64,000 nucleotides of DNA, taken from contig OU015569.1 of NCBI GenBank assembly GCA_907165135.1, positions 12,524,001 to 12,588,000 on the forward strand. The letters run 5' to 3'. The translations under genes and the position numbers were made by a program. The notes under the pieces were generated by a model. That model saw nothing but the letters and a program-made list of their open reading frames with translations, was not told the DNA's origin and searched no databases. Shown here piece by piece: positions 1-64,000 of the stretch. The first letter of the stretch is position 1, and each line of letters starts with the position of its first letter. This DNA is from Oikopleura dioica. Taxonomy: Eukaryota > Animalia > Chordata.

Positions 1-129
1 TGAGGGTAAGAAAATTCGAGTTCCTGAACGATCTGTCAAGGAAAGGTTCAAGCTGAGAAAATAAAACCAGATAAGAAAGGATAGAAATATTGAGGAAGGT
101 TGCAGTTAGAATTGGTACAGGACGAATTC

Positions 130-300
130 TTCTATAATATAGCTAGAATTGGTATGGTATCAAGCCTTTTTCTTGGTTAAGAATAAGGGTTAGGGGACTG
201 GGAGTACCTATTGGAGGGTCACGGGGGGGCTGGGTTAGGCTTTAGGCCCTAAAGTTTAGGGTTAGGGATATCATACCAATTCCAGCTTAATTATAGAATA
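130..300. mobile_element. Palindromic MITE-like element with TTAGGG-like motifs
   Basis: tataatatagctagaattggtatggtatc near 133 is inverted by gatatcataccaattccagcttaattata near 267-295; the interior has ttagggttaggg. Confidence 0.55.
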
Positions 301-678
301 ATTGGTCCTTATTTTCAACAATGTTATACGTAAATTGACAAATATATTTAATATCATACCATGGACCATGGTAGTAGATCATAAAAAAGGATGAATAATT
401 GATAACGCTTAGCAGGGGTCCGGGGAAAGCCTATTGCTTTGGCTTTAGGTCCGAAAAATCTACGAAATAGACCTTTTTTAGCTATAAATTATATATTAGA
501 TCATATAATGATGCTAAAGAAAATTTACGAAACAAAAAGTTGTTGATATAAGAAACTTGGCTACGTAATAACTTTTCATATATTTCTCTTAATTCTTATG
601 TTTACTTTCAAAACGGATTAGACCAAACGCAATTCTTTGTCGTACCGATTAATTACAATTTGTATCACAATTTGAATC

Positions 679-3600
679 TTGAAAAAGGACATTCGAAAAC
701 TCGCCAAAAACAAAGCCTACCAGGATCAAGAATTCGCCTACCACATCTCCCCAACTACGATGGACTACGATGAGGCTTTGGCGTATTGCTACCTTCGTGG
801 GAGCTGGCTCGCCCAACCTGACGGCGACAAGAACCGTTTTGGAGCGATGAGTGCTGCTCTTCACGAAAACCGATTCTACTGGTATCAAGGAGATGAATCC
901 TGCACTGCCACGTACGGAGGCTATCGATATAGCTACCGTCGAAACTGTCAAGAACAGTATCCTGCTGTTTGCGAGACAGGACAGTATACCGACAAGTGCT
1001 ACCCAGCTTCAGGATCAGCTGGATTTGGACGGTGCACGGCCTGGGGTGATCCTCACTACACCACCTTTGACGGGGAATACCATCACTTTCAGGGAAGCTG
1101 TGAATACACGATGGTCGAAGTCGACAGCGTTCAATACCCAAACATGCCTTGGTTCAAAATCGTCGCCGATCTCGACTACTTCAGAACGGGCGTGTACACG
1201 CATACTCGCGGATTCACTTTCGAGTTCCCTGGCCAAGGCCAATCTCCCGATGAAATCCCACGATACGTCGTTTCCGCGGATGGTTGGCGCTGGCAAATGC
1301 GCAGTGCTGTCCTCGAAGATCGTCAGCTTGGAGTTTCCTACACGAGATCGTTCTACGGAAATCCAGATTTTTACTTTTACGTCGGCTGGGATAGTGTCTA
1401 TATTAGAACCTATTTTGACGTTAGGGCGTACTACAACGCTCGAAATGATGCAAAATTCGACATCTGGGTTCCTGATTGCTACAAAGACAACGTCAAGGGT
1501 CTCTGCGGCAATTTCAACGGACAGAAGTACGATGAGTTCAGCCAAACTAGTTTGACTCATCAAATGCACAACTGGAGAGATGTGCAGCAGGACCTTTGGA
1601 TTGGGCGACGAGTTTCGAAGTTCCCGACGAACGATGTCGCCAAATTCACGACTTCGAATGCGACGTTCATGTTTCCGACGCAATCAATTCCTGCCAGCCC
1701 ATCGACCCAGAGAATTCGGAAGGCCTCTTCAACGAGCACTGTTCCGTCGATCAGGCACCATTCAACACAGCTTGCGTTTTGGAAGTTTGCGACGGAACTG
1801 ATCGATGCAGCGCACTCCAATCCTACGCGAAAGCATGTCTCAACGATCTGGCACCAGAAGATCGCGCACCTGTCTGTGATTGGGCCGCTGAGTTCGGTTG
1901 CGAGCCAGAATGCGGCGCCAATTCCGAATTCGATGGCTGCGCGGATTCTTGTGCCGCCACTAGAACCTGCGAAAATCGTCATTTGGACGATTTCGAGCGA
2001 TGTCGAGGAGAAAATGAAATTGAAGGCTTTTGCGTCTGCGAAGACGGATACATTCTCGAAGATGGTGTCTGCATTCTCGAGTCAGACTGCGGCTGCAACT
2101 TTGACGGAAGCTACTACAAGCTCGGGGAAGAATTTTCAACCACTGAAGACAACTGTGAATGTACAAGCGGCGGTGTGGTTGTTTGCGTCCCCATCCCCTG
2201 CGAAGATAAAGAAAAAGGCACCTGCCGAGTCCACAGCGATCCATACATCGAGACCTTCGACGGCGTCGCCTACGATTTCCACGGAACCTGCCGCTACTCA
2301 CTCGCCAGCTACGAAGACACGCCTGCTCGAGCAGGATTCAATATTGATTTCAGCAACAGAAGAGAAGTTCAGTGGAATATTACTGAAGAAGAATGGGGCG
2401 ACGGATCTGTCCTTGACCAAGTTTGGCTCGAGTTCCATTCGAGTGACTACGCTTTTGGAGATTCAAAACGATACCTGCTCCATATCAATAACTTGGATAC
2501 TTCCGACGATTACCATAACACGAATCTCGATGTAAGACTTTTTGATCGAGCCACAGGGAAGGTTTTCTACAACGAAGATGTCAACCTTGACGATGTTTCG
2601 ATCGACATAGACGGCCAAGATGTCACTATCGTCCTGTGGAACGGCGTGGAGATCTTCTACGATCACGTGTATTGGGATATGACACTTAAAGTACCGAACT
2701 GCTTCAAGGACGCTATCTTCGGCCTTTGCGGAAACTGGGACGATTCACAAGCATCTGAGACACAAATTGCGTCCGATTACAAAACTGATCCGGACGCGCT
2801 CGGCGAAAGTTTCAAGACTCAGACTCTTCCATTCTGCTCTCACGGAAAGTACTTCGCCCCTGCGAGGCCCTTCCTGCTGACGAATTGAATGCTGTTGAGG
2901 AAAAATGCGCGGCTCTAGATGACAGCAACTCCGAAGCCGATGTCTTCCAATCCTGCGGCTTCCTCGACAAACACTACTATCACGACGGTTGCCTCTTCAA
3001 CGGTTGTATCAAGCGAGACTGGGCTTGTGGATTCATTCAATCTTACGCTCGAGGTTGTCTTGTCAGAAAGAATCCAGACAGCAGCGATTTTAAGACTGTC
3101 TGTTCTTGGCCCGAAGCAACTGGATGCGATCTAGAATGCCCAGCTGGTCAAGTTTTCAAAGGATGCACGAACAGATGCCTTGAACAACGAACTTGCGATG
3201 ACGTCGTCGATGGAATTTCAAATGAAGCTCGATGCGGCTCTCAACGCGCCATCTACGCAATGTGTGGCTGCCCGGACGGACAAGTGATGCACGAAGGCGA
3301 GTGTATCAACGAAGACGCATGTCCACGTGATTGTGTTGCGACAGAAGTGGCTACTTGCAGAGTTTGGGGAGATCCACATTACGAAACATTTGATGGAGAA
3401 TTTCACCATTTCCAAGGAGCTTGCAGATACACATTTGCTGAATCGAAGGGCGATGATGAGTTCCGTAACGTTCCCGCGTTTAAACTCGAAGTTGGTCAAG
3501 AAAGATGTGGCAATTGGAACGGTGAAACACCAGTATCCTGCCTAAGAAGATGGACATTTGAGTTCCCGGCAGAAGGCCAGACAAAAGATGAAACTCCTCG

Positions 3601-6600
3601 CTACATTTTATCTGTTGATAGTAGTCGAACTGTTCTTGAAGATCGATGGACCGGTGCTTCCTACACAAACAATATAGAAACCGATGACTTTACATTCGAA
3701 ACTTCGCCGAGAATTAGAGTTACAACCTGGTTCGGCGCTCTTATTTCTAATGCGGGATATCATATCCTCGATTTCACACTTCCAAATTGCTATATGGATC
3801 ATGTGGACGGTCTTTGCGGGAACTACGATGGTGTAAAATACGATAAATTCGATGAAGTCGCGTCGAAATTTTCGGAATTGGATTTTTCAAACTGGACTGC
3901 TTATCAATCAGAACTCATTGAATGGGCAAATGATTTCGCTGAGCCTGACCCACGATGCAGAGAAGTTGTCGATTTCGAATGCGATGATATCGATGAGGTA
4001 ACCGACATGTGCGTCCCTCTCGACAAAAATATCCCCGGAGGAGTCTTCCACGATTGCACCGCTGATAAGAACGCCGCCTATCTCAGCTGTCTCATTGATG
4101 GCTGCGGGGATCGCTCTTCTCTTTGCGACTCTCTTGCCAACTACGCCAAGACTTGTTTGAACACAATTCCCGCTCATCTTCGCGGTAATGTCTGCTCTTG
4201 GGCCAGCGAAACTGGCTGTGAAAAGGAATGCGGAGCTAATAGCCAGTTCGAGGGTTGTGCAAGCACTTGCGCCGCCACACGAACTTGCGTCAATCGACAC
4301 ATGTCGGATGCCGAACGATGCGGATCGACAATTGACGAATTTGACAGCATGTGCGTCTGCGAGCCCGGATATATTCTCGATGGCGACAGCTGCATCCTCG
4401 AAGAAGATTGCGGATGCGTCTGGGACCACAATGGCGTCTACTACTCACAAGGTTCGACGTTCTCTACCGACGAAGAGAACTGCGAGTGTACTTCCGATGG
4501 AGTCGTTTGCACACCAATTCCGTGCGAAAACAGGGGAACTGCATATTGCCGAGCTCACAATGATCCTTACATCAGAACTTTCGACGGCTACCAGTACGGT
4601 TTCCACGGTGATTGCCGCTACAATCTAGCTAGTGCACCTGATCGCGACGACGTTCCTGGCTTCAACGTAGACATCAAAAATCGAAAACCGTGGCTTCCGT
4701 TTATCGGCGCTGTTACGGACCAGATCTGGTTCGACTTCCACGGACGCGATTATGTTGCTGGCGATGCGAAAAAGTATTCTCTTTACATTCGCAACGTAGA
4801 TGACAGCGATGACTACAGAAGAGCTCGATTTGAAGTTACTCTAGAAGACAATGAAACAGGAGAGAAAATTATCGACGCCGTTTCAGAAATTAGCAGAACA
4901 GAAACGATTGTCACTGATGATTACGAGATCTATCTCTATCGATCGTCATCAGATGGCCCAAATATTTACAGTGTGTACGTCAAAACCTGGAATGGCTTGA
5001 GAGCCCAATTCTACTACAGTTCTTGGTCCTTCTATCTTTGGGTCAATGGGTGCTACAAGAATGAGATGGCCGGTCTTTGCGGTAACTACGACGGCGATTA
5101 CTCTGATGAGCGTCTTCTCAGGGCTGATTACGAAGCTGACGGAGCCTCCTTTGGAGATCGGTTCCAAACTGATGATGATGAAACTTGCTCGCACGGCGGG
5201 CGATTGACTCCTTGCGAAGACCTATCGACAACAGAATACAATGCTGCGTACTCGAGATGTGAAGCTGTTCGTCAACCGACTCTCCGACACCCACTTTCCA
5301 GTTTCTATCGAAATATCTTCAGCGGCTGTGAGTTCCTTGGCGATCGAACAGAAGTTCATGAAGCTTGTCTTTTCAACAGCTGCGTCAAAGACGGCCTCCA
5401 ATGTGGTATCATCGGCGAGTACGCTTCCGCGTGCCTCGAGAGGAAGACTCCTGGAACCGCCGATTTCGATCGAATCTGCAATTGGGCAGCGGCTACGAAC
5501 TGCGAAGAGGAATGCCCAGCGGATCAAGTTTACAAAGGATGCACCAACAGCTGCTTCGAAGCGCAGACTTGCGAAGACGTCGCTCGCGGTGTTAGCAAAG
5601 AAGATCGATGCGGCACCGACAATGTGATCCAAGGAATGTGCGGATGCCCAGAAGGCCAAGTTCTCGAGGACGGAGCTTGTGTTGACGAGACTTCATGCGG
5701 ATGCATCACTGCCGACGGACTTTACGTCCGAATCGGAGAGGAGGTTGAAGGCTCTGGAGAGCTCTGCACTTGCACCGAAGAAGGCATGGAGTGCGTTGAA
5801 ACTGGTCCTTGCACTGTCTTCATCGGCAATACTCCTGAGATGATTACCCAAAAGGAAAACATGGCAGACGTCGACATTTCGAAGCCATTCAAAGTTAGCC
5901 TTCAATTCGATTGCAGCAACAATGACTTCAGCACCGGTTATATCATGCAAATCACTGATACAGAAAAGCCAAGATTCAGTAGCTCCGTGGTGGATCCGGA
6001 CTCGGCGCAGATAGAAGACCCTCGATTTTCATCAAGTGACCGCCCACTTGCCGCTATAGCCCGCAATCAAGAATTAGTTTGGTTTGCGATGTAAGTTGAG
6101 ATTGTTATGCGTGGCTATTTTAATAACTTAAGTGATTATAACTTCATCTTTTCAATGTTGAAAATTAACGATTCTTTAAGTGGCGTGGACGATAGCACAG
6201 ACTTCACAGACGGCGATTTCGATAATTATATACCATCGTACATCCAACATTGGGCTGGAGGATTTGGTGTCGCTACGAGTTGGGCAGCCGGTTGTCCAGG
6301 AGAAGGCTGGACGACTTTCGAGTTCGAGCGCAGCTTCGACGAAGATACGGGCTTGTGGACTAACACTTGGACCGCCGACGGGGAACTAATTCTCTCGACA
6401 ACCAACAGCGATGATCAATGGCACGCTGGATACGATTTCCACATCGGACTCGGCAGTGAAGAACACTGGATAGGCGCTGAAATCGAAATTAAAAATTTCA
6501 AACTGTGCTTATGCAGCCAAACATTCATCGGCCCAGTTCCGGAAGTTTCTGGTGCAAGAGACAACCTCGCTCAGATCGACGTCTCCAAGCCATTCAAGAC

Positions 6601-7258
6601 CAGCTTCGAGATGGATTGCAACGATGATTTCTCAAATGGTTACCTGTTTCACATAACAGATCGGGAAACCTTTCGATTCGGCGGCCCCAGCGTCGGCCCT
6701 GCTGAATTGGAGAAGAAAAAGAAGAATAAAAAGAAGAGAAACTTGGAAGACGAGGAGTCAAAACTTTCCACTGCGGATAAACCTCTTGCTATGCTATACA
6801 TGAGTAGAAACTTTATCTACTTTACGATGTGAGTGAAATTTTATACCGTAATCATTAATTCTGAATAACTGGAATTCCAATTATTTTTTTATGTAAAATT
6901 TACTATTATTTCTAGTGGCCTCGGTACCAGCAGATCATTCACTAGTTACGATTTTGAAACCCATAATGGACCATTTGTCCAGACTTTGGGATTCGACATA
7001 TATTCCATTTGGCTAAGCGGTTGCCCAGCTGACGGTTGGGCAACGTATGAGTTCGAGCACAGCTTCGACGAAGAAACAAACTTGTGGACAAACACTTGGA
7101 GAATCGATGGAGTTCCAGTCATCTCTACAACTAACAGTGATGCCGAATGGAACGCCGGAAACAATTACTGGATGGGACTCGGCGACGGTGCCGGAGCTAA
7201 CTGGGGCAGCACCGACATTAAAATCAAGAATTTCGTCCTCGACTGCTCAGAGCAATAA
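679..7258 (+). CDS. Large secreted Cys-rich protein: C-type-lectin-like domain, four VWD/C8/TIL modules and two C-terminal repeats (FCGBP/zonadhesin/mucin-like; possibly an oikosin-type house protein); 5' exons probably upstream of the window
   Basis: VWD starts (CTAWGDPHYTTFDG, CRVHSDPYIETFDG, CRVWGDPHYETFDG, CRAHNDPYIRTFDG), GLCGN motifs and TIL Cys patterns. ORFs 679-2535, 1596-2888 and 2885-6094 join through single-base frameshifts at ~1596 and ~2870. GT-AG introns at 6091-6180 and 6829-6915; stop at 7258. Confidence 0.85.
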
Positions 7259-7460
7259 TTTCACGTGAACTTAATTCTCCCTCTGCAGACATTTCCTTCC
7301 TTGTATTTCTTCCCAAATACAATGTTTATTCACATAACATACGCATAACAATGTTTATTCATATAACATAAAATACAATGTGCTTACAGCGGCAGAAATT
7401 TCTTAAAATTATGGTCTTTACTCTAGACCGAAAATAGGAAATAGCAACATAGAAATCCTA

Positions 7461-7667
7461 TTTTGAGGATCAGGTTTTGATTGGTTGATAGGCCAAATGC
7501 AGCGATCATATTGGCTGCCATAAAACCATGCATGTGTTATGCTATCATAGGATAAATTAACTTTGAAACGATTAGTTTGGAGAAATTAATTTTGGAAGTA
7601 GATTTTTGGCAGCCAATAAGATTGCTGCATCTGGCCTCCCGGCCAATTAAAACCTTATCCTCAAAAT
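7461..7667. mobile_element. Palindromic MITE (CCAAT-motif family)
   Basis: ttttgaggatcaggttttgattgg...ggccaaatgcagc...ttggctgcca is mirrored by tggcagccaa...gctgcatctggcc...ccaattaaaaccttatcctcaaaa. Confidence 0.65.
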
Positions 7668-8139
7668 CCGCTTCCAAAATTAATCTCTCCAAAAAACTCT
7701 GAAAGACCAGAAGAAATTTATGAGAATCTATCGTCGTTTGAAATCAAGGAAGAGAATTTATGGAATGTCACTTTTTATCCGCGTATTACGGTGCTTGAAG
7801 CCCTGACAGGCTCAGAATCGATGCAAAAGTTCATGAGAAACCAAAATTTGCGGAAGATTTGAGAGGAAGCTGAATAGAAGGCCTCTTTGTCTCGACAGTT
7901 ATCCGCCGCCAGTTAATTTTAACATTTGTCCAAAATGAAAGTAATGTGTGTGTCTAGCTCAGCTTCAAATCGCTGCAGTTATTTCGCTCGATCTGACGTT
8001 TTTTCCTATCCAAACTATCAGTTCCGGAAAACAAAAGAAACCAGAGAAAAAATTTAAGAGTTTTTGTTTGTATTTTTTTGAAAAGATGCGCAGCGGAAGA
8101 TCACTACTAAGAAGAACACATGATGATCAAGTATGAAAT

Positions 8140-8440
8140 CAATTAAGGGTGTCGGTATTGCTTTCATTTTTTAAAAATCAAAGTGATATCGACACCCTTA
8201 ATGGTTTATTTCCTTATTTGTCCCCTTAAATATTTTAGTGTGCTAATATTTAAGGGGATAGATGTCATTAAGGGGGTCAAAAATGAATTTAATTAAGGGT
8301 GTCAGTATTGCGTTCATTCTTGAAAAATTAAAGGGATATTGACACCCTTAATCGTTGATAGTATCAACAAGATATCCTTATTTGTCCCCTTAAATATTTC
8401 AATGTACTAATATTTAAGGTGATAGATGTCATTAACACGA
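8140..8440. repeat. Tandem pair of TAAGGGTGTC/GACACCCTTA mini-palindromic MITE units
   Basis: aattaagggtgtc...gacacccttaat occurs twice (~8141 and ~8291), each followed by ccttatttgtccccttaaatattt. The same motif family recurs at ~32110, 35515, 37360, 45190, 46300 and 49710. Confidence 0.65.
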
Positions 8441-9123
8441 GTTTTTTGTTGACTCTAATTGTTTGCTTCTTATGATGATGACCCCGTTAAGAAGTGTAAA
8501 GCTTATAGTTCTTGAAGATCCAAAATTCAAATTTAAGGGGGTAGACCTTGCGGCTAAGGTAAATAAAATGAAGAACAATTTGGAAGAACTCCAAATTGGG
8601 ATAATGAAATAAGGGTGTATCTACGTCAAGACAAAAATATCGGCTTTATAGCGTCTACAAGTTTTAGCTGAATGTCTTTTTGTTTTATAATTCCTGAATT
8701 CAGTCTTTGCCCAGTTTTTGTATTTATTCTGAAGTCTTAAAACTCTTACAGAAGTCTTAAAATTGAATGCTTCTCCTTTTTTCAGCAGAAGTTTTAAGCA
8801 AGAGAAATGCGCGTTACGACATGCTAGTCTAACTCATTTGGCCATGACGTGGTTACAAATTTGATGGGAATGTGTTTGTCTTTGGGCATTGTTTGTATTC
8901 CGGAATAAACAAATTTGCATTTTGGCTCCCGCGTTAGAAAGTTAGAGACGTTTTATTGCCCCTTCAGATCCATTTTCGTTTACTACCGAACGAATCCCTC
9001 GACTTGATGGCGCTAGACTTCCAGAAACTATCCAAGGATGATAGAGAAGAAATACGCAACTGCATGGGCCAGGAAATGCTTTTACCACTAACCTAAAAGG
9101 TTGCAAGAAAAATCATGAAGATA

Positions 9124-9648
9124 ACGGTTTTTAGGAGATAGACATCATAAATACCTCTTTTTCTCTAAAAATAAGCATAAGGAAGCCCTTAATTTATCCT
9201 GCCAAAAGAAAATAATATTCTTTATTTAGTAAAAATTTCTTTTATAAAAATTATTTTTGCGGTTAAAACAACTAAATATAGAATATTATTTTCTTTTGCT
9301 TGGCTAAATTATTAATTAAGGGTCTCCTAGTGTTAATCTTTAGAGAAAAAACGGTATTTATGACTGCTATCCCAAAATTGGAACAAAATCATAAACAAAA
9401 TGGTTTTAGGGGATAGAAATCATAAATACCGCCTTTTCTCTAAAAATTAACACTAGGAGACCCTTAATTTAGCCAAGCAAAAAATAATATTCTTTATTAC
9501 GTTGTTCTGGCAGCGAAAATAATTTTTATTAAGGGAATTTTTACTAAATAAAGAATATTATTTTCATTTGGCAGGATAAATTAAGGGCCTCCTTATGCTA
9601 ATTTAGAGGAAGAAAGCGCTATTTATGATTTCTATCCCCTAAAACCGT
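9124..9648. mobile_element. Two related ~250-bp palindromic MITEs in inverted arrangement forming a ~525-bp compound palindrome
   Basis: acggtttttaggagatagacatcataaatac at 9124 versus atttatgatttctatcccctaaaaccgt at 9648; cccttaatttatcctgccaaa versus tttggcaggataaattaagggc. Confidence 0.7.
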
Positions 9649-9742
9649 TTTGTTTATAATTTATAACTTAGAATACATCTTACTTGAATCTTTCTGGTCG
9701 ATAAAAATAAGGGTATCCCCTTGTTTAGTTCAAAAGCATTGA

Positions 9743-12700
9743 TTGAAGGATCTGGCCCAGGAAACAGAAAGCGCCTTCGACACATATACCTACGGCTTCA
9801 GCAAGAGCTCTGGAATCAATTACGTGAGAAAGACTATGTTCCAAGACCACAAATTCGACGAGGAAACTTTATCCAAAATTGCTGACATGATGGATGCAGA
9901 AAACGACGGTGCGTATTTTCCCTCCTTTTGGTTTAATTTGGGAAAGAGCCAGGTGCGGCGGAAGGAAACTAGGGGACAGTCCATCTTTCCGTCTTCGCTG
10001 GATGTTTGCTCCCATCACTTATCGTATTTATCCTTTAGAAATTCCACCCTTTGATCTGGACATGTTCGTCCGCCATCTCAAAGAACTGATAGCTGCTCCC
10101 GCTCACCTGAAAATCTACGCCCTCGCCCGCAAAATCCTCAAGCACGAGCATCAGCGCCCCTTCGCCGAGCGCGTGCCCGACCTCGCCGAGACCAAACTGA
10201 CACTCGTTATCAAGAATCCGGATGAGCCGGGCTTCTCCCTCGCCGGCGGGGCTGAAAATGGCCTCTCCATTTTCGTCGACGATGTTTCTTTCAATCTGAA
10301 GACAAGGAAGTCGACCATGAATCCCTTTGGAAAGAAGCTGCAAATTGGCGATCAGATTCTTTCAGGAATCGGTTCAAATTCTCATTTTCGTGATTATCAG
10401 CTCTCAATTTGATTGTCAGCTAAATCGAGAATCGCATCTAAGTCAATAAATACTCGTTGGACAAATGCACTCTGGAGCAATCGCTGGAAATCTTCAAGAA
10501 GCAAGCTTCTGAAGCCATTCTCAAGGGCACCCGTTTAAAGCTGACAAGTATGTTTGACCACTTGTCAACGGAAGCTCTTAAAAATTTTATAACATTTACT
10601 GTACGTAATTCTCACACGATTAACTTTAGTTCGCCCCTGCGGCTACTACCCCGTCATCGAAAGCGGCAAAGACGTCAGGTGGGAATTCAACGGCGCGTAC
10701 GACTACAAGAACGAAATTACCACAGTGCTGATTCAGCTTGGCTCGGACGAAAAACACGGCCTGGGCGTGATGGAACATGTTGGGAAATATGTTATCCACA
10801 GGATTCAGGTAACCCTGTCCACTAATCGCAAAACAAATATTAAAACAGACAGTTTGTTTAAAAGGGGCTCTTCTTTTTAAATTTGATTAGATTGACATCT
10901 TTTAATTAAGGACTTTTCCATCAACTTCTATCCGGCCTTCTGATTGGTCAATAAAGGAGGTACTTGTTTCAGCCAATCAGAAGCTTGATGAAAAAGGTCG
11001 CTATTATGGATAAGCTCTGTAGAAAAATAAAAACGAGAAAAATATTAATGACGAAATATTGGACCTTCGATTTGAATTATTTTAAATGATCATCGATATA
11101 TTTAAGCCTGGCGCTGTAGCAGACAAAATCGGCCTCAAAGTCGGCGACAAAATAGAACGACTAGACGGCGAATCCTTGGCGAAAAAGTCGATGCACGATG
11201 TAACGATTGCCTTGAAAAAGAAAGAAGTCTCGTTTTCGTTCAAAACCGCCAGCAGAAATGAGCTAGAAACATTCCTCGAGGACTTGAAGAGCTCGCGCAA
11301 GGCAACAGATTATCAAAAGACGATTCTGGCGATTCAGCAGCGCATCGGAATCAAGCCAGAGACGGAAACCAACGACAAAACAAATTTTCTGGGGAGCAAC
11401 GAGACGACAAGCAAGGTACGTTCAATTTACGAACAAACAACAAATTGCGAACTCTCGACACTTTGTTTGAGCAAATCAACATTATCACAAATTCGGCGAG
11501 ATTCTTAAGCCTTGCTCAAAGATTGATGCCTGCCAACTTGCTTCAAAACAAGTTGAAACTTTGTTGACAAAACATAGTCACAACTTGTGATTCACAAGGG
11601 TGTAGCGGGCTACCCAAAAAGGACTGTTCGTCTGAACATTTTTCTCGGTTAGGGGTTAGGGTTAGGGGATATAGAGGTACTCACTGAGGGTTTCCGGGGG
11701 GGGAGCAAAGCCCCCTGTGTTAAGCCTTAGGGGGGGTCCCAAAGGGCTAAGGCTTAGGGGCTCCCCGACTGATAACCCCCTACTACCCCTTTCGTCGAAG
11801 GTTCGAATCGAACCTACTGTAACAAATCAACATCCATATCGTTCGGTGTAGCGGGGCTATCGGTCGGGTCAGGCCTAACCGTAAGGCCCTTAGGGTGTCC
11901 CGGGGGCGTAGCCCACCGGGTTAGGCTTAGGAATAGGGCTGCCTCACTTCTGACCCCTACTACCATATCGCTCGTAGCCTACGAGTCGTAGGGCATCTAC
12001 TGTAGATCCACTTGCTTGGTACTATTAGTCGAATGTGTTTGGTATTCAAAAACACAGCTCCCGAAACTGGCGCTGTCCAATTTTCAAAAGAAAAGCCCGT
12101 AAACAACTTCAGCTTGAAGAGCCTGTGCAAACGCAGACATAGACCCAGTCGCCGAGAAAAACTTTCAATCACAAAGAATAAAATCAAAAAAGCAAAATCT
12201 AAAAGTCGTTATTAGAGCGAAAGCCGTACGAAGAGAATGACGATCATGGAAGAAGTCGACGACGAAATATTTGACCTACAATTTGTTGAAGCGAAGCGAA
12301 AGAGTATCATCGTCAGATCTGACAGTTCTCCAGGAGGCTTTTTGTCCAAGGACTCAGACTCGCCAACGACTGATGGAGCTCCTATTCCTCCCAAGGAAGG
12401 CTTTTCAACTGATTCCGATCTTTTGATAAATAGACTTTTTAAAATAGCCTCTTGACGAAAATTGGGAATCCCTAAATTGTCAGTAAAATAGTACAAAAAC
12501 TCCCAAAAATGTCGATTTTCTGGAAGTCACGTACTTTGATTGCCTACGTGACTTTCCCTAATTAACAATTTAGGGAGTAGTCCTGCTTATACATCGACAA
12601 TTTAGGGTAAGAGTCTCTTTTATGATTTATTATGTAAAAGCCAATTTCAAGCCAGAAGAAGCAGTGCCAAAGATAGAAAGCGCACCAGACTTATCTTTCG

Positions 12701-14218
12701 GAACTGTAAGCACTTTGCCCTTTCAAAAATTCAAAAAGTAATTCTAGCGAAAAAGCATAATTCACCGCGCCGCTGAAATCAACAACGACCAGCCAAACAA
12801 ACGCGTAGTCCGCCCAAGCGTCCGCAAAACCGTCTCCTTCGACCAGCCCGATTCGGCGCCAAAGAACTGGAACTTCAACCCAGAGGATTTGGCCAGAATC
12901 AAAGAAAAAGGTAAAAATTCGCGGCGTTAAATTTTAACTTGTCAGAAAAATCAATTAGGAGGACTGCTTCTGACTCAGACGTCCCCAAAGAAGGTATAAA
13001 CGCGTGCTTTTTTTCGTGTTACAGTCACTTTTGTGTGTTCAGCCACTTCTTTAAAAAAAAAAACTAGAAACGCGAAAATAATTCTGATAATTTTCAGAAG
13101 AAGCAAAAGAAGCGCAAAAAATCACGGAAAAAGAAGCACCGCAGCTGGACAAATCGCTAGAAGAAGAAGTCGTCATTGATTCAAAACCGGAAAAACTGAC
13201 AATTGCCAAATCAAAGACGCAGACCATTCTAGAGCGAAAATTCCGAGAAAACTTGGCGCAGCATGGCGGGCGAGGGACAATCACTGTCCCCCAAAATATG
13301 CGAAAAATTCATAAAAGTAAGGCAAAAAGAGTGCTTTTTACGAGGATTCAAACTTGCCACTCGTTTGACAAAAAACGGACATATCATTTATAGAAACCGG
13401 GGAGAAGTATAAGATCGACGTGACTGACCGTTTCCAAGTGGATTTCTACCTCGATTCGGAGGGCCAATGTAAGTTCCAAAATCAGTTTAATCCAGTTTAA
13501 TCCGATTTATTTCGTACGTCTCTGATTGGCTTCTGGGCTCGGTAACCTGTGTAGAAAACCTGAGTCAGGGTTTTTAAGTTTTAAAATTCGCGGCTTTTCA
13601 TTTTAAAACTTTAAAACCCTGACTCAGGTTTTCTACACAGGTTGCCCAGCCCAGATTGGCTTACAGAAGAGATACTGGCTTCTGATTGGCCAAAACCCTA
13701 AATTGCGCCCTCTATCTAAGAAAAGTCCAAATAATCTAGTAGTTACAACAGTTACAACTTTTAATCTCTTCAGGCGCTCTGAAATCCGTTGAATGGGTAA
13801 AAGTCAAAGCTGGAGTCGATTTTAAGCAAACTTCTGTCCTTCCCGGCGATCAAATTTTAAGTAAGCACAGTTTTTCTCTTTTCAAAGTTGAGAGAGAAAA
13901 CTAAATTTAGGCATTGACGGCGCTGATTGTCAAGGAAAATCAATGTTTCACATCCGAACAAAGCTGCAAGACCGCAGCAAAGAAAAGTCCACGGAAATCG
14001 AGGTCTTTCACACAAAAAGGACAGTAGGAGACGTTCTGAAACACGCGAACACTGCTGTAACTGAATCTTCTCCTTCGAAACCGAGCCCGAAAGCTGAAAA
14101 GAGCGAAAAGCAAGAGGAAGCAAAGAAAGAATCAACGAAGGCGAGTTCGGCGGCTCATCCCTCCTCGACTGCCGCGGACAAAGCAAATCCAGTGAAGCCA
14201 TTAGCCACAGCCTTTTGA
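9743..14218 (+). CDS. Harmonin/whirlin/PDZD7-family multi-PDZ scaffold (harmonin-homology domain, PDZ, PDZ, low-complexity region, PDZ, C-terminal PDZ-binding motif); 5' end uncertain, possible exons at ~8970-9070
   Basis: FVRHLKELIAAPAHLKIYALARKILKHEHQRPF resembles a harmonin N-like domain. PDZ segments GFSLAGGAENGLSIFVDDV...LQIGDQIL, KPGAVADKIGLKVGDKIERLDGESL and LPGDQIL..IDG. Ends in -ATAF*. Confidence 0.6.
11596..12010. repeat. GC-rich intronic repeat element with (TTAGGG)-like motifs
   Basis: ggttaggggttagggttagggg at ~11648, repeated gtgtagcggg and ttaggcttagg motifs; related motifs at ~190-270, 18915, 19375 and 21633. Confidence 0.5.
13533..13654. mobile_element. CTGGG-family MITE with perfect 8-bp TSD
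   Basis: TIR ctgggctcggtaacctgtgtagaaaacctgagtcagg / cctgactcaggttttctacacaggttgcccagcccag; flanked by attggctt (13525-13532 and 13655-13662). Confidence 0.9.
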
Positions 14219-14586
14219 AGAAGAAAAGAAGCATCGAAAAGATTTTTCTCGGCCCTGTCTACTTGAATACTTTTCAATAAAATTAACAATCACTGTAAAT
14301 AAACTCACACAATAAAACATTACTCTTCCTACTGTAAACTGCTATTAAGGACCGCAGCCCCCCCCCCACCATTTTCAGAAAAACAATAAATTTTCAGTAA
14401 ACGGTGCTTTCTCTAAAATGCAAATGCGAAGTGTCCCAAATCTACAGTCTGAATTCAGCGCCCGCCTTTTTTTGTCTGATTGCGCCAATTTTTTCAGTCT
14501 AGCTCAAACTGAAAAAGAATAAGAACTAACTATCGGCAGATTTTTGGTCGAATTTATGATCTTTCTCGTCAAATTTTCCACATGAC

Positions 14587-15023
14587 TAGAGTTGAAAATT
14601 TTGTGAGCTAGCTGAGCTGAGCTAGCTGAGCAACAGCTCAGCTCAGCAATTTGGAGATGAGGGTCAGCTCAGCTAAATTTTGACCTCAGCTCAGCTAGCT
14701 CAGCTCAATGGTTCTTCGAAAAGAGCCAGCTCAGCTCAGCTAGCTCAATTTTGACCTCAGCTCAGCTAGCTCAGCTCAGCTCAGTCTATTGAGCTGATCG
14801 AACCAATTTTGATTGTCTATTTTTCAAAATCAGCTCTTTCAGCTCAGCTCAGTTTGAGAAATCGTCAGCTCAGCTCAGCTCAAAAATCATCAGATAAGCC
14901 CCAGCTAATTTCAATTATTTTGAAAAAACCCAGCTCAGCTCAGTTGTTTTTAAAAGAGGCCAGCTCGGCTCAATTTAAACCTTAGCTCAGCTTAGAAAAA
15001 ATTTTCATAAATTTGCAACTCTG
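14587..15023. mobile_element. hAT-like non-autonomous element filled with AGCTC repeats
   Basis: TIR tagagttgaaaattt / aaatttgcaactctg; TSD cacatgac / cacatgat (8 bp, 1 mismatch); interior (agctc)n. Confidence 0.8.
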
Positions 15024-15555
15024 CACATGATTGTTAAGCAATGATTTATTCCTTCATATCAAGAATACGCCAGAATAAGAACAACTGCTGGAAACTCTTG
15101 TTTTTCTTGGCAAGCTATTTTTCGAAAAACGGCATCGATCAAACTTACGAGTTGTGAGCTTCGGAAGTCATCGCGCAATGTCAAGCCCGTGTCTCCGAGA
15201 TTTTGATATCGTAAATAGTATTTTGGAGCGTAGAAAATAAAATAAAAAAGAAGAACTGCGGAGGAATAAAATGAGAAAGGGAATTAATAGACAGCGCATT
15301 TCGACGATTTTGGAAGATCCAGTCATTGAGTAAGCAACAATTTATTTTGTCAAAAAGGCGGTTTACAGTTATTGCTTCTCGTAAATCAGCTTTTATGAAG
15401 TCTACTCCCTTAACTTAAAAGTCTATTAACTGGGCTCGGCGAAAAATCTGAGTTCTAGAAAAGGTCTTCAAAGAGCTTCAATTATCTTTGTAGCGGCTTT
15501 TTTTTAAAGAAGCCGCAAAGCGGCTTCGCCAAACTCACCATTTCAATCTATTTAA

Positions 15556-15894
15556 GGACCCCCCCGTCAACAACTTTCCTAAGAAAAATCGAAAATTTCA
15601 AAACAGCCATATTTTTGCTTCTTAGTGTGCCTGGAAGTTTAATACATCATAAAAACATGTTCGGCGCACTTCTTGACCAAAAAAAATCTAAAATTTTAGC
15701 AAAATTGGGACTTTTTCGTCATTTTTCTTCAAAAAGTCCAATTTTCAAACGCGATTTTGAGGGTGTTAGAGTCGAGATAGACCCCCAAAAAATGAAGCCT
15801 CAAAATCGTTTTTTGACCCGTAGAATACATTTCCGGGGTTGAAATTTTGAAATTCCGAAAATAATTTTTTCGAAAAGTGTTGACGGGGGGGTCC
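15556..15894. mobile_element. TTAA-targeting non-autonomous DNA transposon (Kolobok/piggyBac-type TSD), nested in a degraded CTGGG MITE (~15430-16060)
   Basis: TTAA|ggacccccccgtcaaca ... tgttgacgggggggtcc|TTAA. Confidence 0.8.
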
Positions 15895-16367
15895 TTAAGG
15901 GGGTCAAAAATAAAGATTTTTTTAACCAAGATAGCCAAAAAATCCCATTATACCCCCGCCCCCTTAAAATTCTCGCAAAGTTCCTTTGCGGCTTTATTTA
16001 GAAAAAAAGCCGCTATGCTAGCCTCTCCTCAACCCTAATTCAGGTTTACTTCAGATGTTACCTAAACGCCTCTATATCCTTATTTATCGACAATTTGCGA
16101 GGAAAAGTGATGGACTGAGTTATTTGATTAGAGCCCTAGAATGTGCTCAAGCGCATTTGATCCGTCCACTCGTGTAAAAACTGAACAAAAGTGGCGACCG
16201 GTTTCATCGCCGCCGGAGCAAACAATTCCATTCTTTCACGGGAGATTCACATAAATGAGATATCAATGGGGAGTAAGCGCGTCATTTGAAACACACCAAA
16301 GCCAAATTTTTTTATATTTTAAATTTATCTCGACTCGAGAGCTCTGAGAAAGGGAGAGAAAAAAGAG

Positions 16368-19300
16368 ATGGCACCGAGTAGCAAACCAAAGAAAAAGTAA
16401 GTTAAAGTTCAGACTCTGATGAGTTAGATCAGTTTCTTTATCGAAATTTTAATAAACTAAGGGACTCTCCTTCATAAAAAATTGGGGTCCTAAAGATCCC
16501 TCTGGGAGGTGCCCATTTTAACGGACCTCGAATTCCTCAAAAGGGTCCCAATTTTAACGGATTTTCTGGCCAAGGAAAATTCGCTAAAAAGAGTTCCTTT
16601 CTTAGGAATGTAAAATCCGTTAAAACGGTTACCTTCTAGGCTCGGCAACCTGTGTCGAAAACTTGAGTCAAGTTCTGAAGAGCTAAAATGAAAAGCTGCG
16701 TAGCGGCTTTTTAAAAACGAAGCCGCAAAGCGGCTTCGCCAGTGTTTAAAAAATAGAAGTGATTGACGCAACGAGGCTTCGTCTTTAAAAAACCGCCACG
16801 CGGCTTTTCATTTTAGCTCTTCAGAATCCGACTCAGGTTTTCCACACAGGTTGCCGAGCCCAGGTTACCCCCTGATGGAATTTTCTCGGTAAAAAGAGGA
16901 CCTACTTATTGCTATTTTTTTTTTGAAAACTGGGAAACCAAAAATATGGCTCCAAAAATGTCTAAAATGAGAAATTAGAGCTCGGGAAAACATTTCAAAG
17001 GGAAGACCTTACTACCTTCTCAATTATTATTGATCGCTTGTCTGGGACAATCAGGAAGACATGGAAGAATTTACTCTTCTTCTTGTCGATGATTGATTGT
17101 AATAAAAACGAAGATGTCACGCTAGAGTAGAGTACGAATCATCTGTGTGTGGCAAGAGCGAGACAATAGCATTCCATTCTCCTGGCGAAAGTCAAATAGA
17201 CATCATCTTCGAATGGCCGGACGCATTCACCCTTTTCGTCTTACTATGCGCTAAGTACTAAAAAAGAGTGGTGGAATTCTTGTCTCTCTAGCTCGAGTCG
17301 CTGGCGGGTGAACATTAAAGAGAGTGACTCAGCCATAAATTTTATTAGATTTCGGCACTTAAAAAAGTTCAATTCCCAACGCACCAAAAAACTATCATCA
17401 TTATTCGCGCCAATTCGGGCGATTTCAAATATTTCGATCATTTTCGACCACCATACGTATTTGAGAGAGACATTTCCAAGTCCTGTTCTTTTTCTTTAAA
17501 CGAAACGAGCACAAGGTCCGCATAACTCGAATGAGAAAGAGAGAGGGCAGATCTTACCGGCAGCGGTGCGGTCGTAAAAAGCTTCAAAAAATTTCCTCGA
17601 CGAAACACGCTCTCAACGATAATTGTCCAGGGCCAGGAGTCGAGAGGAGAACCAGTCCTGCCAGAGAATTTAAAAGTCGAAGCCTCCTTCTTTTTCCCCT
17701 GAGCCTTCTTTCTTTCCACTTTTACTACCACCTTCAATAGTGGTAGATTTATCTTGAAATCAACGAGGAGAATCAACAAACTTTTCTTACAGTAGTTACT
17801 GTAATTCAAGCAGCTGGACTGTAAATCGATGATTCAGCGTCTTTATTAAATAGCTCTTTCAGCTATTAGTAGTTTATCGTTATTTTCGGTTTTATTGGTT
17901 CACCCCAAAAACGCCGTGTACGCTCAACATTTTTTTACGATTTATCGTTAGTAAGAGACCTAAGGACCCGAACTCGTAACTTGACTTTTTTCCTCCATCT
18001 TCGTTTTTCCCCTTTCTCGCCTTTTTTGACAAGTTTTGAAACTGGTCTCGGCAACCTGTTTAGAAAACCTGAGTCAGATTTTCGTGAAAAAGCTAAAATG
18101 AAAAGCTGTTTTTTAAAAACGAAGCCGCAAAGCATTGGCATTGCAATCTTTTGAAAATTCTAAGAAAGCGGCTTTTTTGCGGCTTTGTTTTTAGAAAAAA
18201 GCCGCGGCTTTTCATTTCAGCTTTTTCAGGAAAAGCTGACTCAGGTTTTCCACTCAGGTTTCCGAGGCCAGTTTTAAAGTTCTTCGTGTTTTCAGAGGGA
18301 TGGCATCGACAACGGTACAACAGTTGAGGAATGACCTCGAAGAATGCAAGGCCGAGGTCGGCAAGATGGAGGAGATCGTCCGGAACATCAACACGGCGAT
18401 TTCCAAGGCCGAGTCTTTGAAGATCGAGAACGAAACGATGACCCACCTGCGCGAGCAAAAAGCCCAGCTCGTCAAGGACATCGACAACTACAAGCACATG
18501 TTGCAGGAAGCAGAAGATCTCAAGAAATCCTGGGACAAGGTAATCAACAAGAGTGTTATTACAGTAAACGAATAGTCTCGCTTTCGTTTTTTTTTTTGTT
18601 TTGAAGCTCGATTTTGAATGGTTTTTCAACTTCACGGTCAAAAGAGCTTGAAAAGAAAGAGAGAGATGGAGTCACGCGCTCGTTGAACCCGGCGCCGAAA
18701 AGCACTAGAATGGTATTTTTAAGAATGACACTGCCATGCAAACGATCGACCACGACCGCCAATTCCAAGATGGAGCCAATCGCTTCGAAATCCACGTCAG
18801 CAACCTTGAAAACATGGACAAGAAGCTTATTTCTCCTGCCAAGGCCGAGCAGGACCGCATTTCTTTCCGAAGAATGGAGGTAAAACTTGATTCTTAGCCC
18901 ATTAATCCATTAACTTAACCCTAACCCAAAAGAGGCTCTATGAAAATCCAGCTGAAAATCTTACCCTAACCTTGCCAAAATCCATTTATTCCCTCCCCTT
19001 AAAAAATCAAATTCGAGCCCTCGAAAATTCCCCAAAAGATTTGATTTTTCGAAGCACGCATCAAATAAACTACACCGGAGCCTAGAAATTCCGGTGACAA
19101 GACAAGTTATCCACCCGTTATTGTCGCCAAAATGAGCTTGGGTCATAAACTCACTCGTACCGTACCACACGAGACAGCAGGGACTATAAATTCCTTTACT
19201 AAACGAAAAGCCACCATCATCCGAGCTTTTCTTCAGAACAACGATGCTTTAGCGCGTCTTTTTGTCTTTTATACTTGAATTTTTTTGTTGTTTAGTTTTC

Positions 19301-22193
19301 AAATTAAAATGAAATTTTTCATGCCCACATTTATCTAGTTGGCTGGTATTAATACTGTAGAAATGCAAAGATAACCCTAAACCTAACCCTAACCCTAGCC
19401 CAAACCCCAATCAAGAATAGGATAAGAATTCTAAATTCTTATTGGCTGACAGACAAAATACCGCCTTCTTATTGGTGAAAATCCCCATGCACCATCTCCT
19501 AAAATCAGAGCCTTTTTCCTCTATTTTCTTATGAACAAGAACTCTTATCGACGAATTCTAGTCTGATGGAGTTATCAATGACTTGCCAATTGTTTTCGAA
19601 TTTGGTCTCTTGGCCCGACACCAGATGGGCGGCTGGGAAGTTACCGAAGATCAGAAGAAGGACGACTACTTTTCCTTTACTTTCCGAGTAAGTTAATTTG
19701 CAGAGTAAAATTGTTAAATGAAAATAATTCCAGTGGGACGAAGACAACGCCACGAAGGAACAAAAGGATGATCTCGAATCGCTCAGAATCAAAGCCACCT
19801 CGATCGTGATTCTTTACGACGAAGCGACCAACTCCATCGTTAATTTTGACGTTGAGCCCGGCTTCGAGCATCAGTGGGGTTATGGCCGACAGCGATTCTT
19901 GCAGCAGTCTGTTCTTCGAAGTAATTCAGCTCGCTCAAAACTAAGCTATAATTCTTGATTTCAGAAAACTCCCAAGCCGTCTTCGCCAAAGCAATCCTGA
20001 AAGACTGGTCGGAACAGCACGAATATGAGCTCGGCAAGTTGACCATTTCGCTGCTCAAGGACTCGAAGAATCAAAGATCTGACACTCTTGAGCTCGTTAA
20101 ACTGATCACCCAGATGGCCGAAAAAGAACAAGTGTGGCAAGAACAAAAGGTAATCTCAGTTTTATATTCTATTAGTGGTTGAGAGTTTTAACCTATTGGC
20201 GTAGTATTTTTAACACGTGTGTACGTTGGTTAACCCGTTTTCATTTCAGATCGAGGCCGAGAAGAACACACTTCTTTTGGAAAGTCAGATCCAGCAGCTC
20301 ACTCTTGAGCGAGACACCCTTAAGTTGCAGATGACTTCGCTGGAGACATCGCTGACTGCGATCAAGACCGAGCTCGCAACTCTCCAAGAAGAAGCAGCCC
20401 AGACTCCATGCGGCAACGACGGCATCAAGGGTGGCGATACTGGCTCCAACCAAATCCAGCCAGATTTGCAAAAGAAGGTTGACAAGCTCACAGAAGAGCT
20501 CGAAGCAGTCAAAGCCGCCAAGGAGGCCCAAGCCGCCGATCTTCAGTCCCAAATCGACGAGCTCACCAAGCAACTGGCCGCCAAAGACGCCGAAATCTGC
20601 GTCGCCAACGACAAACTCGCCGAGCTCCAAAACAAAATCGAAACCTTCGAGAGCCAGGTCGACACGCTCACCTGTCAAGTCAACGATCTCACCAAGAAAC
20701 TGGCCGACTGCGAGGGCGAAAAACAGAAGCTGTCCGATGTGCTTGATATTGTCGAGCAGAATGTGGCGACGCTCACGGCTCTTGTCGAAGAGCTCAAAAA
20801 AGGTAACTACAACATCATGGCTTTTAAAATTAACCATTTTTACAGAGAACGAAGCACTCAAAGCAGAGCTCGAAGCAGTCAAAAAAGCCGCCGAGGACGC
20901 CGCAGCCGCCGCTGCTGCCGAAAAGGCCGAGCTGGAATCAAAGGTGTGCACTCTTGAAGCGGAGCTGACAACTGCCAAAGAAGAAATCACTCGACAAGAG
21001 GCCGAAATCGCCAATTTAGATGGTAAGGCTTTATTCGCTGCTCGCCGCCGCTTTTTGAAAATGGCGCCATTTTCTAAACTAACTCTAACTCTGTTTTTTA
21101 TCAGGCATTGCTTACAAATATTGCGAAGACGCGAAAGCCCGCACCGACGATTTCAACCAGGCGGCGGCGCAATTGGCCTCGGCCAAGGAAGCGCAAGATG
21201 CTCAGAAGCTCGAGATCCAGAAAGCTATCGATATTCTCCAAGCCTGCCTTGTAAGAAAACTAACTTCCACTACCAAATAAACTAATTCGATCCCTATTTA
21301 CAGGCACAGCCTGATATCGCCGTCCCTTCTCCCGTCGAAAATAATGTTGATTGCACGCAATACAAGGATACTGTAGTACCACCGCCTCAGCCAGAGAAAA
21401 AGCCCGAGCCTGAGCCGGATGTAATTGTAGCTGAACCTGAGCCAGCCCCTGAGCCAGAACCAACTGTTGTTGAGGAGCCTAAGCAAGAAGCAGCCTGCTC
21501 GTCATCGTCTTCTTCTTCGTCTTCCTCCTCGTCATCGGACTCATCGGACAACGAATCTGTTGTTGATAATGGATATGTCGAGCCTCCAGGTAATTTAACC
21601 GCCGAACTATAAAATACCTGTAATATAAGCTGAGTTAGGGTTAGGGCTAGGCTCTAATTGGTAGGGTCAGGGTATTTAGTGACTTTCAACCAATCAGAGA
21701 CCAGATAGTCTCGGACACCCAATCAAATACCATATTTTCGTGATAGCGAATTAGCAACCTATTTTGGCCTTGATAGCCAATCACGTGCACCCATAAATAT
21801 CCCTATTGTTCAGTCCTTACTTTAGTTGATAAGGTCGTTGCTAAAGTCATTTAGTCGTCGATGAAGACATGATCATTGCCGAAAAAGTGAAAGATGCCCC
21901 AAAGCCACAGTTTTTCCCACCAAAAACGGAAGATAAAAACCCCGTCGTTCCAGAGCAACAGGCTGCTCAAAAGTCTCCACCAGCTTCACCGTAAGTTCGT
22001 CCAAGCTGTTCCTCTGATGATCACTCTTTTCAGGACTCAGGCGCAAAGCACGGAAATTCCCTTGGATCGACAATCGCTGAGCTCAGTGGGATCAAAGAAG
22101 AAGCAAAAGAAGCTCAACCCGGTCCTGCGAGCTCTCGGCTGCTTCGGCAAAAACTCGTGGGGGGAAAAAGACAAAACAGTTGCCAAGGATTAA
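16368..22193 (+). CDS. Multi-exon long coiled-coil protein with Pro/Glu- and Ser-rich tail, function unknown
   Basis: Exon 1 MAPSSKPKK|gtaag splices in phase to ttcag|a at 18296. Heptad-rich exons at 18296-18539 and 20250-21250; PEPE and poly-Ser segments at 21304-21589; ends ...GEKDKTVAKD*. Confidence 0.7.
16636..16863. mobile_element. CTGGG-family MITE
   Basis: ctaggctcggcaacctgtgt ... acacaggttgccgagcccag; flanks gttacctt / gttacccc; internal aagccgc/gcggctt palindromes. Confidence 0.85.
18042..18271. mobile_element. CTGGG-family MITE (diverged)
   Basis: ctggtctcggcaacctg ... caggtttccgaggccag; flanks ttttgaaa / ttttaaag. Confidence 0.8.
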
Positions 22194-22835
22194 ATTGAAT
22201 TAATTCCAGCGGTTTAATCGTTTTCATCTTTTTTTAAACAAATGACCCTCGACTGTAAAAAGAAAACACGGCCTGTTTTACTATATCCTCTCTTCCCAAC
22301 TCAACTCAAAGAAAAAATACTCCCCTTCAACAATCCTCCCTCATTTGAGCCCATAAGAATCATTTCCTCCTTTCATTTCCTTAAAATTATAATTTTTAAT
22401 TAGCCTCAAATTATTCCCTTCCACTTTTAGAAATATTTTACTGTTCTCTTCTTTCATTTCAATTTTTCAATTTTTGCAATTAACAATTTTTAATTTTCAA
22501 ATTTTAAAAGTTTAAAATTTCCAGAGCAGCATACTTTTTACACTCCAACAAGGAGTCTTCAACGAAAAATAATAATAATGAAATAATCATCTGTACAAAC
22601 AAGTCACTACTATCTAATAAAAAACATTAAAAATATAGATTTATTGATACTGGGAAAAGAGCAGAGCAGGCCTTACTGTATCATTGAATACGTTAGAATC
22701 ACAGAAACCGCCGATTAGTTTCAATTAGTCACGCAGGTGCATTCCCTTCCTTTTTCGACTCTTTTCAAGCTCGAAATTCCTCGGTTTTGATTTTTTTTAA
22801 CTTTTGAGAGATTTTGAAAACAAGGAAAAAAGAGG

Positions 22836-23813
22836 ATGTGCTGGAGCTGCTCGACCAATTCAAATATTCTCATTTTGTCGGTTTCTTCCATGTTCATGCA
22901 TCTCGGAGTTTTCTTGTTTATTACTGGAACGAATCAGGAAAGAGTTGAATTTTTTATTCCGCAAAATTTTTATTACTGTTTTAGCGACACAGGTTCCTGT
23001 TTCAAACAAACAGGTTTCGGGTTCGTTCAAACAGGACCCTGTTTCAGAGATACAGGCCTCTTATCAGGGCTTCCATTGCGAAAGAAAACGGGCCCCCTGT
23101 TGAGAACCTTGATAAGAAGCCTGTGAGCCTGAGTCAGGAATCTGTTTGTACGAAACAGATACCTGTTTGACTGAAACAGGACTCTGTAAGCATGGGACAG
23201 GAGCCTATTTGCCTGAGAAAAAATGAACGGAATACCATATGTAGAATTTTCAACAGCACGAAAATTGCCAGAAATTTCCGCAAGAAACCCTTATTTCTTT
23301 GAAATTTACGACCGAAAGCTAAAAATCACTCTTTTCAAAGCTCGACTCCATGGAATACTATTATTTCCTCCCTTCAATCGTCGAATCCCTCGCATCAATT
23401 TTATTGATTTCACACACTTTCTTCGAATTTGAAAAATTCCTCCAGGAAAAAGGAGCAAACTCAAAATGAGAATTGGCAACAAAACTTTTCTCACGCGCGC
23501 GCATTTTTCTCATCATGTCTTTTTTCTTCTCAAAATTGGAAATGATCCTTTTGAACAGTTTATGGTCTTGTTCTCTGTGCTCGGATCTGGAGCTACTATT
23601 GGCTTGACACTGTATTTGATTGTTGTCTTTACTCGTGCCTTTGGAGTTGGCTTCATTTTTATGTTCACTGCTTCTGCCGGCTATATTCTCATGGCCTTGT
23701 TTTTGGTAAGACATTGTTCTTCAGGGCCTGAATATTGAGCGATACCCCCTTAAAATTGAGGAATTTAGATAACGATTTCTATCTCCAGAACTGCATTTGC
23801 TTTCATGTTATGA
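22836..23813 (+). CDS. Possible small multi-pass membrane protein in the spacer of the inverted duplication
   Basis: Hydrophobic segments ILILSVSSMFMHLGVFLFITG and FMVLFSVLGSGATIGLTLYLIVVF..FGVGFIFMFTASAGYILMALFL; exon structure unresolved. Confidence 0.35.
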
Positions 23814-23907
23814 AGAGAGGCTTTTGATAATCGAATTGCTGTACAAACAAAATTGTTATTACCGACTGGAATAAAGTTTATTTTAACAAAGATGAAAGCT
23901 TGAAAGT

Positions 23908-25642
23908 TTGAAAAATTGAAATGAAAGAAAAGAACAGTAAAATGTTTCTAAAAGTGGAAGGGAATAATTTGAGGCTAACATTAAAGTAAAATTTTCAAGT
24001 AATGAAAGAAGGGAATGATTTTTATGGGCTCAAATGAGGGAGGATTGTTTAAGGGGAGTATTTTTTTCTTTGAGTTGAGTTGGGAAGAGAGGATACAGTA
24101 AAACAGGCCGTGTTTTCTTTTTACAGTCGAGGGTCATTTGATTAAAAAAAAGATGAAAACCGCTGGAATTTATTCAATTTAATCCTTGGCAACTGTTTTG
24201 TCTTTTTCTCCCCGCGAGTTTTTGCCGAAGCAGCCGAGAGCACGCAGGACCGGGTTGAGCTTCTTTTGCTTCTTCTTTGATCCCACTGAGCTCAGCGATT
24301 GTCGATCCAAGGGAATTTCCGTGCTTTGCACCTGAGTCCTGAAAAGAGTGATCATCAGAGGAACGGTCTGGCCGAACTTACGGTGAAGCTGGTGGAGACT
24401 TTTGAGTAGCCTGTTGCTCTGGAACGACGGGTGTTTTCTCTTCCGTTTTTGGTGGAAAAAATTGTGGCTTTGGGGCGTCCTTCACTTTTTCGGCAATGAT
24501 CATGTCTTCATCGACGACTAAAATGACTTTATCAACTACAGTCAGGACTCAACAACAGGGATATTCATGGATGCATGTGATTGGCTATCAGGGCCAAAAC
24601 AGGCTCCTGATTCGCTATCACGAAATATGATATGGTATTTGATTGGGTGTCCGAGACTATCTGGTCTCTGATTGGTTGAAAGGTCCCCAAATACCCTGAC
24701 CCTAACAGTTAGAGCCTAGTCCTAACTCAGCTTATATTATAGGTGTATTTTAAAGTTTGGCGTTTAAATTACCTGGAGGCTCGACATATCCATTATCAAC
24801 AACAGATTTGTTGTCCGATGAGTCCGATGACGAAGAGGAAGACGAAGAAGAAGACGATGACGAGCAGGCTGCTTCTTGCTTAGTATCGGCGATATCAGGC
24901 TGTGCCTGTAAATAGGGATCGAATTAGTTTATTTGGTAGTGGAAGTTAGTTTTCTTACAAGGCAGGCTTGGAGAATATCGATAGCTTTCTGGATCTCGAG
25001 CTTCTGAGCATCTTGCGCTTCCTTGGCCGAGGCCAATTGCGCCGCCGCCTGGTTGAAATCGTCGGTGCGGGCTTTCGCGTCTTCGCAATATTTGTAAGCA
25101 ATGCCTGATAAAAAACAGAGTTAGAGTTAGTTTAGAAAATGGCGCCATTTTCAAAAAGCGGCGGCGAGCAGCGAATAAAGCCTTACCATCTAAATTGGCG
25201 ATTTCGGCCTCTTGTCGAGTGATTTCTTCTTTGGCAGTTGTCAGCTCCGCTTCAAGAGTGCACACCTTTGATTCCAGCTCGGCCTTTTCGGCAGCAGCGG
25301 CGGCTGCGGCGTCCTCGGCGGCTTTTTTGACTGCTTCGAGCTCTGCTTTGAGTGCTTCGTTCTCTGTAAAAATGGTTAATTTTAAAAGCCATGATGTTGT
25401 AGTTACCTTTTTTGAGCTCTTCGACAAGAGCCGTGAGCGTCGCCACATTCTGCTCGACAATATCAAGCACATCGGACAGCTTCTGTTTTTCGCCCTCGCA
25501 GTCGGCCAGTTTCTTGGTGAGATCGTTGACTTGACAGGTGAGCGTGTCGACCTGGCTCTCGAAGGTTTCGATTTTGTTTTGGAGCTCGGCGAGTTTGTCG
25601 TTGGCGGCGCAGATTTCCGCTTCTTTGGCGGCCAGTTGCTTG
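23908..25642 (-). pseudogene. Inverted duplicate of the 3' half (20567-22470) of the coiled-coil gene
   Basis: The reverse complement matches exons, introns and 3' UTR. The ORF 24924-25472 translation equals part of ORF 20431-21285. The PEPE region is deleted in frame. Confidence 0.85.
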
Positions 25643-26259
25643 AGGGGATGGGTCTGGCTCTTGTGCTACAAAGGATTGAGAAATTATTTATTTAACCTTT
25701 AATAATATTACCTTGAAATCCGCGCGCCGAGTTGAATCGATCGACCCGCTGCTAAGGCTCCAATGGCTGTCTCCGGTTAGATCCATCTCATTCTCGTTCT
25801 CTTCTCTTTTTCTTCCAGAGAACAGTCCGCCCTCTCGGCGGTTTAGTCGGTCAATTCTAACTTCGGCAACAGTCCTCCGATTTTTCTTCTGCTTCGCCAT
25901 TATCGGCTGAAAAAACCGCAAATTAAATGATTTGCAATTTTCTAAAATCGAAAAGCCGCTTGCGGCTTCGAGATACAACTTGGCCCGGCAACTTGTGTAG
26001 AAAACCATAGTCAGGAATCTAAGGAGCTCTCATAAAAAGCCGCGCAGCGGCTTTTACCAAATATTTGAATATTGTTGAAGCAGCAAAATCCCCCAAGAAA
26101 TTCTAATTGCTTTTAAAAAATATCTCTGCTCTTACCTTTTTGCACGCAGGAATGCGAATGAAGTCGGTTTGAACGCGCGGTGCTCAGCACAACAAGAGCA
26201 CCATCTGGTTTTGACGTGGCAGAGTCAAATCAGCGCGCGATCAAAAAATTTTTTTCGTT

Positions 26260-26590
26260 GTCGACGACGGCGATGACGTCCGCGTTGATAACGGTGGAAA
26301 GTCGGTGCGCGATCAGAATCGCAGTCCGCCCTTGCCGCGCCTTGTCCAGCGTATCTTGCACGATCTAAACCGATTTTCAATTTTTGAATTTTTTTCGTTT
26401 CCTAGAAAAGCCAATTTGTACCTTTTCGCTTTCGGTATCGAGGGCGCTAGTCGCCTCGTCCAGCAACAGAATTTTTGGCTTTCGAATTAGCGCCCTGGCG
26501 ATGGCGATTTTCTGCTTCTGTCCTCCACTCAGTTGGGATCCCTTTTTGCCGCAGCGGGTTTCTAGCCCCTGCGGAAGTTCCATAACAAAG
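26260..26590 (-). pseudogene. Isolated ABCB/P-glycoprotein C-terminal nucleotide-binding-domain fragment
   Basis: [52 protein letters not shown]|intron|[35 protein letters not shown]. No Walker A or TM exons found nearby. Confidence 0.8.
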
Positions 26591-28495
26591 TCTCACGCGT
26601 GCTTATGCTCACTAAATTTTGAGCACCCACGTGCTCACGCGTGCTCGTGCTCACGCAAAATTTTCAGATTTCAAACCCTGGCGGTGACGCCCAGCTGAAT
26701 CCATGCATTGGTCGAGGTCTCTTCGACGCCAGTGGTGTCGAACGGAAGATGAGGATTCGCCGGCTTGGATAGAGGCGTCTTTGACAGTTGGAACTTGAAC
26801 TTGTTCGGGTAGTCGGAGAAGCGAATCGGAGACTGCCACACCTACAATTTTGATAATTCAGCAACGCTGATTTTGAATCAGTTTTTTACCTCTTTTGGTG
26901 GGCAAATCAAGGTCGATTTATTATCCGGGCCGACGAAGGATTGGAGGTATTCTTCGAGGTCTTTTTCAGTGTTGATTGGCCTAATAAAGAGGAGTTAGTT
27001 CGTCAGTGAGAAAAAAGTAGTGATGCCAACTTTTGTGGTGACTTGATGCGGTGGCGGAGTGACGAACTGAGCGATGCCGGCGAGCGGCTCTCCCGTTTGT
27101 TCGGATCGTTGCGCTTGAGACACGCGGCGATGGCTCTTGTGTGATCGCGAAGGTTGATCTCCGGCGCCTGAACAACGTTAGAGAAATATCGTTTCCTATT
27201 TGAGAGCTTCCTGTGAAGAGGAAAGAAAAGCGGCTAGTAATGAAGGAAGTTATTTCTTACAATGATGGCCGGCTGAGGCAGCTCTTCTTTTTGTTCTTTC
27301 TTTGGCGACGATTGCGGCGGCTTTGGAATTCCAAGAGAAATGACAACCATGATTTCTGAGACGAAGAAAATGCCGAACAGCCCGGCGATGTAGAGACTCA
27401 GCCGGTCCCAGTAGCCATTCAGGAAGCTGAAAGTTGTAATTCAAAGGGAGAAATTTTTGAAATATCAAGAAAAAGGGAAGATTTTTATGTCTTTCTCTTT
27501 TTTTTCGACCCCAGTCGTCTATGTCTGCAGCAAAATTTTTTCCAAACTAATTTTTCTTTTTTTTTATCAGTTCAAGACAAAAATTCAGTTTGATATATTT
27601 ATTTTCAAGGTTGTCTAAAAATATTTTCTGATTTTTAAGAAAAAAAGTTCGCAGGTAACGAGTATTTTTATATTTTTCGAGTTAAACAAAGAAGGTTTTT
27701 GAAAAAGTAAACGCAAGTTATGGTGTCAGCAGTTGGCTCACGTGATGTCTCGAACTCGCTGCTGGGCTTGGCTACTGAGGTAAATTTCGCGAAACTAGTC
27801 ACCTGGAGTTTCTTGAGTTGTCTAGCGCTGTCCGATGAGGAGTCCCGGGAATCTAAGGACGAGTATTTAACTCGACGGAATCGTTACAGCCGCTCAAAGT
27901 CAAGCTGAGAGAATTCAACGAAGAAATCAACGAAGAAAATTGAAAAAAAACCTCATAGTCCAAGAGACGAAAAAATCAACAAGAGACAGTAATACGAAAA
28001 TACAGAAAAAATGACAGTAGAAGAAAGAAACCTACAGAGAAGAGAGTCATTACCCCGTTTTCAAACAGGAGGTGAGAAAAAAAAGTCGGGAAAATTATGA
28101 TTTCTTGTTATTATGAAATTTGTTCTGTCTGCTAGACAGCTTGATGGATGGGCAATTATGGGTATTTGGCATTTTTTATGTCGAAAATCAAAATTAGGCT
28201 ATTTTTTAGTCGAGCGCCAAGGTGGCCCAAAACATTTTTCATTTTTATTTATTAAAAATGCTCCTTCAAAGAATCGAATTTTGCTGGAAATTTTTGAGTG
28301 ATAAGATTTTTCCTTGGTTGAATGTTTCAGATTTGAGAACAAGCCGAGAAAGTCAGAGAGCACGAGGTATTTAGAAAATTAAAAACATGGTTTTGTATCC
28401 ACAGACAGGGCAAATAATAAAACGGAAAAGCGCAGACTTTGAAATACAAAAAGTTAAAGTTTTCAGATTGTCGATTGTACTCAGAATGAACCCCT

Positions 28496-29623
28496 TTGAA
28501 CCGCTTTTTAGATGCTCCAAATCCAAACGGATTATACGCCCACCGCTATCCACGAATGGATGAAGGTTACTACCGCCGTCTAGCGTCCTTCAACAACTAT
28601 CCCTCCAACACCAACATGACGAAAGAAGAACTAGCCTGGGCAGGCTTCGTCTGGACCGGGCGCAACGACGAGGTCCGCTGCGAATATTGCTCCGTTGTTT
28701 TAGCACAGTGGCAAATTCACGATGTGGCGTTTTCCGAACACTGTCGGGTCAGTCCAGACTGCCCTTTTATTCTTCCCAGACGATCACAGTAAGTTACACT
28801 GAATAAAGATTTTGTTTGCGGTTCTTCAACAATTTATCAACCTTACCTAACAGAAAAATCATTTTTTGAACTCTTCTTTTCAGGCCAAACACGCCGGATA
28901 AAAGATTTTTATACGATCGCCGGATCAGCTTCAACAACTGGACTCGCGCTCATCCACTGCCTTCCGAGCTAGCCGACGCTGGCTTCTTTTACACTGGCGA
29001 ATCCGACCACGTGAAATGCTTCCACTGCGACTTGGTGCTCCACTCGTGGGAACCGACTGGAATGCCCTGGCACGCGCATGCCCGCTTCAGCCCCTTCTGC
29101 GCCTACGTCATCGTCGAAAAGGGCATCGACTGGATTCGCAGCGTCTGCAACATGGACGCCAGTCAGTACAGAAATCGCTTTCTCGCCATTTTGGCCGAGT
29201 CGGCAAATGATCCAATGTCCGTCCAAGCCGCGGAAGATATTCTTGCTAATTTAACGGACGATGACGACTCGCTATTTGGCGACGTTGGAATGCCAACAGG
29301 TCATTTTTCGACTGAATAACAAAAAAAAAATTACAAAAATATTGATTTCAGGTCCAGTTGGAATCCCGATATCAGAAGAACTGCGTGGCCGACCTCCCGA
29401 GCCAGTAAAAGACGTAGACGATGTTCCAGACGACAAGCTCCGCCAGGTTCTATCGGAGCAACTGTCTTCCCAAAGCTGCAAAGTATGCCTGACGAATCGC
29501 GCCACAGTGGTGATTCTTCCTTGCTCGCACTTGGTCAGCTGCCCCAGCTGCATAAAGAAACTGCGAGACTGTCCCTTGTGCCGGGCACAAGCGGAAAGAG
29601 CGCTAGAAATATTCATCACTTGA
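28496..29623 (+). CDS. Inhibitor of apoptosis protein (2 BIR domains + C-terminal RING)
   Basis: BIR1 RLASF..LAWAGF..DEVRCEYC..W..EH..SPDC; BIR2 LADAGF..DHVKCFHC..W..HARFSPFC; RING CKVC..ILPCSHLVSCPSC..CPLCR. Introns at ~28789-28884 and ~29300-29351. Confidence 0.92.
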
Positions 29624-29875
29624 AGAAGAAGAAGAAGACAAAATCTATCTGTAATAATTTGCTGCTGCTGTAAATTTTGAAAACTGCTCATAACTGAAAA
29701 TGAAAACTAAACTTCAAAAAATTGCAAGTTTCTTATCACTTTTTTGTGCATTTTTCTTGTTTAAATTTATTGCAGCTTTCTTCGTAGCTAGTTCAGGAGA
29801 AAACAGGTCGAATGTTCAGAATTGCAAAAAGTTGCTAGACAGAAATTGAAGTAAAGAAAAGAGTTCTAGGGGGAA

Positions 29876-31702
<1,827 letters not shown>

Positions 31703-32653
31703 CACATTCTGAAAAGTCAACAAGTTTTTAAAAACCGCCGCCTGACATTGTGAGCTGCCCAGCTCGCCGCTTCAGCCAGAACTCTCCCCACCAGGACCAT
31801 CTGAATAATATCCTTTATCGTCAATTCCTGGTGAATTTTTATTCAATCCGAAAATTTTGAATGAAAACATCACCAATGCTTAAATGAATGAACGAAAATA
31901 TATTTTTATGTTTTGCTTCTTTTTCTCGCTGTTTTTAAAATAAAGCCAAAAGTATTCAGGTAATTTCAGACCGTACAGGTCTTTTCCTAACAGATTCAGC
32001 ATTGTGAAGGCCTTATTTTATCTGGAAAAATATTTTCATCAGAGGCTTTTTACTTTGTTGATTCTGGTAAGAAAAGACCTTCATTTTCTGAAGTTATCTG
32101 AGACATAGTGACACCTTATTTCAGCTGATTCCTACTGGCCAGTAACGTCAGATGGACTAAGGGTGTCACAATTACAAAGGCACTCAGAGAATTATTCTTT
32201 TGGATTAACAGGGTCTACTGCCTTGAGAGACTTAGGGGCTAGACCCCGTTAGACTCAAAAATGTGGAGAATTAATTCGGGACATCTTGGTTTTTTCTTTT
32301 TGAATGAATGAGTTAAATTAAGGAGGTTAATGAATATTTTTATGGAAAAGTTCTGTGCTTACATTTTCTACACCATAAACCTCCTTGATTTGATAATTTG
32401 AGGAGATAGGAAAAGAATATTACAACACCAATTAGGATATATTTCGCCGACACCGTAATTCATCCGTACATGTATTCAGAATACAGTACAACACCATTTA
32501 AAACCGGGGACTAACCTCTTAACCTGGCGGCGGACTTTTCCCATATAAAAATAAGAACACTCCGAAAGAAAGACTGAACAAAGAAAATGGTCAAAAGTCG
32601 AACTTGTTACTAACTTTTAGAAACTTTTAATTTTCAAGAAAAATGGTGAAGGC

Positions 32654-33260
32654 ACAAAGTTGTGAATGAAAATGACATTCTCGGGACCAAATCCTGACCC
32701 CCATGTTTTTTGTTCTCATCTGAAAGCCCGTGATCTGGGGAGTCGAATGGTATAGGTTTTGGGTCTTAGTCATCAGAAATGACGTCATAGGGCCTCTGTG
32801 ATTGGTTGAAAACAACCGACACCTATAACTTTTAAGTTTGCTAATAAAAGTATGCTGATTTTGGGCTCATTTGAAAGAGCAGGTCGAGATCTACTAGCGG
32901 GACACATGCGGGAGGAAAAATTCCCAGGGGAAAAAATTCTAGAGCCACCTAACCACGTGGTCAAAAATTGAAAACCGGTTGGTTGATCAATATTTGTAGG
33001 TCCGCTAGTAGATTTCGAGCTGCGCTTTCGAATGAGCCCAAAATCGATATAGGTTCCTATATTCAATTAAAAATTAGGGGTAGCTATAGGTTAACCCCAT
33101 ACGGCCCTTCAATCATCCATAATGACGTCATTACCGATGACTCAGCCCGACAATTATATACCATTCGACTCCCCAGATCACGGGCTTTCAGATGAGAACA
33201 AAAAACATGGGGGTCAGGATTTGGTCCCGAGAATGTCATTTTCATTCATCAAACTTTGTC
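32654..33260. mobile_element. Non-autonomous DNA transposon with long (~100 bp near-perfect) terminal inverted repeats and further internal inverted repeats
   Basis: tgaatgaaaatgacattctcgggaccaaatcctgacccccatgttttttgttctcatctgaaagcccgtgatctggggagtcgaatggtata is mirrored at ~33158-33250. No TSD recognised. Confidence 0.85.
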
Positions 33261-33656
33261 GAGTTACAGTTAATAATTACAGTATGAAGCGAGAAGGTGA
33301 AGCAATATATAAATAAAATAGGTGTTTCTCAAAATGCAGTTTTTACGCCACCAATCAAAAACTTTTCAAAGAAGAAAAAAACGCTCCAGTTTTTTTCGAA
33401 TTCGAGCGCTTTTTTCTTCTTTGAAAAGCCCGCCTTTGTTGACCAATCGCCGATCTTGATTCAATATACTCTTGAAAAGGCGTAAGAGAGCGTCAGTCAA
33501 ACAGTAAATAAAGTGAAATACTCAGAAATCAATTAATTAATTCAAAATTAATTAAAATTCTTCAAATTCAATGTTTTTTAAAATGGCAGATTGAAGTTGT
33601 GTTTTTGTGTACTTAGCGACTTCGTGAGAAGAAATAAGGCTGTTGTGTATTTTTTT

Positions 33657-36600
33657 CTAAGCTCGAGCGAAGATGTCCGTTTCTTCCTCGTCGTCATCTT
33701 CGCCATTTAGCAACGGGCTCTTGTCCGACATGTTCAGCGACTCGTACTGTACGTTCTTGCTTTTGCCGTTCATTCCAGCGTACGAGTTGTTGTTTTCCTG
33801 AATTACATTTTTACTGGAATTGGCAAATAAATCACTCTCTTGGTTGCAAATTGCAATGACTTACCGGGTCGGAAACAGAGTCGTTGATAAAATCCAAATC
33901 GAGGATTTCCTTCTTTTTGAGCAATTTGTAAATTCCAAAAGCAATAAGCGAATTAACGATGATCGCGAAAACAATGTGCCAGGCGAAGAAGATCACCGCG
34001 AACATCATGTTCATGTGCTCGCTGGAGTCCATTCCCATGTGGCCTTCTTCGTGGTGCCCGTCTTCCATCATGTCCCCGTGCGCTTCTTTGTTCCGTGCGC
34101 TTCTTTGTTCCGTGTCCAGAACGCCTGGCCATGCGTGCTTGCCGTAAATGATCTCAGCGACCTAAATTTTTAGTAAGTTCCTGATTTTTCATTTTTCGGC
34201 CTATTTAATGTCCAGTAAAACATTCTTTACTAGTGATCGGAAAAGCGAGAATGAGAGGCTTCAAGTAGAAAAAGAGCCAATAAGCCGCGATTATTGTAAA
34301 GCAAAGAAAAAGCCGCGCTTAGTGCGGCTTATCGACTTTTTTTTCACTCGAAGCCGCAACCGGCTTCTCGCTTTTTGAACTACTTCTTGTTAAAAACTTC
34401 TATATCCGCTAAAAATAACAGATAAATAGAAACTTACATGAATAAACCAGGTTCCCTGAGCAAAGACAAGAATACCAGTGACCATGTCGATGAGGTACAA
34501 TCTTCTGCGGCATTTGACAAAGAACGAGACCAAAAAAACTGAAAATTATTTTCATCAACTTTTGAAGAAAGACGACTTACAGGAAGCGGAAGCGTAGCAA
34601 ATGACGACGATGAGGATGTGAATGAGTTTGTCGATTTCGGAGCGGCCATGCACGTGATTTTGAAAGAGGAAGCCTTCGATGAAGAAGGCTAGGGCTCCGC
34701 TCAGACGGTCAATTCCTAGAATTAAGAGTTGAATGAAGAAAATAGGGATAAATGAAGTGGAGGGGACTAAGTGCGAAGGCGGGGAATTCTGAAGCCTTTA
34801 GGCCAATCAAACAGCGTTATAGGCTCCCCCTACCAATCAGGAATCAGTATGTCTCCTGCAAACCAATCAGGTGCCTTAAATTTCAGTAAAGAAAAATTGT
34901 GGCATCTGATTGGCTCGTGGAAGACGGAAAACTTTTGATTGGTGCAGGGAAGATGAAATACGTTTTGATTGGCCAAAGGCTCCGTAACTTGTCCGCCTAC
35001 TCATTTTGCCGAACCTATTCAAGAATCTAGAATGATAAAATAATCGAATGATAAAAAAGTCAAAAATTCACACACCGGTCAAAAAAGGAGCTCCGTGTTC
35101 GATTATTCTCGCGCACCCGTAAATCCCGAAAAAGAAGTACATAGTAAAGTGCTGCCAGTTCATGGGTTTATAAAAAGCTCCGGGTTCAGTGGGTCACGAA
35201 GCCGCCCAAAAGGCGGGTGGTTTCCGTTCCAAGGCCAGAAGAGTTCAACGAAGCTGCCAAGAGCGACAGCGATCAAAATGACGATCCCGTCTTTTCGTAA
35301 AAAGTTGCGGCGAGAATGACGCGTTGAAAAGGAAGATAAGCTTTGTCAATTGCCGAGTTCAAATACTACTTTTTCCTCTGTAGGATTTTTTATTGAGACT
35401 CTCAAAGAGAGACTAACGAGGTTAACATTAACTATCAATTATTATTAATTGAAATGTCGGAAACTATAAAAAAAAAGTATTTCAGCGTATTATTTTCCGA
35501 AAAGTTCACCTAAGTGACACCCTTATTTTATCTCCAGAAGAAAATTAAATTAAGGGTGTCACTTAGGTAAACCTTTCAGAAAATAATTCGCTGAAATACT
35601 TTTATTTTTATAGTTTCGGGATAATTCAATTAATAATAATTAATAATCAATAGTTTAACTATTTTGAACTCAATCTGATCACAATCCAAAGGGCGAAGAA
35701 AAAGAAAATTATGCCTTTCAATGCGAGTTAATAATATTTTTCCCAAAAAATAATTTAAAAAAAGAAGTAGCTCCATGTCAAAATGGGACAGTGTACTTTA
35801 TGTAAATTTTCACGCTCGGATAATTATTGATTAACTCTGCCTGGGAGCGCATGTCCACCGTAAGAAGCCATAATTTTATCTCTTCGTTACAGAAAATTCC
35901 GTATTTCCTCAATTTTCTCTGTCTGCGTTTGAATCAAATAAAACGAGTAATGTTCATTCAAACAAAACGTGTAGTTTCTCTCCTACGCGCAGTTACGTCT
36001 GTTTTCTTTATGACCAAGTCTTTTTCTTTTTCCTCCAATTTTCTCGCCGCTGGTGCTTTAGCGTTCAAAAACGTGAGTCAGAGGAGAACTCGGAAGAAAG
36101 CCGAGTTGCCATGCCCGCTTTTTGGAAATTAAATGTAATTATATGACCTCTTCTCGGCGGGGCCGACTAATCAATACGCAAAATAAAAAAGGAGAAAAAA
36201 TGGGATCAGACTGGGCAGCGCGGAACACGCACCATGCCTCGGGGTGATTTCTTGCGCTTTTTTCTATCAGGTTGAGCTTTCGCACTGTTTTCTCGTGCAA
36301 TTAACGAAGGAACCCCCTTATTACCGATTCAGGCTAATTTAAAAGATTCGTCTTTAGACAAGTCGCTAAGAGACTTCCTGGTGCAGGAACCTGACTCAGG
36401 CTGGGCTCGGCAACCTGTGTAGAAAACCTGAATCAGGTTTTGAAGAGCTAAAATGAGAAGGCGCGTCGGAGCTTTTTTAAGAACGAAGCCGCTTCGTGAA
36501 TTCGTTTTTAAAAAAGCTGCTAGGCGGCTTTTCATTTCAGCTTTTCAACCTGACTCAGGTTTTCTACACAGTAAGCTGAGCCCCACCTAAAGAATTGATT

Positions 36601-37578
36601 TTTCTGTTTGTGGAAATTAATAAGGGTGTCACTAACAAATGAAAACATTTTGAAAAGATAGAATAAAAAGATGCATAAGAATAATACAGATTCACGATAA
36701 TCATTTCTACCCTCTTAATTTCAACGAAACGGAGCTCCGGATTGATCACGTGTGAAATAGAGGCAATCAATTTTTTTACCTTTTATGAAGCGCGGTCCTC
36801 GAGAGACGAGAACAATAAAAAATCCCGTCATCACGAAGTCGGCATACATTGTAAAATGCTGCCAATTGTTGCCCGACCAGAATTCGTGAGTGACAGGGTC
36901 GCGCAGGAGTCCTTGTGCATTGCCCGGCCAGTAGAGCTCTAGAATTCAGCGTTTTCTGAGAGTTGCAAGGTTGATTCTTTGATTGTACCTATGATCGAGC
37001 CGATGACGCCGAGGAAGATCATGATGACGCCGGCAGAGCTCGGCAAAAGCGCTCTTCGTTGATTGCGCCTTTTGGAAAAGTCAATGGCGGAAACGCAGGC
37101 GCAGAAGGAAAGGCCGTAAAGCAGGAAAAACACTCCTTTCAAATGCGTTGCCAAAACAAGAATGATTTTATTACTGTCAATAGCGGAAACGAGTCGTTTT
37201 TAATCTGTCAGAAAGTCGTGTAACTACTCATTTTTTAACAGGCTACATGTTAAAAAATGTGGCCGTTTCTGCTGACTAATTTCAATAAAATTTAACATAG
37301 CGACGCCCTTATTCATTAATTAACCAATAAATAACTGTTTAAACTTTATTTTTGTAAAGAAAAATAAGGGTGTCACCATGCTAATTCTGAAGCATAGAGA
37401 AAGTGGACCTTCCTTCGGATTTTTAGTTTTAAAATAGCATAGGGATGTCCTTATTTTTACCAAAAATCTATTGATACGAGGTTAACCTCTATACCTGTGA
37501 AGAAAAATAAGGGTGTCAGTAAATAAGTAGCGATTAGCAACGCAATCCTGGAACAACATGGCCACCCCAGGAGCCCAT
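33657..37578 (-). CDS. TMEM45: TMEM45 (DUF716) family membrane protein, distal N-terminal module (ATG 37578) spliced to shared 3' exons
   Basis: MGSWGGHVVPG|VFFLLYG, ELYWP..NNWQHFTMY, GIDRLSGALAFFIEGFLFQNHVHGRSEIDKLIH, QGTWFI, FFAWH. Confidence 0.8.
34790..34985. mobile_element. Palindromic intronic element with three CCAATC boxes per arm
   Basis: ccaatca at ~34803, 34833 and 34863, mirrored by tgattgg at ~34908, 34936 and 34966. Confidence 0.7.
35076..35871 (-). CDS. Second (proximal) TMEM45 N-terminal module, possibly frameshifted
   Basis: MASYGGHALPG|IIFFFFALW..., ELFWPW...MNWQHFTMYFFFGIYG..GAPFLTG|gt; an in-frame stop/frame break lies near 35190. Confidence 0.65.
36401..36584. mobile_element. 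CTGGG-family MITE
   Basis: ctgggctcggcaacctgtgtagaaaacctgaatcagg ... cctgactcaggttttctacacag. Confidence 0.8.
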
Positions 37579-38073
37579 AGTAACGGACAGTTAAAATTTC
37601 AATCAATAATTTTCTCTCTCTGATCGAAGAACAAAATTTTGATCCTTTTTCTGCAAAAAAATATGCAAGAGAGCCAGTTTTCTTGCTCTGGCAGCGCGAT
37701 TCTTGAATAATTACGATCCCGGTGAAATTTTAACTTGCAATAGGAAAATAGAGGAAATCAAACATTCTCTATTTGAATATTGGAGTTTTCGATCATCGGC
37801 GCTAGGGCCTTTCTCTTTCTCAAACAATCGCGTTTTAATGTTATGCCAGCCAAATGAGATCATCTGAGAGAGAAAGAAAAAGAGTTGGCGCGAAAGAACA
37901 ATGATCCATGCTTTGCTAAAAAATGACCTTATCCGGCCCTGCTCGCCTTTTATTTTAGCTAACAATTTTTGAAGACAACGAAGAGAACTTTTTGAATCTT
38001 GAAAAGTGGCTAGTAATATTTTCAGAAAAAAAACGAAAAGAGAGAATGAAGACAGCTTTGAATTTGCTTAAAT

Positions 38074-39082
38074 TTATTCTTCCTCGAGGAATTCTGGTCT
38101 GGGCTTGGGAACGGTCATTTCTGGGATTTTGTCGATAATGCCAAAGTCTAAAAAAGAAGAGTTTTTTCTTGAGTGGACGAAGGAACTGACCGAGGGCTTC
38201 CTGGGCTGTCATGAAATTATCTCTTTCCATGGCATTGAAAAACTCTTCATATGTTTTTCCCTTCGCGTTGTGGGTTACATAGGTCTGTGTCAGGGTCTTC
38301 TTCGTTCTGTCGATATTTTTTGCCTAAAAGAAAATCATTGGCATTCGATAAAGATCGCTAAGATGTTCCCTAAATTGTAGGGAAACCCTCAGAGTAGATG
38401 CCTAAATTGTCGAAATTTCTACTGATTTTTCCTAAAAAATCACAAAAGAGTCGACTTACAGCAATAAGAATATCAGTAGCTTGTCCTTGCGCGCCACCAA
38501 GCGGCTGATGAATCATAATCTGTGCGTTTGGCAGTGCATATCGGCAACCCGGCGAGCCAGCTGTCAAAAGCAGGGATCCCATGGAAGCGGCGTTGCCCAA
38601 ACACCAAGTTTCCACTGGACAAGGAATTAGTTGCATACAATCGTAAATCGCCATTCCGGCCGTAACTACTCCGCCCGGCGAATTAATGTACATTTTAATG
38701 GGCTGGTCGGGCTTGTCTGAGGCCAAGAATAAAAGCTGGGCGACGACGGCGGCTGCCAACTGGTCGTGAACCTTTTCCGAATTCAAAATAAAATTAGTTG
38801 TTTTTTGAATAAAGAAAAGTTTCATCTCAAGTTTTGAACGCGCTCCTGACCAAAAACGCAAATAATTCTGTCTTTCAGTAGTCGCGAGTAAATATCATAA
38901 GTTCTTTCGCCGCCCATTTCTTGTTCAATCACCAGAGGAACGCCAAATGCTCTTTCTTGTGTTTTGATCGCTTGAGAGTTTGACTGAGAAAGAATTGAGC
39001 GGAAGAGACTGCTCTGGGCACGATTTGAAGCTCGCTGCAATTTTGCTGAAATTCTGCTATTTGCTGCTCTCACGAAACGCAT
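38074..39082 (-). CDS. CLPP: Mitochondrial ATP-dependent Clp protease proteolytic subunit
   Basis: Transit-peptide-like N-terminus, [69 protein letters not shown]. Confidence 0.95.
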
Positions 39083-39381
39083 TTTCTGAAGTGATTCGTA
39101 AAGTTAACGGAGTGGCCTTCGTAAAATGACATATAAGGGCTCGATAAGGGAGTGATACCCTTATTCAATCTTGCGGAAACATTCAAAAGAGTCAGATTAA
39201 GCTCTGGTGAAAGCCAAAAACTTGAAGTTAGAGTGTTGATACCCTTAATATTTTAAATTTTTAGGCCAGAGGAACAAGATCAGGGTTTTAGCCTTACTTT
39301 GGGAAGATAAAATAAGGGTGTCTCAATGCTTATTCACAAAATAAAAAGCTGTGGAAACAGCAAGGTCGAATACATATGAGT

Positions 39382-41025
39382 TTATTCTATAAGTTGGCAG
39401 TGAGAAGTCGAAGTAGGTAAATGATTTGGCATTCTTAAGGGCTTCCCTCCGCTTTTTCGAGAGGAGGGATGGATGTACAGTGAGGGTTGGAAATAGAAAG
39501 CCCCGGTAAAGGCAAGAAGTCTGAGGAAAATAGCAAGAACAAGGAAAGCAAAGACGATCATTTCCAAATTACTCAGACAGGTTTTATTAATCGAATTTGG
39601 CAGATTGTAAAACGATCCGAATCCATCTGGCGAGGTTCTTAAACAGTATCTCCCCGCGTTTAAAATAGTAATGTCTTTATTCTCCAGTTTCGAGTAAATA
39701 CCAAGTTGATAGTCGAGCATTTCGTAGCAGAGAATAAAAGTGGCTGAGATTTCCAAAATGCTCAAAAATTGATTGAACTTTTGATAGAATCGGAAGCGTT
39801 CTGACGCGTTTTTAACTCATGGCGATTTTGCACTGCCTTGAGAAATTGGAGTGCTTTGGAGAGGAATGAACAGAGGTAAAAGAAAACTTGCGGCATGGTG
39901 ATGACGGAGACCTGAACCTGGGCTCGACAACCTGTGTAGAGAACCTGAGTCAGGGTTGCTTCATTTTTCGGTCGAAGCGGCTTTTAATTAAAGCTCAGCC
40001 TGACTCATTTTTGATACACAGGTTGCCGAGCCCAGACCTGGAAAATATTTAAAAAGAAGTAGAAACAGACGAGGATAGGAAGCTCGACAAAAGCGATGAA
40101 GAAAACCAGCGCGATTTCGCTGACGACGTCGAAAATGTGAAGAGGTCTGGAGCTCAAGGAGGAGAACTTGAAGAATGGCTTGTAAAACGTCGCGATTCGC
40201 AAATGACAAATCGGCAGGACGATCATCTGCAAGAGTCCGAAAATCATCAGGACGAGGAAAATTAGTTGGTGGCGAAGGGTGACGTCGAAAATGATGTTTC
40301 TGTTTTTCGCAAAGTCGATCCAAACCAACAGCATGCTAAAATGAGATGTCAGTCGGTTGATAGATACATCTGGCTGTATTAGAAATTCTAGTTTGCTTGT
40401 CTTTTCACCTGAGAGTCATTCCTAGCGGCCGAAAGTAGTTATTGACGAAACACGTGATTTTCTGCTTCGTCCCTCTTGAAAAGCGACCTCTTCTCTTCCT
40501 CTTCTCGTCGGGCCAGAGTTCTGAAGGGATCATCCATAAAGCCACGATCCCTGCCAACCAAGATAGTCCGCCAACACCGGCGACGACGTAGATCGCCAGC
40601 TCAGGGCGCAACTGAATCTGCGGATCTTCCCATTTCGGCGCAAAAAAGGTTGAATTCAAGCCGAACTCGCGCCGAAATTCGAATTCAATCGTTGCACCCC
40701 CTTTTTCATCCAACTCTTTCTTGATTTCTTCCTTTCCGACGATGCTGAAGTCGACGATAGTTTTCGGCAATAATGTGTATCGACGAACATCGTAGACGAA
40801 GATTCGGGAAATGTCCTCATCACGATCGAGGGCTGAAGAAATCGCAGAAGGGAAGTTGCAAAGATTTTCTGTCAAATTGCCCCAGAAGATGACAGAAAAA
40901 CTGATGGTGCTGAGATTCCTGTAGTCTGGAATCTCCTCCGATTCCAGAATTGAAGCACTAGAATCCACGATGATGCAGAAAAAAGGGAGAAAAAAGCATC
41001 GAAGCATCAATTTTTCTGAAAACAT
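39382..41025 (-). CDS. Multi-pass membrane protein of unknown family
   Basis: Signal-like N-terminus and several hydrophobic helices in ORFs 40405-41025, 40005-40334 and 39382-39765, joined by short introns. Confidence 0.6.
39918..40035. mobile_element. CTGGG-family MITE forming almost the whole intron 39912-40037
   Basis: TIRs ctgggctcgacaacctgtgta / tacacaggttgccgagcccag; flanks acctgaac / acctggaa, which read gttcAG|GT and ttccAG|GT on the coding strand. Confidence 0.85.
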
Positions 41026-41149
41026 CTATCTTACATTTCCAGAAAATTTAAAATTCGTGAAGGCAGTATGCTGTACTGTAAGACTCTAGAAACAGATGTG
41101 TGGATCATTAAAAAATGGCGAATAAAGATCAAAGAAAAAATCATTCTTT

Positions 41150-41667
41150 TCAATCGTCGTCGTTGAAAATGGGCGTTGGAAGGACGAATTGAGGTGTTCC
41201 GTTTTCCGCAGTTTCCGCCTCTCCCGTCATTGTTTCGGTTTTGTCCTCTTCCTTGATTTTTTGAATTTAAAATCATGAATTTGATTGTTGCAGTTACCTC
41301 GTTTTTGTAGCTCCAGACTTGGCGGCAAAGAGGGCACACTTTCTCTTGACGATTTTCTTCCTGTGAGGTGAGCCACTTGTTGATGCAGTGCAGGTGGAAG
41401 GGATGCTTGCACCCGCCCCGGATTACTGGACAATCGTCGCCTGGGAATTTGCAGATTCCAGTGTTGCACGTCGCTTCGAAATCGACTCTTTTATGGGTTA
41501 GATGTTTGATAAGGGTTTCAGGTGAAAGAAAAGCATAAAAACCAACAACGAGATGCAAAATTGACCCATGCTCGACAAACTGCGCACTTTTGGTCGCCAT
41601 GCTCGCCCACATCCCACTTCCACTTGGCCGTTGTCTTCCACTCCTTGATCTTTATTTTCAAAGGCAT
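41150..41667 (-). CDS. ANAPC11: Anaphase-promoting complex subunit 11 (RING-H2)
   Basis: MPLKIKIKEW..AKWKW..CAVCR|VDFEATC..CKFPGDDCPVIRGGCKHPFHLHCINKWL..CPLCRQVW; acidic tail after an intron. Confidence 0.9.
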
Positions 41668-41809
41668 TCTAGCGCCGCAAAAGTTGATAAATAGTCGGGA
41701 AATATGGAATTATCATTGTGAAGAAGTGTGAGAGCGTGGCAATGCAAGGATAGACAGTGAAGCTAGATAGGTAATTTGTGAAATATAGTGAACTGTGACA
41801 GAATAATGA

Positions 41810-42553
41810 TTACATGATGGAGCATTTTTTTCGATCGTCTTGATGGACTTCCTAAAAGAAAAAATTATTGTGAAATCTCACTGAAATATTTTTACCATGT
41901 TGTCCTCGCTTCTCTCATCATCATCATCATCTTCATCTACTCGGCTTTGTGGGATCGGCGAGGGGGTGCGATTGACTCTGAAAACACTTTTGAAGGGAAG
42001 AAAACGAGGCTAGCTGCTTACCTGGCCTCAACGTCTTTTATATGCTGAGTGTAGATCAACAATTCCTCCTCCAGAGCGTCGTTTATGTCCTTGGCTCGCT
42101 CGACCTAAAAATTAATGTTATTAATTTGAAATCAGACGAAGTACTTACTTCTTGCTCGATCTTGCTGACGTCAAGAAGAGCATACTGAAGGCTCATGGTT
42201 TTCTGATGAGCCTCCTCGATCTGGGCATCTTTGATTCGCATCTCAGTCTCGAATGTCTCCCTAAAGTGAAATATAAATCGGAGAAAAGAGGAAAAAATTC
42301 TTACTTGAGTGACTGTATCTCATGGTTGTGTTTTAACCTTTCAGCCCACAGTTGGCTTCGCAACTTGTCGGCGTCCGATTCCGCCTCAACCAGTTGAGCA
42401 TTCAAGCTCATCTAAAAAGAAAGTTTTGATTCAAATCAAAGCAGTGGCGATTCTTACAATTTGAGCATCATCGTTATTATTCTGCGCGTCATCCTCTCGA
42501 GCGAGGAGGGCGCGAGGAGCGGCAACTTCACGGGATAACGCGCCCTGCATCAT
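41810..42553 (-). CDS. Short coiled-coil protein with acidic tail and CaaX (CSIM); lamin-tail-like
   Basis: Six exons with canonical GT-AG introns splice in phase: MMQGALSREV...LQYALLDVSKIEQEVERAKDINDALEEELL...RTPSP...DEDDDDDE...RKKCSIM*. Confidence 0.75.
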
Positions 42554-43082
42554 GAACCTGAAATATGAGATCATTTTTATGAGGAATTTTGATTAAAGAA
42601 CTTCGAATTCACAATTAATTAAGTTTTGTTTTTGCGTTTTTGAGACTTTCTTTTTTGAGAACTTGGTTACTTAAAGTTTTGAGAGGTGTTTTCAATGAAT
42701 CTTGAAACTTGGAGGAAAGAAGTTGAGTCGAAGAAAGAAGGTTGAAATCTCCCTTCGCCAAGGCAGAGTAAATATTCAATGACGATTCGAGGATAGCGTA
42801 TTCACTTCACATATCCGACGACTTGATTAAATTCACAAGAATAAATAAACAAATTAAAAACTGAAAGACAACGATTGAAATTATTTAGGTTTTTTTATTT
42901 ATTTGACACGCGACTTTGAATCAACTGTGCGTGGCAATGCAAGGATAGATAGGGTAGCTAGAGAAGGTAAATCATGAAATATACAGGTTTTGCATTTTTT
43001 CTTTCATTTTTGATCATTGCTGGCAGAAATTTAGGTAGGACTTTTTGAATAAAAACGAAGATCTTCATTTTTTCCATTATTT

Positions 43083-45515
<2,433 letters not shown>

Positions 45516-45856
45516 TTTTCGGAGCGTGGAATGATCTCTTCTTTGATTTTGTTCTTCTGCCGATCTCTTTCTGCAGTCTTAAAAAATCGCCCTTGAATGA
45601 AAAGGAAAAAGAAATTGAAAGATGATTACGTCAGATTCATTCAGTCATTTCGTCAGGCACTGCCTGCGTGACTAAATTCCAATAAAATTCTAGCTTTTCT
45701 TCACCAGCAATTCAATTACTTGTAACATTTCCTTCTGTTTATTCAGTGACGCTTTTTGCTCAATTGAAAATTGAAATCATTAATTCATGAATTGAAAATT
45801 AATGACTTGCACGAGTGAGTTGAGTATTTTTGAACTTTGAAGACAACGAGGAGAAT

Positions 45857-48800
45857 CTACGAAAACGACTCTTCTTCATAAACAGTCTCTTCTTCCGAAC
45901 CTTCTTCTTCTTCAGACCTGCAAAAAAAGAGTGTGAAAAATTAGGGAAATTTTTTGAGTTGGTGTACTTTTATTGCCCGATCAAATAAATACCCAGACCA
46001 CACCCCATAAACAATGCTTTCTTTCTGATGTAAGATTATCTCGACAAACATAAGCTATAAGAATCGAGTCTCAAAATAGAAGTACTTACGTTTCATCGTC
46101 TGAATTCTGGCCCTTGCACATTTCGCAGCCGCAGTGAAACAAATAATTCACCGATAACTGCTCTTGCCTTGTCTTTTTCGATCTGTTTAGCGTGTGTCCG
46201 TCCAAATAGCTACATAAACAAGAATTATTACGAATAGGCACTAAGGGCTTAGGCAAAGTAGTCATCGTGAAAACCAAACGTTACTAGAGTTAACAGAGTG
46301 ACACCCTTATCTTTACCAGATCCGCAAAGATTTTGAAGTCTGAAATCATGGCTACCCCCTTAAATTCTAAATACGAGCAAGATAAAGGTTCAAAGACTCC
46401 TTTGCTAAGAAAGATAAGGGTGTCACAATGTTAACTCTAAGAGAAAAATCTATGTAAAAACAAAGCTTCACGAAAACTACTATAAATGTATCCATGCCCA
46501 AAAGCGAATTAGAGACGTTCATTTTGAAATCCTCGTTTTGCAAAAAATCATAAAAGGAAAAGTATGCGCATGAGAAAAATTTATTTTCTTTAAAAAAGCT
46601 AATAACAATGAGCTCAGAAAAAACGGCTGGTTGGTTGTTTTTTTGTTTGAACAGGTCACCTAATAAAGTTAGAAGCAGTTTTGCAGATTTCAAACAGAAT
46701 ATTGATCATTTTTATTTGATCTTTCTTTTTATATACTTTTCTCATAAGATTTTTATTTATTTGTTTATATATAAATTTGAATAAAATATTGTTTGATAGA
46801 ACGTTGTTTGTTTTGAATGTTTCACCTTGAAAACGAAGCAGCTTTTGAGTAAAATTAACATAACTTTTTAAATTTCTTTTTATCCTATTTTTTTATCTGA
46901 CACCTATTTTTAGTCTTGGTAACTTTGAGATACTTTTTTAGTTGATTTTTTCACCTTTTTTGAAAAATTCTGGTTTTTTGAAAGAAACGCGGCTACTTTT
47001 TGATTTTGACACGGTTTGACTTTGAATTTTGAATTGTTCTGAAGAAGGTAGGAGAGGAAAAATTATTAAGTAGGTGTCAGTTACCCTCCGACTTGGCGGA
47101 GGACTTGCCAGAAGACTCTGTGTATTTTGGAAAGGGTTCGTAGTTGAGCACGCGGATGCGCTTCTTCTTCCGCTTTTCCGGCTTGTCCGGCTTGTAGCGC
47201 AAGCTCTTGTAGATTTCTGTTAACAGATAGCCACAAATTAACTTAGCTTCAACCCTATGGAAATATTCTAGCATAGGCCCTAGTCTTGGCAGCCTGTAAA
47301 GAAAAGCCAAAGGTTCGTCAATTTCGATATTAGTGTGTTAACAGTAGTTTGACTTCTGTAACTGCCCTGAGGCAGTTTCAAAGCCACCAGGCTCGTTTCT
47401 TTTTATCCTAACTTGCAATTTCTCGTTTCAGGGTCAGACGAGGGTGGAAAGAATGTAGGGCTACCGTTTCCTGCTGGATTGAGTGAGATCAGACCGTAAA
47501 AGGCGATGAAGCAGACGACCGAGTTGACGAGCTTGAGCCCGTTTTCTTTCGCGTGGTAGTCGTTGCTGCGGGATTGAATGTAGACGTTTACCACCGACAA
47601 TGAGAGGCTGAAAGGCACATTACTTTCATCGCTCTTTCAAGATTCACTTTTTCTATCCATAGTTCTAGAGCTCATCTTTTAGTTTACTTGCCTGATTGTG
47701 AGCGCCCAATCCATGAACCAGCTGAGTCTGGCCGCGTCCCGGTAGAATCTCTCTGCGCATCGCTGCAGGAGTCCCTCGGGTTGAATGTCCCTGCACCTGG
47801 CGTGGCTGCTTCTGCCCATTCTCTTCGTTGATTGCAGCGCTTTTGCTTTGGTCAGACGCGGCGCAGATAGCTCAGTTCGGACAGACGGGGACAATCACAC
47901 GACCGGTCGGGGCGGGAATTGGCTGGTCGGCTCCTTCTCTCTCGAATTGCTCCTCGCTGCGTCTGGCTGCTCTTCTAGCGAACCTTGAACTGAGTCTGTC
48001 TGCCCCGGGCAAACACGTCTTCCAGTAGCGCACTGCTCGAATTAACTGAGGGGCCAGGGGTCCGATCTCTAGAAGAAAATCAATCCCAAATCAAAACATT
48101 CCCCATTCTAGAGCAGCTAACTCTTCTCTAACTCCGAATTCTCTCAAATGCGAGAGTAAATAGTAGCGAAAAAAAAAGAATATGCAAAATAAATAATGAA
48201 TTTCTACATTGATGCAGCGCCACTTCCAGATAGAGCAAAGAGAGTCCTTCTAAAATGCAGCTCGGACATCCGAATCGACGAGCATTTAGAAAGACATCAT
48301 CCCTCAGAGTTCGAAATTTGGTAGAAAATCCGTGCTCCCGCTCCCTCCCTGCTCCCTCACCCTGAAAAAGGGAGCTCCCTCGTAAAAACCCGTGCTCCTG
48401 CTCCCTCCCTGCTCCCAAAAAAGGGAGCTCCCTTTGGGAGCTCCCAATTTTGCTCCCTTTTTTCAAATTTCAAAAATTTTCGAAAATTTTTCATTTTATT
48501 AAGTAAACTCTAAGTAGCAACACCATCGTTGTATGGTTATTATAAAGCGATGATAAAGAAAGTATAAATAGGCATAATGGCAAATAGGCGAATTTCGTGA
48601 ATGACTTCAATGTTTTCTTACTAGGGTCGGCACCGACCACCATTTTCCCAGGTCGGGTTGGTCGGTCTCCCAAAAATTTGGCGAAATCCGTGGTCGTTTT
48701 GGTTGGTCGGGTCGCCTTACTTTTTGGTCGGTTTTTGGTCGGTCGGTGGTCGGTTTTTGGTCGGGTCGGGTCGGTTTTTATCCGAAAGAAATAATGATCC

Positions 48801-51800
48801 GCTGTTAGTTTTCACTTAAATTATACTCGATGGGTGAAGGAAATGAATAGGTTTCCGACCGAAACCGACCAACCCGACCGTCAACCGTTCAATATCCGAC
48901 CAAGACCGACCAAAAACCGACCATCGACCGACCATACCCGACCACCGACCAAACAAAGAACAAAAATCACAGGTTGAGTTGGTCGATACCCAAATCAACC
49001 CGACCAAACCCGACCAGGTCGGGTTTTGGTCGGTGGTCGGTGCCGACCCTAGTTTTCTTATTAAAATTATATAACAAAATCTAGGTCAATTTTAGGCTAT
49101 TTATTTATATCAAATTTCAGAAGAGACACTTCAAAATAAATCGAATCAAAAAAAGTCTCTTCTAATAAAAATCTTAGCAAACACGGTATACATATTAATA
49201 ATAATGCTTATAATCTGAGAAAAATACATTTTGTTGAAATTATTAAAATCAAACTAGATGTTATTTTGGCTATATATTTATATGAAATTTTAAAAGAGAC
49301 GTTTATAAATATATCTAGTCAAAAAAACGTCTCTTCTAAGAAAAATACTATAAAGTTAGCGTTTCTTATTTTCGGTGCCCAGATTAGATTCTAGACTAAA
49401 AATTGTTGATTTTCAAAAAATTTTTGAAATTGGGAGCAAATTGGGAGCTCCCAATTTACTCCCAGCCCTGAAAACCTGTGCTCCTGCTCCCTCCGTGCTC
49501 CCAAAAAAGGGAGCTCCCTTTGGGAGCTCCCAATTTTACTCCCATAGATTTCGAACTCTGTCATCCCTTTCCCCGGGAGGGAGCAGCTTCAATTATGCAT
49601 TCTCTTTGACAAGAATGAACAACTAAGAGCGAAAGCAACCGGTTGTACTAGCAACTTTAGGGGTTGCAAATGTCATTCAGTAGGTAGACTTTACTCTTAG
49701 TTAGGATCGTGACACCCTTATTTTCTACTAACATTTTTACCATCGAAAATTGATAAGAGGATTTGAACCTTATTTTGACGAGATGAAATAAGGGTGTCAC
49801 TATTTTAAATCCAAAAGAAAAGTCGCCTAAAGGAAAGAAACCTTAATTCATCTTATCAAAGTAAAGGCTAAATCCTTTTATCTAGTTTCGATGATAAAAG
49901 CAAGAGTAAAAATAAGGGTCTTACATAATTTGTTAACTCTTGGATAAAATACTGTGTAAATATGGACGAGAATGGAGTTTGACGTCATCTACAACTTATG
50001 GCAAGTAGGCCGATTTTAAAAAGAAATGAAACTCACCGGAGAAAGACTTTGAAAGAGCGGAGAGTAAGAGGTGAATTCAACCGTTTTTACGAAAAAACGC
50101 TCGGAGCAGTAAACACCAGACGTCTTGATCGATATATAGATGGTTGCGCCCGTCTCGTCAAATGTCCGAAAAATTCTCTTGAAGCTGAATTTGTGCTCTC
50201 TGATTTTTTCAGCTGCGGAATCAGAAAGAGGAGACCCAACGCCCCACTTCTCCAAGATTAGCACAACAACAGAGCTTTGCCAAATCGAAAAATCAGAATA
50301 ACGCAACTCAGAAGAAAGTACCGAGCTTTCCAGAAAAGGTTCTTTATATAGAAAAGTACCTTTCTATATAATTTTCTTCAATAAAAAAGTGTAGTTCCAA
50401 GTTGCGCGGCGCCGCGCTGCTATTTCCCTTATATGAGAAAATATTGAATACGACCGACCCACGAGGTAGAAAGTAAACGAACCATTTCGACAAGGTGAAA
50501 ATTATGCCTGACAGAGTAATATCTCGCCTTTATTCTTCTCGGTTATATATCGCTCTGACGCGGACTAGCCATCAGAGATTGATACTTTTTCATCCCTTTC
50601 TTTTGTTTCAGAAATAAATTTCAAATATAGTTTCATCAAAGAGCATTGAATCAAATTGTATATAAAACTTTGGATTCAACAACTAAATAGACATTTCCGT
50701 GACTGTTAATTTCCGCAATGTGCTGATTTCCCACGCTGCCGGAAATCGACATTCCCGGAAAACAGCATTGCTGGAAATCAGGATTGAGGCAACAGAACTG
50801 ACGGATAAATAGAGAAATAGAATGAGGTCAATAAAAATAATTTTAAGATAGAATTTCAGATGAAAAAAGGTTTCATGGGTCGAACCAAAAGCGGGGTCCA
50901 TGCTTTTCTGAGCCACTTCTGTATTTAGACTATTTTGACATATTTTGATGCAAAACAAGGATTTCAAGAACGACCCAAAATCGCTGTCGCTTATTTTTTT
51001 TATTCCAACTTGGCATTTTGAATTTGCGAAAACGAACCAACCTAATACAAACTTCTTCGCCCTTTTCAATGTCCCTCGTTGCGACAACAGAGAGTTTGTG
51101 ATTGTCGTGCAGGAATTTGATTTCAGCGTTTGGCTCGCAATCGTGGTTCAGCATTGCTTGCTTCGAGTACAGTCCCACACCCTCGTTGTCCATGAATTCG
51201 ATGCCGCAGCTTTCCTCGCACACGTCGTACAGTTCATCCACGAAGGCGTCATCGTCATGTGCTTGTATCTGAAGAGAAGTGTAAATACACACCCATTTGC
51301 ATGTGACACAGTCTTTAGACGCATCATATGATCGAGAGGTAACTCCAAGAAACTTTAGACAAGTCATTAATAAAATTTGGGTGGCCCAGGTTCAGCAACC
51401 TGTGTAGAAGCCTGAGTCAGGGTCCTCAAAGAGCTTCAATCTGCAGCTTTTTTCAAAAGGAAGCCGCGACGCCAAAATTAGCACCTCAATCGATCTTTTT
51501 TGACTCCTCAGGACCCTGACTCAGGCTTCTTGATAGGTAGCCGAGCGCTGAGAGTGCCACTTAATTTCAAGAGAAAAACAGTTGTTGACCTCTACCCCTG
51601 AATCCGACTCTTCCTTCTGAACTCACCCATCTGATAATGGCAGAGGTGCCAAGCCCCTGCTGGTTCCGCCCGCAGAGGAGAAATGCCCATCTCACTTCTT
51701 CTTCCGTCAGTCCTTCGAAAATCTTCGCCAGCCCTGTCGTCAGCAAACTTATCGTCGTTTCAAACTTTCCGTCCAACATCTTGTGAACAATCTGGTCTTC

Positions 51801-54800
51801 TTTCGGCGAAGCAACTTGAGTTTCGAGATCAGTGGCAAATTCAAATAGTATGCTTTCAACAAACCTGTATAAATAGAAATATGAATTTTATATAGCATTG
51901 ACTCGAAATATCAAGTGCTCTTGTTAATCAACTTTTCTAGTGAAAATAGGGTTAGGTTAGAGGTAAAGTTAGTCTTAGAATTAATAATATTTTGTTGACA
52001 ACATGGAGGACTAAGGCCCTTAGTCTAATGGTGTCTAAAGGTACATTTTCAATGCTAGAAAAGTGGGTTAAAACAGCGCTATCTATATTTTCATAACTCA
52101 CTACTTACCAAATGTTTCAAATTTCTCGGCCATGGAAGGATCCAAGTAGCGCATGGCTAAGATCTTCATGACAATCATGACGCTTGACTCTTCCGGGGAA
52201 AATTCATGTCTCTCCACAAATCCTCTACTTCTTCTACTGCCTCCCAGTTCGCTAAAGAACTTAAGTTTTGTAAAGGAAGATGAAGGGGTTCTTACGAAGC
52301 AATAAGCGCATGTAATCGTAATCTGCTTTCTTGAGACATGTTTCCGAACAGTATAACACTCCTGTTTTCGGGCATGCGACCGGACTGGGCTTTTCGTATT
52401 CGTTCGTCGTCCAGCTGTTCTCAGGAAGAGAGATGATCTGTCCTTGCGTTAGCCTGGCAATGCACTGGTCCGGCTCTTCAAGCGGATACATACAGTGGAA
52501 ACAGCAACTGTAGCCGAGTTTACGGCCCCAACTTTCCAATTGGCTAGTCATCAATATTTAGGCTTACCGCGGTGTTTTCTATTTCGCAGGTTCTTTTGAA
52601 AAATCTCCCCATACTTTCAGAACATATGCATCAAGACAAGCCTTGAAAAACTGCACTTGCAGAATTTTCGATATGAGTCATCTTACCTCTTTTTTGGGGA
52701 ATTTTTAGCGAGAAAAAAGCACTAGTTTTATTAGAAGCGGCTTTTGAGTGCGTGCTAGATGGATTTTGATAATTTGATGCCTACCATGTGAAAGATAAGC
52801 GCAAGATGCATCGATACATATGAAATTTATTATTGCGGAGTGCTTCCTTCATATGATTCTAGAGCTCCAAAGTTGACGCAAGCAGCCAGATACGAAAATC
52901 CAATATTATCAACTTCTGATATAAGCATGCTATGATGATGTTTTATAGCTCAAATTGAAGCTTATTAATTACTGAACAAAATGGGGTGGTATTTTTGACC
53001 AGCCGGTTGTGCTTCCGGTTCGTCGCGGTTCTTGCCCGGAAATAGGTTAAAATGTAGGAATATGTATATCAAATGAATTCATTTTCAACAGCGAATCTTT
53101 TACATATTCAGAAGTTCAACCGCCTGGTTATTCTTGCGGTTCATGGTGGTTCATGGTGGTTCAAGCGCAGAAATGAACAAAATAGCAGCAATATGTATAT
53201 CAAATTGAAACTTGTAATAAGTTCATTCATAAAATCATTGAATAAGCCCGAACCAACCGGTGACTCTCGCGGTAAATAGCGGTTCCAGACGGTTCAAGCC
53301 GGTTGAAGCTAAAAACATGCTCAAAGTGGTTCAATATGGTTATCAAATGAATTCATTTACAATAGCGAGTCTTTCTAACACGTTATGAAATTCAACCGCC
53401 TGGTTATTCTTGCGGTTCATGGTGGTTCAAGCGCAGAAATGAACAAAATAGCAGCAATATGTATATCAAATTGAAACTTGTAATAAGTTCATTCATAAAA
53501 TCATTGAATAAGCCCGAACCAACCGGTTACTCTCGCGGTAAATAGCGGTTCCAGACGGTTCAAGCCGGTTGAAGCTAAAAACATGCTCAAAGTGGTTCAA
53601 TATGGTTATCAAATGAATTCATTTACAAAAGCGAGTCTTTCTAACACGTTATGAAATTCAACCGCCTGGTTATTCTTGCGGTTCATGGTGGTTCATGGTG
53701 GTTCAAGCCAACAAATAAACAAATAGCATCAATATGTATATCAAATTGAATCTTGTATTAAATACATTCGTACAATCATCAGGCCTGTTTATACAATTCA
53801 GTCTGAGACGGGGCAAAGCCGACCCGAAGGGGAGGCCAGGCCCGTTTATACAATTCAGTCTGAGACTGGGCCAAGCCGATCCGAAGGAGAGGCCAGGCCC
53901 GTTTATACAATTAAGTCGGCGACGGGGCCAAGCCGACCCGAAGGGGAGGCCAGGCCCATTAATCCAATTCAGTCTGGGACGGGGCCAAGCCGATCCGAAG
54001 GGGAGGCCAGGCCCGTTTATACAATTCAGTCTGCGACGGAGCGAAGCCGACCCGAAGGGGAGGCCAGGCCCGTTTATACAATTCAGTCTGAGACGGGGCA
54101 AAGCCGACCCGAAGGGGAGGCCAGGCCCGTTTATACAATTCAGTCTGCGACGGGGCGAAGCCGACCCGAAGGAAGGCCAGGCCCGTTTATGCAATTCAGT
54201 CTGAGACGGGGCCAAGCCGACCCGAAGGGGAGGCCAGGCCCGTTTATACAATTCAGTCTGAGACGGGGCCAAGCCGACCCGAAGGGGAGGCCAGGCCCGT
54301 TTATACAATTCAGTCTGCGACGGGGCGAAGCCGACCCGAAGGGAGGCCAGGCCCGTTTATACAATTCAGTCTGCGACGGGGCGAAGCCGACCCGAAGGGA
54401 AGGCCAGGCCCGTTTATACAATTCAGTCGGCGACGGGGCGAAGCCGACCCGAAGGGGAGGCCAGGCCCGTTTATGCAATTCAGTCTGCGACGGGGCGAAG
54501 CCGACCCGAAGGGGAGCCCAGGCCCGTTTATACAATTCAGTCTGAGACGGGGCCAAGCCGACCCGAAGGGGAGACCAGGCCCGTTTATACAAAACAGCCT
54601 GAGACGGGGCCAAGCCGACCCGAAGGGGAGGCCAGGCCCGTTTATACAATTCAGTCTGCGACGGGGCGAAGCCGACCCGAAGGGGAGGCCAGGCCCGTTT
54701 ATACAATTCAGTCTGCGACGGGGCGAAGCCGACCCGAAGGGAAGGCCAGGCCCGTTTATACAATTCAGTCTGCGACGGGGCGAAGCCGACCCGAAGGGAG

Positions 54801-57800
54801 GCCAGGCCCGTTTATGCAATTCAGTCTGCGACGGGGCGAAGCCGACCCGAAGGGGAGCCCAGGCCCGTTTATACAATTCAGTCTGAGACGGGGCCAAGCC
54901 GACCCGAAGGGAGACCAGGCCCGTTTATACAAAACAGCCTGAGACGGGGCCAAGCCGACCCGAAGGGAGGCCAGGCCCGTTTATACAATTCAGTCTGTGA
55001 CGGGGCGAAGCCGACCCGAAGGGGAGGCAAGGCCCGTTAATGCAATTCAGTCTGTGACGGGGCCAAGCCGATCCGAAGGGGAGGCCAGGCCCGTTTATGC
55101 AATTCAGTCTGAGTAGATGCGAAGCCGACCCGACTTGGCTACGTCGTAGACCAAATTGCATAACGGGCCTGGCCTCCCCTTCGGGTCGGCTTTGCCCCGT
55201 TTCAAACTGAATTGTATAAACGGGCCTGGCCTTCCCTTCGGGTCTGCTTGGCCCCGTCGCAGACTGAATCGTATAAACGGGCCTGGCCTATCTTCGGGTC
55301 GGCTTCGCCCCGTCGATGACTGAATTGTATAAACGGGCCTGGCCTCCCTTCGGGTCGGCTTGGCCCCGTCTCAGGCGGTTTTGTATAAACGGGCCTGGCC
55401 TTCCCTTCGGGTCGGCTTGGCCCTGTCTCAGACTGAATTGTATAAACGGGCCTGGCCTCCCTTCGGGTCGGCTTGGCCCTGTCTCAGACTGAATTGTATA
55501 AACGGGCCTGGCCTCCCCTTCGGGTGTGCTTTGCCCCGTCTCAGACTGAATTGTATAAACGGGCCTGGCCTACCCTTCGGGTCGGCTTGGCCCCGTCTCA
55601 GACTGAATTGTATTAACGGGCCTGGCCTCCCCTTCGTGTCGGCTTGGCCACGTCTCAGACTGAATTGTATAAACGGGCCTGGCCTCCCCTTCGGGTCGGC
55701 TTGGCCCTGTCTCAGGCTGTTTTGTATAAACGGGCCTGGCCTCCCTTCGGGTCGGCTTGGCCCCATCTCAGACTGAATTGTATAAACGGGCCTGGCCTTC
55801 CCTTCGGGTCGGCTTGGCCCTGTCTCAGACTGAATTGTATAAACGGCCTGGCCTCCCCTTCGGGTCGGCTTGGCCCCGTCTCAGACTGAATTGCATAAAC
55901 GGGCCTGGCCTTCCCTTCGGGTCGGCTTCGCCCCGTCTCAGACTGAATTGTATAAACGGGCCTGGCCTTCCCTTCGGGTCGGCTTGGCCCTGTCTCAGGC
56001 TGTTTTGTATAAACGGGCCTGGCCTCCCTTCGGGTCGGCTTGGCCCCATCTCAGACTGAATTGTATAAACGGGCCTGGCCTTCCCTTCGGGTCGGCTTGG
56101 CCCTGTCTCAGGCTGTTTTGTATAAACGGGCCTGGCCTCCCCTTCGGGTCGGCTTTGCCCCGTTTCAAACTGAATTGTATTAACGGGCCTGGCCTTCCCT
56201 TCGGGTCGGCTTGGCCCTGTCTCAGGCTGTTTTGTATAAACGGGCCTGGCCTCCCCTTCGGGTCGGCTTGGCCCCATCTCAGACTGAATTGTATAAACGG
56301 GCCTGGCCTTCCCTTCGGGTCGGCTTGGCCCTGTCTCAGACTGAATTGTATAAACGGGCCTGGCCTCCCCTTCGGGTCGGCTTGGCCCCGTCTCAGACTG
56401 AATTGCATAAACGGGCCTGGCCTTCCTTCGGGTCGGCTTCGCCCCGTCTCAGACTGAATTGTATAAACGGGCCTGGCCTTCCCTTCGGGTCGGCTTGGCC
56501 CTGTCTCAGGCTGTTTTGTATAAACGGGCCTGGCCTCCCCTTCGGATCGGCTTTGCCCCGTCTCAGACTGAATTGTATAAACAGGCCTGATGATTGTACG
56601 AATGTATTTAATACAAGATTCAATTTGATATACATATTGATGCTATTTGTTTATTTGTTGGCTTGAACCACCATGAACCACCATGAACCGCAAGAATAAC
56701 CAGGCGGTTGAATTTCATAACGTGTTAGAAAGACTCGCTTTTGTAAATGAATTCATTTGATAACCATATTGAACCACTTTGAGCATGTTTTTAGCTTCAA
56801 CCGGCTTGAACCGTCTGGAACCGCTATTTACCGCGAGAGTAACCGGTTGGTTCGGGCTTATTCAATGATTTTATGAATGAACTTATTACAAGTTTCAATT
56901 TGATATACATATTGCTGCTATTTTGTTCATTTCTGCGCTTGAACCACCATGAACCGCAAGAATAACCAGGCGGTTGAATTTCATAACGTGTTAGAAAGAC
57001 TCGCTATTGTAAATGAATTCATTTGATAACCATATTGAACCACTTTGAGCATGTTTTTAGCTTCAACCGGCTTGAACCGTCTGGAACCGCTATTTACCGC
57101 GAGAGTCACCGGTTGGTTCGGGCTTATTCAATGATTTTATGAATGAACTTATTACAAGTTTCAATTTGATATACATATTGCTGCTATTTTGTTCATTTCT
57201 GCGCTTGAACCACCATGAACCACCATGAACCGCAAGAATAACCAGGCGGTTGAACTTCTGAATATGTAAAAAAGATTCGCTGTTGAAAATGAATTCATTT
57301 GATATACATATTCCTACATTTTAACCTATTTCCGGGCAAGAACCGCGACGAACCGGAAGCACAACCGGCTGGTCAAAAAATACCACCCCATTTTGTTCAG
57401 TAATTAATAAGCTTCAATTTGAGCTATAAAACATCATCATAGCATGCTTATATCAGAAGTTGATAATATTGGATTTTCGTATCTGGCTGCTTGCGTCAAC
57501 TTTGGAGCTCTAGAATCATATGAAGGAAGCACTCCGCAATAATAAATTTCATATGTATCGATGCATCTTGCGCTTATCTTTCACATGGTAGGCATCAAAT
57601 TATCAAAATCCATCTAGCACGCACTCAAAAGCCGCTTCTAATAAAACTAGTGCTTTTTTTCTCGCTAAAAATTCCCCAAAAAAAGAGGTAAGATGACTCA
57701 TATCGAAAATTCTGCAAGTGCAGTTTTTCAAGGCTTGTCTTGATGCATATGTTCTGAAAGTATGGGGAGATTTTTCAAAAGAACCTTGAAAATCGAAAAA

Positions 57801-58079
57801 CACCGCGGTAAGCCTATCAATATTACACTTTCGGCAACGAAAATCAGGACTGTAGGGAATAAAACATAAAATACTGAAATAAATCCTTCATGAATCGAGT
57901 TGAAATTCTTATGAAAGCAAATGAATAGTGAATCGGTAAGTGAGTGTTTAAATTTAACGAGGCCAAATCCTGAATTGCGCTGAGCAAATTGGCTCTTCTT
58001 CAAGCAGCACTTTTCCTTCCTTGTGGTCCTCGGTGGCGATCATTCCTCGCCCCTTCTCCGGAATGTTTACGACTTCCAT
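45857..58079 (-). CDS. SMYD5: SET and MYND domain lysine methyltransferase with two very large introns (~46209-51040 and 52532-57969)
   Basis: KGRGMIA..EEEPICSAQF|SW..YSCCFHCMYPLE, GRNQQGLGTS, FMDNEGVGLYSKQAMLNHDCEPNA, GEEVCI|SYLD..R..RQEQLSVNYLFHCGCEMC, Glu-rich tail. Confidence 0.9.
48305..49560. mobile_element. hAT-like non-autonomous transposon (1256 bp) with GGGAGC/GCTCCC subterminal repeats
   Basis: TIR cagagttcgaaat / atttcgaactctg; perfect TSD tcatccct (48297-48304 and 49561-49568). Confidence 0.92.
48621..49052. mobile_element. Nested MITE (432 bp) with GGTCG/CGACC repeats
   Basis: TIR ctagggtcggcaccgaccacc / ggtggtcggtgccgaccctag; perfect TSD ttttctta (48613-48620 and 49053-49060). 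Confidence 0.92.
53060..53770 (+). repeat. ~265-275 bp tandem repeat (about 2.6 copies), left arm; mirrored at ~56600-57310
   Basis: tatcaaatgaattcattt recurs at ~53067, 53342 and 53607. Confidence 0.85.
53781..55132 (+). repeat. 57-bp satellite array, left arm (~24 units)
   Basis: Unit cccgaaggggaggccaggcccgtttatacaattcagtctgagacggggccaagccga. Confidence 0.95.
55154..56588 (-). repeat. 57-bp satellite array, right arm, inverted (~25 units)
   Basis: Reverse complement of the same unit, with a different order of variants. Confidence 0.95.
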
Positions 58080-58800
58080 CGCTCAACTTTCAATCCTTCT
58101 TAAAAAAAGTCCATCGTCAATTTAATCATAATAGAGATCTTCCTTGATTTCAACTGAAAGTTAAAAATATTAAATCAACGGATCATTTTTAACTACTTTG
58201 CAAAATTTATGCAAGCCAATTTGTTGAGCGAAATATTAATCAATAGAATACATAAGAAATGTAGTGTGGCGCCGTGTAAAATAAGAGAGAAAGGTCTTTT
58301 GAATGAATCCCGCGGGGAATCCTCAGCGCCACGATTCTTTTTCGCTCTCTTCTTTTTTTCAAAAGCAAAGAGCGAGAAAATCATTTTCGTGAAAAGAAAG
58401 ATGTCGAAAGAAACACTCAAGACCGCTATTAGGTAGGATTAAAAGCCGTGTTGAATTTGATGAAACATTATCTTATAATAAGATAGCTGCACCCTTATTT
58501 TCTCGTGTTCAAGAAAAGTTTGCACATTAACCATCATTTCTCGGTGAAAATAAGGTTGTCAGTATGTAAACTACGCGGAAATCCGCCTCTCAAGGGGGCC
58601 TTAAAGTGGAAGAGCTTCAATTTGAAAATTATCATTCTAGGCGTCGCCGAATCCGCCTCTACTCATTCTACCTAACACTCAAGTACACCCTGAAATAAAC
58701 AACGCAGCTGCTAATAAATTTTACTTTCAACACTGGTTTGGTTTTTCAAATTGAAAGAACGACAAATGAAAAGATTTCTCTTCCTTTTTTTATTAATTTT

Positions 58801-59733
58801 TCAATGGCTTTTGAACTCGTCCAGAAAGTCAAATTGAACTGGGATGCCGCTTTCCAGCAGCTTTAGCAGTTTATCAGCTGTTTTACGATTGTAGGAAGAG
58901 AGCTTTTGGACGATTTCAGGACGCCAGCTCGTTTCTTTTTTCCTCGAGCTTTCTTTCATCTTCTGACAGCGGGAATGATGTGTGTCGCTTGATCGTTGCC
59001 AGTGAATGCTCTCGCCTGTGATCATAAAGATCATGCTCGTCGCCCAGCTCTTTAGATCGTCTTTTTCTCCTTCTTGATGATTTCCTTCGGTTTGATGAAT
59101 TGTCCATTCCTTGCCGTAGTTTGAAAGTGGCCTCGTGACGTCCAGATCAGAAATTTTTACCAGCCAACCGCTAAAACCAGTGTCTAAAAACTACTTCAAT
59201 TTTAACTATTTTGATACTATAGGGCTAGAAAATGCGGGATAGACTTGTTTGAATTTACCTAAAGCAAGAATATTTCTCGGATGAATACGCCCGTGAACTT
59301 TCCCAAACACAGTATGAATGTGTTCCAGTCCATTCCAGCTGTCATAGGCAAAGTTCACATGAGTGAGGGATTTCGGAGAACTTTTGCTGAAGACGTATTC
59401 TTCCAGACTCAGCGTCATCCATTCTTATCTGAGGATTTTCATCAGAAACCGTACACAATTATTTACTGTTATTTAAAAATGTCAATCCTTTCCTTCGGCG
59501 GAAATCGCCTTTGGGAGCGAGTCATCCACTCCGAAAATCCCGACGAGATTGCAAAAGAGCGAGTCGCCAGTTGGCAATCTTCCTTCAGCATCTTTCACCG
59601 CAACGTAAAATACATCTCCATCAGCGTCGCGGAAAAGTCCTTTCGCCGGCGTTCCGAAATCCCCGTCCAAGATCATGATTTCTTTTCCGCTTTCTTCAAA
59701 TGACACGATTTCCTCTTCAGTCGGATCATCCAT
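58801..59733 (-). CDS. Divergent protein-kinase-fold protein, probably a pseudokinase
   Basis: LDGDFGTPAKG (Gly loop-like), VAVK, GLEHIH..KVHGRIHPRNIL (catalytic Asp missing), VKISDL, DDLKSWA..IFMITG. Confidence 0.65.
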
Positions 59734-59749
59734 TCTAAAAAGAAAAGAG

Positions 59750-61361
59750 TGCTGATGATTGAGTATTAAATTAAATTGCTCCAAGCTTCCAAATCCGCTT
59801 CTTGTCGTAGAAAAAAGTCTTTGTCCACAAAAAGCTGCACCCGGTATGAAGTCTTGGTCATCTGTTCTGTCGAAGCGGTCGCTTTTGAAGTCTGCGAAGG
59901 GTCGAAGATTCCTCGACTCGTAAAGTCGAATCGTTCCGCACTGGTTTGGAAAGGCGATGTAGCGGCCGCATTCGCTGGCAGTATGCTTTAGTTGCTTTTT
60001 GTTCTCGTTGAAGATCGGCGCTAGAAATGGGGTTAGTAATGATCTCCAAAGAAAAATCATCTTACCTGTGAGGATAGGAACTACTGTGCTGGAACGCAAG
60101 TCATAGGTACACAATTTAGCTTGTGGGCCGTAGAACGCAACCGTTAAATTGAAATTTTCAATGTGCATCGAACTAGCCCGGCATTGAGGAGGCATCGCTA
60201 TCGTCTGGAAGAACGGCTGGTTGCCATTCGACACGTCCCAAAGACGGATGAAACCATCGGTGAAAGCTTCGGCAACCATTTTTCCTCCACTGTGCGTCTC
60301 TCGAATCGCTGGATCTATTTTTAATGTAAACAATTGAGAAATAAAAATGGCCCTACCAGTGGTGACGGCTATGATTGTCGAATTGCAGCTTTCGAAGGGG
60401 TAGCGTGAATTCTGTGTCTGTCTCCGGATGAGTGTCGGATTGTCTCGCCTCGTCTTTTCCATGTAAAAAGGACGTTCGACGTTTTCGGCAAGAAAGGTGG
60501 TTCGGCCGGTAGTATATACTAACTTCGACTCGCTGATGAATTTTATATCGGCGTAAGAACCTCCTGAATTGAGAGAAATTAGATTAATTGAAGGCCTGTA
60601 CAACTTTTGATAAATGGAGGAAAGAGAGCGTCTTCGGAAGCCACAAGTGTTGAGTAAATGCTTTTAAATGTCTAAAAGAATGTAGCTAAATGCCATTCTC
60701 TTTGCTGTATACCTCCTCTTCTTATGTATCGCCCATCGTAGTTACCTTCGCCGCCTACATTATAAGAAACGACGCTTTCGTTCCCGTCGTCGTCGAATCT
60801 ACAAACTCCAATGAACGAAGAACTCTGCCGCACGCTATGACAAGGGGTCAACGCCATCGCAGTCATCATTCCGCCAACTTGGCCGGGAACAAAGTCAAAA
60901 TCAGCGTCGCACACTGGCTGCTCGTTCGTCACCGCGTCGTAGAAACGAAACGACTTCGTCTCATCTATGTCTGAGGTTTTGAACTTTTGAAGCGGGATGA
61001 CCCGAGCTTGACCGAATTTACTCAACGAAATGCTAAAGAAGATCTAGTTAATGGGCACGGCAACATTTAGAAAAAGCCTTATTTACCAGGTTTTGCCGCA
61101 GCGGGAGAAGGAGATCTTTTTAACATCCTGGACACTGGGTGGCAATCGCATCTCGCTCTGGACTTGGGAAAAACGAGCGATGGGATCATAGTTTCGATTT
61201 GGGCGGATTCTCTGGCTGCGGACATATTGCGGAATTGAAATTGGCTGCTCTTTAGGCAGCGGGGCAGTGTCTTGAATGGTCGGCTCTGCTCTGGGTGCGC
61301 TTCCTTTGAAATAACGCTTCTTTACTGGATCGTAGTAGAAGCCGGGTATTTCTTTTTGCAT
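59750..61361 (-). CDS. DCAF4/WDR21-like WD40 protein
   Basis: N-terminal EIPGFYYDPVKKRYFK matches the DCAF4-family motif; WD-like DGFIRLWDV, YDLR and GTIRLYESR. Stop codon not identified. Confidence 0.7.
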
Positions 61362-61875
61362 TCTGAAGAACTGCGATACTGAGACTTTTTCAACTGACAC
61401 TTGGGACTGATTTTTTTGAATATGCAATTGATGAATTTTATAGAATTAGAACTAGGAAAGAAATAAGAAGAACGAGTTTGTTGATGCTTCAGATGCAAAT
61501 ACAGTGTTCTGAAAGAACTGCAGGCACTGTAACTGTAAATCGGCTAGATGCAAATGTTGATCGAGCTGATCCATAAAATAATCCATCATTTATTTTTTGT
61601 TTTGTAAACTTTTGATGGAGCAAAATTGGCAGTAGACGGAGCCAAGAAAAAAGGGGGGTCGGGTTTTACAGAAATTAAAGTTAAAAAGTATGTACAGAGA
61701 AAAAACGGCCGAATGGAGGGGAGGGTCGTAGTTCGTTTGCGCATTGCACCTTCAATTTTCAAGGCTGAACTCGCTAGCTGCTCTCGGCGTCCGTTTTTGG
61801 CTTCTTGGGCGATGGTTTTGAGCTTTTTCGAGGATCTTTCTTTGTTGATTTTGAAATGAGATTTTTTCGTTGCAA

Positions 61876-64000
61876 TCATTTTTCATTGAAAGGTCCATTC
61901 CTGTGCTCAAGTTTTCGTTTTTTCTGCAATTGCTTAGCAGGCTTCTTCGTTTTCTTTGACTTGTCGCGGTCCTTGCATTTCTTGGAGCCACATTGGCACT
62001 ATTGAATTTAATATTAATAAAACTGATTTCAAGCTACTTTGATTTACCGTGAAGACAATCTCGAAATCGTCTTCCTTTTCTTGCTCGTCCGCGACGCCTT
62101 CCGAAGAACCGTTCTCGTTGGAAGGGTCTTCGTCTTGATTTTGGACCTCTATCTTGTAGTTGAAGGTCAGCTCTTCGCCAGGTTCAATGTCTTTGTTGGC
62201 AAAGAGGACTGGGCACGGACGGTTGATGTTACGGTCGTCTTTAATGATCTTGTACGTCGTCAGGTTCGGGTCGCAGGAATGGTTGATCAGCCGGCTGTGG
62301 TTACCCTTTCTCGAGGAGTCCACGACGTAGGCGGGAAAGTTCTTGTCGTTCTGGGTCAAGTTCATGCTGTACATGAGCCCTTTGCCCCAGATTTGATTCT
62401 CCGCGAGCTTGAAGGTGTCTTCAAGCATCAATTCTCCGACGTACTAAAAGTTGATAAGACATTGTTGAAAGAAAACAACTGTTACCTCAATCACGGCTTC
62501 TCCTTGTTTGAAGCGCTGCATCGCCTTCAATCCCCAACCCCGGTCGTTGTCCGTTTTGAAGATCGAAAACTTTGTGGTGTTGACGTTAGCTCGGAGTTTG
62601 GACAACTGGTCCATCTTGCACGTTCCGTTTTTGCGGCAGACGCAGTTGTCAGTGCACTCGAAGATGAGGTAGCTCTCTGGATGGACGACTTTCCAGTATT
62701 CGTGTCCATCGCCTTCTTCTGCAGTCACGTGCCGGTAATGTTTGTACTTTTTCCAGCTGGCTTTATGAATGCCGAGGTCGTTTTGCTGGTAGAACTTGAC
62801 CGTGCATTCGCCACATTCTTCCTTGCAGAAATGCCCCATGGCTTCGGCAATTTCAAGCTGTTCTTCTAGCTCTTTTGCATACTCCGTTAGCTGCGACTTG
62901 TCTCCGATGAATGTGTTTTGCTTTATGAAATCGAAAGAAAAGGGACTCTTCGAAATGTCCAACTCATTCTCTATGATCAGATTCTCTCCTAATGGGTTTT
63001 CAGCGAGTATTTCTTTCATCTTTTCGCGCTTTTCTTTGACGTAGTCGACCAAGATCATGTTCGAGTATTCTGGCGGAATTTCGTAGTTGGATCGACGAAC
63101 GATGGGCATTTTCTTGTGCGGGATGATCTTCTTTGCTGCTTCCCAAAATTGGTTTATCTGCCGGCCAAACTCGTACCGATGCGTAGAAATGTCGATTGGA
63201 CGAACCCACGTGCTTCCAAGTTCTGGAATTCCACACCATTTGACCAAGTACAAGTCCTGTCTATGCTTTCGTTTGTAGTCCAGGATGTACTCGATCTTTC
63301 GTTTCGCGTAATTCAAGTGGCGCTTTTCCCATTTGAACTAAATTTTTCTTGATTAAATTCTTTATGAAAAGAAGTGTTATCTTACCAGGTCTCGGTAGTG
63401 GTCGATGCGAACGATTTCGGCAGCAGTTGCGTTGGGCATCATCTTTTCCGTCGGGTAGAATTCGCCTTCGTATTCAACAGGCGTTGAGGACGGTGAACCA
63501 TCCTCGTTGAGGGCGGCTTCGACATCTTCTGGTCCTCTTGGTCGATAGAACCAGGGCTTTTCGTCTTCGCTTTCCGTCCATGGATACTTCTTCTTCAGCA
63601 GTCGAGCGCGGCTTTCATGATTATTCCTGAACCAAATCATAAGCAAAGAAATGTCGTGAAAAGTAGTTACTTACACGGAGTTTTCGAACGAGTCAGCGAC
63701 TTCCCCCAGAAACGCTATTGAAGTTAGTCTGGGGAATCGGCACTTCTTGAGTTTATATTTTCCGACGTCGTCGGAGGAAATCTTCAAGAGGACGCCGTCT
63801 CCCTCCTTCAATTTGTCCAGTTTGCTGGGCCTCCCTCTAGACCGTTTTCGCTTCTTCTTGGGAACGGCGGGGAGGCTTCTGGCGAGAGATCGACAGTTTC
63901 TTTCACACGGAGGACTGGGTTCGATACGCTTCTTTCTCGCTGCGATCGTGGACGCTTTATTGGGGACACCTCGGTTGTGGAGTCCAGCGAGCCCGAAGAT
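61876..64000 (-). CDS. SUV39H-family histone H3K9 methyltransferase (chromo, pre-SET, SET, post-SET) with N-terminal extension; 5' end beyond the window
   Basis: Chromo IEYILD..YLVKWCG..STW; SET RGWGLKA..EYVGEL, GNHSRLINHSCDPN, LFANKDIEPGEELTFNY; post-SET CQCGSKKC. Confidence 0.85.

Follow-up and report, generated by a model that had tools for sequence, protein, structure and literature searches.

Introduction

Foldback transposons with internal satellites are already known, as in Galileo, Tetris and Muta1, and such layouts have been reported mainly in the Mutator and P superfamilies. Galileo, which belongs to the P superfamily and is found in Drosophila, has non-autonomous copies that consist of two terminal inverted repeats (TIRs), which are up to 4.2-4.7 kb long and contain tandem repeats; the TIRs of one copy are 98-100% alike and growth by repair and conversion has been proposed (PMC4168063, PMC3573991). 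Unlike the family described below, Galileo has mostly 7-bp target-site duplications (TSDs), the target consensus GTANTAC and a known P transposase, and the accounts consulted mention no fixed one-base asymmetry of the ends. Tetris, from Drosophila virilis and assigned to Mutator, is an ORF-less foldback element whose tandem-repeat TIRs feed satellite arrays and for which no autonomous copy was found, but its TSDs vary from 8 to 10 bp (PMC4079207). Muta1, a MULE of Aedes aegypti, shows that animals can have foldback-type ends with subterminal repeats and a hairpin formed on the flanking DNA; it is, however, autonomous, has a terminal motif starting with GGG and is excised mostly precisely (PMC5499845). 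The hAT elements (the Ac, Buster and Tip groups, and Hermes) combine an 8-bp TSD with flank hairpins and a need for unequal left and right ends, whereas their TIRs are 10-25 bp and not kilobases long, and the targets of the Ac and Buster groups are nTnnnnAn and nnnTAnnn, respectively, not nnnATnnn (10.1101/2022.09.16.508221; PMC3942097).

The genome of the chordate Oikopleura dioica is strongly scrambled, with cut-and-paste elements suspected as sources of rearrangement (PMC11067885), and 44% of its repeats are unclassified (PMC8008620). A literature search of incomplete coverage, with repeat databases lying outside it, found no foldback element described in Oikopleura or Ciona. Here we describe an element from a 64,000-nucleotide stretch of O. 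dioica DNA (the window) and the family to which it belongs, which is real, young and probably undescribed. The best reading, and one that we consider probable, is a non-autonomous cut-and-paste transposon that has a foldback layout and is mobilised in trans by a transposase of hAT type. A hAT-type case would be a third origin of this layout.

Structure of the element

The element is mirror-symmetric and occupies positions 52559-57816 of the window (5,258 bp). It begins with TAGG at 52559, ends with CCTA at 57816 and is flanked by a perfect 8-bp TSD, tcaatatt, with a central AT (52551-52558 and 57817-57824, plus strand). Each arm consists of an outer domain of ~500 bp, a 266-bp repeat present 2.6 times and a 57-bp array. 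In the left arm (plus strand), the terminus (52559-52592) comprises a 14-nt core TIR followed by an asymmetric zone of the 'short' type, with an ATTT motif at nt 23. The left outer domain (52559-53058), which matches subfamily-1 copies at 92-99% and the other subfamilies at ~70%, is followed by the 266-bp tandem block (53059-53779, 2.6 copies) and the satellite array (53780-55133, 23.8 copies). The arrays meet at a copy-specific junction (55134-55153), beyond which the inverted right arm (minus strand) contains a satellite array with its own order of variants (55154-56589, 25.3 copies), a 266-bp tandem block (56590-57312, 2.6 copies) and the right outer domain and terminus (57313-57816), the latter of the 'long' type with its ATTT motif at nt 24. 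The TSD, the TAGG termini and the three-part arms of the original prediction were borne out by these re-measured coordinates.

Aligned from nt 35 to the satellite (1,193 columns), the two arms have no substitutions between them and 5 gap columns, and the ends mismatch each other at nt ~21-29. The left and right satellite arrays are not mirror images, with mostly 1-7 differences per unit in register; the window element is therefore no chimera of a fold-back read. All the features of foldback-type TIRs are present (long inverted arms, an outer domain, internal tandem repeats, a variable middle and a TSD), as are those of a non-autonomous DNA transposon (dispersed copies, distinct TSDs, an absence of coding capacity and an empty site). 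The element had been said to lack a transposase ORF; in an ORF scan of other family copies, the long ORFs translate satellite only.

Satellite and centre

The satellite period is constant at 57 across copies, whose arms contain arrays of 0 to 61 units each. All nine consensus units share an invariant 23-nt core, with the qualification that 12 of its letters are the search anchor. The unit folds modestly, and does so on just one of its strands (z about -2.2 to -2.5). Among the best 150 of 524 satellite matches, all but one (C3:2636537) are located within copies of the family or on the downstream side of one of its termini. The idea that the element carries and spreads a satellite is thus upheld as to carriage by the family copies, but free arrays did not emerge, the satellite being seen within family copies only. 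In this the 57-mer differs from the Tetris repeat, which also forms satellite-like arrays of kilobase size (PMC4079207). Two subfamily-3 copies carry a subfamily-1-like satellite, which suggests possible exchange between copies.

The array junction differs from copy to copy. The 11-nt micro-palindrome ctacg-t-cgtag, to which the original prediction drew attention, is present at 55139-55149 but is absent from every other copy, and the central hairpin was rejected as a functional part, the centres differing in nearly every copy. A 0.8-kb centre in copy L047 was considered as a transposase remnant and rejected as well, since it turned out to be a fragment of a different dispersed repeat and to lack any useful ORF.

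Two copies contain nested fragments of other dispersed repeats, in the centre or in an arm (L047:5760-6490 and L044:1475-2460). At L040:1800-9967 (G000:C4 from about 14503050) a lone left arm abuts a very uniform tandem array with units of ~70 bp; this array is near the contig end and the right arm is missing.

Copies and target sites

A search of the assembly (64,281,565 bases in 19 contigs) with the outer domain returned 44 matches. Eighteen two-ended copies (the window element and 17 others of 581-7,829 bp) and three single-ended copies were read; terminus and satellite searches add several loci, giving a family total of about 25. The copies fall into four subfamilies whose outer domains are about 70% alike.

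Perfect and distinct 8-bp TSDs flank 16 of the 18 two-ended copies, and a 9-bp reading is possible in only 2 copies. All 16 TSDs follow the pattern nnnATnnn, the frequency of a central AT in the flanks being 0.081, and the same pattern is found beside all three single-ended copies. Neither the Ac-group target nTnnnnAn nor the Buster-group target nnnTAnnn occurs among them (0/16 for each); these are the published preferences of the two groups, that of Tip being left open (PMC3942097). No transposon paper reporting an nnnATnnn rule was found in a literature search of incomplete coverage. The family has therefore inserted repeatedly and independently, with 8-bp duplications centred on AT. Within copies, the arms have been kept alike, the satellite has changed in length and the centre has been deleted at varying points.

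Three copies interrupt coding exons. L031 lies in a caspase-like gene and its removal restores an open frame of 341 codons; L041 lies in a DEAD-box/PWI helicase gene and its removal restores an open frame of 407 codons; L033 (G000:C5:8127916-8134107) lies in a copy of RPB1. That L033 had struck the only RPB1 was considered and rejected, as a 99% identical RPB1 stretch, either an uncollapsed allele or a duplication, is present 6.9 kb upstream. Splicing of the element out of exons as a clean intron was also considered but is not supported: the arithmetic scar of 15 nt would introduce the terminal TAG as an in-frame stop at 2 of the 3 exonic sites. A further RPB1 paralogue (63%) is present elsewhere on the contig of L033. 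At L046:5924-6963 the right terminus and its flank are duplicated in tandem, about 1 kb downstream.

Polymorphism at the insertion site

Four sequencing runs (X1-X4) were assembled around the right junction only. Run X3, which comes from another study, contains a contig in which the two flanks are linked through a single copy of tcaatatt, which is the empty site that the original prediction had asked for. In run X2 a contig begins at the TSD and continues for 44 non-element letters; this is probably an empty site too. Contig 8 of run X1 leaves the flank and covers 12 nt of the adjoining element end, showing 0 differences but falling below the 31-letter standard for bridging; this run is perhaps from the source animal. 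Run X4 behaved as low-depth DNA, and none of the four runs behaved as RNA. Other flanks attached to element ends in the runs, which are mixed consensus strings, match none of the family loci read, and this suggests more insertion sites. The claim of recent mobility is supported by the presence/absence polymorphism at the window site together with the distinct TSDs at other copies. The flank of L043 (G000:C3:2039946), a truncated copy on a Y-sized contig, is among the loose ends of runs X2 and X4, and L043 is therefore older and shared.

The palindrome could in principle have been produced by the assembly or by Nanopore fold-back reads, and neither the array lengths nor the homopolymers are certain, the assembly being from long reads. 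Such an artefact is, however, extremely improbable given the distinct TSDs at 16 copies, the non-mirrored satellite arrays and the pairing of an empty-site contig with a junction contig.

Arm similarity and unequal ends

In a 445-nt test region (nt 46-490) the window arms are identical to each other and differ at 11-19 sites from other full subfamily-1 copies, with L032 at 8. In a tree of 32 arms, 12 of the 16 copies have their two arms as sisters, the others being unresolved in the youngest clade. Minor alleles of subfamily 1 occur 34 times on both arms of a copy and 20 times on one arm. The homogenisation of arms suspected from the window element is therefore found across the family, as seen in the within-copy sisters and in the 0 substitutions between the window arms, although assembly from Nanopore reads could add to the likeness of the arms.

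The mismatch at nt ~21-29, which had been noted for the window element, is real but is not peculiar to that copy. A conserved motif, ATTT...RGBTCT, is at nt 23 of one end and nt 24 of the other in 18/18 copies, making this a family-wide left/right asymmetry, and it has been held across four subfamilies despite differing spacer letters. Both T-run lengths occur in the run contigs. For this asymmetry the number of independent events is four lineages, not 18 copies.

Selection for unequal ends appears to us the likelier account. In Hermes, most activity is lost with two left ends and all activity with two right ends (10.1101/2022.09.16.508221). Alternatively, the asymmetry may be an inherited relic without function, arm conversion simply fading out near the tips; its passive persistence is conceivable if a one-base bulge close to the base of the stem is rarely passed by conversion. 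This is a plausible reading, if a less probable one, and fits the clustering of end-type-fixed sites at nt 15-37, where a heteroduplex would be short, as well as the small number of independent lineages (four). On the other hand, nt 8 and 13-16 carry letters that were altered jointly at both ends within each subfamily, conversion tracts from the inside reach nt 28-33 (L038, L046 and the window copy), that is as far as nt 28, and the length difference has been kept although the spacer letters were replaced. If selection does maintain the unequal ends, the family is a natural experiment that narrows transposon end asymmetry to one base.

At both ends, and in all four subfamilies, the subterminal motif (a T-run, then AG|GT) looks like a splice acceptor that faces inward (in the window, 52559-52592 and 57783-57816).

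Cleavage chemistry and transposase class

The two copies with imperfect TSDs, L034 and L037, have target-site palindromes with a one-base centre and 7-8-bp arms directly at the element end, which would fit the expected trace of an opened flank hairpin. Flank hairpins are made by hAT, Transib, RAG and MULE enzymes and not by those of Tc1/mariner or piggyBac (PMC5499845). With these scars taken into account the 8-bp TSD usual in hAT elements is found throughout, 16/18 being perfect and the other two explained by the palindromes. The TIRs depart from the short hAT form (10-25 bp), as the perfect core is 14-20 nt but the arms extend for kilobases. The TAG start fits hAT termini. A hAT-type transposase acting in trans is the best guess because signs of flank hairpins, a strict 8-bp TSD and a TAG start come together here, and MULEs would be the main rival source.

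The hAT dimerisation domain (PF05699) has 10 matches in the genome, 0/10 of which are within 10 kb of a family terminus, and terminus and domain searches found no transposase gene with family termini near those termini. The autonomous hAT element sharing the TIR that the original prediction expected was thus not found near family termini, all PF05699 matches being more than 10 kb away. Searches with PF14291 and PF21787 gave no match, their controls also being blank, and a metagenome scan for a transposase partner gave one chance match. The 8-bp TSD and the cleavage chemistry are compatible with a candidate hAT-type assignment; the target is unlike those of Ac and Buster. Several hAT dimerisation matches have near-identical scores and form tandem and inverted pairs (G000:C4:380299 and 393172; C1:636914-737685).

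A Mutator/Foldback (MULE) family like Muta1, Tetris or FB, in which long, internally repeated arms are the native layout, is unlikely but deserves weight, as most foldback elements have been assigned to Mutator and Tetris combines 8-10-bp TSDs with satellite-bearing TIRs (PMC4079207), while Muta1 makes flank hairpins and needs subterminal repeats (PMC5499845). Against it, the central AT is strict, the TSD is 8 bp in 16/16 copies vs 8 to 10 in Tetris, and the family termini are TAG vs the GGG of Muta1. Typical values for MULEs are TSDs of 9-11 bp (8 in some families) and termini starting with G; the strict 8 bp and TAG start lie outside them. P transposases are not known to use flank-hairpin chemistry, to which the flank palindromes point, and a P-superfamily foldback element like Galileo is accordingly a poor candidate. 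It would account for long TIRs that contain tandem repeats, for non-autonomous copies made of two TIRs, for the extension of one TIR by repair from the other and for a TSD of 7 or 8 bp, all of which are described for Galileo (PMC4168063, PMC3573991), yet the Galileo target consensus is the 7-bp GTANTAC. The blank PF21787 search also speaks against P, if weakly, its control being blank too.

Under the favoured hAT-type reading, the family would have originated from a hAT element that lost its gene, the interior of one end then being copied to the other side via repair or arm-arm conversion. Conversion would have kept the arms identical and yet never have erased the one-base difference in spacing close to the tips, the likeliest reason being that the transposase requires a left end paired with a right end. 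Cleavage would form hairpins on the flanking DNA and leave the palindromic scars at two copies; the satellite would be cargo, perhaps also providing binding sites, and the host gene a bystander. More tentatively, the family may represent an uncharacterised hAT lineage with a near-absolute nnnATnnn rule and a 23/24 one-base code that is required for jumping and has survived homogenisation of kilobase arms.

The retention of the 23/24 asymmetry and the strictness of the AT target give precise rules, open to testing, for how ends are recognised and targets chosen. The family is young and polymorphic, inserts into exons and forms palindromes of several kilobases; it is therefore a concrete candidate source of the rearrangements in this genome and, if the more tentative reading above is correct, would be a still-active mutagen in a compact chordate genome.

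Host gene and neighbouring features

The element lies in a predicted intron of a gene on the minus strand. SET pieces and a Cys-rich exon were recognised by Pfam and Atlas, searched exon by exon. The first coding exon (57970-58079) contains the start of a SET domain as a weak match (Pfam SET, E 0.14); the start of exon 2 and its open frame (52264-52531) encode a Cys-rich insert; and a downstream exon (51086-51310) encodes the C-terminal part of SET (E 0.0036, the single match in the assembly). The gene is probably histone-methyltransferase-like and, by resemblance of motifs, a candidate SMYD5. The predicted GA-AG intron (52532-57969), placed from the reading frame, is 5,438 nt with the element and 172 nt without it. 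Removal of the element and one TSD copy gives, as originally described, a 172-nt GA...AG intron with the element 27 nt from the acceptor, and the reading frame continues into exon 2 across this element-free intron. GA-AG introns are common in O. dioica (PMC7072748) and the median intron is 49 nt (PMC8008620).

We infer that the window lies on an X-specific region, one whose read depth in the only male sequenced is half that of the autosomes. The male was hemizygous, and therefore the insertion did not prevent survival to sampling.

Fold-back of the pre-mRNA, with the element being skipped, is possible, and may yield the long dsRNA that the original prediction proposed. The element may instead be spliced in as a poison exon, which we consider rather unlikely. 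Transcription on the gene strand reaches a putative AAG|G acceptor-like site at element nt 32 in the right terminus (57785), which would give a 185-nt GA-AG intron, and a putative GTAAG donor-like site (52563-52567, minus strand) is present 36 nt before the exon-2 acceptor; in all frames a stop would be reached after no more than 59 codons. Transcription of the first arm precedes that of its partner by about 5 kb, and the 49-nt median intron also favours such trapping. Against this, 36 nt is short, both putative sites would be placed within the terminal stem or next to it after folding of the RNA, and the hemizygous carrier male survived until it was sequenced, which fits tolerance of loss or correct splicing. 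With this hemizygous intronic copy it can be tested cleanly whether a spliceosome adapted to short introns skips or traps an RNA hairpin of 5 kb.

Two inverted-repeat pairs (51392-51544 and 49701-49808; 35 and 23 nt), possibly small MITEs, are present nearby, the first within the host gene region. Elsewhere in the window, near-identical coiled-coil-like open frames in opposite orientation (20214-21282 and 24927-25692) form a local inverted duplication, and open frames at 28870-29706 resemble, as judged by eye, the BIR domain and RING finger of an IAP-like gene.
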